From Paenibacillaceae bacterium (GTDB lineage: Bacteria; Bacillota; Bacilli; Paenibacillales; UBA4045), in contig JBBDIY010000044.1 of the NCBI GenBank assembly GCA_040880185.1, forward strand, positions 12,970 through 76,969: a stretch of DNA of 64,000 bases. Reading direction: 5' to 3'. The notes below the pieces were generated by a model. It did no database searches, was not told where the DNA came from, and was given only the letters and a program-made list of their open reading frames with translations. Both the position numbers and the translations under genes were made by a program. Of this stretch, positions 1 through 64,000 are shown one piece after another. Each line of letters starts with the position of its first letter. Position 1 is the stretch's first letter.

Positions 1-73
1 CCCGATTAACGACCGCTATAGAAGGTAATAATAACTATAACTAAGATTGGTTAATCTGGAAGGGGTAATAAAT

Positions 74-1786
74 ATGAGTTTAAATATGTCCATTATGCTA
101 GTCCAGGTATTCTTTGCTGTGATCATCGGTTTATACTTCTTGGGTTTACTACGAGGGCAGCGATCGAGTCGCAGTGCGATCGATAGAGAATCTCGTAAAG
201 AGCTTGAGAAGCTACATAAGCTTAGAACGATTTCATTAACACAGCCTTTATCAGAAAGAACCAGACCTGCCTCACTATCCGATATTGTCGGTCAAGCAGA
301 GGGGTTGAAGGCGTTAAAGGCCGCTTTATGCGGTCCTAACCCACAGCATGTGTTGATTTATGGACCACCTGGCGTTGGGAAGACTGCAGCAGCACGGGTA
401 TTACTCCATGAAGCAAAGAAGAACCCATTATCTCCGTTTGGCTTGCAAGCGAAGTTTATCGAGATGGATGCGACGATTGCAAGATTTGATGAAAGGGGGA
501 TTGCTGATCCTCTCATTGGATCGGTACATGACCCGATTTACCAGGGGGCAGGTGCTATGGGTGTCGCTGGAATACCTCAACCTAAGCCTGGAGCGGTAAC
601 TAAAGCCCATGGTGGCATACTATTTATTGATGAAATCGGCGAATTACATCCGACTCAATTGAATAAGTTACTAAAGGTGCTAGAGGACCGTAAAGTACAT
701 CTAGAAAGTGCTTATTATAATTCTGAGGATGTTCATATTCCTCAGCATATTCATGATATATTCCAGAATGGACTACCTGCTGATTTCCGACTTGTAGGTG
801 CAACTACAAGGCACCCACATGAAATTCCTGCGGCATTACGATCACGCTGTATGGAAATTTTCTTCCGACCGTTAAAACCAGAAGAGATTGGGCTAATTGC
901 TAAGAAAGCCGTTCTAAAGATTGGATTTCCCGACAATAAGGAAGCTGTAGACATTGTGATGCAGTATGCAACGAATGGTCGGGAAGCAGTGAATGTCATC
1001 CAGTTAGCGTCGGGACTCGCCATGATGGAGAAGAGAGAGCAATTATCAGCAGCGGACGTAGAATGGGTTGTCAACAGTAGTCAAATTCCACCACGCTCTG
1101 AGAAGAAAATACACACAAGCCCTCAGATTGGTGTTGTGAACGGACTTGCAGTCTACGGTCCGAATATGGGTGCGATTCTGGAGATAGAAGTAACAGCTGT
1201 GCCTGCTTATCAAGCTGGTGCAGGTCGTATGACCTTGACAGGGGTCGTAGATGAAGAGGAACTTGGCAGTGGCAATAAAACCCTGAGACGAAAAAGTATG
1301 GCTCGTGGCTCTGTTGAGAATGTTATAACAGTCCTTGCTCAATATGGTTTACATACATCCGATTATGATCTGCACATCAACTTCCCAGGGGGTTTACCCA
1401 TTGATGGTCCTTCGGCTGGTATCTCTATGGCTACTGCTATAGCATCCGCTATTATGGGAATACCCATTGAGCATACGATAGCTCTAACAGGTGAATTGAG
1501 CATTCAGGGCAAGGTTAAACCAGTAGGTGGTGTTGCTGCCAAAATCGAAGCGGCGTGCCAGGCAGGAGTAAAGACGGTCTATATTCCAAGAGAAAACTGG
1601 CAGCACATGTTTGAAGATTACACGGACATGCGGATTATTAGGGTTGATTCATTAGATGAAGTATTCGACCAAGTACTCGGCACACGCACCTTCCCAAATC
1701 CATTGCAAAGCGCACTGAGCAGGGATGCAATACCAACAGCAACGATATCTATTTTACATGCAGGTTCAGTCCGAATGGAGCCCTAG
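74..1786 (+). CDS. lonB: ATP-dependent protease LonB (membrane-anchored Lon paralog)
   Basis: ORF 47..1786. SD GGAAGGGG lies 8 nt before the ATG at 74. It has an N-terminal hydrophobic helix, Walker A GPPGVGKT and a Lon protease serine motif DGPSAGISMATA. It sits directly upstream of lonA and engB, as in B. subtilis. Confidence 0.85.
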   Translation: MSLNMSIMLVQVFFAVIIGLYFLGLLRGQRSSRSAIDRESRKELEKLHKLRTISLTQPLSERTRPASLSDIVGQAEGLKALKAALCGPNPQHVLIYGPPGVGKTAAARVLLHEAKKNPLSPFGLQAKFIEMDATIARFDERGIADPLIGSVHDPIYQGAGAMGVAGIPQPKPGAVTKAHGGILFIDEIGELHPTQLNKLLKVLEDRKVHLESAYYNSEDVHIPQHIHDIFQNGLPADFRLVGATTRHPHEIPAALRSRCMEIFFRPLKPEEIGLIAKKAVLKIGFPDNKEAVDIVMQYATNGREAVNVIQLASGLAMMEKREQLSAADVEWVVNSSQIPPRSEKKIHTSPQIGVVNGLAVYGPNMGAILEIEVTAVPAYQAGAGRMTLTGVVDEEELGSGNKTLRRKSMARGSVENVITVLAQYGLHTSDYDLHINFPGGLPIDGPSAGISMATAIASAIMGIPIEHTIALTGELSIQGKVKPVGGVAAKIEAACQAGVKTVYIPRENWQHMFEDYTDMRIIRVDSLDEVFDQVLGTRTFPNPLQSALSRDAIPTATISILHAGSVRMEP

Positions 1787-1940
1787 TCTTTTGCTCGATC
1801 CCGTCGATCATACCCTCAATTGGTGTTTACAAAATAGTTTTGTTACAATTAACAATGTACGATGAAGTAGTCATCTGAATAGTGAATTACAAATCGGGCT
1901 CATAATGTTAATGGAGGTGCTATCAGTGGGATCTAACAGG

Positions 1941-4292
1941 ATGACGCGCCGTATTCCTTTATTGCCTTTAAGGGGATTACTTGTATATCCGAGCATGGTA
2001 CTCCACCTAGATGTTGGACGTGATAAATCGGTCAAGGCTTTAGAACATGCAATGGTGGATGATCATACGATTCTTCTTTGCTCTCAATCAGAGGTAAACA
2101 TCGAAGAACCGACTATGGACGACATTTACCGCGTAGGAACTATGGCCAAAATTCGTCAAATGCTCAAGCTACCGAATGGTACAATTCGTGTGCTTGTTGA
2201 AGGTGTCACTCGAGCTGAAATTGTTGAATATTTGCCTACGGAGGAATTTTTCGAAGTAGTAGTTAAACCGTTGCCAGAATTAGAGTTAGCTGATCCGGAG
2301 ATTGATGCGCTCATGCGCACGGTACTGAATCAGTTTGAGTACTATATTAATCTTTCGAAAAAAGTAACGCCTGAGACATTAGCTGCAGTGTCCGATATTG
2401 AAGAACCAGGACGGCTGGCTGATGTCATCTGCAGTCATTTATCCTTGAAAATTAAAGATAAGCAAGAAATTCTAGAGACAGTTGATGTTCGACTACGCCT
2501 GGAGAAGCTACTTGATATTCTGAATAATGAGCGCGAAGTTCTAGAGCTTGAACGCAAGATTAGTCAACGTGTCAAGAAACAGATGGAGAAAACACAGAAG
2601 GAATATTATTTGCGTGAACAGATGAAAGCGATCCAGAAGGAGTTAGGCGATAAAGAAGGACGTACTAGCGAAATTGAGGAGCTTCGGGCACAAGTCGAAG
2701 AGCTTACACTCAATGAAAAGGTTAAGGAGAAGATCGAGAAGGAAATCGATCGACTCGAGAGGATGCCGATTACCTCTGCAGAAGGGGCTGTTATTCGTAA
2801 TTATGTAGATTGGTTAATTGGATTGCCTTGGCATACGTCAACTGAAGATGATATGGATATTAAGAAAGCGGAAGATATTCTTGATGAAGATCATTACGGC
2901 TTAGAGAAGGCCAAGCAACGCGTTCTCGAATATTTGGCCGTTCAGCAGTTAGTTAAGAAATTAAAGGGACCTATTCTCTGCTTAGTAGGTCCGCCTGGTG
3001 TGGGTAAAACTTCTTTAGCTCGTTCTATTGCACGATCTCTAGGGCGTAAATTTGTTAGAATGTCACTGGGTGGCGTTCGAGATGAAGCTGAGATTAGAGG
3101 TCATCGCCGAACCTATGTGGGAGCAATGCCTGGTCGTATTATACAGGGGATGAAGAATGCTGGCTCCAACAATCCGGTTTTCTTGCTCGATGAGATCGAT
3201 AAGATGGCTATGGATTTCCGTGGTGATCCGTCTTCTGCTCTCTTAGAGGTGCTCGATCCAGAACAGAATAGTACATTTAGTGATCATTATATAGAGGTTC
3301 CCTTTGATTTATCCAATGTGATGTTTGTGACGACAGCGAATGCCGTTCATAACATTCCGCGCCCTTTATTGGATCGGATGGAGGTGCTCTATATTCCGGG
3401 TTATACCGAATTGGAGAAGCTACGAATCGCAGATATATATTTACTTCCGAAGCAGCGTAAAGATCATGGTCTGAATGAAGAACAATTACAGATGGACGAT
3501 GTCTCCATGCTCACGGTTATTCGAGAATATACCCGCGAAGCGGGTGTGCGTAACTTAGAACAACAAATTGCTACTCTATGTCGCAAGACAGCCAAGGAAG
3601 TAGTATCTGCACATTTAGTTGAGAAGGTTCTATATTCAGATCAAATTAAGGAGTACTTAGGACCACAGAAGTATCGTTATGGTATGGCAGAAGAGGAAGA
3701 TCAGATCGGTGCTGTAACTGGACTAGCTTGGACAGAGGTTGGTGGAGACACCCTCATCATTGAAGTAACCGTACTTCCAGGTACAGGGAAATTGACGTTA
3801 ACCGGCAAATTAGGTGATGTGATGAAGGAATCCGCCCAAGCGGCATTCAGTTATACGAGGTCTAGATCAATTCAACTGAACATTGATCCAGGTTTCCACG
3901 AGAAGAACGATATTCATATCCATATCCCAGAAGGTGCAATTCCTAAGGATGGACCATCTGCTGGAATCACAATGGCTACTGCGCTAATATCAGCATTAAC
4001 GAATAATCCGGTATCACGGCTTGTTGCCATGACAGGCGAGATCACACTTCGTGGGCGAGTTCTACCTATAGGTGGTCTCAAAGAAAAGGCGATGGCTGCT
4101 CATCGTGCAGGGATTAGAACGATTATTATTCCTAAAGATAATGAAAAGGATATCGATGACATTCCAGAGAGTGTAAGGAATGACCTGAAGTTTGTCGAAG
4201 TCATTCATATGGATCAGGTTCTTGATGAAGCACTGATTCATCCATTCCATCTGATTAAAGAACAGATCGCTATTGTAGGTGAACTCATATGA
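1941..4292 (+). CDS. lon: ATP-dependent protease Lon (LonA)
   Basis: ORF 1905..4292. It has a Lon N-domain start [15 protein letters not shown], Walker [10 protein letters not shown] and protease motif [14 protein letters not shown]. The start is uncertain: ATG 1941, or a GTG near 1926 after GGAGGTG. Confidence 0.95.
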
Positions 4293-4906
4293 ATCTGAAT
4301 ATTCACAATGCTGAGTTTCTGACTAGTGTTGCAACACTTTCACAATTACCTGAAGAAACCCTGCCAGAGATCGCTCTAGCAGGGCGTTCCAATGTAGGCA
4401 AGTCATCTTTAATTAATCGTATGCTCGGTCGTAAATCGATTGCAAAGATTAGTGGAACTCCGGGTAAGACGCAGATGTTAAACTATTATAACATTGACTC
4501 CCAGCTTTATTTGGTAGACTGCCCTGGGTACGGCTATGCTAAGGTCTCTCAAGTACAACGAAGACAATTCGGTAATCTAATAGAGAAGTATATGGTTAAG
4601 CGCGAGAAGCTTTGCTTAGTGCTACAATTGATAGATCTACGGCATGAGCCGTCCAAAGAGGACCTAAGTATGTTCTCCTGGTTGATTCACAATGGGATGA
4701 CTGTTTGTATTGTAGCTACGAAGGCTGACAAAATTCCGCGATCTCAATATCAGAAGCATCTGAAGATGATACGGAATGGTTTACATATGCCTGAACACAT
4801 TCCAATCATTCTGTTCTCATCAGTAACAAGCCAGGGTAAAGATGAATTATGGAGCTTTATCGAACAAACGATACAATTACAGGAGGAACAGCTAGTTAGT
4901 GATTGA
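4289..4906 (+). CDS. engB: Ribosome-biogenesis GTPase EngB/YsxC
   Basis: G1 motif [12 protein letters not shown], DxPGYG and TKADK motifs. It overlaps the lon stop by 4 nt. The lon-engB synteny is conserved. Confidence 0.9.
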
Positions 4907-5029
4907 ATTTACGGTCTAAACTGGTTTATTTGCTTGTTTTTTAAGTTTTTTCACTATGGGCAGACCAGCTTTCGATGGTGTATAATAAATGGCATGTAAT
5001 GGCTTACTATATGGAATTGAGGAGATATT

Positions 5030-5617
5030 ATGGCTCAGCGGTTAGCGACAGAATATGTCAAAGCCAGTCTGACATTAACGGAACCCGAAATGATCCAATT
5101 AGAACGAATGCTGATGGACCAAGCCATTGTTTTTCACGTGAAGGTACTAGACAATGGAAACCAACAATTGGTTTTCCATGAAGATGGTGGAGATGAGATC
5201 ATCATCAGCTTTGAGCACAGAGCAGACAAATATGTTTCCGAAGGTTCATATCGATTGAATTCAATACCACTCGCCAATCTCATGAGAAAGGCTGTATCTG
5301 TATTCAAAGGAAATGCCATTGTCAATCGCATATATTCTAACTTCACAATGGTTTATTATTATGAATATGGTGTTGTAGTCAAGATTGTTGAGATGAATGA
5401 ACAATATCAGAAAACGATTTATGAATATAAGAATACGGTTGGGCGGCTTGAACAGCTCTTTAATGACCAACAGATTGAGTATGAGATCACGATTGTACGA
5501 GATGAAATCAATCGATTGCTTGATCAACGTAACCATATTCAAGAGGTATTCGAACGTACTAAGATTGATACATTATTAACGGAGTTGACATACCGTTTGT
5601 TCGTACTTGAAGCATAA
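5030..5617 (+). CDS. Hypothetical protein (195 aa, no recognised motif)
   Basis: Long ORF with SD GAGGAG 7 nt upstream of the ATG, followed by an intrinsic terminator. I do not recognise any domain. Confidence 0.5.
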   Translation: MAQRLATEYVKASLTLTEPEMIQLERMLMDQAIVFHVKVLDNGNQQLVFHEDGGDEIIISFEHRADKYVSEGSYRLNSIPLANLMRKAVSVFKGNAIVNRIYSNFTMVYYYEYGVVVKIVEMNEQYQKTIYEYKNTVGRLEQLFNDQQIEYEITIVRDEINRLLDQRNHIQEVFERTKIDTLLTELTYRLFVLEA

Positions 5618-5642
5618 ATGGAAGTCCACCGAATCGATCGTG

Positions 5643-5667
5643 GAGGCCTAGTAGGCCTCTTCTTTTT
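5643..5667 (+). terminator. Rho-independent terminator
   Basis: GAGGCCT-AGT-AGGCCTC hairpin followed by TTCTTTTT. Confidence 0.6.
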
Positions 5668-5870
5668 AGGAGGTCTATCTTCTCAAAAAATAACTATTGC
5701 ATTTCCGGTCAAGAGATGTTATTTTTAGTTTCGTTGACAATATTATAGGAACCAGGATTCACTCATGACATTGGATGTTGCGAGAGATTTTTCCCTCGAG
5801 CAGTGAATGACGTAGGTCCTAGCGGATGAAATTTCCAAACATTTTATTCCTAGGAAGGGGGAACCGGAAG

Positions 5871-6272
5871 ATGGAATACTCTACTTTCGGAAGGCACGTT
5901 GCTGTTGATACTTGGGGGGTAAACTTCGATCGCCTGAATGACGCGGAATGGTTACAAGATCAGATGATTGAAGCGGCAGAAATTTCTGGCGCTACTGTGA
6001 TGTCCGTACAGGCTAAACAATTCGAACCACAAGGAGCAACTGTTCTAGTACTACTGTCAGAAAGTCATCTCTCCATACACACGTATCCGGAGAAGGGCTT
6101 TGCTGCGATTGATTGCTATACGTGTGGAGATACAGTTGACCCACAAACGGCAATCGATTATCTGGTATCTGTATTAGAACCAGAGCATGTACACGCCAAG
6201 AAGTTGGTTCGTGGCATGGGAGAAATCCAAGTCGAAACACCAGAGATCAAACAATTGTTATACACTCGCTAA
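5871..6272 (+). CDS. speD: S-adenosylmethionine decarboxylase proenzyme (pyruvoyl type)
   Basis: It aligns by eye with B. subtilis SpeD (GRHV...WGC/V.FD.LND, self-cleavage motif SESHLSIHTYPE, CYTCGD). SD GAAGGGGGA precedes the ATG at 5871, within ORF 5826..6272. Confidence 0.88.
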   Translation: MEYSTFGRHVAVDTWGVNFDRLNDAEWLQDQMIEAAEISGATVMSVQAKQFEPQGATVLVLLSESHLSIHTYPEKGFAAIDCYTCGDTVDPQTAIDYLVSVLEPEHVHAKKLVRGMGEIQVETPEIKQLLYTR

Positions 6273-6305
6273 TACAAATGAACAATGGAATAGGAAACAT
6301 TAGAA

Positions 6306-6338
6306 CCGCGGGATTGGTCATACCCCCCGCGGTTTTTT
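6306..6338 (+). terminator. Rho-independent terminator
   Basis: CCGCGGG ... CCCGCGG stem followed by TTTTTT. Confidence 0.75.
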
Positions 6339-6409
6339 AATGTTTATTTTCACAACAAATGTACTTCAAGGAATATTCATATTCTAACAGGGAAATGCTT
6401 GGTTCTATA

Positions 6410-6418
6410 TGTTATAAT
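6410..6418 (+). promoter_or_regulatory. Candidate extended -10 (TGtTATAAT) for the hem operon
   Basis: TGTTATAAT lies about 50 nt upstream of the hemA start. No good -35 is visible. Confidence 0.35.
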
Positions 6419-6467
6419 GAATCGATAAAAAAGATCTAACTCTGTCGGAAAGGCAGGTGAAAGACCG

Positions 6468-7865
6468 ATGCACATCATTGCTGTTAGTTTAAATCATCAT
6501 ACTGCACCTGTAGAAGTACGTGAGAAATTCACCTTCTCCGACGAAAGACTTCCAGAAGCGCTACTACGTTTGAAACAGACGAAGGGCATTCTTGAAGGTG
6601 TAATCGTGTCAACCTGTAACCGAACTGAGATCTATGCAGTCGTTGATCGCCTACATATGTGTGGGCATTATATACGTGGCTTTATGGAGAATTGGTTCGG
6701 GATTTCACGGGATCAATTTGTCCCTTATTTAAGCATTCATGAAGATCAGGAAGCAATCAAACACTTATTCCGCGTAACCTGCGGGTTGGATTCTATGATG
6801 ATTGGTGAAACACAGATACTAGGTCAGGTCCGTAGCTCCTTCTTAACAGCTCAGAAGGAAACAGCAACGGGAACCTTCTTCAATATGTTATTCAAGCAAG
6901 CCATTACGCTTGCCAAGAAGGTCCATACCGAGACAGGCATCGGCGAAAGCGCGGTTTCGGTCAGCTATGCGGCTGTTGAGTTGGGCAAACGTATATTCGG
7001 GAATTACCATCAGAAGAGTGTATTGATTATTGGTGCGGGGAAGATGGGCGAGTTAACTGTCAAGCATCTACATGCTAATGGTGCAAGTAAAGTAATCGTG
7101 GCTAATCGGACGTTAGCTCGCGCAGAGGAATTGGCTGCTCGGTGGAATGGTATTGCATGTTCAATGGAGGATGTTAAGGACATATTAACCGAACATGGTG
7201 TAGATATTATCATCAGCTCTACGGGAGCAGAAGGCTATGTCTTATCGAAAGACCAGATGGATGAAGTGATGAAAGCAAGGTCGAATAAACCATTATTCGT
7301 AATCGACATTGCTGTTCCTCGAGACTTTGACCCGGAAATTGCTAGGAGTGAACAGGTATTCCTATACGATATGGATGATTTACAGGCTATTGTAGAAGGT
7401 AATGTCAATCTTCGTCGTCGTGAAGGTGAGAAGGTCGAGGATCTGATCAAGCAAGAAATAACTGTATTCCAACAATGGTATAGGCTGCTTGGTGTTAGTC
7501 CAGCGATTCGAGCCCTGCAAGAGAAGGCTGCTCTTATTCATAAAGAAACCATGGATAGTTTAATTAAGAAGCTCCCAGACCTTGAAGAACGCGAATTAAA
7601 AGTCATACACAAATTAAGTAAGAGCATTGTAAATCAGATGCTACATGATCCGATATTACGCGTTAAGGAATTAGCCGTTGAACGTCATGGTGATGATGCG
7701 ATTAAGATGTTCTCCCATCTATTTGCCTTGGAGGAATGGGTTGAAGAGCACGATGCATTACCGGAAGATGCTTTGTTAGAACCCGAAGTTAATAAAGCTG
7801 AACAGTCGGATCCTGTGAGAAGGATATCTATACCGAAGCTGCAAAGCTTGCCGGCGCACTCGTAG
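6468..7865 (+). CDS. hemA: Glutamyl-tRNA reductase
   Basis: N-terminus (M)HIIAVSLNHHTAPVEVREKF, active-site STCNRTEIY and NAD fold IGAGKMG. It is the first gene of a hemAXCDBL-like cluster. Confidence 0.95.
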   Translation: MHIIAVSLNHHTAPVEVREKFTFSDERLPEALLRLKQTKGILEGVIVSTCNRTEIYAVVDRLHMCGHYIRGFMENWFGISRDQFVPYLSIHEDQEAIKHLFRVTCGLDSMMIGETQILGQVRSSFLTAQKETATGTFFNMLFKQAITLAKKVHTETGIGESAVSVSYAAVELGKRIFGNYHQKSVLIIGAGKMGELTVKHLHANGASKVIVANRTLARAEELAARWNGIACSMEDVKDILTEHGVDIIISSTGAEGYVLSKDQMDEVMKARSNKPLFVIDIAVPRDFDPEIARSEQVFLYDMDDLQAIVEGNVNLRRREGEKVEDLIKQEITVFQQWYRLLGVSPAIRALQEKAALIHKETMDSLIKKLPDLEERELKVIHKLSKSIVNQMLHDPILRVKELAVERHGDDAIKMFSHLFALEEWVEEHDALPEDALLEPEVNKAEQSDPVRRISIPKLQSLPAHS

Positions 7866-7879
7866 GAGGTGGCTAGGCA

Positions 7880-8695
7880 ATGATTACGAAAAGCTGGTTT
7901 TTCGATGCGATGCTGTATATATATGCCCTGAGCCTTTTGTTTACTTTCTCTGATTTTATTCAACGGAATCAGAGGGCTAAATGGATGGGCACAGGGCTAC
8001 TTGTTTCTGTATGGGTCATGCAAACCATTCTGATGGTGAATCAGTTCATCCACTCTGGACAAATTATTGCTTTCTCGATTTTTGATTCACTATTTCTTTT
8101 CTCATGGCTGTTGATTACACTATCATTGATTTTATCACTTCTAGCACGCATTGAATTTGTATTATTCTTCGTTAGTTTAGCCGGATTTATCGTTGCTGCC
8201 ATTGCTTTCTTCAGCGATGAGACCATCTCTCCAATTGCTGCACACTGGGAGGTACGTGATGAATTACTATTCATCCATATTTCATTAGCCATAGGTAGTT
8301 ATGTAGCTTTCTTCTGTAGTGCAATGTTCTCAGGCATGTTATTATTCCTACATACCGGATTAAAGAAGAAGCGTTATTCAGATATGATCAGACGTATGCC
8401 AAGTCTTGACCATATCCAACAATATGCGACGAGAGCTGTGGTCGTGGGCACTCCCCTTCTTTTGCTCTCATTGATATTAGGGATCATCTGGATTTTCCTA
8501 GAGGATGAGCGAACCTTACTGCTTGATGTGAAGGTTGTATTCTCTATCCTCATAATAATGTTGTATGGTATGTATATATGGAAGCACGTTGCAGCTAAGA
8601 CAACTTGGCGTCGAATGGCAAGCTTGAATCTTGTTGCGTTCTCATTGGTATTACTCAACTATTTAACCTCAAATTGGTTGTCGAATTTTCATTAA
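7880..8695 (+). CDS. hemX: HemX / cytochrome c assembly (CcsA-like) membrane protein
   Basis: Polytopic membrane protein immediately after hemA, matching the position of B. subtilis hemX. Confidence 0.8.
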   Translation: MITKSWFFDAMLYIYALSLLFTFSDFIQRNQRAKWMGTGLLVSVWVMQTILMVNQFIHSGQIIAFSIFDSLFLFSWLLITLSLILSLLARIEFVLFFVSLAGFIVAAIAFFSDETISPIAAHWEVRDELLFIHISLAIGSYVAFFCSAMFSGMLLFLHTGLKKKRYSDMIRRMPSLDHIQQYATRAVVVGTPLLLLSLILGIIWIFLEDERTLLLDVKVVFSILIIMLYGMYIWKHVAAKTTWRRMASLNLVAFSLVLLNYLTSNWLSNFH

Positions 8696-8746
8696 TAGAG
8701 ATTGTTTACAAGCTCGAATCAAGTTTATTTACAAGCTGTAATAGAT

Positions 8747-9451
8747 ATGGATGTGACTTCATTGGACAAATGGTACCCGGTTCATCTGGATATGACAGGA
8801 CGGCACTGTGTTATTATAGGTGGTGGACATATAGCGGTAAGGCGAATACATGGGTTATTGGAAGTGGGTGCTCATGTCACCGTCATAAGCCCACAATGCC
8901 ACCCTGAGATCCTCCAACTTGCTGAAGAGGGATCCGTAAGTATTGTACAACAGGATTACAGGGGAGAAGAGGATCTTGTGAATGCTGATCTGATTTTTGC
9001 CGCTACCAATGATGAACTCGTCAATAAATGGATTGCTGACGATGCCAAGAAGCTCCGAATCCCACTGAACCATGTAGGTGATTCGAAATCGAGTACATTC
9101 ATCTTGCCTGCAGTGCTTAGACGAGGACAGCTTATTATGTCTGTATCTACTTCTGGAGCAAGTCCTGGTCTAGCGAAGCAAATTCGTGATGAGTTAACAC
9201 ATCATTATGGAGATGAATATAAAATTTATGTTGATTTTCTCTCTGAGCTTCGAGAATGGGTCATGATGAAGGTTGTAAATGAGCGCGATAGAGCAAAGAT
9301 TTTCCATCGAGTGTTAAAATTCGATATACTAGAGCTAATACGAGTTGAGAAGCTACATGTTTTACGTTCATGGTTGCAAATCGTGCTTGATCAAGAGCTA
9401 CAGGATGTCGACTGGCAACAGCAATTCAAATTGTACGCTAGTAAACTATAA
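8747..9451 (+). CDS. sirC: Precorrin-2 dehydrogenase / sirohydrochlorin ferrochelatase (siroheme synthase N-domain type)
   Basis: Rossmann motif CVIIGGGHIAVRR and the SVSTSGASPGLAKQIR motif typical of CysG-N/SirC. The start is uncertain: ORF opens at 8702, ATG at 8747. Confidence 0.8.
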   Translation: MDVTSLDKWYPVHLDMTGRHCVIIGGGHIAVRRIHGLLEVGAHVTVISPQCHPEILQLAEEGSVSIVQQDYRGEEDLVNADLIFAATNDELVNKWIADDAKKLRIPLNHVGDSKSSTFILPAVLRRGQLIMSVSTSGASPGLAKQIRDELTHHYGDEYKIYVDFLSELREWVMMKVVNERDRAKIFHRVLKFDILELIRVEKLHVLRSWLQIVLDQELQDVDWQQQFKLYASKL

Positions 9452-9475
9452 CAATAAAGAGATTGGAGTCGGAAA

Positions 9476-10432
9476 ATGAAACAACAGAAACGACATATCA
9501 TTGTTGGAACTAGGAAAAGTGTGCTAGCAGTCACACAGACGAATCAGATCATACAATTGCTTCAGGATATTAGTTTGCAGCATGGATTCGATTATGAATT
9601 CAGAGCGAAGAACCTGGTTACGCAAGGGGATCGTATTCTTGATGTAACCTTGTCTAAGGTTGGGGGGAAAGGCTTGTTCGTCAAAGAAATCGAGCAGGCT
9701 CTTATCGAAGGGGAAATTGATTTGGCTGTTCACAGCTTGAAGGATATGCCCGCTGAATTACTCGATGGTTTAATGATTGGTGCAGTGCCAAAGCGTGTCG
9801 ACCCGCGGGATTGTCTGATTACAGCGAATAACTGCAAGCTAGCGGATTTACCCTACGGAGCTCGAATTGGTACGAGCAGCCTACGGCGAATTTGTCAGCT
9901 GAAAGCATTCCGGTCTGATCTGCAATTGGAATCGATTCGCGGGAATATCGATACAAGAATACTCAAGTTAAAAAGTGAAGGATTCGATGCGATCATGCTC
10001 GCCTCTGCCGGCTTGTTCCGAATGGGCTGGGAAAACCGTATAAGCGAGTATCTGGATCCTGTGTTATGTTTACCTGCTGTTGGGCAAGGAGCACTAGGAA
10101 TTGAATGCCGAACGGAGGATATGCAGATCCGGGAATTACTGGACCTGTTGAATGATCCTTGGTCGGCTCATACGGTTATGGCGGAAAGGAGCTTTCTCAA
10201 GACATTAAACGGTGGCTGCCAGGTTCCTATTGGTGCGTATGCCGAAGTCGAGCTTCAGAGTAACCATGAACTCGGGATGATTCGCTTGACTGGTATGGTA
10301 GGTTCTCCGGATGGGGATATCATTCTTAAAGAGACGATGACAGGTATAGATCCTACAGAGCTTGGTGTGAGGCTGGGCGAATTATTAATATCTCAAGGTG
10401 CTAATCGTATATTAGATCAGGTGGGGAGCTAA
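9476..10432 (+). CDS. hemC: Porphobilinogen deaminase (hydroxymethylbilane synthase)
   Basis: IIVGTRKSVLAVTQT, GDR..D..LSKVGGKGLFVKEIE, and the NGGCQVPIG cofactor-cysteine motif. Confidence 0.95.
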   Translation: MKQQKRHIIVGTRKSVLAVTQTNQIIQLLQDISLQHGFDYEFRAKNLVTQGDRILDVTLSKVGGKGLFVKEIEQALIEGEIDLAVHSLKDMPAELLDGLMIGAVPKRVDPRDCLITANNCKLADLPYGARIGTSSLRRICQLKAFRSDLQLESIRGNIDTRILKLKSEGFDAIMLASAGLFRMGWENRISEYLDPVLCLPAVGQGALGIECRTEDMQIRELLDLLNDPWSAHTVMAERSFLKTLNGGCQVPIGAYAEVELQSNHELGMIRLTGMVGSPDGDIILKETMTGIDPTELGVRLGELLISQGANRILDQVGS

Positions 10433-10437
10433 ATCGA

Positions 10438-11979
10438 ATGACGCATATTGGGAAAGTATATTTAGTAGGTGCAGGACCAGGGGACCCCAAGCTGATTACA
10501 GTCAGAGGTATGGAAGCCTTAGAGAGGGCTGATGTCGTCGTATATGATCGCCTAGCCAGTCCACGATTACTTCAAAGATTAAAGCCGGGCGCTGAGAAAA
10601 TATATGTCGGCAAGCGAACGGATCGCCACACAATGAAGCAGGATGATATTAATCAGCTGCTCGTTGATTTGGCATTGCAGGGCAAGGTTGTCACGCGGCT
10701 AAAGGGCGGTGACCCAACAATATTCGGCCGGGTTGGAGAGGAAGCAGAGCTATTAGTTGAGCATGGCATTGAATTTGAGATTGTTCCTGGTGTAACGTCT
10801 GCAACAGCTGTACCCGCTTATGCAGGTATACCTGTTACCCATAGAGATTATGCATCATCCATTGCTATTGTTACTGGGCATGAGAATCCTGAGAAGCTAG
10901 ATATGAATATTAAATGGGACAAGTTAACTCCTGCTACGGATACAATGATTTTCTTAATGGGTATAGCCAAGATCGAATATATCCGCGACCAACTTATCCT
11001 GCATGGTAAAGCTCCTGAAACGCCAGTTGCCCTCATTCGCTGGGGGACAAGGGTTAATCAACAAACATTAATCGGTACACTTGCTAATATTGCGGAGAAA
11101 GTGGAAGAAATGAATTTCAAACCACCGGCAGTCATCCTAGTCGGAGAGGTGGTTAAGCTTCGAGAGAAGCTGAATTGGTATGAGAAGAAGCCTCTCTTCG
11201 GGAGAAGAGTACTGGTGACCAGAGCAAGAAGCCAAGCTAGTGAATTAGCAGAGCGTATTGATGATCTTGGTGGTGAGCCTTATGAATTCCCGGTCATTGA
11301 TTTGAGACAGCCATCGGATCCAGCAATCCTAGAGAAGTTAGACCAAGCTTTGCAAAGAATAGAAAACTATGATTGGATTATGTTCACGAGTAGTAATGGA
11401 GTCGAGTACTTCTTCCTACGAATGAAGCAGTTAGGTATTGATATTCGTCGAATGGCTAAAGCTCGAATTGTTGCAGTTGGTCCGAAGACGGAAGAGGCAT
11501 TATTGAATCGAGGCTTGCTGACATCAGTTGTCCCAGCTTCTTTCTATCAAGCTGAGGGCTTGCTCGAATCCATGTTACCTGAACTGAAGCAGGGTCAGAA
11601 AGTGCTGCTGCCACGTGCAGATCTTGCAAGGGACTATTTGCCTAATCAATTATTACAGCTGGGCCTGAATGTAACGAACGTGGATGTGTACAATAATGTA
11701 GTCTGTAGCGAAGGAATTGAGGATTTGATACCATTGCTTCATCGGGGAGACATACATATCGTTACATTCACTAGCTCCTCTACGGTGAATAATATATGTC
11801 GTTTACTTGAGGAGCATACGGGAGGTACTGCAGCACAATCGTTAGCAGAAGCTAAGATTGCCTGTATCGGTCCGGTAACCGCAGCGACGATTAGAAGCTG
11901 GGGCTTACAAGTTGATTACATGGCAGAGGAAGCTACAATTGACTCACTGATTAAGGCTATTATCCATCACAATATATAG
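10438..11979 (+). CDS. Fusion protein: uroporphyrinogen-III C-methyltransferase (CobA/SirA) plus uroporphyrinogen-III synthase (HemD)
   Basis: The N-terminal half has the SAM methylase motifs VYLVGAGPGDPKLITVRG and RLKGGDPTIFGR. The C-terminal ~250 aa is HemD-like (LVTRA...). It occupies the hemD position. Confidence 0.88.
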   Translation: MTHIGKVYLVGAGPGDPKLITVRGMEALERADVVVYDRLASPRLLQRLKPGAEKIYVGKRTDRHTMKQDDINQLLVDLALQGKVVTRLKGGDPTIFGRVGEEAELLVEHGIEFEIVPGVTSATAVPAYAGIPVTHRDYASSIAIVTGHENPEKLDMNIKWDKLTPATDTMIFLMGIAKIEYIRDQLILHGKAPETPVALIRWGTRVNQQTLIGTLANIAEKVEEMNFKPPAVILVGEVVKLREKLNWYEKKPLFGRRVLVTRARSQASELAERIDDLGGEPYEFPVIDLRQPSDPAILEKLDQALQRIENYDWIMFTSSNGVEYFFLRMKQLGIDIRRMAKARIVAVGPKTEEALLNRGLLTSVVPASFYQAEGLLESMLPELKQGQKVLLPRADLARDYLPNQLLQLGLNVTNVDVYNNVVCSEGIEDLIPLLHRGDIHIVTFTSSSTVNNICRLLEEHTGGTAAQSLAEAKIACIGPVTAATIRSWGLQVDYMAEEATIDSLIKAIIHHNI

Positions 11980-11993
11980 AATGAGGTGCAACG

Positions 11994-12986
11994 ATGGCAT
12001 TTCCATTATCCCGACTTAGAAGAACGAGAGGCACTACCATGCTACGTAATATGGTTCGTGAGCATGCAGTGTCCGTCCACGATTTAGTATATCCCTTGTT
12101 CATTACAGAGGGCACGAATATTCGTAATGAGATATCATCAATGCCAGGTGTATATCATTATTCACTCGATCGGTTGAATGAAGAGATAGATGAGGTTGTT
12201 AAACTTGGTGTTCAGGCAGTCTTATTATTTGGAATACCCGATAATAAGGATGAATGTGGTAGTTCAGCATTCGATGAGGATGGTATCGTTCAGAGGGCAA
12301 TTAGACAAATTAAGCGTCAGCATGAGGATCTGTTAGTTATCGCGGATACATGTTTATGTGAATTTACGGATCATGGGCATTGTGGTGTCGTTAAGCAAGA
12401 TGCACGAACTCAGCAAGCTTATATTGATAATGACGAATCACTTGAGCTATTAGTACAGACCGCAGTATCGCAAGCAAGAGCGGGTGCTGATATTATTGCT
12501 CCATCCAATATGATGGATGGATTTGTACAGGAGATTCGTGTTGGTTTAGATGATGCTGGATTCGATCGGGTTCCGATTATGTCATATGCAGTTAAATATG
12601 CTTCTGCATTCTACGGTCCATTCCGAGAAGCTGCTAATTCTGCACCGCAATTCGGAGATCGTAAGACGTATCAGATGGATTCAGCTAATATTAGGGAAGC
12701 ACTAAGAGAGGCAGAATCAGATGTTATCGAAGGAGCTGATATGCTTATTGTTAAGCCTGCACTGGCATATATGGATGTCATCCGTACAGTCAGAGAAAAC
12801 TTCGATCTACCTGTTGTTGCGTACAACGTGAGCGGAGAATATGCGATGGTTAAGGCTGCCGCATCGCAAGGGTGGATTGATGAGAAGGCTATTGTTATGG
12901 AGACGATGGTCGGGTTTAAACGTGCTGGAGCTGATATAATCATTACCTACTTCGCTAAGGATGTTGCAGGGTGGCTCCAAGCCTAA
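11994..12986 (+). CDS. hemB: Porphobilinogen synthase (ALA dehydratase)
   Basis: RLRR...R.MVRE start, Zn-site [14 protein letters not shown], and Schiff-base lysine context [12 protein letters not shown]. Confidence 0.95.
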
Positions 12987-12988
12987 GC

Positions 12989-13660
12989 TTATCCACGAAG
13001 CTTAGCTAAGTCTAATGTAAACCCATCGTCGGTTACATACAGAATTTGCTTAACTTGAAGCTCTCTAATGACTTGCATGAACGTGTCCTTCTGAACACCA
13101 GCCATCCGTGCAATCTCATCGTAATTAAAGACAATACGAAGCGAAATCGTTGTACCTTGACGTACACCATGCTTGTTAGCTGTCTGAATGAGATGCTTCA
13201 GGACGCGGGTACGTGAATCTAAGAATGTCAGATCATGCACATGCTGATTCGTATCACGTAATCTCTGACACAGCTCTTGCATAATGATAATGGCGATATC
13301 GAAATTTGTACGTAGAACTTCAAGGAAACTGACCTTATCTAGAGTGAGTAGCACACTATTCTCCAGTGTTGCTGCGGAAGCTGAACGTGGTTTTCCATCT
13401 AGTAATGAAAGCTCACCGAAGCTGTCACCAGGCTTGAATACGGACAATATCTTATCCTCTCCACCGCTTGAAGTGTAAATCTTAACTGAGCCCGCCATAA
13501 CAATGTAAAATTCGGCTCCGTTGTCTTTCTCAAGGAAAAGCACATGGTCACCACGAAAACTTTTGCGTGCACAATGCTGAGCGATGACTGTGAGTTGCTC
13601 CTGTGTCAGGCTTGAGAACAATGATACCTTCTGTAATAGTTGTAACACGGAAACAATCAC
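12989..13660 (-). CDS. Crp/Fnr-family transcriptional regulator (cNMP-binding-like domain plus HTH)
   Basis: The beta-barrel motif FGELSLLDGKPRSASA and a C-terminal HTH (YDEIARMAGVQKDTFMQVIREL). It lacks an Fnr-type cysteine cluster. Confidence 0.8.
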   Translation of the reverse strand: MIVSVLQLLQKVSLFSSLTQEQLTVIAQHCARKSFRGDHVLFLEKDNGAEFYIVMAGSVKIYTSSGGEDKILSVFKPGDSFGELSLLDGKPRSASAATLENSVLLTLDKVSFLEVLRTNFDIAIIIMQELCQRLRDTNQHVHDLTFLDSRTRVLKHLIQTANKHGVRQGTTISLRIVFNYDEIARMAGVQKDTFMQVIRELQVKQILYVTDDGFTLDLAKLRG

Positions 13661-13722
13661 CTACTTTTTCTGATGAAATCAGATTTATTCTATCACATAA
13701 CCGCTCATAAGGGGGCAATTGA

Positions 13723-15024
13723 ATGAAAGAAACTACGCAGCGTCAGGATTCACGGTCTAAGGAAGCTTTTGCTGAAGCATTGCAATACATACCTGGTGGT
13801 GTGAATAGTCCTGTACGAGCGTTTCGGTCTGTTGGCTTGACACCTTATTATGTTGAACGTGGTGAAGGGTCTAGAATATATGACATTGATGGAAATTCTT
13901 ATATTGATTATATAGGCTCATGGGGACCCCTAATTCTTGGACATGCTCATCCTGCAATTATTCAAGCTATACAGCAAACTGCTGCGAAAGGAACCAGCTT
14001 CGGTGCACCAACACAATTAGAAACTGAGATGGCTAAGCTCGTTTGTGAGCGTGTCCCTTCCATTGAGATGGTACGTATGGTGAACTCTGGAACGGAAGCT
14101 ACTATGAGTGCTCTACGCTTAGCTAGAGGCTTCACTGGTCGCAGTAAAATCGTCAAATTTGAAGGCTGTTATCATGGTCATGCAGATTCTTTGTTGATCA
14201 AAGCTGGATCGGGTGTAGCGACATTAGCTTTACCAGATAGCCCCGGTGTTCCCGAAGCGGTTGCTGCTCAGACGATTACAATTCCTTATAATGACCTGGA
14301 AGCAGTGCATTTAGTATTCGAGAAGTTTGGTGAAGAGATTGCAACAGTCATTGTTGAGCCGATAGCGGGTAATATGGGCGTTGTACCACCTGCAAGTGGA
14401 TTTCTCGAAGGCTTACGAAAGATCACTAGCGAGTATGGTAGCTTGCTCATCTTTGATGAGGTTATGACTGGCTTTCGTGTTGATATTCATAGCGCCCAAG
14501 GGTTATATGGGGTAACTCCAGATATCACCTGTCTAGGTAAGATTATTGGTGGCGGATTGCCTGTGGGAGCTTATGGGGGAAGAAGAGACATCATGGAGAA
14601 AATGGCCCCTGCTGGTCCGATCTATCAAGCGGGCACCTTATCAGGCAATCCACTGGCTATGGCTGCGGGATACACAACATTAAACATCCTTGGTCAACCA
14701 GGTGTCTATGAATCGCTGGAACGGAAATCTGCTCGTCTTGAGCAAGGATTTACGGATAACGCAAGGGAACGTGGTATTGCCTGTACGATCAATCGAGTAG
14801 GCTCAATGGTATGCCCATTCTTCACGGATATGAAGGTTACGAACTATGAGTCCGCGAAGACTTCGGACTTGCAGCGTTTCAATCGGTACTTTGCAACATT
14901 GCTTGATCTTGGCATTAGTGTTGCTCCATCTCAGTTTGAGGGGATGTTCGTCTCTTTGGCGCATACAGATGAAGATATTGAGGCAACGATTGAAGCTCAT
15001 CGGAATGCGCTCAAGGGTCTATAA
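13723..15024 (+). CDS. hemL: Glutamate-1-semialdehyde 2,1-aminomutase
   Basis: [28 protein letters not shown], and the PLP lysine context [11 protein letters not shown]. Confidence 0.95.
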
Positions 15025-15041
15025 TTGGTCTATTATGCTGA

Positions 15042-15419
15042 TTACTGAAAATAAACCAGTTTCAAATCATCATAGGGTTTTAGAACATGATCAAGAACTG
15101 CAACAATTCGAATACCCCCTTCGTTCAAATCGTCCGGAGGGGGTATTCGTCGAATAATATACTCCTCCTCATTGCATACAAGTGTTAGCATTTCATTAGA
15201 TAGTAGCGGGTTGATCAGACTGAATATAAGGTAATCCCCCTGATGAATGCCGAGATGCTCTAAACCATCGTCTCCCATCGATAAAGCGAATGAAGCATTC
15301 ATAAATTTTGATATTTGTAGATGTGGTTTTTCCGACCAATCCTCTCCATGGATGTGAATGGGGAAATAGCGCATCGAAAACCCGCGTGAAATAATTGGAA
15401 TGATCTTAAATGTCATCAT
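15042..15419 (-). CDS. Stand-alone S24 (LexA/UmuD C-terminal-like) domain protein with substituted catalytic dyad
   Basis: By-eye alignment to B. subtilis LexA-CTD gives three matches. IPIISRG matches IPVLGRV. SMGDDGLEHLGIHQGDYLIF matches IMGDSMIDAGILDKDYVIV (Ser to Asp). EEEYIIRRI matches DEATVKRF (Lys to Arg). The gene overlaps the immA stop by 14 nt. Confidence 0.45.
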   Translation of the reverse strand: MMTFKIIPIISRGFSMRYFPIHIHGEDWSEKPHLQISKFMNASFALSMGDDGLEHLGIHQGDYLIFSLINPLLSNEMLTLVCNEEEYIIRRIPPPDDLNEGGIRIVAVLDHVLKPYDDLKLVYFQ

Positions 15420-16035
15420 TAGCCTCTTTTATATAACCGAGAACACCTTTTTCATGACAATATAACATTGTGGATGATCCTGTTGGAATACAATACTCGA
15501 TGTGATGTATGCGTTTGAATTGATCAGAAGCCTCCATTAATGCAGAAAATTTGTTATTGTACGATTGCTGAAGAATTTGTTTGGAATATTGCTTTAGTCT
15601 CTTTTTGGCGATAGATGGTGTTACGTTGAATATCTCGGAAACATAATCAATTGCAGCTTGCATCTGATTTGGGATGTTTAGTTGGGTTAGCATGAAGCTT
15701 GGTATGCAGAAGTGCATAGCGAAATTACTTGCCTTACTCTCTTGAAATTCGATCAATGAATTGGAAAGCAAAAGTTGGTTTCCAGAATGCCTTAGAATAT
15801 GGCACATTTCATGACCGAAATCCTCCCATTGCTGTTGTGCGGATTGTCGTTCATCCAGTACAATGCTTGCCTTTCCTTGACGTTCAATTGCATGACTTGT
15901 AACAGGGAAAAAGTATACCCAAATGTTATATTTAGACGCTATAGTCATAATGTCCAAATCTTCTGGATGCTGGATGTTAATGTGTTGATAAAAAGAGAGA
16001 ATCCAGTCCTCCAACGGTGTGAAAATATAATCCAT
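15406..16035 (-). CDS. immA: ImmA/IrrE-family zinc metallopeptidase (anti-repressor protease, XkdA-like)
   Basis: HEXXH motif FGHEMCHILRH. It sits immediately downstream of an XRE repressor on the same strand, the classic ImmR-ImmA arrangement. Confidence 0.8.
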   Translation of the reverse strand: MDYIFTPLEDWILSFYQHINIQHPEDLDIMTIASKYNIWVYFFPVTSHAIERQGKASIVLDERQSAQQQWEDFGHEMCHILRHSGNQLLLSNSLIEFQESKASNFAMHFCIPSFMLTQLNIPNQMQAAIDYVSEIFNVTPSIAKKRLKQYSKQILQQSYNNKFSALMEASDQFKRIHHIEYCIPTGSSTMLYCHEKGVLGYIKEANDDI

Positions 16036-16108
16036 AATGAATACCTCCTTTTATGAGAATGTATGTTCTATTTTTAGAAAAAAAGAAAAGCCTTAACGGC
16101 TAAGATAC

Positions 16109-16462
16109 TTATTCTTGTATATCGTTCGGATTTCTTCCATTCTCCCTCTGTTTGATAATTTCCCAGATCTTCCTAAGTTCTTCCCTCCGCTCCTCCGGTG
16201 CGTCGAGTAATTCCTTGAACCACAAACCCAAAGTTGGATCAGCCATCTCCTCTGAAACTAAATCACCCTCAGCTTTTCCTAGCAAGTAATCTGTGCTGAC
16301 GTTGAAAATCTCGGCCATCTTCTGCAAAGTATCCAACGATGGCTGACGATACCCCGATTCATATCCAGCATATGTGCTCTTGGCCATGCCTATTCGATTG
16401 GCTAAATATTGCATGGACCAATTATTATTTTTCCGTAACTCAGCTAATCGCACAGCAATCAC
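16109..16462 (-). CDS. XRE-family HTH repressor (ImmR/Xre-like)
   Basis: The N-terminal HTH_3 domain is RLAELRKNNNWSMQYLANRIGMAKSTYAGYESGYRQPSLDTLQKMAEIFNVSTDYLLG. It uses a GTG start and is divergent from the rightward phage genes. Confidence 0.85.
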   Translation of the reverse strand: MIAVRLAELRKNNNWSMQYLANRIGMAKSTYAGYESGYRQPSLDTLQKMAEIFNVSTDYLLGKAEGDLVSEEMADPTLGLWFKELLDAPEERREELRKIWEIIKQRENGRNPNDIQE

Positions 16463-16510
16463 GCAGAAACCGCCTATTCAGAAGGAATTATTTAACTTGT
16501 CCTTATAATA

Positions 16511-16613
16511 TCGCATAACGCGAACGAAAAGCAATTATTATTAAAAAAAACTTGATTTTTTCGCGAAACGCGTACAATATATAGGAATACATGTTCGCAT
16601 TTTGAATACATGT
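16511..16613. promoter_or_regulatory. Divergent promoter/operator region of the immunity switch
   Basis: The rightward candidate is TTGATT (16552-16557) and TACAAT (16573-16578), but the spacer is only 15 nt. CGCGAA-containing motifs repeat at 16516-16527 and 16559-16572. GAATACATGT is a 10-bp direct repeat at 16585-16594 and 16604-16613. Confidence 0.35.
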
Positions 16614-16651
16614 GAGATAAATTCAGCTCAAGTATACGGAAGGAGTCCTTT

Positions 16652-17002
16652 ATGGAAAATCAATTTGGAATAGCTAGAGTAGCCGTATTATTGCACGATC
16701 GTTCTCGTTTAAGCTCTCGTAGATATGTAGGTGACTATACAGCATCTGATATTCTCATCGATCTAGATCGAGCAATTAGATTAGCACAGTTGACTGAACG
16801 GCAATCTCAAGTGATTAAATTCGTGTTTACATTAGACATGACACAAGAAGCCGCAGCAATAGCCATGCAAGTTACCCAAGTGGCCGTGAGTAAGACATTG
16901 AATGGGGCCTGCAAACGAATCGCTAACGTTTTTCAAAACTGGGATTACAATGACTACTCTAAGTTAGCAGAAGGAGGGAGCAATATATGGAACGAACAAT
17001 AG
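16652..17002 (+). CDS. Sigma-70 region-4-like HTH protein (candidate phage late-gene activator, Xpf-like)
   Basis: LTERQSQVIKFVFTLDMTQEAAAIAMQVTQVAVSKTLNGACKRI resembles ECF sigma region 4. SD GGAAGGAG lies upstream. Confidence 0.55.
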   Translation: MENQFGIARVAVLLHDRSRLSSRRYVGDYTASDILIDLDRAIRLAQLTERQSQVIKFVFTLDMTQEAAAIAMQVTQVAVSKTLNGACKRIANVFQNWDYNDYSKLAEGGSNIWNEQ

Positions 17003-17538
17003 GAAGGGAGCATAGACCAGCATTATCTCGAGAAATGATGGATCGGGAGCTCATCCGTATTCCACGAGAACAAAGAATACAACAAGTGGAGCAAATAATA
17101 GGAACGTATATGAATGACTATGGACTTAGACCGCGTAATCAAGATTTGGAGTTTCTTGCAGAGGTGATATTGTATGAGGAATTATCCGATTCTGATCCTC
17201 ACAAGGTAGCACACAATGATTATCCGATTCTAAGCTTGACACAACTGAAACGTCGGATGTACGGCCGCGGGAATGCGGCGACTACAAATATGCAGGGGGA
17301 AGCAAGGCTAGAGATGGAATGGAGTGGTGTACAATCAACTAGATTATCGAGACACAATGAATTAGCTTCGGACGGGCATACATATAAACCGCCTATTCGT
17401 CGGGCACGAAGTTTATATGAACATATGCTTATGGATGCCAATACGGTATCAAGGAACAATGAACGATCAGAACAATATAGCAAGAATAGTGCTCCAGGTC
17501 AGGTGCACACTTATCATGTTTCGAAATTATTTTGCTGA
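16987..17538 (+). CDS. Hypothetical phage-associated protein (183 aa)
   Basis: The ORF overlaps the previous gene by 16 nt, and SD GGAGGGAG lies 6 nt before the ATG. No motif recognised. Confidence 0.5.
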   Translation: MERTIGREHRPALSREMMDRELIRIPREQRIQQVEQIIGTYMNDYGLRPRNQDLEFLAEVILYEELSDSDPHKVAHNDYPILSLTQLKRRMYGRGNAATTNMQGEARLEMEWSGVQSTRLSRHNELASDGHTYKPPIRRARSLYEHMLMDANTVSRNNERSEQYSKNSAPGQVHTYHVSKLFC

Positions 17539-17661
17539 CTAGGTTATATAATTTGTGGTTTCTGGTTCTAAGATTGTAGATGGGTGTTTAACCGCGGTGC
17601 TCATCCTTGAAGAAACTTCGACGGGAGCTTCTTTCCAAATATGAAGAGGAGGAACAAACAA

Positions 17662-17854
17662 ATGGCGCAAATTACAGGACAGTATGCAGAGCTTTGGGTA
17701 GAAGTGAATAGTGTAAGAACGAAAGCAGCGGGGTTAAGGAATTGGTTCAGCTTCAATTGATGCGGATATTGCAACGCCATATGATGATCTACATGGTATT
17801 ACAGCCACATTCACCGGCTCCGATGCATTAACTAAATCCACGGTTACTGTCTAA
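17662..17854 (+). pseudogene. Frameshifted small phage gene
   Basis: A strong SD AAGAGGAGGAA precedes the ATG at 17662. The frame stops after 32 aa (17758-17760). The +1 frame then continues to 17854 (GSASIDADIATPYDDLHGITATFTGSDALTKSTVTV). Confidence 0.4.
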
Positions 17855-18044
17855 TAGTTTTAATCGCTCGAGATGGCAGCGTTGGATGATCAGCACTGCA
17901 CTTAGTATTATTGCACTTTGTATCACTGTGATTAGTTTGTTCTGGAAAGCGGTTGCCTAGCATTGAATAAACGGATGTAAGTGTCAGTGAAAGAAACGAA
18001 AGAATATATTATTATAAACTTGGTTCGTGGGGGGGTGAATTAGT

Positions 18045-18815
18045 ATGCCAGAACGGAAGTTCCGTAGGTTTACATTAGCTGAATATTCCGGATATCTGAA
18101 GTCGTACGCGAATAAAGTTAAATTCTCTGAGGTTCATGTACATCATACTTGGAAACCCACAATAGCTAATTATCGCAAGCAGAACGATAAAGAATCATTG
18201 ATTCTTGGTATGTGGCGGTATCACACTGCAACCAGAGGCTGGGCTGATATAGCCCAGCATATCTCCATCGATCCAGACGGCTTTATCTGGGAAGGACGCC
18301 CATTGTTAAGTCCTCCTGTATCTGCAACAGGTCATAATGATTCAGACAGCGACGGAATTCATCCATTCATGTTTGAGATGATAGGTGATTTTGATTTAGG
18401 GAAGGAGAGATTAGAAGGAGCCCAATTAGAAACGGTTCTGGGGGTAGTGGCACTTATTCAAGATGTCTGGAAGCTATCTGATCAGCAAATTCGCTTTCAT
18501 AGGGAAATGCAAACAGGTAAGTCTTGTCCAGGAACGAGCATAGATAAACAATGGTTTTTGGAGAGGGTCCGAGAGATACGACAAGACACAACCAAGGTGA
18601 AGCAAGAAGATCAGGTCGCTCCCACAAAAGAAATTGTATTCCCAATCATTCAAGAGACGGTTAACATCCACATTAACGGTAATCCCGGTCCAATGGGATA
18701 TTTAATTAATGGAGTCACATACGCACCACTAAGGCCGATCGCGGAACAACTGAAAGCTAGTATCGAATGGGATCCTAATACCAGGACAGCATCGATTACA
18801 AGAGAAGGTGTATAG
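18045..18815 (+). CDS. N-acetylmuramoyl-L-alanine amidase endolysin (amidase_2/PGRP type) with a C-terminal copper-amine-oxidase-N-like domain
   Basis: VHVHHTW...GWADIAQHISIDPDGFIWEGRP...SCPG are amidase_2 hallmarks. The C-terminal sequence INGVTYAPLRPIAEQLKASIEWDPNTRTASI resembles that repeat family. Confidence 0.85.
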   Translation: MPERKFRRFTLAEYSGYLKSYANKVKFSEVHVHHTWKPTIANYRKQNDKESLILGMWRYHTATRGWADIAQHISIDPDGFIWEGRPLLSPPVSATGHNDSDSDGIHPFMFEMIGDFDLGKERLEGAQLETVLGVVALIQDVWKLSDQQIRFHREMQTGKSCPGTSIDKQWFLERVREIRQDTTKVKQEDQVAPTKEIVFPIIQETVNIHINGNPGPMGYLINGVTYAPLRPIAEQLKASIEWDPNTRTASITREGV

Positions 18816-19083
18816 TATGGAGCTTACTCCTTATGAGCTGACTATTGTTCCTATCATCGTGGCTCTAGTCCGTGTTCTTAGAATGTCAGGTGTGCCACCG
18901 CGCTGGCTTCCTCTTTGTGCAATTGCCTTGGGTATGATTAGTGGATTTGTATATATTGCTCCGGAAAACCCGAAGTTGGGTTTACTTTCTGGCATTGTCA
19001 TGGGTTTGATAGCAATTGGTGTTTGGTCTAGCGTTACGAATACGATAAAAGAGGACAGTACAACCTCCGGAATTGGCAAATAG
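18808..19083 (+). CDS. Phage holin (two or three TM helices)
   Basis: This 91-aa protein has hydrophobic segments IVPIIVALVRVL, LPLCAIALGMISGFVYI and GIVMGLIAIGVW and a charged C-tail. It overlaps the endolysin stop by 8 nt. Confidence 0.65.
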   Translation: MYSMELTPYELTIVPIIVALVRVLRMSGVPPRWLPLCAIALGMISGFVYIAPENPKLGLLSGIVMGLIAIGVWSSVTNTIKEDSTTSGIGK

Positions 19084-19101
19084 CCATTCCGGATTTTTTT
19101 T
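19066..19101 (+). terminator. Rho-independent terminator
   Basis: TCCGGAATTGGC / GCCATTCCGGA stem (one bulge) followed by T8. Confidence 0.75.
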
Positions 19102-19130
19102 GAACCGAGGTTCATTTTCTTATTACAGTG

Positions 19131-19313
19131 GGAATTTGAGAGTAACGGTAATGATGAGTAGAAGTAGGTGACCAAAGGAAGAAACTTCCGTTAGGAGATG
19201 GAAACTAGGTTACTTATGTCAAATAGCGGAGGTTTTTTCCGTTAAAACTGGAGTTTGAGAGTAATGAGGAGCAGTGGCAGGTGGCTAACGGAAGATGCTT
19301 CCGCTACTGGATT
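19131..19313. repeat. Two diverged direct repeat units, each ending in a GGAAG-N3-CTTCC hairpin, carrying TAACGGAA/TTCCGTTA motifs
   Basis: Unit A (19131-19199) and unit B (19250-19313) align over most of their length apart from a 6-nt gap (GGAaTTTGAGAGTAA...AGGTG...GGAAGA..CTTCCG.TA). The offset is 119 bp. Confidence 0.6.
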
Positions 19314-19415
19314 ACGGTATGGTTATTTGATATGCCATGGCAAACGCGTTTGTCGGCGAAGCCATTTTTTGTTGTCTAATGTCATCGAATTGTCAGATTG
19401 TTCGCTGATTTGAAC

Positions 19416-19445
19416 TTGTTGCTTTTTTCCTATTAAGGCTATAAT
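19416..19445 (+). promoter_or_regulatory. Candidate sigmaA promoter for hemEHY
   Basis: TTGTTG, an 18-nt spacer, then TATAAT. It lies about 40 nt upstream of the hemE ATG. Confidence 0.45.
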
Positions 19446-19487
19446 AAATGTCATGAGAGTAAGCACGGGAAATGAGGAATAAAGCAA

Positions 19488-20543
19488 ATGACCTTTAACG
19501 ATACATTCATCAAAGCCTGCCGTAAGCAGGAAGTGGATCAAGTACCTGTATGGTACATGAGACAAGCAGGTAGATACGACCCAGACTATCGCAAAATAAA
19601 AGAGAAATATACACTGCTTGAAATTTGCAGTCAACCGGAATTGGCAGCAGAGGTTAGCTTAATGCCCGTTAAGAAGCTGGGTGTAGATGCAGCTATTCTG
19701 TATTCAGACATTATGAATCCTGTAGCTTCTATCGGTATTGATTTTGACATTGTGAAGAATATTGGTCCAGTCATTCATAATCCGATTCGTAGTGTACAAG
19801 ATGTAGACCGACTCCAACCGATCGCAATCGAAGAGCATTTATCCCATGTCATCCAGACGATACGCATCCTTGCAGGTGAATTAACGGTCCCCTTGATTAC
19901 CTTTGCCGGAGCGCCGTTTACGATAGCGAGTTATTTGATCGAAGGGAAACCGTCTAGAAATTATTTGCTGACCAAACAAATGATGTACACCGAACCTGTA
20001 ACATGGTTTAAGTTAATGGATAAACTAGGAGACATGGTCATCGCGTATCTGAAGGCCCATATCGCTGCTGGAGCTAATGCAGTTCAATTGTTCGATAGCT
20101 GGGTAGGTGCATTAGCTCCAGATGATTTCAAAATTTATGTATTGCCTACGATTCAGCGGATTTTTCAAGCATTGTCAGATCTTCCACAGCCCAAAATATA
20201 TTTCCCCGGAGTTAGCTCTGGAGAGTTACTCCCTTCCTTAGTGAACATTCAGGCAGATGTAATCGGATTGGATTGGCGTGTATCCATTACTGAAGGTCGT
20301 CGCCGAGTGGGCTCGCGATTCGCGATACAAGGGAATTTGGACCCTACTGTATTAACCGCTCCAATGCCTGTTATTGAGAAGTATGCTAAACAAACAATAG
20401 ATCAAGGGTTAGAGCAACCAGGCTACATATTCAATCTCGGGCATGGTTTATTCCCTGAAGCTTCATTGGAGAAGCTAAAGGAGCTCACAGATTTTGTTCA
20501 CGATTATTCTAAATCCGTGATTAAAACAGGAGCAAAGGTCTAG
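19488..20543 (+). CDS. hemE: Uroporphyrinogen decarboxylase
   Basis: PVWYMRQAGRY signature, and GNLDP near the C-terminus. Confidence 0.95.
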   Translation: MTFNDTFIKACRKQEVDQVPVWYMRQAGRYDPDYRKIKEKYTLLEICSQPELAAEVSLMPVKKLGVDAAILYSDIMNPVASIGIDFDIVKNIGPVIHNPIRSVQDVDRLQPIAIEEHLSHVIQTIRILAGELTVPLITFAGAPFTIASYLIEGKPSRNYLLTKQMMYTEPVTWFKLMDKLGDMVIAYLKAHIAAGANAVQLFDSWVGALAPDDFKIYVLPTIQRIFQALSDLPQPKIYFPGVSSGELLPSLVNIQADVIGLDWRVSITEGRRRVGSRFAIQGNLDPTVLTAPMPVIEKYAKQTIDQGLEQPGYIFNLGHGLFPEASLEKLKELTDFVHDYSKSVIKTGAKV

Positions 20544-20569
20544 AGTTTATTAGAAAGAAGTGATGTCTA

Positions 20570-21511
20570 ATGTCGAAGCGGAGAATAGGCGTTCTAGTGA
20601 TGTCATACGGAACTCCAGAAAGTCTAGAGCAAGTCGAGGCGTACTATACCGATATTCGTCGTGGACATCCACCAACTCCTGCGCAATTGAAGGAATTGAC
20701 GAATCGTTACGAGGTGATCGTCGGTGGTGTGTTCCCACTTAGAGAGAATACGAATAATCAAGTAAAAGCTTTAGAAGACCAGTTGAATCTGGATCATCCC
20801 GAAATTGAGTTTAGCTGTTATCAGGGTCTTAAGCATGCTTATCCTTTCATTGAGGATGGCGTTTCACGTATGGTCGAGGACGGTATTACGGAAGCAGTTG
20901 GTATTGTATTAGCTCCTCACTACTCAACGATGAGCGTAGGGAGTTATATTAAGCGTGCTCAGGATGTCGTGGATCAACATGAGATCTCGATGAAATTCGT
21001 GAAAAATTATCATCTCCATCCCCTATTGATTCAGACGTTATCGACTCGGTTGACTGATGTGTTGGCCAAATTTCCGAAAACGCACAAGGACGAGATCCGA
21101 GTTATATTCAGTGCTCACAGCTTACCAGTGAAAATCATCGAGATGAACGATCCATATCCGGAGCAATTGTTGGAGACATCTAGAGCCGTTAGTGCAGCTA
21201 CGCATGTTGAGAAATGGCAATTTGCCTGGCAGAGCGCGGGTAGAACTGCAACCACATGGTTAGGACCAGACATTCTGGATGTATTGAGAACCTTATGCAC
21301 GGAAGAGCAGATCAAGCATGTAATCATCTCTCCAATCGGCTTCGTGTCAGATCATCTGGAAGTCTTGTATGATATCGATATAGAAGCACAGAAAGTTGCA
21401 CAGGGACTTGGCATGCATTTGGAGCGGACGGCCTCACTGAATACGGATCCGCTCTATATGAGAGTGCTTGCTGATAGTGTTATGAATCTAGTCGGAGATA
21501 AAGTCCGATGA
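20570..21511 (+). CDS. hemH: Ferrochelatase (coproporphyrin ferrochelatase type of Firmicutes)
   Basis: IGVLVMSYGTP start, FSAHSLP, and the PIGFVSDHLEVLYDID motif. Confidence 0.95.
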   Translation: MSKRRIGVLVMSYGTPESLEQVEAYYTDIRRGHPPTPAQLKELTNRYEVIVGGVFPLRENTNNQVKALEDQLNLDHPEIEFSCYQGLKHAYPFIEDGVSRMVEDGITEAVGIVLAPHYSTMSVGSYIKRAQDVVDQHEISMKFVKNYHLHPLLIQTLSTRLTDVLAKFPKTHKDEIRVIFSAHSLPVKIIEMNDPYPEQLLETSRAVSAATHVEKWQFAWQSAGRTATTWLGPDILDVLRTLCTEEQIKHVIISPIGFVSDHLEVLYDIDIEAQKVAQGLGMHLERTASLNTDPLYMRVLADSVMNLVGDKVR

Positions 21512-22974
21512 GCCATACTCAGAGTCGCATCGCCATTGCAGGCGCGGGGATTAGCGGTCTTAGCGCAGCTTATTATATTCAGAAATTCTGTCGGGACAAA
21601 GGAATAGACGCACATCTTACAATTATTGAGCCAAGTGAGCAGCTAGGCGGTAAAATTCGCACCTTGCATCGTGATGGATGTGTGATTGAACAAGGGCCGG
21701 ACTCCTTTCTAGCCAGAAAGCTACCTATGCTTGAGCTTGCCCTTGAGCTTGGTTTAGAAGATCAGCTTACTGCAACAAATCCACAGGCCAAGAAAACTTA
21801 TATCCTGCACAATCATAAGCTTCATCGTATGCCTGCAGGACTTATGCTAGGTATTCCCACACAGATTATGCCCTTCCTGCGAACCAGATTAATCAGCCCA
21901 CTCGGCAAAGCTCGGGCTGCGCTTGATCTCATTCTACCTAAGCGAACGAACAAGGGCGATGAGGCACTAGGAGCTTTCCTAAGTCGTAGATTGGGTTCAG
22001 AGGTACTTGAACACATAGCAGAGCCCCTCTTAGCAGGCATATATGCTGGGGATACGAATGAGCTAAGCCTGCAATCTACGTTCCCACAATTTCAAGTCTA
22101 CGAACAAGAGCATCGTAGCATCATCATAGGAATGATTCGTAGTAAGATGAAGAAGCCTTCACCAAATGAACAGAGCAAAGATACCCGCTCTAGTGATCAA
22201 GCACCATTATTGAAGCTAGCAAGTAGCTCTATGTTCTTAACCTTCAAGCAAGGTTTAACTACTATCGTGAATGCACTTTCTTCAAAACTGACTGAGGCTA
22301 CGATTCGAACAGGTACCGCGGTGAACGAAGTTTGTATGGTCGAAGGGCAATATATACTCACATTATCAGACGGTTCAGAACAGCCCTTCGATGCAGTTGT
22401 ATTAGCGGTCCCGAATTATGCAGCAGTACAAATGCTACCTAAACTCGCTGATGAGCATTCTCTTATCGATATCCCTTATGCATCAGTTGCTAATGTAGCT
22501 CTAGCTTATCGCAAATCAGAGCTCACCCTGACTTCAGATGGTTCGGGTTTTCTTGTGCCGCGAACAGAGGGTTTAACCATTACTGCTTGTACATGGACCT
22601 CGGTCAAATGGTTACATACAGCACCTGATGATACTGTGCTTGTTCGTTGTTATATAGGTCATTCCGGAGCTACTCATACCAAGACATACTCAGATGAACA
22701 ACTAACAGAATGCGTGAGAACTGACCTATTAAATACAATGGGGATTGAAGCAGAGCCTTTATTCGTAGAAGTTACACGGTGGAATGACTCGATGCCACAA
22801 TATCCAGTTGATCACCTAACTAAACTCAAGCAATTTAAGATGAAGCTTGAGGAAACCATGCCCGGTGTGTATGTGACTGGATCAGGATATGAGGGTGTTG
22901 GTTTACCGGACTGTATTGGTCAAGCGAAACATTGTGCTGAGCAGGTTGTAGCTGATTTAAGAAATAGGAGCTAG
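21508..22974 (+). CDS. hemY: Protoporphyrinogen/coproporphyrinogen III oxidase (HemY type, FAD)
   Basis: FAD dinucleotide fold IAIAGAGISGLSAAYY and GGKIRT. It completes the hemEHY order and overlaps hemH by 4 nt. Confidence 0.9.
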   Translation: MSHTQSRIAIAGAGISGLSAAYYIQKFCRDKGIDAHLTIIEPSEQLGGKIRTLHRDGCVIEQGPDSFLARKLPMLELALELGLEDQLTATNPQAKKTYILHNHKLHRMPAGLMLGIPTQIMPFLRTRLISPLGKARAALDLILPKRTNKGDEALGAFLSRRLGSEVLEHIAEPLLAGIYAGDTNELSLQSTFPQFQVYEQEHRSIIIGMIRSKMKKPSPNEQSKDTRSSDQAPLLKLASSSMFLTFKQGLTTIVNALSSKLTEATIRTGTAVNEVCMVEGQYILTLSDGSEQPFDAVVLAVPNYAAVQMLPKLADEHSLIDIPYASVANVALAYRKSELTLTSDGSGFLVPRTEGLTITACTWTSVKWLHTAPDDTVLVRCYIGHSGATHTKTYSDEQLTECVRTDLLNTMGIEAEPLFVEVTRWNDSMPQYPVDHLTKLKQFKMKLEETMPGVYVTGSGYEGVGLPDCIGQAKHCAEQVVADLRNRS

Positions 22975-22976
22975 CT

Positions 22977-23839
22977 ATGGAGCGTCAAGGAGAATGGCTG
23001 CTCGTTCGATTATCTCGAGAAATTGCAAAAGAACATATCGATGTAGATGCTTATCTAACTAACGAGCTTGGCATTCCAGCTGAATATGTTGCAAGAATGA
23101 ACAAGCAGAAGGACATAGAACGGACCGGAGACCGACTTAGGCTTCGGTTTTTTCCCATGCTTGAACTAGGATTTGAACCGGAGTGGATGGCTATTGATGT
23201 ACTATTCGAGGATGACTTCTGCCTCGTTGTGAATAAACCTGCGGGAATTCCCGTACATCCAACTGTGTCTCACGGTGGGGGTTCACTTGCTAATGCCATT
23301 GCAGCTCATTATGAGGCATCAGCACAGTCCTGTGCGGTAAGACATATTCACCGATTGGATGGGTGGACTTCTGGTCCGGTCCTCTATGCTAAGAATCCTT
23401 ACGCTCAATACCGATTGGATCAGGATATGCGGGATCTGATCAAACGTGTATACTTGGCTGTTGTCGAAGGTGTACCGATCAAGCGGAGAGGTACCATTCA
23501 CGCAGCAATCGGTAAGGACAGACATGTTAACGGGAAGCGCAGAGTAACCTTATCTGGTGATGATGCAATTACACATTATGAGGTCATCGATACTTATAAA
23601 GGGGCTTCTTTACTTAGACATTAGAAACAGGTAGAACTCATCAAATTCGTGTACATTTGAGTTACATCGGACATCCAATCCTAGGAGACGAGATGTATGG
23701 TGGTCCCTGTGAACACATTCAACATCAAGCCCTTCATGGGGAAAACCTCGGTTTCAGACATCCCTTTGACCGTAAAGAAGTTGTCGTTCAAGCTGAACTA
23801 CCTGAACACATAGTGAAGCTAATTGAATTACTCAGTTAA
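22977..23839 (+). pseudogene. RluA-family pseudouridine synthase, interrupted by a 1-nt frameshift
   Basis: Frame 1 (22977-23624) carries VVNKPAGIPVHP and the catalytic HRLDGWTSG, and ends at ...ASLLRH*. The adjacent frame opens at 23618 and reads LETGRTHQIRVHLSYIGHPILGD to 23839. The junction is confined to 23618-23621. Confidence 0.75.
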
Positions 23840-23908
23840 AATAATAGTCATGGTTCCCTTCCCTCTTCCATATATTTAAGAATGAACAAGCGGGGGAAGA
23901 AGGGAGGA

Positions 23909-24832
23909 ATGACAGTGGTTGAACAGAATATTGGTTTTCGATTTGATATTTACGAGCGGATCCATCTACCAGAAGGTATATTAGCGATACGTGATCTTGA
24001 GGAGATAGAGCTCATTCCTTATTTCCAGGGTATTCCCGGGGATGAGCAAACCCAACTGAGAGGCAATTTGCAGTTGACAGCCGTCTACGAATCTATTCAG
24101 GAGGGGACAGGAAAGCAAACTTTTATTCATCGTATTCCTGTTGAGATATCACTTCCAGTTCGCACCAATGATGTTTCAAGTCAGGAGATTCAAGTGAAGA
24201 TCGATCAATTCGATGTGGAATTAGTAACTGATCGGAGCTTGAATGTGACGGGCATATTGTCTTTAGCAGGTTGGGAGCAGAGCCGAACTGAAAGTTTTGA
24301 CAATCATTCAGAAGAGTTTTATGCAGAACACCAAGTGGAAAGCGAAAGGACTTCAGAATATCAAGCTGCCCAGGAGCATGTTGAAGAGAAAGCTCAAGAG
24401 CTATTTAGCATGGGGAATATGGTAGAACCTGTTGCTCAATCTGAGGAATGGATTCAAGCTGAGGTCATCATGGATGATAACAAGGAAGAGGAGATTGAAC
24501 TATCCGAACAAGAGGTAGCTCCCAAGTTGGATATGAAGGTAGCAATCAAGCCACAGCTTCACACTGAAGCAGCCTTAGAAATCCTTTCGGATTTGCCAGT
24601 AAAGTCAGAGAAGGCTAACAATAGTCTTGAATGGAAACGATTATTCCTGGTGAAAGAGGAAGCCGTTCAATTTAAGCGAATGCGAATGTGTATCGTTCAG
24701 AAGGAAGATACTCTTCAGACGATTGCAGATCGATATGAACTACAACCGAGAGAGATTGCCCTATACAATCGACTTGGAGAAGTAGATGTCAGTGAAGGTC
24801 AGATCATCTACATACCCAAATCAAACGTATAG
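23909..24832 (+). CDS. spoVID: Stage VI sporulation protein D (spore coat morphogenetic protein, C-terminal LysM)
   Basis: The N-domain aligns by eye with B. subtilis SpoVID (GNLQLTAVY / GSLELTGEY, HRIPVEISLP / HCFPVDITIP, IDQFDVELVTDRSL / IDAFDYQLTDSRIL). The C-terminal LysM is IVQKEDTLQTIADRYEL...IYIP. The start is ATG 23909 or GTG 23915, after GGGAGG. Confidence 0.8.
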   Translation: MTVVEQNIGFRFDIYERIHLPEGILAIRDLEEIELIPYFQGIPGDEQTQLRGNLQLTAVYESIQEGTGKQTFIHRIPVEISLPVRTNDVSSQEIQVKIDQFDVELVTDRSLNVTGILSLAGWEQSRTESFDNHSEEFYAEHQVESERTSEYQAAQEHVEEKAQELFSMGNMVEPVAQSEEWIQAEVIMDDNKEEEIELSEQEVAPKLDMKVAIKPQLHTEAALEILSDLPVKSEKANNSLEWKRLFLVKEEAVQFKRMRMCIVQKEDTLQTIADRYELQPREIALYNRLGEVDVSEGQIIYIPKSNV

Positions 24833-24855
24833 ATTAACAACGATATAAGATGATG

Positions 24856-24877
24856 AGGTCGCCTCCGCGACCTTTTT
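24856..24877 (+). terminator. Rho-independent terminator
   Basis: AGGTCGC-CTCC-GCGACCT followed by TTTTT. Confidence 0.7.
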
Positions 24878-25294
24878 CAACGTATATGTTTTCGCTTAAC
24901 TTTCTTAAGTTGTCAACGGTGATCGTACTCGTTTAAGTATGTGCAAGTTGAGCCCAAGCGGGCGGATTTCTGAGCAGCTTGCACAATAAATATGATTTTA
25001 AAAGGTTAATTGATTGGCATCAATAGACGTTCATCAAAAATCCCAAATATACTAAGAAGAGGACGAACAGAATAAATACATCAAGTGGATTGGGAATAAT
25101 AATTGTCCTTACAAATTGAATGCAGATGAGAGGGAATAATACCCCCCTGATCGTTAATCGGTAACGGTACCACCATTGTTGCAAATCAGCCACCACCTTA
25201 TTAAATGATCTCTTATGTTTATGATGGGGACAGTCATGGTTATGCTGAGAATAGGAAAATACATAATACCCTTCTATATGTTACTTACATCATA

Positions 25295-25323
25295 TTGACT
25301 CCATTTCGCAACATCGGTATCAT
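25295..25323 (+). promoter_or_regulatory. Candidate sigmaA promoter for valS-folC
   Basis: TTGACT (25295-25300), a 17-nt spacer, then TATCAT (25318-25323). It lies only about 35 nt upstream of the valS start. Confidence 0.5.
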
Positions 25324-25360
25324 AAGGAGTAATAAAATTGGCTATGAATGAGGGTTTACA

Positions 25361-28027
25361 TTGTCTAATTCGAACATATCAAATACGAACACGAATCTTC
25401 CAACCACCTATGATCCAAAAGCAGCTGAACTAAAGTGGATTGAGTACTGGCGCCAAGGCAAATATAGTGAAGCAGGACACCGTAAAGATGCAAAAACCTT
25501 TACCATTGTGATCCCACCACCGAATGTAACGGGAATGCTACATATTGGGCATGCACTTGATTTCACTTTACAAGACATCATTATTCGTTCCAAGCGGATG
25601 CAAGGCTATGATGCATTGTGGCTACCAGGTAGCGACCATGCGGGAATTGCTACACAAACAAGAGTCGAACAGAATTTGCGGGAGCAAGGCATTAAACGCT
25701 ATGAACTAGGTCGAGATAAATTCGTTGAGAAGGTATGGGAGTGGAAAGAGCAATATGCCAATTCCATTCGGGAACAGTGGGACAAGATGGGGTTATCTCT
25801 GGATTACTCACGTGAAAGGTTTACTTTAGACGAAGGATTATCACTAGCTGTCCGTGAAGTTTTCGTGAAACTTTACAATAAAGGGCTTATTTATCGCGGG
25901 AAGAAAATTATTAATTGGGATCCGGCTACCCGTACCGCTCTATCTGATATTGAAGTAGAATTTAAAGAGTTACAGGGTAACTTATATCATTTGCAATATC
26001 CGCTTAAGGATGGTAGTGGCACGATTACTGTTGCGACAACCCGACCAGAAACGATGCTCGGTGATTCGGCTGTAGCTGTTAATCCAGACGATGATCGATA
26101 TAAACACCTCATTGGTCAGATGGTTATACTTCCTATCATTGGTCGAGAGATACCGATCATTGCGGATGATTATGCCGAGAAGGAATTCGGTAGTGGTGCA
26201 GTGAAGATTACCCCTGCTCACGACCCGAATGACTTTGAGGTTGGCTTACGACATAGCCTGCCACAAATTCTCGTTATGGATAAATCGGGTACGATGAATG
26301 AAGAAGCGGGACCTTATCAAGGACTTGATCGCTTCGAATGCCGCAAGCAATTGGTGAAGGACTTACAAGAACAAGGCGTACTCATTCAGATTGAACCACA
26401 TGTTCATCAAGTTGGTCATAGTGAACGAAGTGGCGCTGTCATCGAACCCTATTTATCCACCCAATGGTTCGTCAAGATGCAGCCCTTAGCAGAGAGAGCG
26501 ATCGAGCAACAGAAGTCAGGTCAGGGTACTCATTTTGTACCTGATCGTTTCGAGAAAGTTTATTTGCAGTGGATTGAGAACGTAAGAGATTGGTGTATAT
26601 CGAGACAAATTTGGTGGGGACATCGGATCCCGGCTTGGTATTGTCAGGATTGTTCCGAGATTACCGTCTCCGTAGATGAAGCAAGCTGCTGCGCACACTG
26701 TAAGAGTCCGAATTTACGTCGGGATGAGGATGTCCTAGATACGTGGTTTAGCTCTGCGCTCTGGCCTTTCTCAACACTAGGCTGGCCCGAAAAGTCAGTT
26801 GATTATGATCGTTTCTATCCAACGGGTGTACTCGTAACTGGTTATGATATTATCTACTTCTGGGTTGCGCGAATGATCTTCACCGCCATTGAATTTACAG
26901 GGGAAATTCCTTTCAAGGACGTGTTAATTCACGGTCTAGTTCGTGATTCAGAAGGACGTAAGATGTCTAAATCACTAGGTAACGGCGTTGACCCACTTGA
27001 GGTTATCGAGCAGTATGGGGCTGATGCGATGCGCTTCATGTTATCTACAGGGAGTACACCGGGTCAGGATTTACGTTTCCGTGAGGAGAAGGTAGAGCAG
27101 GCCCGTAATTTTGCTAATAAAATATGGAATGCATCGCGGTTTGCCTTAATGAATCTAGAAGGCTTCAGCTTACAGGATATCGATCTGTCGGGACCACTTA
27201 GTACGGCTGATCAATGGATCCTTCATCGCTTGAACGAAACTGCTCGAGAAGTTACACGAACGATGGATCATTATGAATTTGGCGAAACAGGTCGTTTACT
27301 ATATGACTTCATATGGGATGATTTATGTGACTGGTATATTGAATTTGCCAAGCTAAGCTTATATGGAGAGGATGCTCATGCTAAGAAGACTACACAATCT
27401 GTTCTCTTATATGTTCTAGATCATACTTTGCGTTTATTACATCCATTCATGCCTTTTATAACCGAGGAAATTTGGCAGCACTTGCCACATGATGGCGATA
27501 CGATTAGCTTAGCTGAATGGCCGGTCGCTCATGAGCTGCCCGAGCCTGTAGCTGCTGAAGAGATGCGTCAGCTTATGGACATCATTCGTGCCGTCCGTAA
27601 TATTCGAGCAGAAGTGAATGTGTCGATGGGCAAGAAAATTGAATTGATTATTAAACCCGCGAATGGGCAAGTTCTCGCAATCCTTCAACGTAATGAGGAG
27701 TACATCCGACGATTCAGCAATACCTCCTCCTTACTTATTGATCTGCATGCTGTCAATCCAGAGAAGGCAATGACTGCGATTGTAACCGGTGCTGAGCTAT
27801 ATTTTCCACTTGCAGGGTTGATTGATATGGCTCAGGAGATTATTCGATTAGAGAAGGAGTTAACGACCTTCCATGCGGAAGTAGAGCGGATTGAGAAGAA
27901 GTTAAGTAATGAAGGCTTTGTATCGAAGGCACCTGCTAAAGTGATTGATGAAGAGAAAGCGAAGCTACTGGATTATGCAGATAAAAGAGATAAAGTAATC
28001 GCACGAATCGCTGAGATGAGAGGCTAA
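25361..28027 (+). CDS. valS: Valyl-tRNA synthetase
   Basis: [14 protein letters not shown] (HIGH), KMSKSLGN (KMSKS) and a C-terminal coiled coil. It aligns along its length with B. subtilis ValS. It uses a TTG start after GAGGG. Confidence 0.95.
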
Positions 28028-28032
28028 TTCAC

Positions 28033-29403
28033 ATGGGAGACAATACGAATACAGATTACTTCTCTACGTATCAAGCGGCGGTGAATTGGATAACGGAGCT
28101 TATTCCTTTCGGGATTAAGCCTGGTTTGAAACGAATGGATTATATGATGGAACAGCTGGACAATCCCCAACGTCGCTTGAAGTTTATCCATGTTGCGGGA
28201 ACGAATGGTAAGGGATCAACCTGTGCTTATCTGACTAATGTTCTGATCCAGAGTGGGTATACCGTTGGATCATTCACATCACCTTATATTACGAAGTATA
28301 CGGATCGGATTCAGTGCAATGGCGAGGATATTCCTGAACAGACGGTGAAGGAAATCGTCAATCAATTAAAGCCAATCGCTGATGAGCTAGCCTTAACGGA
28401 GCTTGGCGCACCAACTAGCTTCGAGATTACTACAGCGCTTGCTCTCGTATACTTTGCCCGACATGCTTATCCTGATTTTGTAGTTATGGAGACTGGACTT
28501 GGTGGCAGATTAGATTGTACGAATATCATATTCCCGATTGTCTCAGTGATTACGAATATAGGTCATGATCATATGGATATATTGGGTGATTCACTAGAGA
28601 AGATCGCCTTAGAGAAGGCTGGAATCATCAAAGCTGGAGTTCCCATTGTCAGTTCTGTGGAGCAGCCTGAATTAATTGAGCTATTAGAGGGAATTGCTAG
28701 GAGTAAACGAAGCACGATCTACCAGTCGGGCAAGGCCTACACCTATCAATTGGACGATGTACGACTCGATCAGCTAACGTTCTCGTTCACGGGTCCATTC
28801 CGTACGATCAATCCACTTACGATTTCGCTGAATGGGGAACATCAGGTTAAGAATGCTGCTGTTGCCATGATGACACTCGAGGTTCTAAGACAGTATTATG
28901 CTGTCATTATCGATGATGAGAATCTATTAGCAGGATTAATGGGGACGAAGTGGCCTGGCCGATTAGAGATGGTGCAACAAAACCCGCGGATCGTCATTGA
29001 TGGCGCCCATAATCCGGAAGGTGCTGAGACATTAACGAAGGCATTATCCTCCATTTACCCATACGAAAAGCTTCATTTTATGATGGGAATGCTATCGACA
29101 AAGAATCATTCTGAATATTTATGGCATATACTACCTATTGTGGATACATTGATCGTTACTGAACCGGTTTTTCGTAAAAAGATGGATGCCAGCCTACTAG
29201 CTGAACTGGTGGAGCAATTGAGAACCAGTCGTGCAAAGCCAGGGTTGCAGGTGATCGTTGAACCGGATTGGCAAGAAGCATTGAGTAAACTGAATGAGCT
29301 TACAAGTAAGGATGACCTTGCAGTAGTATCCGGCACCTTATACTTAATTTCTGATGTACGTTCCTGGATATTGAATCATAAGACAAGTGAAAAAGGCTGG
29401 TGA
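28033..29403 (+). CDS. folC: Folylpolyglutamate synthase / dihydrofolate synthase
   Basis: HVAGTNGKGST P-loop and Mur-ligase-fold motifs. valS-folC synteny. Confidence 0.9.
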   Translation: MGDNTNTDYFSTYQAAVNWITELIPFGIKPGLKRMDYMMEQLDNPQRRLKFIHVAGTNGKGSTCAYLTNVLIQSGYTVGSFTSPYITKYTDRIQCNGEDIPEQTVKEIVNQLKPIADELALTELGAPTSFEITTALALVYFARHAYPDFVVMETGLGGRLDCTNIIFPIVSVITNIGHDHMDILGDSLEKIALEKAGIIKAGVPIVSSVEQPELIELLEGIARSKRSTIYQSGKAYTYQLDDVRLDQLTFSFTGPFRTINPLTISLNGEHQVKNAAVAMMTLEVLRQYYAVIIDDENLLAGLMGTKWPGRLEMVQQNPRIVIDGAHNPEGAETLTKALSSIYPYEKLHFMMGMLSTKNHSEYLWHILPIVDTLIVTEPVFRKKMDASLLAELVEQLRTSRAKPGLQVIVEPDWQEALSKLNELTSKDDLAVVSGTLYLISDVRSWILNHKTSEKGW

Positions 29404-30802
29404 TCAGACGTTGAACACTGCGGAACACGTACATTTTATCGGTATTGGCGGATATGGGATGAGTGCGATAGCAAGAGTTCTTCTGGAGATGGGCTATCAC
29501 GTATCAGGATCAGATGTGATGGCGCAAGAATTAACGGATAAGCTAGTTGCCAAGGGAGCCCAAGTCTATATTGGACACGAAGCGGCACATGTAGAAGGCG
29601 CTAACATGGTCGTATATTCCACAGCTTTATCCAAGGATAATGTCGAGATGATTGCTGCTAAGCAACTTAGAATTCCAATTATTCATCGAGCAGAGATGCT
29701 GGCTACGATTATGGATGCTCGTAGAGGCATCGCAGTTGCAGGAGCCCATGGTAAGACGACAACATCTTCGATGATTGCCCTTGTGATGGAGGAATGCGGA
29801 TTAGATCCAACCTATATTATAGGTGGAGAAATTATGAATGTAGGGAATAATGCCAAAGCCGGTAAAGGTGAATATGTGGTAGCTGAAGCCGATGAGAGTG
29901 ATGGTTCTTTCCTGAAGTACCACCCAGAACTAGCAATCGTAACGAATATAGAAGCCGATCACTTGGAGAATTACGATGGTGACTTTGCCAATCTTGTAAT
30001 AGCTTACGGAACATTCCTCAGTCAGATCAAGCCAGGTGGTAAAGCGATAGTATGCTATGACGATGAGCATCTTAGGAATTTGCTACCCTTATTAACAGGA
30101 AAATCGATATCCTATGGCTTCGCAGAAGGAGCAGATTATCGGGCAGATAACCTACAATTAGGTGACCGTGTATGCTCGTTTGATATTATAAAAGGACAAG
30201 ACCATATTGGTCTTGTCGAATTGACTGTTCCCGGTAAGCATAATGTATATAATGCGCTCGCTGCTGTGATTACTTGTCTGGAAGCGGGCCTCACGATTGA
30301 ATCGATTACCAAGGCCATAAAGTTATTCAGAGGAGCCAAGCGACGTTTTCAAGTTCTTGGTGACATCGATGGTATTCTGGTTATTGATGACTATGCTCAT
30401 CACCCTACGGAGATTGAAGCTACAATTGCTGCATCTAGATCAACGGGTAAACGGATTATTGCCGTATTCCAGCCACAGCGGTATACACGAACCTACTTCT
30501 TGTTGGAGCAATTCAGTCGAGCTTTCTCGGAAGCGGATGAAGTGATTATCACAGATATTTATTCGCCAGCAGGCGAGAAGAGGATTGAAGGGGTTACATC
30601 AGCCAAATTAGTTGAACTCATTCGGCAGAACAGTAATTCGAACGTTATCCATATCCCGACTAAGGAAGAGGTTAAGGCATATCTAATTGACCACGTTCGT
30701 AGTGGAGATTTGGTGCTAACTATGGGTGCGGGGGATATTTGGAAAACCGCAGAGGGTCTGTCAGCGGAGTTGCAAAGTCGCGTGGATGTAGCGCAGTCTT
30801 AA
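29387..30802 (+). CDS. murC: UDP-N-acetylmuramate--L-alanine ligase
   Basis: HFIGIGGYGMSAIARVL N-domain, GAHGKTTTSSM P-loop, DDYAHHPTEI. The start is uncertain: GTG 29387 or TTG 29411. Confidence 0.85.
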   Translation: MKKAGDQTLNTAEHVHFIGIGGYGMSAIARVLLEMGYHVSGSDVMAQELTDKLVAKGAQVYIGHEAAHVEGANMVVYSTALSKDNVEMIAAKQLRIPIIHRAEMLATIMDARRGIAVAGAHGKTTTSSMIALVMEECGLDPTYIIGGEIMNVGNNAKAGKGEYVVAEADESDGSFLKYHPELAIVTNIEADHLENYDGDFANLVIAYGTFLSQIKPGGKAIVCYDDEHLRNLLPLLTGKSISYGFAEGADYRADNLQLGDRVCSFDIIKGQDHIGLVELTVPGKHNVYNALAAVITCLEAGLTIESITKAIKLFRGAKRRFQVLGDIDGILVIDDYAHHPTEIEATIAASRSTGKRIIAVFQPQRYTRTYFLLEQFSRAFSEADEVIITDIYSPAGEKRIEGVTSAKLVELIRQNSNSNVIHIPTKEEVKAYLIDHVRSGDLVLTMGAGDIWKTAEGLSAELQSRVDVAQS

Positions 30803-31063
30803 ATTGTAATAAACATAAGCTAAACTGCTTAACATAGCATTCTTGGAGGAATTCGTTTACGTGTCTACCCGTAGACTGAACCTACAAGGATGCTTTCGTC
30901 ATTATATATGACTATATGAGTATTAAATGTTACTACTAATTATCTAGTAATGGCTTATTCTAGGTCTTAAGTATGATTTGAGTGACATACAAAAAGGAAT
31001 TTTCGCAATGATGTAGAATTAGATAGCACAGACATGTTAGATAAGCTGCATTGGGGGGACATC

Positions 31064-32227
31064 ATGAATCGAAGGATGCAAATGAAAGCTTTAATCGGGC
31101 AGGAGAAACGTGCTGCTAATTTGTTTGTGATCTTGCTGCTGTCTGTTATTTTTGTTTCAGACGTATTGTTTGTTACTTTTGTTCCAAATGAAGTTGGTTT
31201 TTGGTTATTAACTCCATACATTTTTTTATATTTACTTATACCCATTGTCTTTATTATGAATAAAAGGCAGAGTCCAAGATATATAAAATATATTTTCTTC
31301 TTTATATTTATTGTCGTTTGTCTAATAAATGAAATCGTTTTATTTTGGGAAAGCCCTAATTATCAGGGTGGATCAGTTGTAGAGATGTTTTTCATTCTTT
31401 TCTCTCCGATTTTTATTAATAAGAGATATTACTGGACTGTTACTTTAGGGGTTATATCGAAATATGTCATAGTTGGTCTTCTGCTTCAAACAATGACGGC
31501 AATTTGGGCTATGTTAACTATGTTGGTTTTGGCACTAGTTGCCTTTATTATTCTGAATCGATTCATTGGATATATTGAAGCCATGAACAATTCATATCTT
31601 AAGCAGTTTGAGGGTGTTGTTAAAGGTATTGTCTCGACTCTGGAATTGAAAGATCCATATACCCGGGGTCATAGCGAACGCGTCGCAGAATATGCGGTGA
31701 TTTTGGCTGAATCACTAAGTTTTTATGGACAAGACGATTTAAAGTTGATTTCTTATGCTTGCCTGCTGCATGATGTCGGGAAGGTGCATACTCCCGACTC
31801 TATTCTGACCAAACCTACATTGCTTACCGACGAGGAGTACACGATCGTCAAGAAACATCCAATCGTTGGAGCAAATGCCATAAAAGATATTGAGGGTATG
31901 GAACTTTGCTTGGATATCATCTTGTACCATCATGAACGTTGGGATGGAAAAGGTTATCCAGAAGGATTGAAAGAAATGCAAATTCCATTAACTGCAAGAA
32001 TTACAGCGATTGCAGACTCGTTTGATGCAATGACGAGCCATCGTTCATATCGCGGTGCAATGTCGGGGGAACAAGCATATGAACAGATCGTTAATGGAAG
32101 AGGAAAACAGTTTGATCCTGCATTAGTTGACCACTTTCTAAATATATTCCCACTTTGGACAAGTATTTTGGAGAAAAAGCGGGAGTATACTGAAGAAGTT
32201 ATCCAAAAAGTGGCCGAATCAAGTTAA
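31064..32227 (+). CDS. HD-GYP domain protein (putative c-di-GMP phosphodiesterase) with an N-terminal six-TM membrane domain
   Basis: The C-terminal half has HSERVAEY, LLHDVGK and HHERWDGKGYPEG (HD-GYP signature). The first ~180 aa are six hydrophobic helices with no recognisable soluble sensor domain. GGGGGGA precedes the ATG at 31064, within ORF 31034..32227. Confidence 0.85.
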   Translation: MNRRMQMKALIGQEKRAANLFVILLLSVIFVSDVLFVTFVPNEVGFWLLTPYIFLYLLIPIVFIMNKRQSPRYIKYIFFFIFIVVCLINEIVLFWESPNYQGGSVVEMFFILFSPIFINKRYYWTVTLGVISKYVIVGLLLQTMTAIWAMLTMLVLALVAFIILNRFIGYIEAMNNSYLKQFEGVVKGIVSTLELKDPYTRGHSERVAEYAVILAESLSFYGQDDLKLISYACLLHDVGKVHTPDSILTKPTLLTDEEYTIVKKHPIVGANAIKDIEGMELCLDIILYHHERWDGKGYPEGLKEMQIPLTARITAIADSFDAMTSHRSYRGAMSGEQAYEQIVNGRGKQFDPALVDHFLNIFPLWTSILEKKREYTEEVIQKVAESS

Positions 32228-32244
32228 TAAAGGAGGTGAGATTT

Positions 32245-32307
32245 TTGAAAATCCGTAAACTAAATAAAATTGTGCCTACTTGTATCTTTTTCTGGTGCAG
32301 ATGGTAG
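32245..32307 (+). CDS. Unannotated 20-aa peptide ORF MKIRKLNKIVPTCIFFWCRW (candidate pheromone/RiPP precursor)
   Basis: SD AAAGGAGGTGA (32229-32239) lies 5 nt before the TTG at 32245. The ORF ends in three consecutive in-frame TAG codons (32305-32313) and is followed by a hairpin. It lies between two co-oriented genes with 17-nt and 73-nt gaps. Confidence 0.4.
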   Translation: MKIRKLNKIVPTCIFFWCRW

Positions 32308-32319
32308 TAGTAGAAAAAG

Positions 32320-32340
32320 GGAGGGCACATAGTGCTCTCC
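32320..32340 (+). terminator. Hairpin after the peptide ORF (possible partial terminator/attenuator)
   Basis: GGAGGGCAC-ATA-GTGCTCTCC is a 9-bp stem with one G-U pair. It is followed by the T-rich but imperfect tract TGATTGTTAT. Confidence 0.4.
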
Positions 32341-32380
32341 TGATTGTTATAGTAAATTTCTCAATGTGGAGGTACTTTTT

Positions 32381-33574
32381 GTGATTCGTACAAGCGATAA
32401 GTTGGTACTAAAACTAGTACCCCATCGGATTACCTCTGACAAAGATCATTACATTGTTGAACATTTATCAACTGGAGAATTCTACGAGATGCCTCGACCT
32501 GCTATCGAAGCAATGGAAGCTCTTGGAAAAGGAACTCCTCCTGAACAAATCGAGTTGGATTTGATAAAAAAATATCCAGATGAAGAGATTAATATGATGG
32601 ATTTCCTTTCTCAACTCAAGGATATGGGTTTCTTGGTTGATGATGAAGATGAATTTTCATACAAAGGAAACGAACTTGAACAGAAAAAGGATAGAGAGGC
32701 CGTAATCGTTATCGGTTCAAGAATTGGTCAATTTCTATTTCGTAGGCAGGTTATCCCTGTATATGGGGTTCTTTTTTGTGTTAATATTGTGTACTTTATC
32801 TGTCGTCCGGATCTATTCCCGCAGCCACGTGATTTGTTCCCCTTCCATTCAATGGTGCTGAGTATTGTAGTTTCTTTAATTGCATCAGTAACACTTCTCG
32901 CCATTCACGAAAGTGGACATGTTATCGCTGCGAGAACATCTGGTTTGTCATCTTCAATCCGCATAGGCCACAGACTATTGTTACCCGTCATCGAAACACA
33001 AATGCTGACAATTTGGCGTCTTCCTCGCGGGAGAAGGAATATTCCATTATTAGCGGGTTTATTTGTGGATCATACAATATTGTTCACATCATTGTCGGTT
33101 CTGATCTTCGTTCCATCACTTTCTCCGACTCTGCAAGGAATACTTGGGATGGTCGTTCTGCAACTCATTCTGATGTCACTGTATCAATGTATGTTCTTTA
33201 TGAAGACGGATTTGTACTATTTAATTCAGAACGCTTCTGGAAGCTATAATCTATTAGAAAACGCAGAGGGATGGCTAAAGGAAAAACTCCCTTTTGTCCA
33301 ACGGCAGAAAACGACTGTCATTTATGAGAAGGAACGAAATATCGTACGTGGTTATGCTATGTTTTATATTCTAGGTTTGTTATTTAGTGCGGTTGTCTTC
33401 GTATTCTACGTTATCCCACAATTTATGTATTCCTTCGCTATTTCCTTCGATCGCTTAATGAATCCATCGCCCACCTCCATGAAAGCCGATGCTATCATCT
33501 TTTTCGCTCAGTTTATTGTTTATGTAGGCGTATTAATGTTTAGCTGGAGTAAGAAATTCACACAACCCCAATAA
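32381..33574 (+). CDS. PqqD/RRE-like N-terminal domain fused to a polytopic HExxH membrane metalloprotease-like domain (M50-like)
   Basis: The N-terminal ~85 aa (LVPHRITSDKDHYIVEHLSTGEFYEMPRPAIEAMEALGKGTPPEQIELDLIKKYPDEEINMMDFLSQLKDMGFLV) has the PqqD pattern: beta strands, then a winged helix ending in a FL..L...G.L pattern. About 6 TM helices follow, with AIHESGHVIAA in the membrane. GGAGG lies 8 nt before the GTG at 32381. Confidence 0.6.
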   Translation: MIRTSDKLVLKLVPHRITSDKDHYIVEHLSTGEFYEMPRPAIEAMEALGKGTPPEQIELDLIKKYPDEEINMMDFLSQLKDMGFLVDDEDEFSYKGNELEQKKDREAVIVIGSRIGQFLFRRQVIPVYGVLFCVNIVYFICRPDLFPQPRDLFPFHSMVLSIVVSLIASVTLLAIHESGHVIAARTSGLSSSIRIGHRLLLPVIETQMLTIWRLPRGRRNIPLLAGLFVDHTILFTSLSVLIFVPSLSPTLQGILGMVVLQLILMSLYQCMFFMKTDLYYLIQNASGSYNLLENAEGWLKEKLPFVQRQKTTVIYEKERNIVRGYAMFYILGLLFSAVVFVFYVIPQFMYSFAISFDRLMNPSPTSMKADAIIFFAQFIVYVGVLMFSWSKKFTQPQ

Positions 33575-33595
33575 TAGTAGTTTAAAACATAGAAA

Positions 33596-33620
33596 CCCAC
33601 TCTTCGAAAGTGGGGGAATT
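33596..33620 (+). terminator. Possible terminator
   Basis: CCCACT-CTTCGAA-AGTGGG hairpin followed by GGAATTTT. The T tract is weak. Confidence 0.45.
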
Positions 33621-33803
33621 TTGCTGTCAAATTAATTGTGCATACGTAAATTCATAGAAAGGACGTGAAGTGTTATTAATGGGGATGATTGCATTATTGC
33701 TAGCAATGGGCTTGTGAGCCTCCCTGAATCTATGATAACGGAGGACATACTCAGGGAAGATCTTCAATTTTTAAATAATGAAAATATGATTACGAATAAT
33801 TTA

Positions 33804-34471
33804 ATCTGACTATGCACTTAACTCAGGACTTACCCACTTACAGGGGAATTTCCCGTAATTACGCACCTATCCGATGCATACACCCATTCATATCGAAATA
33901 GGCAAACGAGAATTCATTAAATTGCAAAAGGGGATACTCGCCATTCATTTAGCGTAATGCCGATTCTCTAATGATTCGATTTACCTGCTGAAGGAGGCCT
34001 TTTCGCGTATTTAGTCTACTCCGGTTGCGTTAATTATTTCATTGTAACTGGTCAATAGGCAATAAAGACAACCCCGTTGCGTTAATATCATATCCCCTTA
34101 GCAACATTCGTCTTAAGATCCATCTACATTTACAATTGTCCCCTACAAGTGGGTAAGTCCTGCTTAACTCAGGGAGCAGATTCTGTAACGGAAATAGGAG
34201 CTCTTATTTCGCGAAAACATGCTGTTTTCAAATTCTAACGGAAAGGGGAGCACGTTATTTGATCGCTTGGAACCAGAATGTGCGAAATATTGCAAAATAA
34301 CGTCTCTGGTTTCCGTTACGTTTTTAGAAAGTATGATTTATGGATGATAACGACTCTGTGTTCCGTTAGAGGTATCATGATCATCGAACGCTTTCATCAC
34401 TGTATGCAAAGTCGAATCAGGCCAGATGATGTCCCATTGTCAAAAGTTCTGAGTTAAGTGCATAGTCAGAT
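33804..34471. mobile_element. MITE-like non-coding element (outer) with perfect 23-bp terminal inverted repeats
   Basis: ATCTGACTATGCACTTAACTCAG at 33804-33826 is the exact reverse complement of 34449-34471. No ORF of 60 aa or more lies inside. The flanks are AT-rich (AATTT-like on both sides). Confidence 0.6.
33824..34162. mobile_element. Second MITE-like element (inner, 339 bp) nested in the left end of the outer one
   Basis: The TIRs are CAGGACTTACCCACTTACAGGGG (33824-33846) and the reverse complement of 34140-34162 (21 of 23 match). It is flanked by the 7-bp direct repeat CTTAACT (33817-33823 and 34163-34169), consistent with a target-site duplication. Confidence 0.6.
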
Positions 34472-34693
34472 AATTTTATAGAAATTTACCCTTACCACAG
34501 TAATTTAGTAATCAATTATGAGTAGGTATGAATTTGAAGAATTGTTTGAGGAACTTCCTAAGATAGAAGGGTATAGAGATGATTATGTTCGTGAGTTAGG
34601 TTGGTTTTGGATGAAAAGATATTTGAAAAAAGAATAATCTCATCTTCACCTTCATACTGTTTAAGTAACATGAAGGACAAGGGGAGAGCTCAG

Positions 34694-35935
34694 ATGAGTA
34701 AGGCGCGGATCACATATCGATTTGACCAGGAAACGCAGCGTAAACCGATGGAAGCAGAATTTGTCCAGAGAGATCGGCTTCAGAATTCAGCACCAGCGGC
34801 GGGCAATGTGATTCCATTATATCAGGAAGAGCCAGAATACACGACACGCGATAATGGTGCTTGGCGTAGCCCCTTCGATGCAGAGACTGAACGTATAGAG
34901 CAATTAATTAGAAATTCTGAGATAAGAAAAGATGATGTTGGAGAACAACCGGTTACTGATCGAGGTACACCGACCTTCTATACCGCACCACAAGCTGAAG
35001 AGTCATTCCAGAACGTTAACTTCTATAACGAGCTTCCGGTTCGGGCAACCTATCGAAGAAGAGATAAGAATACCAACTGGTTTAGTATAACTACATCGAT
35101 TACAGGAGCAATCCTGACAGGTATCTTGTTAGGTATGTTCGTGCTGTCCATGTTCAGAGAAGATGCGAATCCTCTGCCAGATTCCAACGGACCATCAACA
35201 GCTGATCAAGGGCTGTCTGCTGTTCTGAATGAATCGGGGGAGCCCATTACTGATTTGAACAAAGGAGATACGACGAGCGGTACTGTGAAAGATTCACCAG
35301 CGTTAACAACGGCTATTATTCCCGAACAAACCTACTATCTCATACAGAATGGTGTATTCTCTACCTTAGAGGGTGCTAATGCAGCTGTGCAACTGTTGAA
35401 AGATATGGGATTATCTGGTGCTGTAAGTCAAGCAGATCAATTCAGTGTATTCGCTGGTGCTGCCTTGGAGCATGAGGATGCTCTATTAATAAGTCATTAT
35501 CTTCAGAATAGTAACTTAGATGTGTTCGCCAAGCCATTTGTTCTTCCATCAGTTCAACAAATATCATGGGCTGGTAAAGATGGTGATCAAATTCAAGGAT
35601 ATTTGGAAGAAAGTCGAAAGATCGTGAAAGTAATACTGAAGACGACTACTGCGGGTGTACAGGATATTAATTCTACCTTGTCAGATTCCGATAAGCAGTT
35701 AATTCAGCAGCAACACAAGCTCTGGACAGGAACCGCTAATCAGCTTGCAGTAGATGCACCAGATGATGTCAAAGCATTAGTCCAGCAGATGAATAAATCG
35801 TTAAACAGTGCTGTCCTCACAATTGAACAGTATGAGAAAAATCCGACAGAAGTTTATTTGTGGCAAGCACAAGCAGCGGTATCTGAACACATAATCGCTC
35901 AAAAACAGTTTATAGATGCCACGAAGCAGCAATAA
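34694..35935 (+). CDS. SPOR-domain membrane protein (SpoIIB-like by position)
   Basis: A single TM helix (WFSITTSITGAILTGILLGMFVL). A SPOR-like segment YYLIQNGVFSTLEGANAAVQLLKDMGLSGAVSQADQFSVFAGAALEHEDA. It occupies the spoIIB slot between folC and radC. SD GGGGAGAG precedes the ATG at 34694, within ORF 34601..35935. Confidence 0.6.
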   Translation: MSKARITYRFDQETQRKPMEAEFVQRDRLQNSAPAAGNVIPLYQEEPEYTTRDNGAWRSPFDAETERIEQLIRNSEIRKDDVGEQPVTDRGTPTFYTAPQAEESFQNVNFYNELPVRATYRRRDKNTNWFSITTSITGAILTGILLGMFVLSMFREDANPLPDSNGPSTADQGLSAVLNESGEPITDLNKGDTTSGTVKDSPALTTAIIPEQTYYLIQNGVFSTLEGANAAVQLLKDMGLSGAVSQADQFSVFAGAALEHEDALLISHYLQNSNLDVFAKPFVLPSVQQISWAGKDGDQIQGYLEESRKIVKVILKTTTAGVQDINSTLSDSDKQLIQQQHKLWTGTANQLAVDAPDDVKALVQQMNKSLNSAVLTIEQYEKNPTEVYLWQAQAAVSEHIIAQKQFIDATKQQ

Positions 35936-35936
35936 T

Positions 35937-37244
35937 TTATTGAACAGATTCATCTTGTAAATTATTCAGAACGATTAATCCATTGTCGCTTCCCAAATAA
36001 CGGGAGATGATCGTTGCTCCTTCTGCACGAGACATCTGACGGTTAGGTGCAAAGGAAGTATCGGTTAACCCATGCACATATCCGAGTTCCTTCATTTTGT
36101 AGACGGAGCTGGCATACCAGCTCTGTTCGGGAACATCAACGAATTGATTTGTAATCAATGTGGGAGTTGCAGATAGGGCTAATTTATCGAAAAGCACGAC
36201 CATCTCAGCTCTGCTGATTGGATCATTCGGACGAATGGTGCCATCTTCAAATCCACTAATTATACCTAATTTCACACCCATATTGATTATAGGATAAGCC
36301 CAATGCTTATCGGTTAGATCTGGATATTGCTTGATCTCCTCAACTTCAATTCCTTCCTCATCGGGTTTTATGGTTTCCTCACCCCCCACATTCTGCCCAT
36401 TTCCCTCGTCTTCCTTGTTATTCATTCCGTTAAGAAGATTATCGAATGAGAAGAGTCTGTCCAGAATTGCAATAAATTCTGCACGTGTCATTTGTTGATT
36501 CGGATGGAACGCCCCGTTGTCTCCCTTTACGATGCCTAATCCTTCAAGTTTAAGAATAGACTCCTTGGCCCAATGATTATGTAGATCATAGAATATTGGA
36601 GGTTGATATTTACTAATACCCTTAGCAATTCCGCTCGCTACAGCAGTTCTGAAACTTTCCGTATCTAATAATCTCGCATCTTCTTTATTAGAGACGAAAG
36701 CAGTTTCAATAAGCACACTTGGCATAATACCATTGCGAACAACGAATACCACACTAGGGACAATACCATGATCGAAGGTGTTAACCTGTAGGATGACATC
36801 ATCTTGAATGCTGCGTGCAAGTGCTTTATTCTCATCTGATAGCAATCTCATCGTTGAGCTTGCCGGATAATTCGCGTTAGGATAAGCATCATCGTAATAT
36901 AGTACAAGTGTCCCGTGAGCACTCTCATTTGGATGTGAATTCGCATGAATCGAGACGAATATATCCCCGCCACTACGATTAGCGAAAGTGACTCGCTCTT
37001 GTAAAGTTAAGTATGTGTCTGTTTCGCGCGTCATTATGGTATCGTAGCCCATATTGTTTAACTCTTGCGCGAGCTTCTTCGAGATATCCAGATTAATATT
37101 CTTTTCCTTCAATCCATTTACGCCAATTGCCCCTGGATCGTGTCCTCCATGGCCTGGGTCTATTACGACTGTCATCGCGTACATCTGACTGGGGAATAAC
37201 AATAAAACGGCCATGCAGCATATGTATATGAACCTTTTTGTCAA
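35937..37244 (-). CDS. N-acetylmuramoyl-L-alanine amidase (amidase_3) with three C-terminal SLH domains
   Basis: A signal peptide, then VVIDPGHGGHDPGA...SIHANS...ETAFVSN amidase_3 motifs. Three SLH repeats follow (HWAKESILKLEGLGIVKG, HWAYPIINMGVKLGIISG, SWYASSVYKMKELGYVHG). Confidence 0.85.
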   Translation of the reverse strand: MTKRFIYICCMAVLLLFPSQMYAMTVVIDPGHGGHDPGAIGVNGLKEKNINLDISKKLAQELNNMGYDTIMTRETDTYLTLQERVTFANRSGGDIFVSIHANSHPNESAHGTLVLYYDDAYPNANYPASSTMRLLSDENKALARSIQDDVILQVNTFDHGIVPSVVFVVRNGIMPSVLIETAFVSNKEDARLLDTESFRTAVASGIAKGISKYQPPIFYDLHNHWAKESILKLEGLGIVKGDNGAFHPNQQMTRAEFIAILDRLFSFDNLLNGMNNKEDEGNGQNVGGEETIKPDEEGIEVEEIKQYPDLTDKHWAYPIINMGVKLGIISGFEDGTIRPNDPISRAEMVVLFDKLALSATPTLITNQFVDVPEQSWYASSVYKMKELGYVHGLTDTSFAPNRQMSRAEGATIISRYLGSDNGLIVLNNLQDESVQ

Positions 37245-37427
37245 TGAAAACCCCTCCTGATCCTTTCTTAACGATAATCATATCGAAAAGTATGCAAGAT
37301 GGGGTCTGGTAAATGTCGGAAAATGTCGTTTGGTTGGTGATTGCTTGATTGTATTGAACAAGGTTAATACGTATAATGGTCATAGAGTATTGATTTGGAA
37401 TTAGGAAAAGATAGGAGATGTGGCTCA

Positions 37428-37670
37428 TTGAAGAAAAACTTTGGACTGCTACTCATTTTCTTGCTAATCGGCTTGTTAACGGGTTCGTTAGTCGCGCATT
37501 TGCTCCTGTCGATTGAATGGATGTCATTCTTTACGAAGTCGATGCCGATTAGCTGGCATCCACAGGCAGATTTGGATTTCCTGGAGTATGATCTTGAGAT
37601 TCAAGTAAGAATAAGTTTACTGAGTATCATTGGTTTAATTGCTGCTTACTGGGTGTATAGAAGAATTTAG
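37428..37670 (+). CDS. Small two-TM membrane protein (DUF4321-like, tentative)
   Basis: An approximately 80-aa ORF upstream of radC with two hydrophobic helices. The start is uncertain: TTG 37428 after GGAGAT, or the ORF start at 37395. Confidence 0.45.
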   Translation: MKKNFGLLLIFLLIGLLTGSLVAHLLLSIEWMSFFTKSMPISWHPQADLDFLEYDLEIQVRISLLSIIGLIAAYWVYRRI

Positions 37671-37708
37671 TATGGCTACTACAATTTAATGATGAAAGAG
37701 GGGAATTC

Positions 37709-38398
37709 ATGGACTCACACACGCTTATGCTGCGTGAGCTACCCAATGAGGAACGACCTAGAGAAAGACTACTGCAATTTGGGGCACATGCATTAAGTAA
37801 TGCGGAATTATTGGCCATTCTACTGCGAACGGGAACAGTTGCCGAGTCTGCGGTTAAGTTGGCAACCAAGCTTCTAGCCAAAGCAGGTGGATTGCGTAAT
37901 CTTGTGGGAATGACAATCGAACAATTTACGACCATACGAGGTATCGGTGAAGCGAAGGCGATACAATTGCAAGCTAGCATTGAAATTGGGCGACGCTTAG
38001 CAAGTGCTCGAATGAATTCGACTTATGTGGTAAAGTCTCCTAAGGATGCTGCCGACTATGTTAGCGAGGATTTACGCTATTTGGAGAAGGAACATTTTGT
38101 TGTTTTATTCCTGAATACGAAAAACCATGTTACTGGACACGAGACTTTGTCGGTAGGGAGTCTCAATGCATCAATCGTTCATCCAAGGGAAGTATTCTGT
38201 TCCGCTATCAAACGTAGTAGTGCATCCATTATTTGTGTCCATAACCACCCAAGTGGAGATCCAACACCAAGTCCTGAGGATGTTGAAGTGACACGCCGAT
38301 TAAGTGAAGCTGGACGTATTGTAGGCATCGATGTACTCGATCATATTATCATAGCCGACCACACCTTTATTAGCATGAAGGAACAAGGGTTGATGTAG
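37709..38398 (+). CDS. radC: RadC-family JAB-domain protein
   Basis: N-terminal HhH region LSNAELLAILLRTG and JAMM motif HNHPSGDPTPSPED. It sits upstream of mreBCD. Confidence 0.9.
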   Translation: MDSHTLMLRELPNEERPRERLLQFGAHALSNAELLAILLRTGTVAESAVKLATKLLAKAGGLRNLVGMTIEQFTTIRGIGEAKAIQLQASIEIGRRLASARMNSTYVVKSPKDAADYVSEDLRYLEKEHFVVLFLNTKNHVTGHETLSVGSLNASIVHPREVFCSAIKRSSASIICVHNHPSGDPTPSPEDVEVTRRLSEAGRIVGIDVLDHIIIADHTFISMKEQGLM

Positions 38399-38437
38399 TC
38401 GGCTGCAAAGAGCAGAGAGAAAAGGAGAAATCAACTT

Positions 38438-39469
38438 ATGTTCGATGGATTCACGAAAGACTTAGGTATCGATTTAGGCACAGCCAATACATTGGTGTTC
38501 GTTAAAGGTAGAGGAATTGTTGTCAGAGAACCATCAGTAGTAGCAGTTAATACAGATACAAAGACGATTGAAGCTGTTGGAGATTCAGCGAAGAAGATGA
38601 TTGGTCGTACACCTGGTAATATTCGTGCCATTCGCCCAATGAAGGATGGAGTCATTGCTGATTTCGAAACAACAGCTACGATGATTAGATATTTCATACG
38701 TCAAGCACAGAAGCCAAGATCTTTCTTCCCGCGTCATCCTTATGTAATGGTATGTGTTCCTTCGGGTATCACAGCTGTTGAACAAAGAGCCGTTGAAGAT
38801 GCAACTCGTCAAGCTGGAGCAAGGGATGCTTACACGATTGAGGAGCCATTCGCAGCTGCGATTGGTGCTGATTTACCTGTGTGGGAACCAACTGGAAGTA
38901 TGGTCGTTGATATTGGTGGTGGTACTACAGAGGTGGCCGTCATCTCACTTGGTGGTATTGTAACTAGCCGTTCTGTAAGAGTAGCCGGTGATGAGATGGA
39001 TGATGCCATTATTGCTTATGTGAAGAAAAACTATAACCTGATGATCGGTGAACGCACATCTGAACAACTGAAGATTGATATTGGATCAGCGATGAAGAGT
39101 ACCACACCAAATTCTATGGAAATTCGCGGTCGAGATCTGGTGTCGGGATTACCTAAGACGATTAATGTGACCTCAGACGAAATTACGGATGCATTGACAG
39201 ATACCGTCAATAGCATTGTTGATGCGGTGAAAGTTACCCTTGAGAAATGCCCGCCAGAGCTAGCGTCGGATATTATGGATCGCGGTATTGTGCTAACAGG
39301 TGGGGGAGCCTTATTACGCAACCTAGATAAACTATTGACACGTGAAACTGGAATGCCTGTTCTCGTAGCGGACAACCCACTTGACTGTGTGGCAATCGGG
39401 ACAGGGAGAGCGTTAGATAACATCGATTTATTTAAAAACAGGGGTGGGTATGGTAAAGGGAAGCGATAA
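38438..39469 (+). CDS. mreB: Rod shape-determining actin homolog MreB
   Basis: [36 protein letters not shown]. Confidence 0.95.
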
Positions 39470-39527
39470 ACGATAAACAATATTCAATTCATATGCCATT
39501 TCTGTTTCTGGGGTAGGGGAGTATGCC

Positions 39528-40388
39528 TTGTTCAGGTTATTGGGGAACAAAAAATTAATATTATTACTAGCCTGTTTGATTGTCTTCATTGCGCTAATGG
39601 GGCTCACATTAGGTGAGCGTAAAACTTTAACTTGGCCGGAGAAGCTTGTGAAGGATACCGTTTCCTTTACTCAGAGCTTGTTCTATAAACCCGCAGGAAT
39701 CACAGCGGGTTTCTTCGAGAACATCGGTATGCTTAGTGATGTCTATGAAGAGAATAAGGCTTTAAAGAGAAAGCTATCTGATTACGCCCAGGACGCTGTT
39801 CGATTGAATATATTGGAAGAGCGGGTCGGGCCATTGGAAGAAGCATTACTATTCACGGAAAGACAGAAGCAGGCGAATCGTTACATATGGCACTTTGCTG
39901 AGGTCGTATCTTCGAGCCCGGACCCCTTCGACCAGACGATCAATATTAATCTAGGTGAGAAGGACGGAATACGCGAGAATATGGCAGTAGCCACCGTGGA
40001 TGGATTGATCGGTATTGTTCGGAATGTTGCACCGTTCTCTTCAAGTGTTCAGCTGATATCAGCGATTGATTATAGAGTAGACTCTACAAAAGCAATTGCG
40101 GCAACTACAAAAGAGAATGAAGAATCATTCGGGATGATAGAGAGATATACAGCTGACGATTTGCTGGAGATGAATAAGATTGAATCAACGGATTCTATCA
40201 AAGAAGGAGACACGGTTGTTACATCTGGTTATGGTGAGGTGTTCCCTAAGGGTCTCATCATAGGTACAGTCGTCTTTAAGGGGGTAAGTGATTCGGGTAT
40301 TACCCTGAAAGCGATGATTAAACCGGCTGCTGACCTGAACGGAGCCAAGCTTCGACAGGTTTTCGTCATCGAGGTTCCTGAACCATGA
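39528..40388 (+). CDS. mreC: Rod shape-determining protein MreC
   Basis: An N-terminal TM and coiled coil (ENKALKRKL), with a beta-rich C-terminal domain (VVTSGYGEVFPKGLIIGTV). mreBCD order. Confidence 0.9.
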   Translation: MFRLLGNKKLILLLACLIVFIALMGLTLGERKTLTWPEKLVKDTVSFTQSLFYKPAGITAGFFENIGMLSDVYEENKALKRKLSDYAQDAVRLNILEERVGPLEEALLFTERQKQANRYIWHFAEVVSSSPDPFDQTININLGEKDGIRENMAVATVDGLIGIVRNVAPFSSSVQLISAIDYRVDSTKAIAATTKENEESFGMIERYTADDLLEMNKIESTDSIKEGDTVVTSGYGEVFPKGLIIGTVVFKGVSDSGITLKAMIKPAADLNGAKLRQVFVIEVPEP

Positions 40389-40912
40389 ATAATAAAATCA
40401 TTTGGCTCTTGATCTTTATCGTCTTCATCTTAGAGGGTACATGGGTTCATTGGCTAATTCCAACGGGTTGGTATAATGGATTACAGGTCGCTCCTCACTT
40501 TGTGTTGGTGCTAGTCTTATTCGTCTCTATCATTAGAAACCGACATCTGGGTCTCTTCTTCGGTTTAATGTTTGGATTGATGCACGATATTGTATATGCA
40601 AGTCCAATGTTGGGTCCACATTCTTTCAGTATGGGACTAACCGCGTACGCTGCGGGTGTCATGGCCAAACGACTTAAGATCACAATGATCTCAGCTTTAT
40701 TCATGATTTCTTTCTCTATTGTTCTGTACGATGTGGTAAATTTCTTGGTGTTTCGGATGTTTCGTGTGATCGATGTACCTTTTATTACGATATTCTCTGA
40801 TTTCATTATGCCTACTCTTCTATTCAATCTTCTATTTGCGGTAATCGTCTATGTACCCGCTCGCAGATGGATGGATAGAAGAAAAGTGCATCAAGAAGAT
40901 GAGTCACTATAA
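40385..40912 (+). CDS. mreD: Rod shape-determining protein MreD
   Basis: Small polytopic membrane protein overlapping the mreC stop by 4 nt. Confidence 0.8.
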   Translation: MNNKIIWLLIFIVFILEGTWVHWLIPTGWYNGLQVAPHFVLVLVLFVSIIRNRHLGLFFGLMFGLMHDIVYASPMLGPHSFSMGLTAYAAGVMAKRLKITMISALFMISFSIVLYDVVNFLVFRMFRVIDVPFITIFSDFIMPTLLFNLLFAVIVYVPARRWMDRRKVHQEDESL

Positions 40913-40981
40913 ACGGTTACAGGTTAATGCAGGAATTTGATAGGACTACAAAGAAATGTATTCAACAGGAGGCAATAGCTC

Positions 40982-41641
40982 ATGGCTGCAATCAAACATC
41001 TCGTCACGATAAAAGGTGTAAAAGAGGGGCTTATCTTCCTGTTGGATGATACTTGCAAATTTGATTCGCTATTGAATGACCTTCGCAATAAATTAACGAA
41101 GACGCATCAGAACATATTATCTGGTCCGGAAATTCAAGTGCAAATTCGTTTAGGAAAAAGAATCATCTCTGAAAACCAGAAACAGAGCATTATAGATATC
41201 ATTGCCAAGCGAGGAAATTTAATTATTCGTTCAATAGAATCCGATGTAAATATAGTACAAGAGAGTGACCCAACCAAACAGCTCAGAATGTTGAAAACGA
41301 TAATTCGTTCGGGACAAACGATTCATCATGATGGCGATATTCTGATTCTCGGTGATGTTAATCCAGGTGGAACGATCACCTCAACTCATAATATATACAT
41401 ATTAGGCTCGTTAAGAGGGATGGCTCATGCGGGTATTGACGGGAATGAACAGGCGATCATTGCATCATCTTATATGAAGCCGACACAGCTTCGAATAGCG
41501 GGTATTATTAGTAGACCACCGGATGAGTGGGGGATCGAAGAGGCTTTTATGGAATTTGCCTACTTGAGTGATAATCAGATGAAAATCGACAAGATTGTTA
41601 ATATCCATCGTGTTCGACCAGAAGCATTGGAACTTAATTAA
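40982..41641 (+). CDS. minC: Septum site-determining protein MinC
   Basis: It aligns with B. subtilis MinC (VTIKGVKEGLIFLLDD; IIRSGQTIHHDGDILILGDVNPGG...GSLRGMAHAG). Confidence 0.88.
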   Translation: MAAIKHLVTIKGVKEGLIFLLDDTCKFDSLLNDLRNKLTKTHQNILSGPEIQVQIRLGKRIISENQKQSIIDIIAKRGNLIIRSIESDVNIVQESDPTKQLRMLKTIIRSGQTIHHDGDILILGDVNPGGTITSTHNIYILGSLRGMAHAGIDGNEQAIIASSYMKPTQLRIAGIISRPPDEWGIEEAFMEFAYLSDNQMKIDKIVNIHRVRPEALELN

Positions 41642-41665
41642 GTATTTTTAAGGAGAGTGTTAACC

Positions 41666-42460
41666 ATGGGAGAAGCAATCGTTATTACCTCAGGAAAAGG
41701 GGGCGTTGGCAAAACAACGTCCTCAGCTAATATCGGAACAGCTCTAGCACTTCTAGGTAAAAAGGTATGTATGGTTGACACCGATATTGGCTTGCGCAAC
41801 TTGGATGTTGTTATGGGATTGGAAAATCGGATTATTTATGATTTAGTGGATGTAGCTGAAGGTCGTTGTCGATTAAGTCAAGCTATGATTAAAGACAAGC
41901 GTTTCGATGAACTGTACTTGCTCCCTGCTGCACAAACCAAGGACAAGGATTCGGTAACTCCAGACCAGATTAAAGATATCATCGTTGAGCTGAAGAAGGA
42001 CTTCGATTATGTGATTATAGATTGTCCCGCTGGAATCGAGCAGGGCTTCAGGAATGCGATTGCCGGTGCAGACCGTGCGATTGTCGTTACAACACCAGAG
42101 AATGCCGCTGTGCGAGATGCAGATCGAATTATTGGTTTATTGGAATCTCAGAAGCTGCGCGGAGCCAAGCTGATCATCAATCGTGTTCGAGCGAATATGA
42201 TGAAGAATGGCGATATGCTTGATATTGATGAAATTTGTCAGATTCTAGCTATTGACCTGATCGGAGTAGTGCCTGATGATGAGCATGTGATCAAAGCAGC
42301 AAACTCTGGTGAGCCTACCGTTATGAGTCCAACGTCAAGAGCATCCATTGCTTATCGGAATATAGCTCGTCGAATTGTCGGAGATGCTGTACCCCTGATG
42401 GCGTTAGATGAGAATAAAGGAGCCTTCACCAAGATTAAAAAGTTTTTTGGATTAGGATGA
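41666..42460 (+). CDS. minD: Septum site-determining ATPase MinD
   Basis: Deviant Walker A SGKGGVGKTT. The C-terminal amphipathic helix is FTKIKKFFG. AAGGAGAG lies 8 nt before the ATG at 41666. Confidence 0.95.
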   Translation: MGEAIVITSGKGGVGKTTSSANIGTALALLGKKVCMVDTDIGLRNLDVVMGLENRIIYDLVDVAEGRCRLSQAMIKDKRFDELYLLPAAQTKDKDSVTPDQIKDIIVELKKDFDYVIIDCPAGIEQGFRNAIAGADRAIVVTTPENAAVRDADRIIGLLESQKLRGAKLIINRVRANMMKNGDMLDIDEICQILAIDLIGVVPDDEHVIKAANSGEPTVMSPTSRASIAYRNIARRIVGDAVPLMALDENKGAFTKIKKFFGLG

Positions 42461-42466
42461 TGGTTA

Positions 42467-43618
42467 ATGCTCACTAGGTTAAGAAGAATCGATTGGATGA
42501 TTGTACTCATTTTGCTCGGATTTATGGGTATTAGTTATTTGCTGATCCAGAGTGCTATCACCAATAATTTAACATACCGAAATTCGGCCATGGATGATAA
42601 GATGCTCAAATTTTATGGTTTAGGATTTGTGGTCATGTTCGCTATGGCATTCATTAATTACCGGATTTTATTGAGATTGTGGATGGTCATTTATGTGATA
42701 GGTATTGCTAGCCTGGTTTTAGTTCTTAAATTCGCTGAGAAAATTAATGGGGCGAGAAGCTGGTTCGAAATAACACCCACAATAAATTTTCAACCTGCCG
42801 AACTGATGAAGCTATTCCTTATCATTGCTATCGCAGGCTTCATTGGTTATCGAAAAGGCGAGACACTCAGACTCGGTCAAGAAGTACTGCCGATTGGCCT
42901 CATCGTACTCATTCCTTTTGTTCTAGTATTAATACAACCTGATCTTGGTAATGCCATGATCTATTTAATCATTCTGTTAGGGATGCTGTGGGTTGGGAAT
43001 GTCAAGTATACGCACGTGCTTATAGGTACCGCGATTGCCGTTGGTTGCTTCTATTTACTCCTCTCTTTATTTCAAACGTACCATGAACCCATATCTGATT
43101 ATCTTGATTCACATGGAAAAAAGCATTGGATGGAACGAATTGATACGTTTATAGATAAAGACGCAGTTAGTCAGAAGGAAAGCTATCATCTAATTAATTC
43201 GCAGATTGCTATCGGTTCAGGTGGATTGTTAGGTGACGGATTTAAGCAAGGTAATTCACTACAGAACGGTCGAATCCCATATGCTTTCTCGGATTCTGTC
43301 TTTGTTGTGATTGGTGAAGAATTTGGTTTTGTTGGTTCATCTGCATTATTACTATTATATTTTCTTCTCGTGTATCGAATGATCCTGATCGCTATTCAAT
43401 GTAATCATCTTAGCGGTTCTTTGATTATTACGGGAATTGTATCGATGTTGGTTTTTCAGATTTTTCAGAATGTGGGTATGTTCTTAGGTATTCTACCGAT
43501 TACGGGCATTACTCTCCCTTTCATAAGCTATGGAGGGACCTCGTTACTCATTAATATGTTATGTATTGGAATTGTTCAGAGCATCCGTGTCCATCAGGAA
43601 CAGCCCTCCACATATTGA
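42467..43618 (+). CDS. rodA: SEDS-family peptidoglycan polymerase (RodA-like)
   Basis: About 10 TM helices and SEDS motifs (QPAELMK, SDSVFVVIGEEFGF, LPFISYGGTSL). The location after minCD suggests RodA rather than FtsW/SpoVE. Confidence 0.75.
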   Translation: MLTRLRRIDWMIVLILLGFMGISYLLIQSAITNNLTYRNSAMDDKMLKFYGLGFVVMFAMAFINYRILLRLWMVIYVIGIASLVLVLKFAEKINGARSWFEITPTINFQPAELMKLFLIIAIAGFIGYRKGETLRLGQEVLPIGLIVLIPFVLVLIQPDLGNAMIYLIILLGMLWVGNVKYTHVLIGTAIAVGCFYLLLSLFQTYHEPISDYLDSHGKKHWMERIDTFIDKDAVSQKESYHLINSQIAIGSGGLLGDGFKQGNSLQNGRIPYAFSDSVFVVIGEEFGFVGSSALLLLYFLLVYRMILIAIQCNHLSGSLIITGIVSMLVFQIFQNVGMFLGILPITGITLPFISYGGTSLLINMLCIGIVQSIRVHQEQPSTY

Positions 43619-43746
43619 ACGTGCTTCACGATTACTCATTACAGAAGACGGCTCCATTTACATGGTCCGTCTTCCTTATATCTCGAATAGCCAGACAAGC
43701 TTTGGCATACATATGAGAATGAGTAATTGTGGGGGAGACATGTCCT

Positions 43747-44406
43747 ATGAATATGGATGCGAAAAAACGTAGACAGCGAAGAATTAGCCAGTTAAATCCT
43801 CCACACCAATCCTGGCAGGAATGGCGCGTGCCACCGTCCCGGAATCGATTCCTGTACAAATGCTTCCTAAGCTTGTGCATCTATGTACTGGTCTGGACGA
43901 TATTCCACCTTGATGAACATTCATATGCCCAGAGGGCACAACAAATGATCAAGGTTGCATTGAATGATTCCTTCGATTACGCAGCATTAACCGCGTGGTA
44001 TGAAGCTCATATTGGAGCAATTCCAACCTTACTTCCGATCTTCGATGATCGCTTAGATGGTCGGTCGGAAACTGAATATTCGCTTCCTGTCGCAGGTCAT
44101 CCTGCGAGTAGTAATACGAGTCAACCAGGCGTCATAGCGTTTCACACCTCTCTGGATCGAGCAGTCACTTCGATTGGAAGGGGACTTGTTCAATATGTAG
44201 CCCCATCTCGCACGAATGAAATGACGGTGAAGGTACTTCATTCGGACGGTGTCTTGGCTGTATACGCGGGATTAGAGACCGTTCAAGTGGAGAAGAATGA
44301 TTGGCTTGAAGAAGGCGCGCTCATCGGACATACTGACATTCTGTATTTTGCCCTTAAGAGGGGAGATCAGTATGTGAATCCGGGGGACGTGATACCTTTT
44401 GATTAA
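43747..44406 (+). CDS. spoIVFA: Stage IV sporulation protein FA (degenerate LytM/M23 domain)
   Basis: A basic N-terminus, a single TM, and a C-terminal LytM-like barrel (VLHSDGVLAVYAGLETVQVEKNDWLEEGALIG...GDQYVNP). It sits immediately upstream of spoIVFB. Confidence 0.7.
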   Translation: MNMDAKKRRQRRISQLNPPHQSWQEWRVPPSRNRFLYKCFLSLCIYVLVWTIFHLDEHSYAQRAQQMIKVALNDSFDYAALTAWYEAHIGAIPTLLPIFDDRLDGRSETEYSLPVAGHPASSNTSQPGVIAFHTSLDRAVTSIGRGLVQYVAPSRTNEMTVKVLHSDGVLAVYAGLETVQVEKNDWLEEGALIGHTDILYFALKRGDQYVNPGDVIPFD

Positions 44407-45274
44407 ATGCTTCGGTGTTGTATATCGCTTCCACACCCTTTTTGTAATCATGATGGCTCTCTCGGTTGTTATGGGTTATTATGTTGAACTATTAACGTTA
44501 TTTGGAATTGTTATTATTCATGAGCTAGGACATGTTGCAGCTGCCCAGCATTATGGATGGAAAGTTACCGAGATTCAGTTATTACCATTCGGTGGTGTTG
44601 CTATCATAGATGAACAGGGCAGTGTCACAGCAAGTGAGGAGATTGTTGTAGCCCTTGCTGGGCCCTTGCAGAATGCTCTAATGATTAGTTTTGCCTTATT
44701 GATGAAATCAACAGCCCTCTGGGATGATGGGTGGGTCGATTATTTCGTTCAGGCTAATATGGGGATAGCGCTCTTCAATCTATTACCTATATTGCCGCTC
44801 GACGGCGGGCGAGTACTTCAAGCGATTTTAAGCTATAGGATTTCTTATTACTACACATTAAAGTTAACGATATGGATGAGTCTATTCATGAGTGGTGTGT
44901 TATTATCGGGATCCCTTTACCATTATCCTGTAGCTGGTCTCAATCTGAATATTCTCGTAATCGCTATATTCTTGCTTGCTACGAATTGGTATAGCTATCG
45001 AAATTTGAATTATAAATTTATCAGATTTTTAATTGGTAGAAGCAGTAGAGCAGATCATATACTTGCTCACGGTGGTTTAGCACAACCCATCGTAGTACTT
45101 GGGGAACTCAGTGTTGCCCATATTACGAAGATGTTTCGAAGGGAAAAGTATCATTTGATTTATGTGCTTAATAAGAATGGGACGATTCAAGCAGTTGTAC
45201 CTGAGCATCGACTCATTCACGATATATTCATTGAACATCGACCAATAAGTGCAGTTTCCGAACTTTTCATGTAG
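44399..45274 (+). CDS. spoIVFB: Stage IV sporulation protein FB (site-2 protease, pro-sigmaK processing)
   Basis: HELGH in TM (IIHELGHVAAA) and a second S2P motif FNLLPILPLDGGRV. A C-terminal CBS-like region. It aligns with B. subtilis SpoIVFB. Confidence 0.85.
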   Translation: MIKCFGVVYRFHTLFVIMMALSVVMGYYVELLTLFGIVIIHELGHVAAAQHYGWKVTEIQLLPFGGVAIIDEQGSVTASEEIVVALAGPLQNALMISFALLMKSTALWDDGWVDYFVQANMGIALFNLLPILPLDGGRVLQAILSYRISYYYTLKLTIWMSLFMSGVLLSGSLYHYPVAGLNLNILVIAIFLLATNWYSYRNLNYKFIRFLIGRSSRADHILAHGGLAQPIVVLGELSVAHITKMFRREKYHLIYVLNKNGTIQAVVPEHRLIHDIFIEHRPISAVSELFM

Positions 45275-45311
45275 TATAAGAGGAAAGGAAGATGATGCGG
45301 AGGCGATTGCA

Positions 45312-46547
45312 ATGAAACAAATTGTGGTTCATTGTGAGCAGGATGTAACCAAGGTCGCTCTACTTGTGGACGGCATATTGGTTGAATACTATGATGAGCG
45401 ACCCAAGGAAGAACGAGTGGGGAGTATATATAAAGCGCATGTAGTGAATGTTCTTCCTGGTTTACAGGCTGCTTTCGTCGACATTGGACAGAGTAAGAAT
45501 GCTTTTCTTTATGTGGATGATTTATTGGATGCGAATTTGGATAAAGTTCCTGCTGACAAACCGCCGATCCGGAATTTGATCAAGGAAGGTCAGGAAATCA
45601 TCGTACAAGTTGCGAAGGAGCCTCTCGGCACGAAGGGCGCTAAGATAACTACACATTATACAATCCCTGGACGATGGATCGTGTATATGCCGAATGCAGA
45701 TTATGTTGGGATCTCTAGGAAAATTGAATCACAAGAAGAACGGCAACGTCTGAAGGAACTAGGCGAGAAGCTTCGCCTTGACGGTGAAGGCTTAATTCTA
45801 AGAACGGTTGCAGAAGGTGCATCGTTGGAGGAGCTTGAGCGGGATCTGAATTATCTTCGTGATTTGTGGGCTAGTATTCTGGCCAAGGCTGAGATTGGGA
45901 AAACTCCGATTTGCATTTATCAAGATTTAGATATGGTACCACGCATCATTCGCGACCTATTCACCGAACAAATCGACGAATTAATCATTAATAATGAAGA
46001 GAAGAAAGCAGAAATTGAGTCTTTAGTTTTACAATACGCCCCACATCTAGTTCAACGGATAAAGCTATACGAGTCATCCATTTCAATGATTCATTATTAT
46101 GGCATTTATGACGCTTTAGATAAGTCATTCCGTCCTAAGGTATGGTTAAGTAATGGTGGATATATTAATATCGACCATACAGAAGCCCTAACGGTTATTG
46201 ACGTTAACACAGGTAAGTTTACGGGTTCCGTTGACTTGGAGCAAACGGTGTATGAAACCAATTTAGAAGCGGTAGAACAAATTTCTCGACTCATTCGGCT
46301 GCGAGATATTGGTGGAATTCTCATCATTGATTTTATTGATATGATCGAAGAAGAGCACCGGCAATCGATTGTTCAATCGATGGAGAAGTTGGTCAAGCAT
46401 GATCGGACCAAGACAATCGTTGTCGGCTGGACACAGCTCGGACTTCTGGAGATGACACGCAAGAAGGTTCGCTCACATGGCGATCGACTTATGTACGAGA
46501 ATTGTTCACATTGCGGTGGTGTTGGTAAGCATTTTATACTTCATTAA
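45312..46547 (+). CDS. rng: Ribonuclease G/E family endoribonuclease
   Basis: S1 domain GSIYKAHVVNVLPGLQAAFVDIG, catalytic-core motifs TVIDVNTGKF and ILIIDFIDM. GGAGG lies 8 nt before the ATG at 45312. Confidence 0.85.
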   Translation: MKQIVVHCEQDVTKVALLVDGILVEYYDERPKEERVGSIYKAHVVNVLPGLQAAFVDIGQSKNAFLYVDDLLDANLDKVPADKPPIRNLIKEGQEIIVQVAKEPLGTKGAKITTHYTIPGRWIVYMPNADYVGISRKIESQEERQRLKELGEKLRLDGEGLILRTVAEGASLEELERDLNYLRDLWASILAKAEIGKTPICIYQDLDMVPRIIRDLFTEQIDELIINNEEKKAEIESLVLQYAPHLVQRIKLYESSISMIHYYGIYDALDKSFRPKVWLSNGGYINIDHTEALTVIDVNTGKFTGSVDLEQTVYETNLEAVEQISRLIRLRDIGGILIIDFIDMIEEEHRQSIVQSMEKLVKHDRTKTIVVGWTQLGLLEMTRKKVRSHGDRLMYENCSHCGGVGKHFILH

Positions 46548-46565
46548 ATTCGGTGCAAATATAAA

Positions 46566-46594
46566 TTGCGATAAATTGTCAGTTGTGTTAGAAT
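46566..46594 (+). promoter_or_regulatory. Candidate sigmaA promoter of the rplU-prp-rpmA operon
   Basis: TTGCGA, a 17-nt spacer, then TAGAAT. Confidence 0.5.
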
Positions 46595-46715
46595 GTTTGA
46601 GTGCGTGTTGAGATACATGCTGCAACCGCTCGAAGAGGGTCATTCAAGTATGTTGTCCATGTGGGCTGCATCACCCCAATTTTCGGCGAGTCTTATGACA
46701 TGAGGAGGTGCTAAC
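46595..46715 (+). promoter_or_regulatory. Leader of the L21 operon (position of the Firmicute ribosomal-protein L21 leader element)
   Basis: An approximately 120-nt untranslated leader between the promoter and the rplU SD GAGGAGG. The call rests on position and on the known L21-leader in Bacilli. I did not verify the structure. Confidence 0.4.
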
Positions 46716-47027
46716 ATGTACGCGATTATTGAAACAGGTGGCAAGCAGTACAAGGTTCAAGAAGGTGATGTTCTCTTCATTGAAAAGCTTAATGCTAATG
46801 AAGGTGAAAGCATAACATTCGATCAAGTGGTAGCTATTGGTAAAGAGGACGGCTTTGTAGCTGGAACTCCACTCGTAAGCGGAGCAAGTGTTTCTGCAAC
46901 AGTCGACAAACATTTAAAAGGCAAGAAATTAATCGTTTTCAAATACAAAGCGAAGAAAAACTATCGTCGCAAGCAAGGCCATCGCCAGCCGTACTCGAAA
47001 GTAACAATCGGGAAAATTCAGGCGTAA
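46716..47027 (+). CDS. rplU: 50S ribosomal protein L21
   Basis: [18 protein letters not shown]... is a canonical L21 start. Confidence 0.97.
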
Positions 47028-47038
47028 GAGGCGAAGTC

Positions 47039-47371
47039 ATGATTCGAGTAGATATTCGACGTCAATCAGATCGAAGCATCTGTGGTTTTACTGTAACGGG
47101 ACATGCTGAATATGATGTACCTGGGAAGGACATTGTATGCTCTGGTGTCTCTGCTGTAACAATTGGCACAGTGAACGCAGTTGAAGCACTCCTGCAACTG
47201 GACCTAATACCTACTGTAGAGAAGGGTTATCTTTCTGTAGCAGTACCTGAGACGATCGATTCGATCACATTCCAGAAGTGTCAATTGCTATTGGAATCCA
47301 TGGTCGTTATGCTGCAAAGCATCGAAACATCTTATCAAACTTATATAACAATGAAAGAAACCATCATATGA
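47039..47371 (+). CDS. prp: Ribosomal-processing cysteine protease Prp (YsxB)
   Basis: It lies between rplU and rpmA and carries the GHA...D.VC.GVSA motif ([21 protein letters not shown]). Confidence 0.88.
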
Positions 47372-47387
47372 AAGGAGGTCGAAGCCA

Positions 47388-47684
47388 ATGTTAACAATGG
47401 ACCTGCAATTATTCGCTTCCAAAAAAGGGGTCGGCTCCACAAGGAACGGTCGTGATAGCCACGCTAAGCGTCTAGGTACGAAACGTGCTGACGGCCAAGT
47501 TGTCAAGGCTGGCAACATTCTAGTTCGTCAACGTGGAACTAAGATTCACCCAGGTAACAACGTGGGTATCGGTTCCGATGATACACTGTTCGCTAAAGTA
47601 GAAGGAACAGTTAAGTTCGAACGCTGGGGGCGCGACCGTAAGAAAGTTAGCGTTTATCCTGTAGCAGTTGCTGTTGAGGCTTAA
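47388..47684 (+). CDS. rpmA: 50S ribosomal protein L27 with an N-terminal propeptide
   Basis: The sequence [24 protein letters not shown] has a 10-aa extension ending in the Prp cleavage motif, ahead of a canonical L27. Confidence 0.97.
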
Positions 47685-47704
47685 TCAACACCACACATCA
47701 TAGG

Positions 47705-47736
47705 CCCTGACGAGATTATATCGTCAGGGTTTTTCT
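47705..47736 (+). terminator. Rho-independent terminator
   Basis: CCCTGACGA / TCGTCAGGG stem followed by TTTTTCTT. Confidence 0.85.
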
Positions 47737-47809
47737 TCACGAATAAGAAAGTATAAGACTTAGAAAAGAATGTTCGAGTTATACTAATGTATGAACAGGG
47801 GACAACAGT

Positions 47810-48496
47810 ATGCCCGGGTACAGTTTGTGGGTATTAACAATAATAATTATATTATTGATTATTTGTATTGGAATATCTCTAAGGCGAATCAGACAACTTA
47901 AGAAGCTATTGACAGAGACGAGGGAAGCCCAATATGGAGAGGTCATTCGTACAATTGACCATCATCGACATGATTGGATGAACGATGTTCAAGTGTTATT
48001 CGGTTATATTCAATTGAATAAACGGGATAAACTTATTACCTATATCGAGAAAATATGTGATCAGATTCGCTATGAAGGTTTGATTTCGAAACTAGGTATC
48101 CCCTTCCTTATCGCTTACTTCATAAGCTTTCGGGCGAACACGAATGCTCTGATCCTTCATGTAAGGCTCGAGCAGGAAGTCTCATTGGTTAAATTTGGTG
48201 AGCTAGGTATTAGGATTGCGCAATCAATTATCACTTTTGTGGAAGCCTATAAATCAGCCGCGAGATATGGCGAGGGCGATGCGAATCAGCTTTCTATTAC
48301 TATGAATGAATGGGATGAACAGCTATTCATTGGATTTGAATACGATGGCATCTCTGATATAGAGCGTTTAAGGAGTAGTCTCCAAGAGATTATTGAACGT
48401 ATAAGTAAACACCAAGATATACATGTTAGTATTGAAGAGACGGAACATGCAGTGGATATTGAAGTACGAGTACGTTTATCGGAAATGACGGGGTGA
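47810..48496 (+). CDS. spo0B: Sporulation initiation phosphotransferase Spo0B
   Basis: The phosphorelay histidine context [19 protein letters not shown] matches B. subtilis SRHDWMNKLQLIKG. It sits directly upstream of obg. Confidence 0.8.
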
Positions 48497-48501
48497 GTTA
48501 T

Positions 48502-49803
48502 ATGTTCTTGGATAAAGCGAAAATTTATGTAAAAGGCGGTAATGGTGGCGATGGAATCGTCTCTTATCGAAGAGAGCTATATGTACCGATGGGTGGACCT
48601 GCTGGTGGCGATGGAGGTAGAGGCGGCGACGTAATCTTCGTTGTAGATTCAGGACTTCGTACGCTTATTGATTTCCGATACCAAAAGCATTTCAAAGCAC
48701 CAATCGGTGAACGGGGTAAGAACAAATCCCGTCATGGAGCGAATGCCGAGGATATGATTGTTAGAGTACCTCCCGGTACAGTCGTATTGGATGAGGACTC
48801 TGGGGAGATATTAGCGGATTTGACTCGACATGGTCAGCAGGTAGTTGTTGCTAAAGGCGGACGTGGCGGACGTGGTAACATTCGATTTGCCACACCTGCG
48901 AATCCCGCTCCAGGCATCTCGGAGAACGGGGAGGAAGGTAAAGAACGATATCTCATTCTGGAGTTAAAAGTGATGGCAGATGTCGGACTAGTCGGATTCC
49001 CGAGCGTTGGGAAATCCACGTTGCTTTCCGTTGTATCAGCCGCAACACCGAAGATTGGGGCTTATCACTTTACTACGATTACTCCGAATCTAGGGGTCGT
49101 TGATGTTGGAGATGGTCGAAGCTTTGTCATGGCAGATCTTCCTGGATTGATTGAAGGCGCTAATGAAGGGGTTGGTCTTGGCCATGAATTTCTACGCCAT
49201 ATCGAACGTACGCGAGTACTTGTTCATATCATTGATATGTCAGCTGTGGACGGTCGTGACCCCTACGAAGATTGGGTGATGATTAATCGCGAGCTTGAAT
49301 TGTATAACCCACTCTTGCTAACGCGGCCACAGCTTCTTGTAGCGAACAAGATGGATAGCCCTGGAGCTGATGTGCATCTTGAAGCGTTCAAGGAACGGCT
49401 TATTGCCGAAGGAGAACAAACGGAAGTGCTTCCTATCTCTGCTGTTACCAAGGATGGGATTCAACAAGTGCTTTATCGTTGTGCGGATATATTAGAGACA
49501 ATTCCGAATGTACCATCTGTGGAAGAGGTTAAGGATGTATCTGAGCGTAAGGTATATCAAGCAGAAGAGAAGAAGGATGAATCCTATGAGATTCGTAGAG
49601 AAAATGATTTATATATTATCGAAAGTCCGCATATTGAGAATATGTTGAAACGGATGAATTTCAATACGCAAGAAGCGGCGGACAGGTTTGCGAGAATAAT
49701 GAGCAAGATGGGAATCGATAAAGCACTGCGGTTGAAAGGTGCGAAGGACGGGAATTATGTTCGCATCGGAGAATTTGAATTTGAATTCGTAGATCAAGAA
49801 TAG
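48502..49803 (+). CDS. obg: GTPase Obg/CgtA
   Basis: [18 protein letters not shown] and a glycine-rich Obg fold. G motifs [18 protein letters not shown] and NKMD, and a C-terminal TGS-like OCT domain. Confidence 0.96.
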
Positions 49804-49821
49804 AAGCAAAGAAAATAAATG

Positions 49822-49855
49822 AGACACCAGCAAATTGCTGGTGTCTTTTGTTTTT
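49822..49855 (+). terminator. Rho-independent terminator
   Basis: AGACACCAGC / GCTGGTGTCT perfect 10-bp stem followed by TTTGTTTTT. Confidence 0.88.
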
Positions 49856-49980
49856 CGCACAAATCCGAACAATTTCAATTAAATTTGATTTATTGTCCGT
49901 GTTTTGTACAAACATAAAGCGAAAACCTTTAAGTTGATGGGTAGAATGAAGTGAATTGTGAATTATTTGCGAAAAACCTA

Positions 49981-50009
49981 TTGAAATTTCAAAACCTCCC
50001 GTGTATAGT
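49981..50009 (+). promoter_or_regulatory. Candidate sigmaA promoter of the nitrate-assimilation cluster
   Basis: TTGAAA, a 17-nt spacer, then TATAGT. Confidence 0.5.
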
Positions 50010-50016
50010 ATACCTA

Positions 50017-50033
50017 TGTTATATAAAGTAACA
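50017..50033. promoter_or_regulatory. TnrA/GlnR-type box TGTTA-N7-TAACA
   Basis: TGTTATATAAAGTAACA matches the consensus TGTNAN7TNACA at every specified position. It lies just downstream of the candidate -10 and upstream of the narK SD. Confidence 0.5.
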
Positions 50034-50063
50034 CATAGAGAAAGATAAAGAGGAGTGGATAGT

Positions 50064-51296
50064 GTGGAGAAGAAGGGATTTAAGAATTCGGGGCATAAAC
50101 CAAGTCTATTGTCAGCATTTATCTATTTTGATGTTAGCTTTATGATATGGGTGATGTGTGGTGCGTTAGCTTTGTTCATTACGAAGGATTTCGGATTGAC
50201 TGATTCGCAGAAAGCAACCATGGTTGCGATTCCCCTTCTAGGGGGCGCCTTACTGCGAATCCCAATGGGGATATTAGCGGATAAGATTGGCTGCAAGAAA
50301 GCCGGAATCTTCGGCATGATCGTATCAATGATTCCCCTATTCTGGGGCTGGCTAGGATCTAATAGCATGAATGAAATGCTAGCGGTTGGTTTGCTGTTAG
50401 GAATGGCGGGTGCGAGCTTTGCCGTTGCATTACCACTTGCCAGTCTATGGTATCCACCTCAATATCAAGGCTTAGCGATGGGAATAGCAGGTGCTGGTAA
50501 TAGTGGTACGGCATTAGCAACCTTCTTTGGTCCGAAGCTAGCCGAAGTTTATGGATGGCATGTAGTGTTCGGATTAGCACTTATTCCACTTACTTTGGTA
50601 CTTATTACTTATATTTTCTTAGCCAAAGATAGCCCTAATCAGCCGAAGCCTAAGAAGCTACTTGATTACCTTGCCATGTTCAAGTATGCAGACACTTGGT
50701 GGTTTTCCTTATTCTATGCGATCACGTTTGGTGGATTTGTTGGACTATCTAGTTATTTCAGTATATTCTTCTATGATATTTATGGAGATGCAACGGTTTC
50801 AGGTGGGATTACGAAAGTGCAGGTAGGTTATCTGGTGACCATTACCGTCATGGCCGGTAGCTTCTTCCGGCCACTGGGTGGTTATATTGCAGATCGGGTC
50901 GGCGGTATGAAATTCCTGATGATTCTGTTTAGTTGTGTAACGATTTGTGCATTTGCCGTTTCTACAATGCCAAGCTCATTCTATGTCATGCTCTTGATTA
51001 CAAGTATTATGATGGCATGCTTAGGTATGGGTAATGGCTCTGTGTTCCAGCTTGTTCCGCAACGATTTCCAAAGGAAATTGGTGTAGTCACTGGCATCGT
51101 TGGCGCAGCAGGTGGTTTCGGAGGGTACATTCTAAGCAACAATATCCTTGGACCACTCAAACAGTCGACCGGTACACACGTGGCGGGATTCCTGACGGTA
51201 GCTACCATCGTTCTGGTTATTACAGTCGTGTTCTTTGCAGTATCGGTTAGTTGGAGAAGGTCATGGGCGACAGCGAATAAGGGTGTGAATTTCTAA
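50064..51296 (+). CDS. narK: MFS nitrate/nitrite transporter (NarK/NasA family)
   Basis: A 12-TM MFS protein with the NNP-family glycine-rich motifs (GGALLRIPMGILADKIG; AGNSGTA; GIVGAAGGFGG). The start is GTG 50064 (or 50055), after AGGAG. Confidence 0.85.
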   Translation: MEKKGFKNSGHKPSLLSAFIYFDVSFMIWVMCGALALFITKDFGLTDSQKATMVAIPLLGGALLRIPMGILADKIGCKKAGIFGMIVSMIPLFWGWLGSNSMNEMLAVGLLLGMAGASFAVALPLASLWYPPQYQGLAMGIAGAGNSGTALATFFGPKLAEVYGWHVVFGLALIPLTLVLITYIFLAKDSPNQPKPKKLLDYLAMFKYADTWWFSLFYAITFGGFVGLSSYFSIFFYDIYGDATVSGGITKVQVGYLVTITVMAGSFFRPLGGYIADRVGGMKFLMILFSCVTICAFAVSTMPSSFYVMLLITSIMMACLGMGNGSVFQLVPQRFPKEIGVVTGIVGAAGGFGGYILSNNILGPLKQSTGTHVAGFLTVATIVLVITVVFFAVSVSWRRSWATANKGVNF

Positions 51297-51325
51297 CTGC
51301 AGCTACAGAATGCTACCCGAAGGGT

Positions 51326-52366
51326 ATGAAACCGATGAGACAATGGATAAAAGCAGTTGGAACAGGAAAAAGAGGATCGCGAGACTTAACCTATGACCAA
51401 AGTGCTGCTGTAGCTCATATGATTGCTCGTAAAGAGGCAACAGATGTACAGATTGCCTCATGGTTAATGGCAGAACGTATGAAGAGTGAATCGGACGATG
51501 AGATTATGGCTTTCATTCATGTGTTTAGAAAATATTGTACGCCGATTGGGTCCTTCACGAACTCGATTAATTGTGCTGGACCTTATGACGGTAGACGATA
51601 TTGTCCAATCACAATTCCGGTTAGTCTACTTATGGCGTCCGTCCAAGTTCCTCAGGTACTCCACGGTGGTGATTCTCTGCCACCGAAGGAAGGTACCTCC
51701 GTTAAGGAATTATTAGAGGCACTTGGTGTGCGAATTCAGAAGGAAGTTACGCATTGGGAGCGTGTATTCTCATCCGTTCATATCAATTTTCTATGGACCG
51801 AACAATTATGTCCTCCACTCCAATCTGTGCGACATATTCGTCAAGAGATGGGTCTTAGAACCATGCTAAATACCGTTGAGAAAGTCATTAACCCTGTACA
51901 ATCCGCCAATCTGATTATAGGCGTAAATCATAAAACAGCGATGCAGCATTTGATTCATATTTTGCCTCGGTCAGGGTTTGAGACATCATATATCGTTCAG
52001 GGAATTGAAGGATCAGAAGATCTTCCCATTTATAAGAATAGTGCAATCCGCAAAGTGACAGCTTACGGCGATGAATCAAGTATGATAGATCCTTCGATGT
52101 TTGGTTTTAGTGGCGAACCTCTAGTTGAGCATGACAAAGAACAACAAATATTGATTCTGCAAAGGATTATTGATGGAGAAGACAGCGTGGATATAAAGAA
52201 AGAAAGAGATCATGTCATATTTAATGCTGGGTTACGATTTTTCTGGTTTGATAAGGTTTCAACGTATGAGGAAGGATTTTACCTTGCTCGGTCTTTGTTA
52301 CAACGGAAAGAAGCTGCTCGAACATTAAACAAGTGGATAGAATTAAGCGAAGTGGAGGAGTCGTAA
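51326..52366 (+). CDS. TrpD-fold (anthranilate phosphoribosyltransferase-like) protein with degenerate PRPP/anthranilate motifs
   Basis: It aligns by eye along B. subtilis TrpD, with three changes. GTGGDG is AGPYDG. KHGNRSVSSKSGSAD is LHGGDSLPPKEGTSV. GLDELS is GSEDLP. Its stop overlaps the nasC start (TAATG). Confidence 0.65.
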   Translation: MKPMRQWIKAVGTGKRGSRDLTYDQSAAVAHMIARKEATDVQIASWLMAERMKSESDDEIMAFIHVFRKYCTPIGSFTNSINCAGPYDGRRYCPITIPVSLLMASVQVPQVLHGGDSLPPKEGTSVKELLEALGVRIQKEVTHWERVFSSVHINFLWTEQLCPPLQSVRHIRQEMGLRTMLNTVEKVINPVQSANLIIGVNHKTAMQHLIHILPRSGFETSYIVQGIEGSEDLPIYKNSAIRKVTAYGDESSMIDPSMFGFSGEPLVEHDKEQQILILQRIIDGEDSVDIKKERDHVIFNAGLRFFWFDKVSTYEEGFYLARSLLQRKEAARTLNKWIELSEVEES

Positions 52367-54504
52367 TGATGATAACTGAAGCAACTACGCTCCCCAAGCT
52401 ATCCAATCAAACACATTGTTGCTTTTGTAGTATGCAATGTGGTGTTGAGTTAATCAAGGATGAGGATTCAGGGGCGATTACTGTGAAGCCGCGGCAGGAC
52501 TTTCCCGTAGCTACAGGTCGTCTATGTCAGAAAGGGTTTAATGTTGTTGAACATACCCTTCATCCGAGTCGCTTAATCTATCCAGTCCAGAGATCAGACG
52601 ATCAACCAAAAAGTTCCGACAACGTTGAATGGATTCGGAAGGATTGGGATTCAGCCTATGGGGACATATCGGATCGGATTAAACATTTACAACAAGCTCA
52701 TGGACAGGATGTCATTGCTGTGTATGGTGGTGGATCACTGACGAATGAGGTGTGTTACTTATTAGGCAAATTCACAAGAGTTGCTCTTCGCTCTAAGTTT
52801 ATAGATTACAATGGAAGGTACTGTATGTCATCTGCAGCTGCGGCTGCTAATAAAGCATTTGGCATTGATCGAGGGATGAGTATGCCATTATCGGAGTTGT
52901 CCCATGCGCAATACATTATTCTCGCTGGAACGAATGTGGCTGAATGTCAACCTACGATGATGCCCTATCTGATGGAAGCAAAGAAGAATAAAGCTACGAT
53001 CGTGACCATCGATCCACGTCAAACAATGACCTCGAAAATTTCCGATATCCACGTGCGTCTGCAGCCAGGGTTTGATTCGGTGTTCATTAATGGCTTGTTA
53101 CATGTCATATTGAATGAGAATTTAGCTGATCAATCGTTTATTAATAAGATGACCATGGGTATCGACGAACTGAAGAAAGCTGTAGAGCTTTATACACCAG
53201 CGTATGTGGAGCGTTTAACTGGCGTGATGGAGGCTGTTACACGGACGATCGCTCGTGGCTATGCTCGTGCAGAGAGTGGTATTGTGCTTACGGCACGCGG
53301 TTTAGAACAACAAATTAATGGCGTTGAGAATACGCTCAATTATATAAATTTGTGTTTAGTAACAGGGAAGATAGGCAGAAAAGGCTGTGGATATGGAGCC
53401 GTTACTGGTCAAGCGAATGGTCAGGGCGGGAGAGAGCATGGACAAAAGGCAGATCAGTTGCCTGGATATCGGATGATCGATGATCCTGCTGCACGAGCTC
53501 ATGTCGCCGAGGTTTGGGGAATATCACCCGATGAGCTTCCTGGCAAAGGGGTGTCAGCCTTCGAGATGTTCGAGAAGATCGAGCAGGGTGAGATCAGAGG
53601 CATGATTGTTCTGGGCTCCAATCCCCTAGTTTCTAGTCCAGATAATCGATATGTGGCACGAATGCTTGAAAAATTAGATTTGTTGGTAGTCGTTGATATG
53701 TTCGAGACAGAGACAGCGAAGTATGCAGATTGGATCCTACCAAGCTCATCGTTCTTAGAAGCTGAGGGTACACTAACGAATTTGGAAGGACGTGTGTTCC
53801 ATCGTCCGCAGGCATTGGATTTACCAGGTGAATGTAAACTAGATGTAACGATTATTAAGGAGCTTGCAGAGTACCTTGGTAAAGGTGAGTATTTCCAGTA
53901 TAAGTCGGCTGAGGACGTTTTTGATGAATTAGCCAGAGCGTCCGCTGGCGGCAAGGCAGACTACAGTGGAATCACCTATGATCGATTAAGGCTTGAGAAA
54001 GGTGTGTTCTGGCCATGTCCGCAAGTGGAGCATCCTGGAACGCCATATATGTTCGAAAACGGCTTCCATCATTCAGATGGCAAAGCAAGAATACATGGTA
54101 TTACGCCTAAGATGCCCGCTGAACCGATTGATCGTGAGTATCCTTACATCTTAACGACGGGACGATTAGCCAATCATTATCTGAGCGGTGCGCAAACGCG
54201 GAGAACCGAAGGGCTAAATCGAAAAGCACCTATGCCAATCGCAGAAGTGCATCCCATACTAGCACAGAAAATAGGATTGAAGCTAGGTGATCAACTTCGC
54301 CTTACGAGCCGCCGGGGTTCCTTGAAGTTTCCATTCAAGATAACGGAAGGTATACATCCTACAACCATATTCGTGCCCTTTCATTGGGGCGGTGACTTAT
54401 CGATCAACCAACTGACGATCGCTGCACTAGATCCCACGAGTCGGATGCCGGAATTCAAGCTATGCGCGGTGAAGGTGGAGCGTGTTGAGGGACAGCTAAT
54501 ATGA
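52366..54504 (+). CDS. nasC: Assimilatory nitrate reductase catalytic subunit (molybdopterin oxidoreductase, NasC/NarB type)
   Basis: An N-terminal 4Fe-4S motif CCFCSMQCGV...C, MopB-family core motifs and a C-terminal molybdopterin dinucleotide-binding barrel. GGAGGAG precedes the ATG at 52366. It lies next to narK. Confidence 0.82.
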   Translation: MMITEATTLPKLSNQTHCCFCSMQCGVELIKDEDSGAITVKPRQDFPVATGRLCQKGFNVVEHTLHPSRLIYPVQRSDDQPKSSDNVEWIRKDWDSAYGDISDRIKHLQQAHGQDVIAVYGGGSLTNEVCYLLGKFTRVALRSKFIDYNGRYCMSSAAAAANKAFGIDRGMSMPLSELSHAQYIILAGTNVAECQPTMMPYLMEAKKNKATIVTIDPRQTMTSKISDIHVRLQPGFDSVFINGLLHVILNENLADQSFINKMTMGIDELKKAVELYTPAYVERLTGVMEAVTRTIARGYARAESGIVLTARGLEQQINGVENTLNYINLCLVTGKIGRKGCGYGAVTGQANGQGGREHGQKADQLPGYRMIDDPAARAHVAEVWGISPDELPGKGVSAFEMFEKIEQGEIRGMIVLGSNPLVSSPDNRYVARMLEKLDLLVVVDMFETETAKYADWILPSSSFLEAEGTLTNLEGRVFHRPQALDLPGECKLDVTIIKELAEYLGKGEYFQYKSAEDVFDELARASAGGKADYSGITYDRLRLEKGVFWPCPQVEHPGTPYMFENGFHHSDGKARIHGITPKMPAEPIDREYPYILTTGRLANHYLSGAQTRRTEGLNRKAPMPIAEVHPILAQKIGLKLGDQLRLTSRRGSLKFPFKITEGIHPTTIFVPFHWGGDLSINQLTIAALDPTSRMPEFKLCAVKVERVEGQLI

Positions 54505-54571
54505 GAATTGTTGCGAGTAATAGCTAAAGTGGAGACATAAACAGATACAGAAATAGGATCAAATCTTACGG

Positions 54572-54600
54572 CCTTCCACTTGAAGTGGAGGGTTATTTTT
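54572..54600 (+). terminator. Rho-independent terminator
   Basis: CCTTCCAC / GTGGAGGG stem (one G-U pair) followed by TTATTTTT. Confidence 0.7.
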
Positions 54601-54646
54601 ACGACTAAGAATGTATGAAATTTCACTTAACTTGATAAAGGTCTTT

Positions 54647-54745
54647 GAAGCCTCTGCAGCTTGTTCGGCAGATAAATTCGGTTGAATAGAGGCTCCAAGA
54701 GCCTCTGCAGCTTGTTCGGCAGGTATATTCGGTTGAATAGAGGCT
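54647..54745. repeat. Two tandem copies of a 51-bp unit
   Basis: GCCTCTGCAGCTTGTTCGGCAG.TA.ATTCGGTTGAATAGAGGCT starts at 54650 and again at 54701. Only 2 mismatches in the core. Confidence 0.85.
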
Positions 54746-54887
54746 TTTGGAGCTTCTACATTCATTTGATCCACGATTCAGATAAGTAATAAAGCGTCGA
54801 AGACGCTCTAAATCGGAGAAACCACGAACCAGATAAGATGTACAGCGAATTTTCTGCCTCGAAGTTGCTCAAAGCGGCTTTTCACCC

Positions 54888-54916
54888 TTGCTATCACTCA
54901 CTAATTTAGATATAAT
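54888..54916 (+). promoter_or_regulatory. Candidate sigmaA promoter for pheB-hom-thrB-pheA
   Basis: TTGCTA, a 17-nt spacer, then TATAAT. Confidence 0.55.
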
Positions 54917-54964
54917 GTCCACTATGCAAACACAACAGTCTCTCTTAGAAGGACGGAGTCGCTT

Positions 54965-55399
54965 ATGGATCGATATTATTTAGTTCATGAGGATATTCTC
55001 CCTGAAGCTCTTCACAAGACCATGCAGGTCAAAGAGCTACTCGCTCATGGTGATGCCAAGACCATTCATGAAGCCGTTGAACATGTAGGTCTTAGTAGAA
55101 GTGCATACTACAAATATAAAGATGGTATTCATGCCTTGGAGAGTATGGAGAGAGAACGCATCATTACCATATCCATGGATCTACAACATCGTTCAGGAAT
55201 TTTGTCGAAGGTATTAGCACTTGTTGCAAGCTTTGAAGGGAATGTCTTAACGATTAACCAGACTATTCCTCTACAAGGAATGGCTAATGTAGTTATCTCC
55301 GTTGAAACGTCTAATATGAGCGATCAAATCTTACCACTTATTGATGCTCTAAATCATCATGATGGTGTCAAGAAAGCGGCTATTATTGGTAGAGGATAA
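54965..55399 (+). CDS. pheB: ACT-domain protein PheB (UPF0735)
   Basis: YYLVHEDILPEA...SRSAYYKYKD N-terminus and a C-terminal ACT domain. It is in the obg-proximal position, as in B. subtilis. Confidence 0.82.
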   Translation: MDRYYLVHEDILPEALHKTMQVKELLAHGDAKTIHEAVEHVGLSRSAYYKYKDGIHALESMERERIITISMDLQHRSGILSKVLALVASFEGNVLTINQTIPLQGMANVVISVETSNMSDQILPLIDALNHHDGVKKAAIIGRG

Positions 55400-55461
55400 T
55401 TTTCGAACTCTTATTGATCGACCACAAGTGTAGTTATTTATAAATTCTAGGAGGTAGTATC

Positions 55462-56748
55462 GTGAAACCGGTCAGAATTGGATTGTTAGGGTTAGGTACT
55501 GTAGGTACAGGTGTTGTTCGTATTGTAGAAGGTCATCAGGAGGATTTACAGCGACAGGTTGGTTGCCCTGTACTTATAGAACGTATTCTTGTTCAGCATG
55601 TGGATAAAGAACGGTCGATTCATATAGATCCTAGTAAACTTACAGAAGATCCGTGGAGTGTCATTAATAACCCGGAAATTGATGTTATTATTGAAGTAAT
55701 GGGTGGTATTGGACTCTCAAAAGAATATATTCTTGCAGCCCTCGAAAGAGGAAAACATGTCGTAACAGCGAATAAAGACTTGATGGCTCAACACGGTCAA
55801 GAAATTCTACAGAAAGCAGCAGAAAAAGGCTGTGATGTATTCTACGAGGCGAGTGTGGCTGGCGGTGTACCTATTCTGCGCACATTGGTCGAGGGATTTT
55901 CTTCCGATCGAATATACAAAATGATGGGAATCGTCAATGGTACTACGAATTATATTCTTACCAAGATGAGCCAAGAGGGTGCCTCCTATGATGATGTTCT
56001 TAAGGAAGCACAGGACTTAGGGTATGCAGAATCTGATCCAACCTCTGATGTAGAAGGCTATGATGCTGCTTACAAGATGACCATATTAGCAACACTTGGT
56101 TTCCATGCGAAGATTAATTATGAGGATGTCCAGGTTAAAGGGATATCCAAAGTGCGTAAAGAGGATATCACGTATGCGAAGAGACTCGGTTACGAGATGA
56201 AGCTGCTTGGTATTGCAGAGAATCAGGATGGGTATGTCAGCATCAGTGTTGAACCAACGATGGTGAAACGCGATCATCCACTCGCCTCAGTTAACGGTGT
56301 ATTCAACGCCATATATGTATATGGGGAAGCCGTTGGTGAAACGATGTTCTACGGTCGTGGAGCGGGTGAGATGCCAACTGCAACGTCTGTTGTTGCCGAT
56401 ATAGTCGCTGTTATTAAGAATTTGAAGTTAGGTGTCAATGGACAACGAGGAGCAATTTCTTATGTAGAGAAGAAGATGAAAACCTCCGATCAGATTGAGT
56501 CCAAATATTTTGTGCTATTGCATGTTGAAGATAAAGCGGGTGTGCTTGCTCGAATTACGCAAGTATTCGGTCAGCACGAGGTTAGCCTTGAATCGGTCAT
56601 TCAACAGCCGAATACGAGCAACCCTAAAGCTGAAATTGTAATTATTACTCATAATGCTAGCAAAGCTAGTATGGATAAGGTTCTCGCTGCATTTAAAGAG
56701 CTTGCTGTTGTAGATGCGGTTCAAAGTGTTTATCGTGTAGAAGGCTAA
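55462..56748 (+). CDS. hom: Homoserine dehydrogenase
   Basis: NAD fold IGLLGLGTVGTGV, VTANKDL, the catalytic region GIVNGTTNYILT, and a C-terminal ACT domain. Confidence 0.95.
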   Translation: MKPVRIGLLGLGTVGTGVVRIVEGHQEDLQRQVGCPVLIERILVQHVDKERSIHIDPSKLTEDPWSVINNPEIDVIIEVMGGIGLSKEYILAALERGKHVVTANKDLMAQHGQEILQKAAEKGCDVFYEASVAGGVPILRTLVEGFSSDRIYKMMGIVNGTTNYILTKMSQEGASYDDVLKEAQDLGYAESDPTSDVEGYDAAYKMTILATLGFHAKINYEDVQVKGISKVRKEDITYAKRLGYEMKLLGIAENQDGYVSISVEPTMVKRDHPLASVNGVFNAIYVYGEAVGETMFYGRGAGEMPTATSVVADIVAVIKNLKLGVNGQRGAISYVEKKMKTSDQIESKYFVLLHVEDKAGVLARITQVFGQHEVSLESVIQQPNTSNPKAEIVIITHNASKASMDKVLAAFKELAVVDAVQSVYRVEG

Positions 56749-56772
56749 ATGTTAGGGTGAGGGTGGACGGTT

Positions 56773-57741
56773 ATGAGCAAACAGAAGGTGCGTGTACGAA
56801 TCCCTGCCAGTACAGCTAATCTAGGTCCGGGCTTCGATACGCTTGGAATGGCATTAGAATTATATGCATGGATTGATATGGAAATTGCTGAAGCTACGGT
56901 TATTCATCTTCATGGTGATCAGATGCGAAGCATTCCCACAGACAAGAAAAACTTAGTGTATCGAGTTGCGCAGCAAGTGTTCGCGGCAGCTGGAGTGGAT
57001 TATCCGGAGCTAGAAATTTCTATGTACAGTGATATTCCATTAACTCGTGGATTAGGTAGTAGTGCGTCAGCGATCATTGGCGGAATGTATGCAGCTAATG
57101 CGCTTGCTGGGAATAAACTTACGAATGATGAATTATTCCAATTGGCTACACGGATCGAGGATCATCCTGATAATGTGGGTGCATCCTTATATGGAGGCAT
57201 TGTTGTTGCCTTTTGGGACGGTCAACGAGCAGAATCGATTCGAATCGAACCAAATGATCAGTTGGAGGTTTTAGTAGCTATACCTGACTTCTATCTAGCA
57301 ACTGAGAAAGCACGTAATGTGCTACCGAAGCAAGTTTCTATGAAGGATGCCGTTTTCAATGTCGGTCATTCGTCATTACTCGTTGCTGCAATGTGCACGG
57401 GGAATCTGCCTGCTATCCGTCTAGCGATGAAGGACGCTTTACATCAGCCCTATCGATCTGCGCTTATTCCCAGTATGGAATTGATTCTGCGAGATGCTGA
57501 TCAGCATGGTGCATTAGGAGTAGCTCTCAGTGGTGCTGGTCCAACCTTATTAGCTCTCGTTGATAGCAATGAATCGAAGAAAACTGATCTTGAAGCATTC
57601 TTATTAAATACACTTCGTAGTCAGAATGTGAATGCAAAGCTGCTCTGGCTGAAGCCAAGCTCCAAAGGTGTTGAATTGCTTCACATAGATCGTACGTTCA
57701 CTTCATTATTCGAGAAATCCAAAGGGGAAGTAAGAGCATGA
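56773..57741 (+). CDS. thrB: Homoserine kinase
   Basis: VRIPASTANLGPGFD and the GHMP motif PLTRGLGSSASA. Confidence 0.92.
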   Translation: MSKQKVRVRIPASTANLGPGFDTLGMALELYAWIDMEIAEATVIHLHGDQMRSIPTDKKNLVYRVAQQVFAAAGVDYPELEISMYSDIPLTRGLGSSASAIIGGMYAANALAGNKLTNDELFQLATRIEDHPDNVGASLYGGIVVAFWDGQRAESIRIEPNDQLEVLVAIPDFYLATEKARNVLPKQVSMKDAVFNVGHSSLLVAAMCTGNLPAIRLAMKDALHQPYRSALIPSMELILRDADQHGALGVALSGAGPTLLALVDSNESKKTDLEAFLLNTLRSQNVNAKLLWLKPSSKGVELLHIDRTFTSLFEKSKGEVRA

Positions 57742-58619
57742 CACGGATCGCTTACTTAGGACCAGAAGGAACAGTTTCGCATGAAGCAACAGCTCATTTC
57801 TTTCCGGAGCAGGAGCACATACTCGTCCCTTACAGATGGATTTCGGATGTTTGTTTGGCCACCGTTCATCAGGATACGGACATCAGTGTGATTCCGATAG
57901 AGAACACAATCGACGGCTCGGTCAATCCACATATTGATTTTCTAATTCATGAGATTGACCTACCTATACAAGCCGAATGGATTTACCCATCCGTACAGAA
58001 TCTAATTGGTTATCATTCAAGCACAAATAAGGCATCAGATATTGATCTTTCAACAATTCATACGATCGTCTCGATTCCCGTCGCGATAGCCCAATGTCAG
58101 CAATTTCTAAAAAATCATCTGCCGGGAGTTACATTCGAACATGTCAGTAGTACGGCAGAAGGTGTTCGGATCGTAAAAGAGCGCCAGGATCCAGGTTATG
58201 CGGCGATTGGAACAGCAACAGCAGCCCAGATGTACGAGTTGGATGTGCTTGCAGCTAACATTACCGATCATGAGAACAATTACACAAGATTCATCGCGGT
58301 AGGACATCATTCATTAACTCTTCCACGAACAAATTTGCAGAAAACAACCATCCTTGTAACGCTGCCTGAGGATTATCCAGGGGCTTTACATCAGGTTTTA
58401 TCTGCCTTTGCTTGGCGAAGGATCAATCTGACGAAGATTGAATCGCGTCCAACAAAGAAGAACTTAGGCAGTTATTTTTTCTATATAGATATAGAAGGCT
58501 CATTACAATCGTTGCTACTCCCCAATGCGATCAGTGAAATTGAATCGATTGGTTGCCAAGTGCGTATTCTGGGTTCATATCCCATTTACTCATATCAAAC
58601 AATAATCTCGGAGGTGTAA
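57738..58619 (+). CDS. pheA: Prephenate dehydratase
   Basis: IAYLGPEGTVSHEA start, the TRF motif (NYTRFIAV) and a C-terminal ACT with ESRP (KIESRPTKK). Confidence 0.92.
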   Translation: MTRIAYLGPEGTVSHEATAHFFPEQEHILVPYRWISDVCLATVHQDTDISVIPIENTIDGSVNPHIDFLIHEIDLPIQAEWIYPSVQNLIGYHSSTNKASDIDLSTIHTIVSIPVAIAQCQQFLKNHLPGVTFEHVSSTAEGVRIVKERQDPGYAAIGTATAAQMYELDVLAANITDHENNYTRFIAVGHHSLTLPRTNLQKTTILVTLPEDYPGALHQVLSAFAWRRINLTKIESRPTKKNLGSYFFYIDIEGSLQSLLLPNAISEIESIGCQVRILGSYPIYSYQTIISEV

Positions 58620-58626
58620 GTTACTT

Positions 58627-59511
58627 ATGGCAACGCAACAATGGATTTACTTGAATGGCGATTTTGTGACAAAGGAGAATGCAAAGGTATCGGTTTACGA
58701 TCATGGTTTTCTGTATGGTGATGGCATATTCGAAGGTATTCGCATATATAACGGTAATATTTTTAAGTGTAAAGAGCACTTGGACAGACTATATGATTCA
58801 GCCAAATCGATCATGCTCAATATCCCTCTAACGTATGATGAGATGCAGGAAGCCTTGGTCGAATCCGTTCGACGTAATGAACTGCACAATGGTTATATTC
58901 GATTGGTTGTTTCACGAGGTCCCGGCGATTTAGGACTTGATCCACGCCGTTCTCCTAAGGCCAATGTAATTATCATCGTAGAACAATTGGCCATCTATTC
59001 TGCCGATGCATATATCGATGGATTGAAAATCGTGTCCGTATCCACACGTCGCAATGTGCCGGACGCCCTAAATCCTAAGATCAAATCACTTAACTATCTG
59101 AATAATATTCTGGTCAAAATCCAAGCTAATCTGGCCGGTGTTGGTGAGGCGCTTATGCTTAATGCACAGGGTTATGTTGCTGAGGGCTCAGGTGATAACA
59201 TCTTCATCATTAAGAAAGGTGTATTAATAACACCGCCATGTTACATCGGGGCGCTTGAAGGAATCACACGTGAAGCGATCATGGTTATTGCTAGAAGGGA
59301 AGGCTATACAGTCAAGGAAGAGCCATTCACACTTCATGATGTCTATATTGCTGATGAGGTTTTCTTGACCGGTACTGCCGCAGAGGTCATTGCTGTCCGT
59401 GAAGTAGATGCGAGGATTATTGGAAGTGGAAAAGCAGGCCCAATTACGACTCATCTGCTTCAGGAATTCAGGAAAATTGTAGATCAAGATGGCGTTAAAG
59501 TGTATTCGTAG
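58627..59511 (+). CDS. ilvE: Class IV aminotransferase, most likely branched-chain amino acid aminotransferase
   Basis: HGFLYGDGIFEGIR, the PLP lysine context NPKIKSLNYLNN, and LTGTAAEV. The FEGIR signature favours BCAT over D-amino-acid aminotransferase, but I cannot exclude the latter. Confidence 0.7.
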   Translation: MATQQWIYLNGDFVTKENAKVSVYDHGFLYGDGIFEGIRIYNGNIFKCKEHLDRLYDSAKSIMLNIPLTYDEMQEALVESVRRNELHNGYIRLVVSRGPGDLGLDPRRSPKANVIIIVEQLAIYSADAYIDGLKIVSVSTRRNVPDALNPKIKSLNYLNNILVKIQANLAGVGEALMLNAQGYVAEGSGDNIFIIKKGVLITPPCYIGALEGITREAIMVIARREGYTVKEEPFTLHDVYIADEVFLTGTAAEVIAVREVDARIIGSGKAGPITTHLLQEFRKIVDQDGVKVYS

Positions 59512-59529
59512 GGGCGATATTCTAATGAA

Positions 59530-59564
59530 GGATGTTCAGAAGCTAATTCTGAATGTCCTTTTTT
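59530..59564 (+). terminator. Rho-independent terminator
   Basis: GGATGTTCAGAA / TTCTGAATGTCC stem (two G-U pairs) followed by TTTTTT. Confidence 0.78.
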
Positions 59565-59636
59565 CACGAATTAGTGGGTCAATTGCCTATCCCGTGCATA
59601 AGATGTAAGTGACACTTAATCGGGAGGTTCAGCGCA

Positions 59637-60521
59637 TTGAAAATTCATTTCGTAAAAGCAGGAGAGACCCTGTATGAAATTGGCAAGAAGTATGGGGTAA
59701 CCGTTGAGGAGATTGTAGCAGCCAATAAGTCGATCATTGATCCGAATCTGATCATGGCGGGAATGAAATTAATCATACCAGTGAAGCAGATGCCAGCACC
59801 GGTGCCAGCACCTATTCCTGCAGATATCATAGCACCGAGCATTCCTCATTATCCAACACAACAGAATATGACAACACATCAAAATTTGCCAGTAAATCAG
59901 AATATGCCAGTAATTCAGAATCCTACGGCTAATCAGAATATGCCAACAAATCAGTATTCTTCACATTTACCCGTATATCCGGGTCAGGCAGTACCACCCT
60001 TTGCAGCTATTCCCGTCCCAGCTCAGCAGGTGACTGCACCTGTTTCAATGTCCAGTATACCTGCTTGGAATATGCCGACGGAATACACAGCTTATAATAC
60101 TCCATACCATATGACCAACTATGCGGCACCCAATTCATATCCTAACCCTACTTATCAAGGTATGCCACAATCGAATTCTCATTATCAATCGTATCCAACA
60201 AGCATGCAGCAATATCCAAGCAACGGGAATTATGAATATTACAACACCTATTCGGCGTTGCAGAGTAATGCGGCTTGGCCTACACACAATCCCCAGCCTC
60301 ATGCTCAGTTGTATCAGCCTCAATTGACACAAGACATTGATCAACCCCAATCTTTGATGCAGCTGGAGGATAATAATGAGGGCACGAACCTACAGGAGAA
60401 TAAAGAAGCGAGAACTTCATCAACCTCATCAAGCTCCAAAGGGAATGGGTCTATGAAACCGAAGAAAAATACTTTGCATGATCAAGTCATGAGATTACAA
60501 CAAACAAGAAATCGCAGATAA
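59637..60521 (+). CDS. safA: LysM-domain spore coat assembly protein (SafA-like) with a Q/N/P/Y-rich low-complexity region
   Basis: N-terminal LysM HFVKAGETLYEIGKKYGVTVEEIVAANK...LIIP. A long Pro/Gln/Asn/Tyr-rich tail follows. It sits near bofC-ruvAB, as safA does in B. subtilis. TTG start. Confidence 0.65.
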   Translation: MKIHFVKAGETLYEIGKKYGVTVEEIVAANKSIIDPNLIMAGMKLIIPVKQMPAPVPAPIPADIIAPSIPHYPTQQNMTTHQNLPVNQNMPVIQNPTANQNMPTNQYSSHLPVYPGQAVPPFAAIPVPAQQVTAPVSMSSIPAWNMPTEYTAYNTPYHMTNYAAPNSYPNPTYQGMPQSNSHYQSYPTSMQQYPSNGNYEYYNTYSALQSNAAWPTHNPQPHAQLYQPQLTQDIDQPQSLMQLEDNNEGTNLQENKEARTSSTSSSSKGNGSMKPKKNTLHDQVMRLQQTRNRR

Positions 60522-60581
60522 ACGAATAAATGTTGCCATCACAGGTGAGAATAGTCATATTAGATTGCATACAAGAAGGCG

Positions 60582-61007
60582 ATGGCAGTGGGTTTAAAAC
60601 GAGCTATGGATCGAATAAAAAGAAAAATTAAACGTAAAAAGAGATTATTATTAGCTAGTCTCATACTCCTCTTCATGATCACGGGAATGTTGATCGGGGG
60701 AGTGGGAGTGGATGCTCGAGGCAATGCTGGCGAAGTTAATCACGACATCAGAAATTTCTGCCCTACTTGTACAGAGCTTGCGTATGTGGGTTTGGATGAT
60801 CGCGATTATTTAACCCTATATGATGGTCATCCAGAGGGTGGCAAAATCGTTCGCAGGTTATTCCGACTCGATATAGAATCGATTGAGAATAGTCTGCCCG
60901 AAGAAACCATGGAACAATTGATGAATGGAATTCAGGTATCGGATGATATTGAGTACAGTAGTGTTCTATCCTCATTCAATGATTATGCGATAGGAGTAGT
61001 GAAGTAG
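60582..61007 (+). CDS. bofC: BofC-like protein (C-terminal BofC domain; forespore regulator of the sigmaK checkpoint)
   Basis: AYVGLDDRDYLTLYDGHPEGGKIVRRLFRLDIESIENSLPEETMEQLMNGIQV aligns with B. subtilis BofC GYIGVSDNGVISTFHGRPEPASEPIQSFFQIDLERLESHMQKNLLKGIPF. It has a basic N-terminus plus a TM, and lies upstream of the ruv genes. Confidence 0.6.
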   Translation: MAVGLKRAMDRIKRKIKRKKRLLLASLILLFMITGMLIGGVGVDARGNAGEVNHDIRNFCPTCTELAYVGLDDRDYLTLYDGHPEGGKIVRRLFRLDIESIENSLPEETMEQLMNGIQVSDDIEYSSVLSSFNDYAIGVVK

Positions 61008-61019
61008 ATATACCGAGAT

Positions 61020-61052
61020 GACCGGCTCTTCGCAGCCTGTCTTCTTTTTTTT
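61020..61052 (+). terminator. Rho-independent terminator
   Basis: GACCGGCT-CTTCGC-AGCCTGTC (7 of 8 pairs) followed by TTCTTTTTTTT. Confidence 0.65.
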
Positions 61053-61185
61053 GATCATTAATGCGGTAATCCTACAAGGTATCTGCTATAATCAGAATGA
61101 TACATACGTTCGTATTGAAATATATTTTCGAATGGTTTTATCGATCTCTAGTGTAGTCATCAAATCGTATAGGGGGTATTTTCCT

Positions 61186-61689
61186 ATTAGAATCATAGGT
61201 ATAGATCCCGGTATTGCTATAGTTGGCTTCGGTATTGTCGACTTAGAGGGCAGTAGATTAAAGCCGGTACAATATGGATGCATTGAAACGCCTGCACACA
61301 CGGAGCAAGGTGAGCGTCTATTGATGATCCATGAATCACTTAACCAATTGATAGAGAAGTATAAGCCAAACCAGATGGCGGTTGAACGATTGTTTTTTAA
61401 CCGTAATGTGACAACCGCATTCAATGTTGCTGAAGCAAGAGGAGTCATTATTCTGACTGGTGTGCAGCATAAGCTTTCTATTGCAGAATATACACCTTTA
61501 CAAGTAAAGCAAGCGATTGTCGGTTATGGTAAAGCAGAGAAACGTCAAGTGCAAGAGATGGTGCGAATGTTCCTGAATCTTAAGGAGATTCCGAAACCAG
61601 ATGATGTGGCAGATGCCCTAGCTGTGGCTATTTGTCATGGACATTCGAATTCGTTAAATGACAAAATAAAGGAGGGCATCCCGAAATGA
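61186..61689 (+). CDS. ruvC: Holliday junction resolvase RuvC
   Basis: (M)RIIGIDPGIAIVGFGIVD, the catalytic ERLFFNRN and the DAADALAVAICH-type motif (DVADALAVAICH). The start is ambiguous. ATT 61186 lies 9 nt after AGGGGG. The nearest in-frame ATG is 61132, without an SD. ORF start 61018 lies inside the upstream terminator. Confidence 0.8.
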   Translation: MRIIGIDPGIAIVGFGIVDLEGSRLKPVQYGCIETPAHTEQGERLLMIHESLNQLIEKYKPNQMAVERLFFNRNVTTAFNVAEARGVIILTGVQHKLSIAEYTPLQVKQAIVGYGKAEKRQVQEMVRMFLNLKEIPKPDDVADALAVAICHGHSNSLNDKIKEGIPK

Positions 61690-62318
61690 TAGATTATTTG
61701 CGCGGTCAAATTCGCTTGTGTGAAACTGATTTCATCGTTATGGATGTTGGTGGGGTTGGTTATCGTGTATTCTGTGCCAATCCATATGCTTACCAGCAAC
61801 AATCTGATATCGAAGCCATTGTCTATATTCACTATCATGTGCGAGAAGATGCTATTCTGCTCTATGGCTTCACATCTCGAGAAGAACAAGCTCTTTTCCG
61901 TCGTCTGTTAGAAGTTACAGGAATTGGACCGCGTGTTGCTCTTGGTGTTCTATCTGGAGGACGCCCTGAATTACTCATAGCAGCCATACAGAGAGAAGAT
62001 ATTACTTACTTAACTCGAATGCCTGGAATAGGGAAGAAAACGGCTCAACGCATCATACTTGATCTGAAGGATAAGCTCGTTCCAGCAGGACCAGCACTAC
62101 ATGATGTTTTTTCATTTGGGGGTTCCTCAACAGTAGGATCGACCAGCCTATCTGGAGAAGTTGTGGTTATCCAAGAAGCCAAGGAAGCGCTGCGTGCACT
62201 TTCCTTTACAGATGGTGAAATTGATCGAATTTGGCCTGCAGTTAAAGCTAAGATGAATGAGAACGATAGCGCAGATACCTTGATTAAGATGGCACTTCAG
62301 CTATTATATAAAGGGTAG
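61686..62318 (+). CDS. ruvA: Holliday junction DNA helicase RuvA
   Basis: MIDYLRGQI start and HhH motifs L..V.GIGPRVAL and MPGIGKKTAQRI. Confidence 0.95.
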   Translation: MIDYLRGQIRLCETDFIVMDVGGVGYRVFCANPYAYQQQSDIEAIVYIHYHVREDAILLYGFTSREEQALFRRLLEVTGIGPRVALGVLSGGRPELLIAAIQREDITYLTRMPGIGKKTAQRIILDLKDKLVPAGPALHDVFSFGGSSTVGSTSLSGEVVVIQEAKEALRALSFTDGEIDRIWPAVKAKMNENDSADTLIKMALQLLYKG

Positions 62319-62354
62319 ATTCACATAAGTGATATTCGAGAAGGAGTGTACAGC

Positions 62355-63362
62355 ATGGAGGATCGAGTGATTTCGGCCAATCTGATGATGGAAGAGGATA
62401 TACTTGAATTCAGTCTTCGACCTCGATTCTTGTCTGAATATATCGGGCAAACTCAGGTCAAGGAAAACCTGAAGATCTATATCGAAGCGGCCAAGATGAG
62501 GAAGGAAGCATTGGACCACGTTCTATTATATGGACCTCCGGGCTTGGGTAAGACAACGTTATCCAATATTATCGCTAATGAGTTAGGTGTCCATATTCGA
62601 ACAACGTCTGGCCCAGCCATTGAACGACCTGGTGACTTAGCAGCTATTCTAACCAACCTTCAAGATGGGGATGTATTGTTCATTGATGAAATCCATCGAC
62701 TTCAGAGAGCGGTTGAGGAAGTGTTGTATCCGGCCATGGAGGATTTCGTGCTGGATATTATTATCGGCAAGGGGCCTAGTGCAAGATCAGTTCGATTAGA
62801 TTTGCCGAAATTCACTCTAATTGGTGCAACCACGCGAGCGGGACTCATCTCATCACCACTTCGTGACCGATTCGGTGTTGTAAGCAGGCTTGAATACTAT
62901 ACCGTGGATGAATTATCTTATATTGTTAGCAGGACTGCAGAAATTCTACAGGTTGGCATTGTTGGCGATGGTGCCAGCGAGATGGGTCGTCGTTCGAGAG
63001 GGACACCACGTATCGCTAACCGTTTGTTAAAACGTGTACGAGACTTCGCCCAGGTTAGAGGAGATGGAGTCATCACTCCAGATATTGCCAAAGAAGCACT
63101 CAAGCTTCTACAGGTCGACGACCTAGGATTAGATGCAATTGATCATAAGATGCTCCACTCCATCATCTCTCACTTTCGCGGTGGACCTGTAGGTCTTGAT
63201 ACGATTGCCGCAACAATTGGTGAAGAAAGCCAAACGATTGAGGACGTATACGAACCTTACTTACTACAGATCGGCTTTCTCCAACGCACACCGCGTGGTC
63301 GTATGGTCACAACGGCTGCATACCACCATCTTGGTTTAAAGCCCCCTGAAGACATTACCTAA
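62355..63362 (+). CDS. ruvB: Holliday junction DNA helicase RuvB
   Basis: LRP..L.EYIGQ, Walker [10 protein letters not shown], Walker [11 protein letters not shown], and sensor GATTRAG. AAGGAG lies 8 nt before the ATG at 62355. Confidence 0.96.
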
Positions 63363-63376
63363 ATGCTAAGAAGGCG

Positions 63377-63784
63377 GTGACAATGATGAATGATAATCGA
63401 CTTATTATAATTTATGATGGTCATTGTGTGCTCTGCACAAGGACGGTAGCCCGATTAATGTCACTTCGTACAACAACCGTTATCGAATCGGTCCCTCTAC
63501 AGGACGAACGGATCGTTACGTTGCTGCCTGTGGGATATGATAGAGCAAAGCTCGATAAGGAGATTCATGTGATTGACATGTCGAATGGTCTCATTATACG
63601 AGGTGCTGATGCGGTTATCTATATCATGACGAAATTGCCATCATTTCGCTTTGTTGCAATGATGTATCGTATCCCCGGCATGAAGTGGCTGGCAGCTCGT
63701 ATTTATCAATGGATAGCCAAGCGTCGCTATAAGCTGTTCGGGAAGACAGATGAGTGTGATTCCGGGCATTGCCGGATGAAGTAG
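63377..63784 (+). CDS. DCC-family thiol-disulfide oxidoreductase (DUF393)
   Basis: IIYDGHCVLCTRTV (the D-C-x-x-C signature) near the N-terminus of a ~130-aa protein. Confidence 0.72.
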   Translation: MTMMNDNRLIIIYDGHCVLCTRTVARLMSLRTTTVIESVPLQDERIVTLLPVGYDRAKLDKEIHVIDMSNGLIIRGADAVIYIMTKLPSFRFVAMMYRIPGMKWLAARIYQWIAKRRYKLFGKTDECDSGHCRMK

Positions 63785-63803
63785 AGGAATGGGAATTAGC
63801 ATT

Positions 63804-63833
63804 GAGTATATGTGAATGGTTTCACATATACTC
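63804..63833. repeat. Perfect 13-bp inverted repeat with a 4-nt loop
   Basis: GAGTATATGTGAA-TGGT-TTCACATATACTC lies 20 nt after the stop of the DCC gene. There is no T tract on either strand. Confidence 0.7.
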
Positions 63834-64000
63834 ACAGAATGCATCTGGCAAGTAATCCCAAATGGATTATAAATAGTACCTAAGACCTATTAAAATGAGT
63901 ATTTAGTTACATAAAATTGCCGGATTCACTAAAAAACATACAGCTTTTTGTGAAATTATAAGATATAATACATGAGATAAGTTAAATGACGCATTATCAA

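Follow-up and report, generated by a model that had tools for sequence, protein, structure and literature searches.

The locus raises the question of what a LexA-like protein that has lost its catalytic residues does in an operon with a repressor and a metalloprotease. The window, that is, the whole stretch of DNA that was analysed, comprises 64,000 nucleotides of a Paenibacillaceae genome. The sequence-only reading had placed three open reading frames on its minus strand. They were found as described and are real genes at the coordinates first read, in the order Xre, ImmA and a third gene for a non-catalytic LexA/UmuD-like protein, here termed pseudo-S24.

The operon and its surroundings

The first gene (16109..16462, minus strand) encodes an Xre/ImmR-type HTH repressor of 117 aa, which matched HTH_3 (E=4.8e-19, over residues 6-60), phrog_8 (E=1.2e-23), the RstR family (68 bits) and capH (E=1.8e-10). 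The remainder is a tail of ~55 residues, and the Pfam search found no further domain, including at the C-terminus, in agreement with the earlier description of an Xre protein with no C-terminal cleavage domain. The second gene (15406..16035, minus strand) encodes a zinc metalloprotease of the ImmA/IrrE family (M78, COG2856) with 209 aa, as proposed before; Peptidase_M78 (E=2.6e-12) and the phrog_87 metallo-protease (E=1.4e-23) were matched, the HEMCH motif is seen in the translation, and the nearest named homologues are annotated as 'ImmA/IrrE family metallo-endopeptidase' and 'PBSX protein XkdA'. The third open reading frame (15042..15419, minus strand) overlaps the stop codon of ImmA and was assigned to pseudo-S24 by profiles and the AF2 fold. 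Its length of 125 aa and an overlap of 14 nt, as first given, hold for the open reading frame. The probable start is the second ATG (15416), with a protein of 124 aa and an overlap of 11 nt: the first Met falls in this column of the family alignment in 78 of 82 members, the NCBI annotation has the 124-aa form (P0001), and a GAGG Shine-Dalgarno sequence lies 6 nt from this ATG.

A divergent regulatory region (16463..16651) separates xre from the gene for a small sigma-like protein. The repeat search and reading of the sequence revealed two exact copies of GAATACATGT in it, at 16585-16594 and 16604-16613, which we regard as candidate operators. The genes facing away from the operon lie on the plus strand. 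They encode a sigma-70 region-4-only protein of 116 aa that is a candidate Xpf-like late activator (16652..17002; Sigma70_r4, E=8.1e-07; phrog_3512 sigma factor, E=1.1e-17), a phage protein of 183 aa with no assigned function (16987..17538; phrog_13088, E=7.8e-28, with no match in the Pfam and NCBIfam searches), an endolysin of 256 aa, an N-acetylmuramoyl-L-alanine amidase (18045..18815; Amidase_2, E=7.9e-08; Cu_amine_oxidN1; phrog_1493 endolysin, E=8.9e-10), and a holin of 91 aa (18808..19083; phrog_1299, E=1.3e-16).

The module stands at the head of a 4-kb remnant flanked by hemL and hemE, in which there is nothing but regulators, an endolysin and a holin, and no structural genes. The region is best explained as the immunity (lysogeny) operon of a prophage-like element that has decayed. 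No att-like direct repeats were found flanking the island, and neither an Rfam match nor a terminator-pattern match was found within it. The sigma-like and phrog_13088 genes were not found beside the triad in other loci, so the cargo under control varies.

Fold and active site of the third protein

The pseudo-S24 family came to light only through profile iteration, single-sequence searches being nearly blind to it. Such searches returned two word-index homologues and six matches among 1.84 billion representatives, phmmer with the window protein alone gave one irrelevant match in the PDB, and against Pfam the window protein reached S24 (PF00717) at E=0.14 and 12.3 bits, below the gathering threshold of 23.3. 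The family comprises ~85 protein clusters of 121-153 aa from Paenibacillus, Brevibacillus and a few other Bacillales. PF00717 was matched by five of the eight family members tested (best E=1.3e-7), and some relatives carry a precomputed match to it. Searched against the PDB, the family profile retrieved UmuD and LexA alone, save one borderline unrelated chain (E=0.98) in one search, and hhalign aligned it to S24 with 94% probability (E=1.4e-7).

An AF2 model built from the 82-sequence alignment had a pLDDT of 87.3 and a pTM of 0.81. It superseded a model from seven sequences (pLDDT 76.7), which had LexA on top but a TM of just 0.43. The best 24 Foldseek matches of the newer model in the PDB were all LexA, lambda CI or UmuD, with probabilities of 0.99-1.00, and the BFVD matches were CI or LexA-like repressors throughout; SipA of Streptococcus pyogenes was among the weak fold matches. 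The best match, 8s7g_A, is LexA bound to the RecA filament, with a TM of 0.64/0.65 across the full 124-residue chain including the cleavage-site region. The N-terminal arm is predicted to be docked as in cleavable, RecA-bound forms of LexA (best structures 8s7g_A, 8trg_I and 1jhe_A). The third protein is thus predicted, by profile and model alike, to have an S24 beta-barrel and an N-terminal arm equivalent to the cleavage-site region, and the fold first proposed from an alignment was borne out.

Both HMMER and hhalign aligned the S24 nucleophile (S119 of LexA, S60 of UmuD) with Gly52 of the DDG motif and not with Asp51. The replacement of the catalytic Ser by Asp, as first read, was therefore off by one; since neither residue 51 nor residue 52 is Ser, both catalytic residues are still absent, as had been claimed. 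This position is Gly in 81 of the 82 aligned members, and the single member with Ser still has Arg at the Lys position. The exchange of the catalytic Lys for Arg was read correctly: Arg90, which corresponds to K156 of LexA, is invariant (82/82). The Ser/Lys dyad is consequently missing from all 82 aligned members, and the family is, by alignment and model, one with an S24 fold and no catalytic dyad. Neither AG nor CG occurs in the first 35 residues of the window protein, whose candidate position is Ile10-Ser11. Among the relatives, 39 of 82 have an AG or CG in this stretch, nearly all at aligned positions 10-11. The arm itself is conserved, with K5, F18 and F19 invariant or nearly so and G11 present in 72 of 82 members.

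In LexA, F111, L113 and V153 form the pocket for F203 of RecA, and D150, D151 and E152 make up an acidic patch (PMC9926225). The profile-to-PDB alignment equates these residues with F44, L46 and Y87 and with E84, E85 and E86 of the window protein, respectively. In the family alignment, position 44 is hydrophobic and position 46 is L, F, I or M in every member (82/82 each), position 87 is F, Y or L in 77/82, and position 84 is E or D in 80/82; acidic-patch positions 85 and 86 are non-acidic in most members (Gly, Gln or Arg). As aligned, the positions through which LexA touches RecA are conserved in the family, and this conservation could reflect the needs of folding alone. Four invariant or near-invariant residues specific to the family (D50, R104, E101 and N102) have no counterpart in LexA, which hints that the surface facing the partner differs. 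Both the window copy and its closest relative depart from the family pattern, with a segment of ~15 residues, aligned to the LexA stretch NKVELLPENSEFKPIVV, missing. The window copy also has Cys for the near-invariant R82 and Gly-Gly for E101/N102, where P0002 has Trp and Asp-His.

Linkage to ImmA and comparison with known systems

The neighbourhood survey for triads called for by the first reading covered 31 genome loci, 6 IMG/VR contigs and several metagenome contigs, and in each of these related modules pseudo-S24 was intact. Its immediate upstream neighbour on the same strand is ImmA in 31/31 genome loci, 6/6 IMG/VR contigs and every metagenome contig in which upstream DNA was visible. An Xre-ImmA pair usually precedes it; L004 (Paenibacillus thalictri) and L008 (Brevibacillus) are examples of a canonical triad. 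In L002 and L004 the called genes for ImmA and pseudo-S24 share 11 nt; the gap is up to ~30 nt in other loci and 320 nt in L025. Downstream of the triad, relatives often have a tyrosine integrase or serine recombinase, and in some of them PBSX-like tail genes diverge from the operon. Xre, ImmA and pseudo-S24 co-diverge as a block (pairwise-identity correlations ~0.97), with no single followed partner discernible. Compared with its closest relative (L045, 68% protein identity), which has the same reading frame and the same position convergent with hemL, the window copy showed a dN/dS of 0.11; pseudo-S24 is under purifying selection and is not a chance open reading frame. INPHARED sequenced phages gave no match for two family members and none for the window ImmA.

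The operon shares with ImmR/ImmA of ICEBs1, Xre/XkdA of PBSX, MpaR of Listeria, DdrO/IrrE of Deinococcus and CapH/CapP of CBASS an Xre-type repressor followed by a COG2856/M78 protease with HEXXH in one operon. Placement at the lysogeny or integration end of the element, divergent from the controlled genes, is also common to ImmR/ImmA-type pairs and the window module, whose relatives have an adjoining integrase. It differs from these pairs in the conserved non-catalytic S24-like gene after ImmA, which overlaps it in some loci. In the searchable literature, no stand-alone, non-catalytic S24-like protein was found described as a third partner of ImmR/ImmA, nor had the first reading recognised one; within this literature, the triad is a variant of the ImmR/ImmA switch with a previously undescribed third gene. 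Such a gene is no general requirement of these switches, since a Priestia relative of ImmA (52% identity) belongs to a two-gene module without pseudo-S24, and ICEBs1 is RecA-responsive though it has no pseudo-S24 gene.

With LexA, lambda CI and UmuD (MEROPS S24, PF00717), pseudo-S24 has in common the beta-barrel, the N-terminal arm of the cleavage-site region, the conserved GD..L motif, the hydrophobic pocket and an acidic residue at the RecA-contact positions. It differs from them in the family-wide changes of Ser to Gly and Lys to Arg and, in the window copy, in the absence of an Ala-Gly or Cys-Gly site. LexA and CI carry an HTH, whereas pseudo-S24 has none. In size and in its architecture without a DNA-binding domain it resembles UmuD, but UmuD has umuC as a partner and pseudo-S24 has none: no polymerase domain was found among the Pfam-annotated neighbours in L004, L006 and L008-L013, and the upstream neighbour is always ImmA. 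The module had also been described as a repressor split into pieces. This remains a resemblance only, since no relative with a fused HTH and pseudo-S24 was found among the profile hits, all of which have 90-153 aa. SipA of S. pyogenes, a pilus chaperone of the same clan, likewise kept the protease fold as a binding module after catalytic loss, although it belongs to another subfamily with other partners and biology and is not linked to an ImmA protease. The non-cleavable LexA of cyanobacteria is another non-catalytic member of the clan.

Toxin-antitoxin-like three-component systems with Xre and COG2856 have a RelE- or PIN-type toxin as the third gene (Makarova et al. 2009). The window operon differs from them in its S24-like third gene, which matched no toxin and no PADLOC defence system. 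A toxin-antitoxin-type third component was rejected, and the earlier suggestion that the gene might be the effector of such a module found no support.

Possible roles of pseudo-S24

The groove of the activated RecA filament is the docking site of LexA, UmuD and lambda CI. Induction of ICEBs1 by DNA damage via ImmA requires RecA, and to our knowledge the step that couples RecA to ImmA is not understood. We tentatively favour, as the best of several readings though less likely than not, that pseudo-S24 senses activated RecA without being catalytic itself and so regulates the cleavage of the repressor by ImmA. The Xre/ImmR-type repressor would silence the divergent late genes for the sigma-like activator, endolysin and holin, and the ImmA-type zinc protease would inactivate it through cleavage. 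The third gene, probably coupled to ImmA in translation, would encode a protein that cuts nothing and serves as the module's sensor of DNA damage. Its binding to the RecA-ssDNA filament would alter the activity of ImmA by recruitment, activation or release from inhibition, and the repressor would be cleaved only after DNA damage. In this scheme, binding to RecA, a physical contact between pseudo-S24 and ImmA, and the sense in which ImmA would be affected are inferred.

A more specific version, that pseudo-S24 is a dedicated adaptor which docks in the filament groove of activated RecA and switches ImmA on, is possible but doubtful. If true, it would be the first identified physical link from DNA damage to prophage and ICE switches of the ImmA/ImmR class, and an example of a LexA-like autopeptidase that has become a sensor and nothing more, leaving proteolysis to a metalloprotease. 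Switches of this type govern many Gram-positive prophages, ICEs and tailocins and some defence systems. Pseudo-S24 is a concrete candidate for the missing step from DNA damage and RecA to ImmA, in a system of three small proteins and RecA.

It is rather unlikely that pseudo-S24 is instead a partner of the repressor, supplying in trans an oligomerisation domain that in CI and LexA is part of the same chain. It would bind the C-terminal tail of the short Xre and strengthen its dimerisation or cooperative operator binding, and ImmA would act on the complex. LexA and CI dimerise and cooperate through their S24 domain, non-cleaving S24 domains are able to act purely as oligomerisation modules, the window Xre is just an HTH and its tail, and Xre and pseudo-S24 co-diverge with r=0.97. 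However, pseudo-S24 always adjoins ImmA, which it overlaps in some loci, and not Xre. In L052, three other genes part Xre from ImmA-pseudo-S24, and the Laceyella loci keep pseudo-S24 with ImmA remnants and an integrase, with no Xre detected upstream. Xre/ImmR repressors of similar size work without pseudo-S24, and the lack of fused forms among the profile hits also speaks against a repressor partner.

The LexA fold, the conserved RecA-contact positions and the arm docked as in 8s7g_A, 8trg_I and 1jhe_A would serve a modulator of the SOS response as well as a sensor acting on ImmA. Such a protein would be an uncleavable mimic of the C-terminal domain of LexA, sitting in the RecA groove or forming a heterodimer with host LexA. 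Without involving ImmA, it would thereby weaken or adjust the SOS response of the host, or else the induction of rival CI-type prophages. Mobile elements that modulate RecA and SOS are known (PMC11841131). We consider the proposal improbable, as it leaves unexplained the complete linkage to ImmA with its occasional overlap and the fact that the gene is never alone or in other operons among the 85 clusters. Should pseudo-S24 partner the repressor or damp SOS, it would still add a new accessory level to the control of lysogeny in elements of Paenibacillus and Brevibacillus.

A role directed at ImmA but without RecA, as pseudo-substrate, inhibitor or chaperone, gives no reason to keep the RecA-contact positions of LexA, and we assign it a low probability. 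The arm or barrel would bind ImmA and set its basal activity or stability, buffering spontaneous induction. The arm does not evidently resemble the Xre tail in sequence, and the window copy has Ile-Ser at 10-11 and not Ala/Val-Gly. Nevertheless, the 11-nt overlap in L002 and L004 and divergence as a block with ImmA point to a complex of fixed stoichiometry, the arm is conserved at K5, F18, F19 and mostly G11, and Ala-Gly at 10-11 in about 39/82 members may be a remnant of protease recognition.

That the gene is a decaying relic or spurious open reading frame with no present function in the window genome is very improbable, given the low dN/dS with position and frame kept, the intact frame with its Shine-Dalgarno sequence and the confident AF2 model, although the island is a remnant without structural genes and the window copy lacks the 15-residue segment and three near-invariant residues and has a palindrome at the indel. 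This palindrome, found by the inverted-repeat search, is a strong hairpin with a 15-bp stem (15109..15149) in the part of the pseudo-S24 gene that encodes residues 91-104, at the very indel by which the window copy differs from the family; the matching segment is missing in L045. RNA folding of the hairpin gave -27.1 kcal/mol (z=-4.7).

The three-gene operon and its third protein

Three minus-strand genes form an operon, at exactly the coordinates that a sequence-only reading of this DNA had reported. The xre gene (16109-16462) encodes a protein of 117 aa with an HTH_3 domain (E=4.8e-19, residues 6-60) and no other domain. The immA gene (15406-16035) encodes a protein of 209 aa that matched Peptidase_M78 (E=2.6e-12) and phrog_87, 'metallo-protease' (E=1.4e-23), and its translation contains GHEMCH. 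The third ORF (15042-15419) encodes 125 aa and overlaps immA by 14 nt. Of the two ATGs at its beginning the second is the likelier start, which would make the protein 124 aa long and the overlap 11 nt: the first Met lies in this column in 78 of 82 aligned family members, NCBI annotates the 124-aa form (P0001), and a GAGG Shine-Dalgarno sequence lies 6 nt upstream. With its repressor, protease, gene order and location, the module belongs to the ImmR/ImmA (Xre/COG2856) class and is predicted to work like that class.

The third protein, here called pseudo-S24 (residue numbers follow the 124-aa form), is a non-peptidase homologue of family S24. The window protein alone matched Pfam Peptidase_S24 at E=0.14, short of the Pfam threshold; five of the eight family members tested matched PF00717 (best E=1.3e-7). 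In the PDB, a profile of 8 sequences matched UmuD and LexA chains and, as the sole exception, an unrelated chain at a borderline E=0.98; the UmuD and LexA matches spanned the whole S24 domain (best E=0.002). The profile of 82 sequences found LexA chains only. In hhalign, the 82-sequence alignment matched LexA, UmuD and lambda CI with 94% probability and E=1.4e-7; the LexA and UmuD segments used as targets agree with PDB chains. The AlphaFold2 model built from the same alignment had a pLDDT of 87.3 and a pTM of 0.81. The top 24 Foldseek matches to this model in the PDB were LexA, lambda CI or UmuD (probability 0.99-1.00), and the best was RecA-filament-bound LexA, 8s7g_A (TM 0.64/0.65), aligned over the 124-residue chain with its cleavage-site region. 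Good matches among viral models were all CI or LexA-like repressors. The S24 fold proposed from the sequence was thus borne out by the profile, hhalign and structural results.

The register was identical in all three sequence alignments to LexA/UmuD. LexA S119 (UmuD S60) lies opposite Gly52 of the motif D50-D51-G52-L53, and LexA K156 (UmuD K97) lies opposite Arg90. The loss of both catalytic residues noted earlier therefore stands, with Gly for Ser and Arg for Lys, but the Ser-to-Asp assignment was one residue off. Gly52 is present in 81 of the 82 members and Arg90 in all of them; D50, R104 and F19 are likewise invariant, and R82, E84, E101 and N102 are close to invariant. The window copy lacks the Ser, the Lys and the cleavage site of S24 proteins. 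It forms a divergent sub-branch with P0002 (locus L045), its closest relative at 68% protein identity, in which position 82 is Cys or Trp, positions 101-102 are Gly-Gly or Asp-His, and some 15 residues, aligned in the rest of the family to the LexA stretch NKVELLPENSEFKPIVV, are absent. It is an atypical family member in a remnant element.

As a single query the window protein is almost an orphan, with 2 relatives in a word-indexed search of 5.8 billion proteins and 6 by phmmer among 1.84 billion representatives. A profile built from the single-query matches recovered 85 clusters of 90-153 aa, full-length members being 121-153 aa, from Paenibacillus, Brevibacillus, Alkalihalobacillus, Caldalkalibacillus, Anaerobacillus, Laceyella and Bacillus. 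Automatic annotation labels only a few of them 'S24 family peptidase' or 'LexA'. The P0002 gene is convergent with hemL, in the same place as the window copy. Between the two copies dN/dS was 0.11 (Nei-Gojobori) with a saturated dS of about 1.5, and despite this saturation the selection is clearly purifying. The third ORF is a real gene.

Linkage of the third gene to ImmA

A survey for such triads, suggested by the sequence-only reading, covered 31 species genomes, 6 IMG/VR prophage contigs, and metagenome and isolate contigs, all with upstream DNA available. At every locus surveyed the pseudo-S24 gene lay directly downstream of immA on the same strand, mostly with xre upstream. In L002 and L004 the called genes share 11 nt; at the other loci the gap between them is at most about 30 nt, apart from 320 nt in L025. 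The xre gene was located directly upstream of immA or within about 1-2.5 kb, except on truncated contigs and in a degenerate Laceyella element. Across 33 distinct triads the pairwise identities of the three proteins correlate at about 0.97, and therefore the module is inherited as a block. After or facing the module we found a tyrosine integrase (L006, L012, L022), a large serine recombinase (L052, L053), PBSX-like sheath and tube genes (Paenibacillus thalictri, L004), a BhlA holin with an RHS/YD toxin (Brevibacillus, L008-L011), or, in the remaining loci, ordinary chromosomal genes.

The third gene is not universal, as a 52%-identical ImmA of Priestia taiwanensis is accompanied by Xre only. 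In L003 the operon (2815-5955) reads Xre–HipA_2–DUF3037–ImmA, and the next gene, which overlaps immA, encodes an unrelated protein of 117 aa; which small third partner is recruited may thus vary among ImmA operons. The switch is an ImmR/ImmA system whose third subunit, both conserved and optional, derives from a LexA/UmuD-like autopeptidase. An S24-like protein partnering ImmA is not described in the literature searched. Pseudo-S24, as an S24 homologue, is not the RelE/PIN protein suggested as third member of Xre-COG2856 systems. Unlike UmuD, pseudo-S24 has no polymerase partner and is therefore not UmuD in function.

The genes divergent from the triad in several Brevibacillus genomes (L008-L011, positions 1-7414) encode a product of 152 aa, a BhlA-type holin, a protein of 573 aa and an RHS/YD-repeat toxin of about 1,840 aa, which suggests that the switch controls lysis-linked toxin release and not a phage. 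Laceyella (L012, L013 and L021, about 6490-8590) has an intact pseudo-S24 gene and integrase together with a truncated ImmA (106-134 aa called), and a search upstream detected no Xre; in this decaying prophage the third gene has outlived its partners.

RecA-contact positions and possible function

Besides cleaving themselves, S24 domains can form dimers and bind activated RecA filaments. Cryo-EM work on RecA in complex with LexA, UmuD and lambda CI describes two common binding determinants, a hydrophobic pocket for RecA F203 (LexA F111, L113, V153; UmuD Y52, L54, F94) and an acidic patch (LexA D150, D151, E152; UmuD D91, E93) (PMC9926225). In the 82-sequence profile alignment to LexA, the equivalents of the residues described there are F44, L46 and Y87 for the pocket and E84, E85 and E86 for the patch. 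Position 44 is hydrophobic and position 46 is L, F, I or M in all 82 members; position 87 is F, Y or L in 77 and position 84 is E or D in 80. Positions 85 and 86 are often Gly and Gln/Arg, comparable to D-G-E-F of UmuD. An N-terminal arm is retained at the place of the cleavage-site region, and in the model it is docked as in cleavable, RecA-bound LexA structures, the best structural matches. G11 is present in 72 of the 82 members, the window copy having Ile-Ser at 10-11. Ala-Gly or Cys-Gly occurs within the first 35 residues of 39 members, and nearly all of these, mainly in the Brevibacillus clade, carry Ala-Gly at positions 10-11, aligned with the LexA cleavage site, with the Ser/Lys dyad gone. 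Such members might be substrates, in trans, of another protease.

The most economical reading, which we hold tentatively, is that pseudo-S24 is a non-catalytic RecA-filament sensor regulating ImmA. It would sense the activated filament without cutting and would act on ImmA as an activator or a releasable inhibitor, so that the Xre repressor would be cut after DNA damage. The strict adjacency to immA and the overlapping frames in some loci point in the same direction as the RecA-contact positions. Because the invariance of D50, R104, E101 and N102 is family-specific, it suggests an extra, non-LexA interface, perhaps for ImmA. We regard the protein as a testable candidate for RecA-to-ImmA coupling, a function that we infer.

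Three other explanations seem unlikely. Pseudo-S24 acting independently of RecA as a pseudo-substrate, inhibitor or chaperone of ImmA is improbable to us. An uncleavable mimic of the LexA domain, tuning SOS either by blocking the RecA groove or by pairing with host LexA, is similarly doubtful, as it leaves the ImmA linkage unexplained. It is equally improbable that the protein is a trans-acting oligomerisation partner of the short Xre repressor, since the gene is attached to immA and not to xre, and in some loci Xre is distant or none was detected. Both the dN/dS value and the conservation of the reading frame contradict the idea of a decaying relic, which can hardly be entertained.

The island in the window

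The operon opens an island of about 4.1 kb (15042-19175) between hemL (13723-15024) and hemE/hemH (19488 onward). Divergent from xre are genes for a region-4-only sigma-like protein (phrog_3512, E=1.1e-17), a phrog_13088 protein, an endolysin (Amidase_2) and a holin (phrog_1299, E=1.3e-16). No capsid, tail/structural, replication or integration genes were present in the island and no att-like repeats were found around it; therefore the island is a remnant keeping only the switch and a lysis cassette. Its hemL junction recurs in metagenome contig L045, an argument for an old, maintained island that is seemingly not freshly decayed.

A hairpin at 15109-15149 within the pseudo-S24 coding sequence (perfect-looking 15-bp stem, -27.1 kcal/mol, z=-4.7) encodes residues 91-104 (RIPPP...EGGIR) and is the exact site of the indel separating the window copy from L045 and the family. 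It lies about 85 nt beyond the hemL stop and so could stabilise or terminate the convergent hemL transcript; it has no U-tract on either strand. Between the phrog_13088 and endolysin genes, a 507-bp stretch (17539-18044) with no plus-strand ORF of at least 40 aa and no Rfam match could hold a late promoter read by the sigma-like protein. Two exact direct repeats of GAATACATGT (16585-16594 and 16604-16613, 19 nt apart), situated 40-65 nt upstream of the sigma-like gene, are candidate Xre operators; the palindrome ACATGT is present in both.

Follow-up and report, generated by a model that had tools for sequence, protein, structure and literature searches.

The window analysed here is a 64-kb stretch of Paenibacillaceae DNA, and the segment of interest is a run of non-coding sequence just upstream of a SpoIIB-like gene of the SPOR family (34694-35935, plus strand), which begins about 220 bp downstream of the insertion described below. 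Upstream stand two Mur-ligase-family genes, then an HD-GYP gene and a gene for a membrane protein of 397-402 amino acids that has no match in Pfam; on the downstream side, the SpoIIB-like gene is followed, in order, by an SLH amidase gene, radC and mreB. Between the membrane-protein gene and spoIIB lie the two remnants of a small gene, held apart by two short elements with terminal inverted repeats, one nested in the other. A sequence-only reading of this DNA had described the segment as a nested pair of MITE-like elements with no ORF of 60 amino acids or more, and the longest ORF inside it is indeed 59 amino acids (34278-34457); a protein search with this ORF of the outer element, for spurious ORF calls in other copies, returned no candidates. 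Neither element has a second copy within 72 kb of the contig, that is, the 64-kb window plus an 8-kb extension.

The outer element is delimited by the inverted repeat ATCTGACTATGCACTTAACTCAG, which occurs at 33804-33826 on the plus strand and at 34449-34471 on the minus strand with 0 mismatches. No third match is found in the 64-kb window at up to 3 mismatches, and two matches arose in 0 of 100 shuffles, so that the perfect 23-bp repeat noticed in the sequence-only reading is both real and unique. Its left copy, as it stands today, is a composite: the inner insertion splits the repeat after 33823, and the three bases at 33824-33826 (CAG) are contributed by the terminus of the inner element. 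The outermost A/T pair probably belongs to an 8-bp target duplication, which would place the outer element proper at 33805-34470, with its left terminal inverted repeat at 33805-33826 (plus strand; 22 nt, or 23 with A33804) and its right one at 34449-34470 (minus strand). Without the inner insert, the element is about 320 bp long and has perfect terminal inverted repeats of 22-23 bp. The rest of the left arm, as read from the sequence, runs from the interrupted left end to an internal module (34170-34185, plus strand), and the right arm occupies 34369-34448 (plus strand). The right arm has no relative in any fetched locus, and the terminal repeats and the arms as a whole likewise found none among the fetched loci. 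A scan of the IMG/VR viral contigs with the outer end gave zero matches, and a plasmid BLAST of the outer element gave one weak match, which leads not to the ends but to a module in Paenibacillus cellulosilyticus.

The site that the outer element entered can be reconstructed from related species. The left flank (to 33804) and the right flank (from 34471) align on the uninterrupted gene of two other loci, L002 and L004, and the two alignments overlap by exactly 8 columns. In the window these columns are represented twice, as TAATTTAA at 33797-33804 and as TAATTTTA at 34471-34478, the two copies being identical at 7 of 8 positions, and in the flank alignment both correspond to TAAATACA in L002. 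The pair is the footprint of an 8-bp target-site duplication followed by one later substitution. The 5′ remnant of the small gene (33714-33804, plus strand) aligns to positions 4450-4547 of L002 and to L004 and has a 31-aa ORF at 33714-33809, and the 3′ remnant (34479-34637, plus strand) has lost about 258 bp internally and keeps a 39-aa ORF at 34518-34637. The homologues of the target gene, 135 amino acids long in L002 and 166 in L004, likewise lie between the membrane-protein gene and spoIIB; in a third locus, L003, only 92 bp separate the membrane-protein gene from spoIIB, and the small gene is missing. Since the window copy lacks about 258 bp, the L002 copy is frameshifted and L003 has no copy at all, the target was a decaying gene. 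The comparison of orthologous loci suggested by the sequence-only reading therefore finds the outer element absent from all three relatives, with the gene uninterrupted in two of them; these are other species and not other strains, the SpoIIB proteins of the closest relatives being 60-74% identical and those of the genomes compared here 66-71%. The outer duplication is AT-rich and has one mismatch, and as evidence it falls short of an empty site in the same species.

The inner MITE-like element is 339 bp long (33824-34162) and has terminal inverted repeats at 33824-33847 and 34139-34162. Of the 24 positions of its left end, CAGGACTTACCCACTTACAGGGGA (33824-33847), 22 pair with 34139-34162; the two ends are the sole matches in the window, and none occurred in shuffles. 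The element is bracketed by two 7-bp direct copies of CTTAACT, one on the left at 33817-33823 and one on the right at 34163-34169. The identity of the two flanks in fact extends to 11 nt (CTTAACTCAGG, 33817-33827 and 34163-34173) as CAGG stands both at the start of the inner element and in the outer sequence just past the target, and the symmetry of the inner ends indicates that the duplication itself is the 7-bp CTTAACT. When 33824-34169 is removed, the sequence ...ATGCACTTAACTCAGGGAGCAG... is regenerated, which is a continuous outer left end, and it is from this restoration that the order of nesting follows. The inner element also has a subterminal repeat, CC(G/C)GTTGCGTTAAT, at 34021 and 34073. 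The sequence-only reading had anticipated nearly all of this: inverted repeats matching at 21 of 23 positions (22 of 24 once extended to 24 bp), the CTTAACT bracket, the restoration of the outer sequence by excision of the inner element with one CTTAACT, which can be read directly, and the internal repeat GTTGCGTTAAT, present twice at 34024 and 34076 with a spacing of 52 nt. Target duplications are thus found for both elements; the outer one has empty sites in other species, and for the inner one excision restores the outer end.

Relatives of the inner element, which had been proposed for a search, do exist elsewhere. When the inner-end query CAGGACTTACCCACTTRYAG was run against one genome for each species, it matched three contigs (L006, L009 and L010) of SMAG_U3605, a Bacilli MAG, as well as a single end in Cohnella silvisoli. 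In SMAG_U3605, the same terminal nucleotides, about 36 of them, bound an element of about 370 bp whose interior is unrelated (positions 1698-2067 of L009), and two of the three contigs terminate inside this element, as repeats do in assemblies. The flanks of the L009 element have an imperfect 8-bp match, with 6 of 8 positions identical. An Enterocloster match and all six viral matches to the inner end proved to be one conserved coding sequence, not the end of an element, and were discarded. No transposase was found next to any inner-type copy; plasmid BLAST with the inner element returned nothing, and with its 44-nt end one chance match only. Given the same ends elsewhere, no adjacent transposase and empty plasmid searches, the inner element is best read as an ordinary IS-derived MITE, whose IS and transposase we infer.

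A transposase-bearing parent was sought for both elements and found for neither. No full-length IS with the inner end appeared in the genome scan, in plasmids or in viral contigs; none with the outer end appeared in plasmids or in the IMG/VR viral contigs; and no transposase with either terminal repeat stands among the neighbours of 130 modules. Of the nested MITE-like description, then, the short non-coding elements with inverted repeats, their duplications and their nesting are borne out, and the parent transposase is the part for which no counterpart came to light. The same description had also called the two elements unrelated, which is not obvious from their terminal repeats: these have GACT(T)A..CACTTA in common, and both elements are found in the neighbourhood of the 10-mer GTGCATAGTC. 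In L010 an inner-type element ends 4 nt from this 10-mer, and in the window the same 10-mer lies in the outer terminal repeat, 6 nt from the inner insertion point. These are two cases, too few for a claim that inner-type elements prefer targets near GTGCATAGTC.

Inside the outer element, and overlooked by the sequence-only reading, which had recognised the insertion and missed both its 8-bp duplication and this interior, lies a four-unit module of 183 nt (34186-34368). It is composed of two direct and two inverted units of about 27 nt, at approximately 34182-34213 and 34232-34263 on the plus strand and 34291-34322 and 34341-34372 on the minus strand, with unit starts spaced 50, about 60 and 50 nt. 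The consensus of the unit is TCTAACGGA-N8-G-N-C-N2-TTATTT. Modules were searched for with the pattern TAACGG-N43-45-TAACGG-N60-80-CCGTTA-N44-CCGTTA, of which 0 occurrences are expected by chance in the window. Scored by a position-weight matrix, the window units reach 18.6-32 versus a background maximum of 7 in the window; the matrix uses heavy pseudocounts, and a strict matrix trained on TAACGG-selected units misses diverged units.

The same four-unit architecture is present in locus L011 and in the P. cellulosilyticus replicon, with matches to the pattern in four IMG/VR viral contigs and at least 120 stretches of metagenome. Among the matches listed, the module is 183 nt long in 84 of 133 and falls outside long ORFs in 122 of 130; at least 15 modules come from a single assembly, SNQW01. 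The module reads nearly as a palindrome and is found in both orientations. A few of its units are perfect 22-bp palindromes and most are not, the self-complementarity of the 22-mers averaging 35%. Units of one module are 0.60-0.66 identical to each other versus 0.48 to units of other modules, and the two units that cannot pair with one another (A1 and A2, at 0.66) are as similar as those that can (0.60-0.63), so there is no signal specific to pairing. This pattern fits a set of four sites recognised by one protein, or homogenisation, better than it fits a selected hairpin.

What the family conserves is the module and not the ends. The SNQW01-type copies are 286-322 bp long and have 17-nt terminal repeats, CACTAGCGTTGCATTAA, and their 9-bp duplications match at 9/9, 8/9, 8/9 and 7/9 positions, a fifth candidate pair being without a duplication. 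Another group, with GAGRCTGTCGATTCATTG ends, is located inside a unit of another module, and related copies often have nothing in common beyond the module and 0-12 nt around it. Judged by these sequences, elements of about 300 bp that bear a module, terminal repeats and 8-9-bp duplications are a recurring form, and the outer element belongs to a large family of module-bearing repeats in Bacillales, its ends being private to it and its interior common to the family. The picture of the outer element as an ordinary MITE defined by its ends, on which the sequence-only reading relied, does not survive this comparison, as its ends are private and its interior is that of a large Bacillales family tied to a nuclease-like gene.

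That gene emerged when the ORFs within 4 kb of modules were clustered. One ORF family stood out, encoding a protein of about 215 amino acids and present in 9 of about 120 loci (among the matches listed) at a median distance of 26 nt from the module, versus a chance expectation of about 0.2 for a single-copy gene among about 120 fragments of about 8 kb, assuming a genome of about 5.5 Mb. The arrangement is regular: a module begins 12-60 nt past the stop codon of the gene in all loci but one (8 of 9), the exception being L110 with 329 nt, and a second module often lies 110-270 nt upstream of the gene. In L096, the gene stands between arrays of at least 10 tandem 50-bp units. Units also flank the gene in isolates from four genera (n = 4), though weakly in B. 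solitudinis. When the variable part of gene-adjacent units was compared with that of dispersed units, identity was 0.61 within the same assembly versus 0.43 otherwise, and this held in three of three assemblies. The association of gene and module is therefore an observation made in metagenomes and isolates alike; the window itself has no homologue of the gene.

The gene is conserved and roughly single-copy. Clustered at 90% identity, the protein family has at least 1040 clusters, most of them on one contig each; at 50% identity it has 474 representatives. Sequences from Paenibacillus, Bacillus, Virgibacillus, Oceanobacillus, Niallia and other genera are 65-72% identical to one another. Its NCBI label is "transcriptional regulator", and comparison with Pfam, NCBIfam, PHROGs and PADLOC places it in no family, weak winged-helix matches aside. 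An AlphaFold model has a mean pLDDT of 85 for the whole protein and 81 for the N-domain alone. The C-domain of the model matches winged helices of the MarR, ArsR and eS25 types. The N-domain, with its elements in the order ααα-βββ-α-β-α, matches PD-(D/E)xK nucleases and nothing else, namely the R2 endonuclease domain, NGO0050, I-Bth0305I, Can2, arenavirus endonucleases and TnsA, with no E-value better than 1e-3. E58, D70, E85 and Q87 are invariant in the family, and these residues would fit the D...E-x-Q variant of the nuclease motif. On the strength of the model, the protein is predicted to be nuclease-like, with a restriction-endonuclease-like N-domain followed by a winged-helix C-domain. 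The literature, of which our coverage is partial, yielded no description of the repeat or of the protein, and the word "undescribed" is provisional for both.

A history of the locus can be put together from these comparisons. The ~320-bp outer element would first have entered a small gene that lay between the membrane-protein gene and spoIIB and had already become dispensable, duplicating 8 bp; the 339-bp MITE with its 24-bp terminal repeats would then have entered the outer left terminal repeat, duplicating CTTAACT. The comparisons establish the insertion, both target duplications, the nesting order, the family membership and the association of gene and module, and we consider it probable as a whole that these are nested MITE-like insertions of which the outer one is a member of the module family. 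Since neither element codes for a protein, their movement must have depended on proteins encoded elsewhere, in the case of the inner one perhaps on the transposase of an IS. For the modules, we infer by analogy a trans-acting factor in the ~215-aa protein, which may bind the units and act in trans to maintain or disperse them, as a RAYT does for REPINs. A tentative and bolder proposal, to which we give rather less than even credence, is that the modules and the gene for the nuclease and winged-helix protein form a new repeat-plus-enzyme system of Bacillales, a functional analogue of REPIN/RAYT with a restriction-endonuclease-fold protein in place of a tyrosine transposase, in which the protein would bind and cut or otherwise process the units, the modules would spread or persist across the chromosome, and the outer element of the window would be one dispersed copy.

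These readings have to be weighed against several rival explanations. The outer element might be an ordinary MITE that a DDE transposase moved by way of its ends, the module being passive cargo or a repeat that happened to land there, and the nuclease-like gene being uninvolved. Terminal repeats together with duplications of 8-9 bp are the hallmark of DDE transposition, the ends are unrelated from one module subfamily to the next, as though capture of the module had happened repeatedly, and the frequent restriction of similarity to the module and its nearest 0-12 nt points the same way. A PD-(D/E)xK nuclease by itself is not known to produce target duplications, and for this reason an ordinary DDE transposase may move the elements that have terminal repeats and duplications, with the module as cargo. 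We nevertheless hold this account to be somewhat unlikely, as the repeated capture of a 183-nt architecture by unrelated MITEs would need an explanation of its own, no matching transposase was found in the inner-end genome scan or in plasmids, and the tight link to one gene, together with the lineage-specific co-variation with the flanks of that gene, indicates that the module is not inert filler. The duplications of 8-9 bp speak for a transposase step, and the fact that the interior is conserved and linked to the gene speaks for a role of the ~215-aa protein; both could be at work.

The modules could also be operator arrays of a transcription factor, the ~215-aa protein, in which case the window copy would be a regulatory site upstream of spoIIB and not a mobile element. 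The winged-helix C-domain resembles those of MarR and ArsR, in keeping with the name given by NCBI; four similar sites at fixed spacing resemble operators; and modules adjoin the gene, as in autoregulation, and are mostly intergenic. The copy in the window, however, lies within a gene and has a target duplication as well as terminal repeats, and three related species lack it; the units also occur in tandem arrays of 10 or more and in ~290-bp units with duplications; and the N-domain retains the invariant acidic residues typical of active nucleases, all of which makes the operator explanation improbable. We give still less credence to an RNA reading, in which the module would be a long, structured and non-coding hairpin and the repeats would reflect pairing in the RNA. 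Two direct and two inverted units are able to form a nested hairpin, and the single-strand fold is somewhat stabler than that of shuffles (z = -1.9), but Rfam covariance models run over 33300-34900 at E-values up to 1 gave no match, the module is a near-palindrome that occurs in both orientations, and the likeness of units that cannot pair to those that can led us to reject the hairpin. The least plausible account, and one that we hardly entertain, takes the outer inverted repeats for an invertible switch that turns a promoter towards or away from spoIIB. Perfect 23-bp inverted repeats around some 300-620 bp just upstream of a gene would fit such a switch, yet what flanks the element is a single interrupted gene, half on either side, with an 8-bp duplication, on which ground the reading was rejected; promoter-like matches are no commoner than in shuffles (4 versus 4.9 expected), there is no recombinase gene among the neighbours, and the interior is a member of a dispersed repeat family.

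Locally, the event is a small one, in which a dead gene upstream of spoIIB gathered two mobile elements. The module family, on the other hand, is abundant in the genomes and metagenomes of Paenibacillaceae and Bacillaceae, and its repeats break assemblies and attract other insertions, which is relevant to the annotation of Bacillales genomes. A host enzyme that lives with its own dispersed repeats is best known so far from the RAYTs of Proteobacteria. If the link between gene and module is functional, it would represent a second, mechanistically different host-resident enzyme with dispersed repeats of its own, and it would supply a name and a testable function for a family of more than 1000 clusters now labelled "transcriptional regulator".

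Several known systems resemble parts of this arrangement. Nested insertion is known for bacterial MITEs, examples of which are the Correia elements of Neisseria, RUP of S. pneumoniae and bcr1 of the B. cereus group. Like these, both elements of the window are short (about 320 and 339 bp, below the customary size of about 600 bp), lack coding capacity, and have terminal inverted repeats (23/23 positions for the outer, 22/24 for the inner) and target-site duplications; they lie in intergenic or pseudogene DNA, and elements related to them are multicopy in other genomes, with three inner-type contigs in SMAG_U3605 and at least 15 modules in SNQW01. They depart from MITEs in that neither has an identified parent IS, and the outer family reverses the usual pattern in conserving an internal module and varying its ends by lineage. 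The nesting also recalls the insertion of ISs into REP sequences, of which IS1397 is an example: small elements enter the module repeats, one MITE group lies inside units, and in two genomes an inner-type element lies within 4-6 nt of a 10-mer of an outer-type end, the same one in both, although for the inner element, as against IS1397, this amounts to two cases only.

For the protein, a parallel in architecture is TnsA of Tn7, which consists of an endonuclease domain and a C-terminal winged helix. The ~215-aa protein likewise has a predicted restriction-enzyme-like nuclease followed by a winged helix and occurs in the context of mobile DNA; the fold match of its N-domain to TnsA (PDB 1t0f) is weak, at rank 50 with an E-value of 0.36. 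Unlike TnsA in Tn7, it has no TnsB or TnsC nearby and is not associated with a 5-bp duplication, and its roughly single-copy gene is flanked by repeats instead of residing within a transposon.

A parallel to the system as a whole is REPIN/RAYT. Two differences concern the parts. RAYTs are HUH/Y1 proteins of the IS200-like transposase kind, whereas the ~215-aa protein is predicted to combine a restriction-endonuclease-like fold with a winged helix; and REPINs are imperfect palindromes of 20-40 nt, paired in inverted orientation, whereas the module units are about 27 nt long, mostly non-palindromic and set in fours at 50-nt spacing. The copies in the window and in SNQW01 further have terminal repeats and 8-9-bp duplications, of which REPINs have neither, and the hosts of the modules are Bacillales, unlike those of REPIN/RAYT. 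In their organisation, the two systems agree. RAYT genes are approximately single-copy and housekeeping-like and are flanked by repeats that also fill extragenic space (Bertels et al. 2017, PMC5581495). Here, too, a conserved and roughly single-copy gene adjoins repeats that are also dispersed extragenically (in nine metagenome loci and four isolates, weakly in B. solitudinis), the repeats come in inverted groups, and the flanks of the gene and the dispersed copies have a lineage-specific variable part in common.

Several of the module units, the roughly 27-nt repeats that carry a TAACGG/CCGTTA motif and of which four make up a module, are themselves interrupted. In four of the fetched comparison loci, a separate small element with the ends GAGRCTGTCGATTCATTG, which itself bears a module, breaks a unit mid-way (L062, ~3549; L017, ~3790; L050, ~646; L117, ~2093); at the junction, where about 5 bp are duplicated, TAACGGACAnnnn runs directly into the element end. 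The arrangement suggests that units are targets of insertions. In two genomes the end of an inner-type element, one that shares the ends of the 339-bp element nested in the window, lies 4-6 nt from an identical 10-mer, GTGCATAGTC (GACTATGCAC on the other strand): at 33804-33823 in the window and at 198-240 of L010, from the Bacilli MAG SMAG_U3605, where diverged module-like units occur about 130 nt beyond this site.

Modules and units are also found repeated or enclosed within larger structures, some of them around the conserved nuclease/winged-helix gene. Two entire modules stand in tandem in both L045 and L098. In L096 tandem arrays of the 50-bp unit lie on both sides of the gene (1000-1715 and 2612-3200) and point in opposite directions, one counting 10 or more copies and the other 13 or more. 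L117 holds an array of 33-bp period that terminates in GTCCGTTA. In Paenibacillus lautus (L137, 3766-4715) a tandem repeat of 350-bp period (2.7 copies, 96% identical) follows the gene on its 3′ side; each copy carries two units, and the repeat includes a second copy of the final ~45 nt of the gene. The module of P. cellulosilyticus is enclosed in an 824-bp segment (L011, 3583-4406) with 65-nt inverted repeats of 85% complementarity at its two ends, an arrangement that may represent another nested or composite element. A complete units-gene-units cassette of ~1.39 kb in Niallia oryzisoli (L145, 2459-3970) lies between 60-nt direct repeats, 95% identical, which represent the 3′ portion of tRNA-Ala(GGC); this tRNA gene also adjoins the nuclease/winged-helix gene in Bacillus solitudinis (L136) and in L101. 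The arrangement resembles a mini-cassette that has integrated, or else a tRNA-linked site that is conserved.

Within the window, the protein upstream of the nested insertion that the sequence-only reading called a protease (32366-33574) is a membrane protein of 397-402 aa; it has no Pfam match, and its HESGH motif suggests a membrane metalloprotease. According to the gene tables, maf is present between the DUF4321 gene and radC in the related species at this locus (L002-L004) and is absent there from the window's contig (37245-37710). Besides the module in the outer element, module-type units form another cluster, in a decayed state, in an intergenic stretch at 19070-19310, with TAACGG or CCGTTA motifs at 19144, 19189, 19239 and 19286; one of its units, at 19217-19248 on the minus strand, reaches a position-weight-matrix score of 19.2, against a background maximum of 7.
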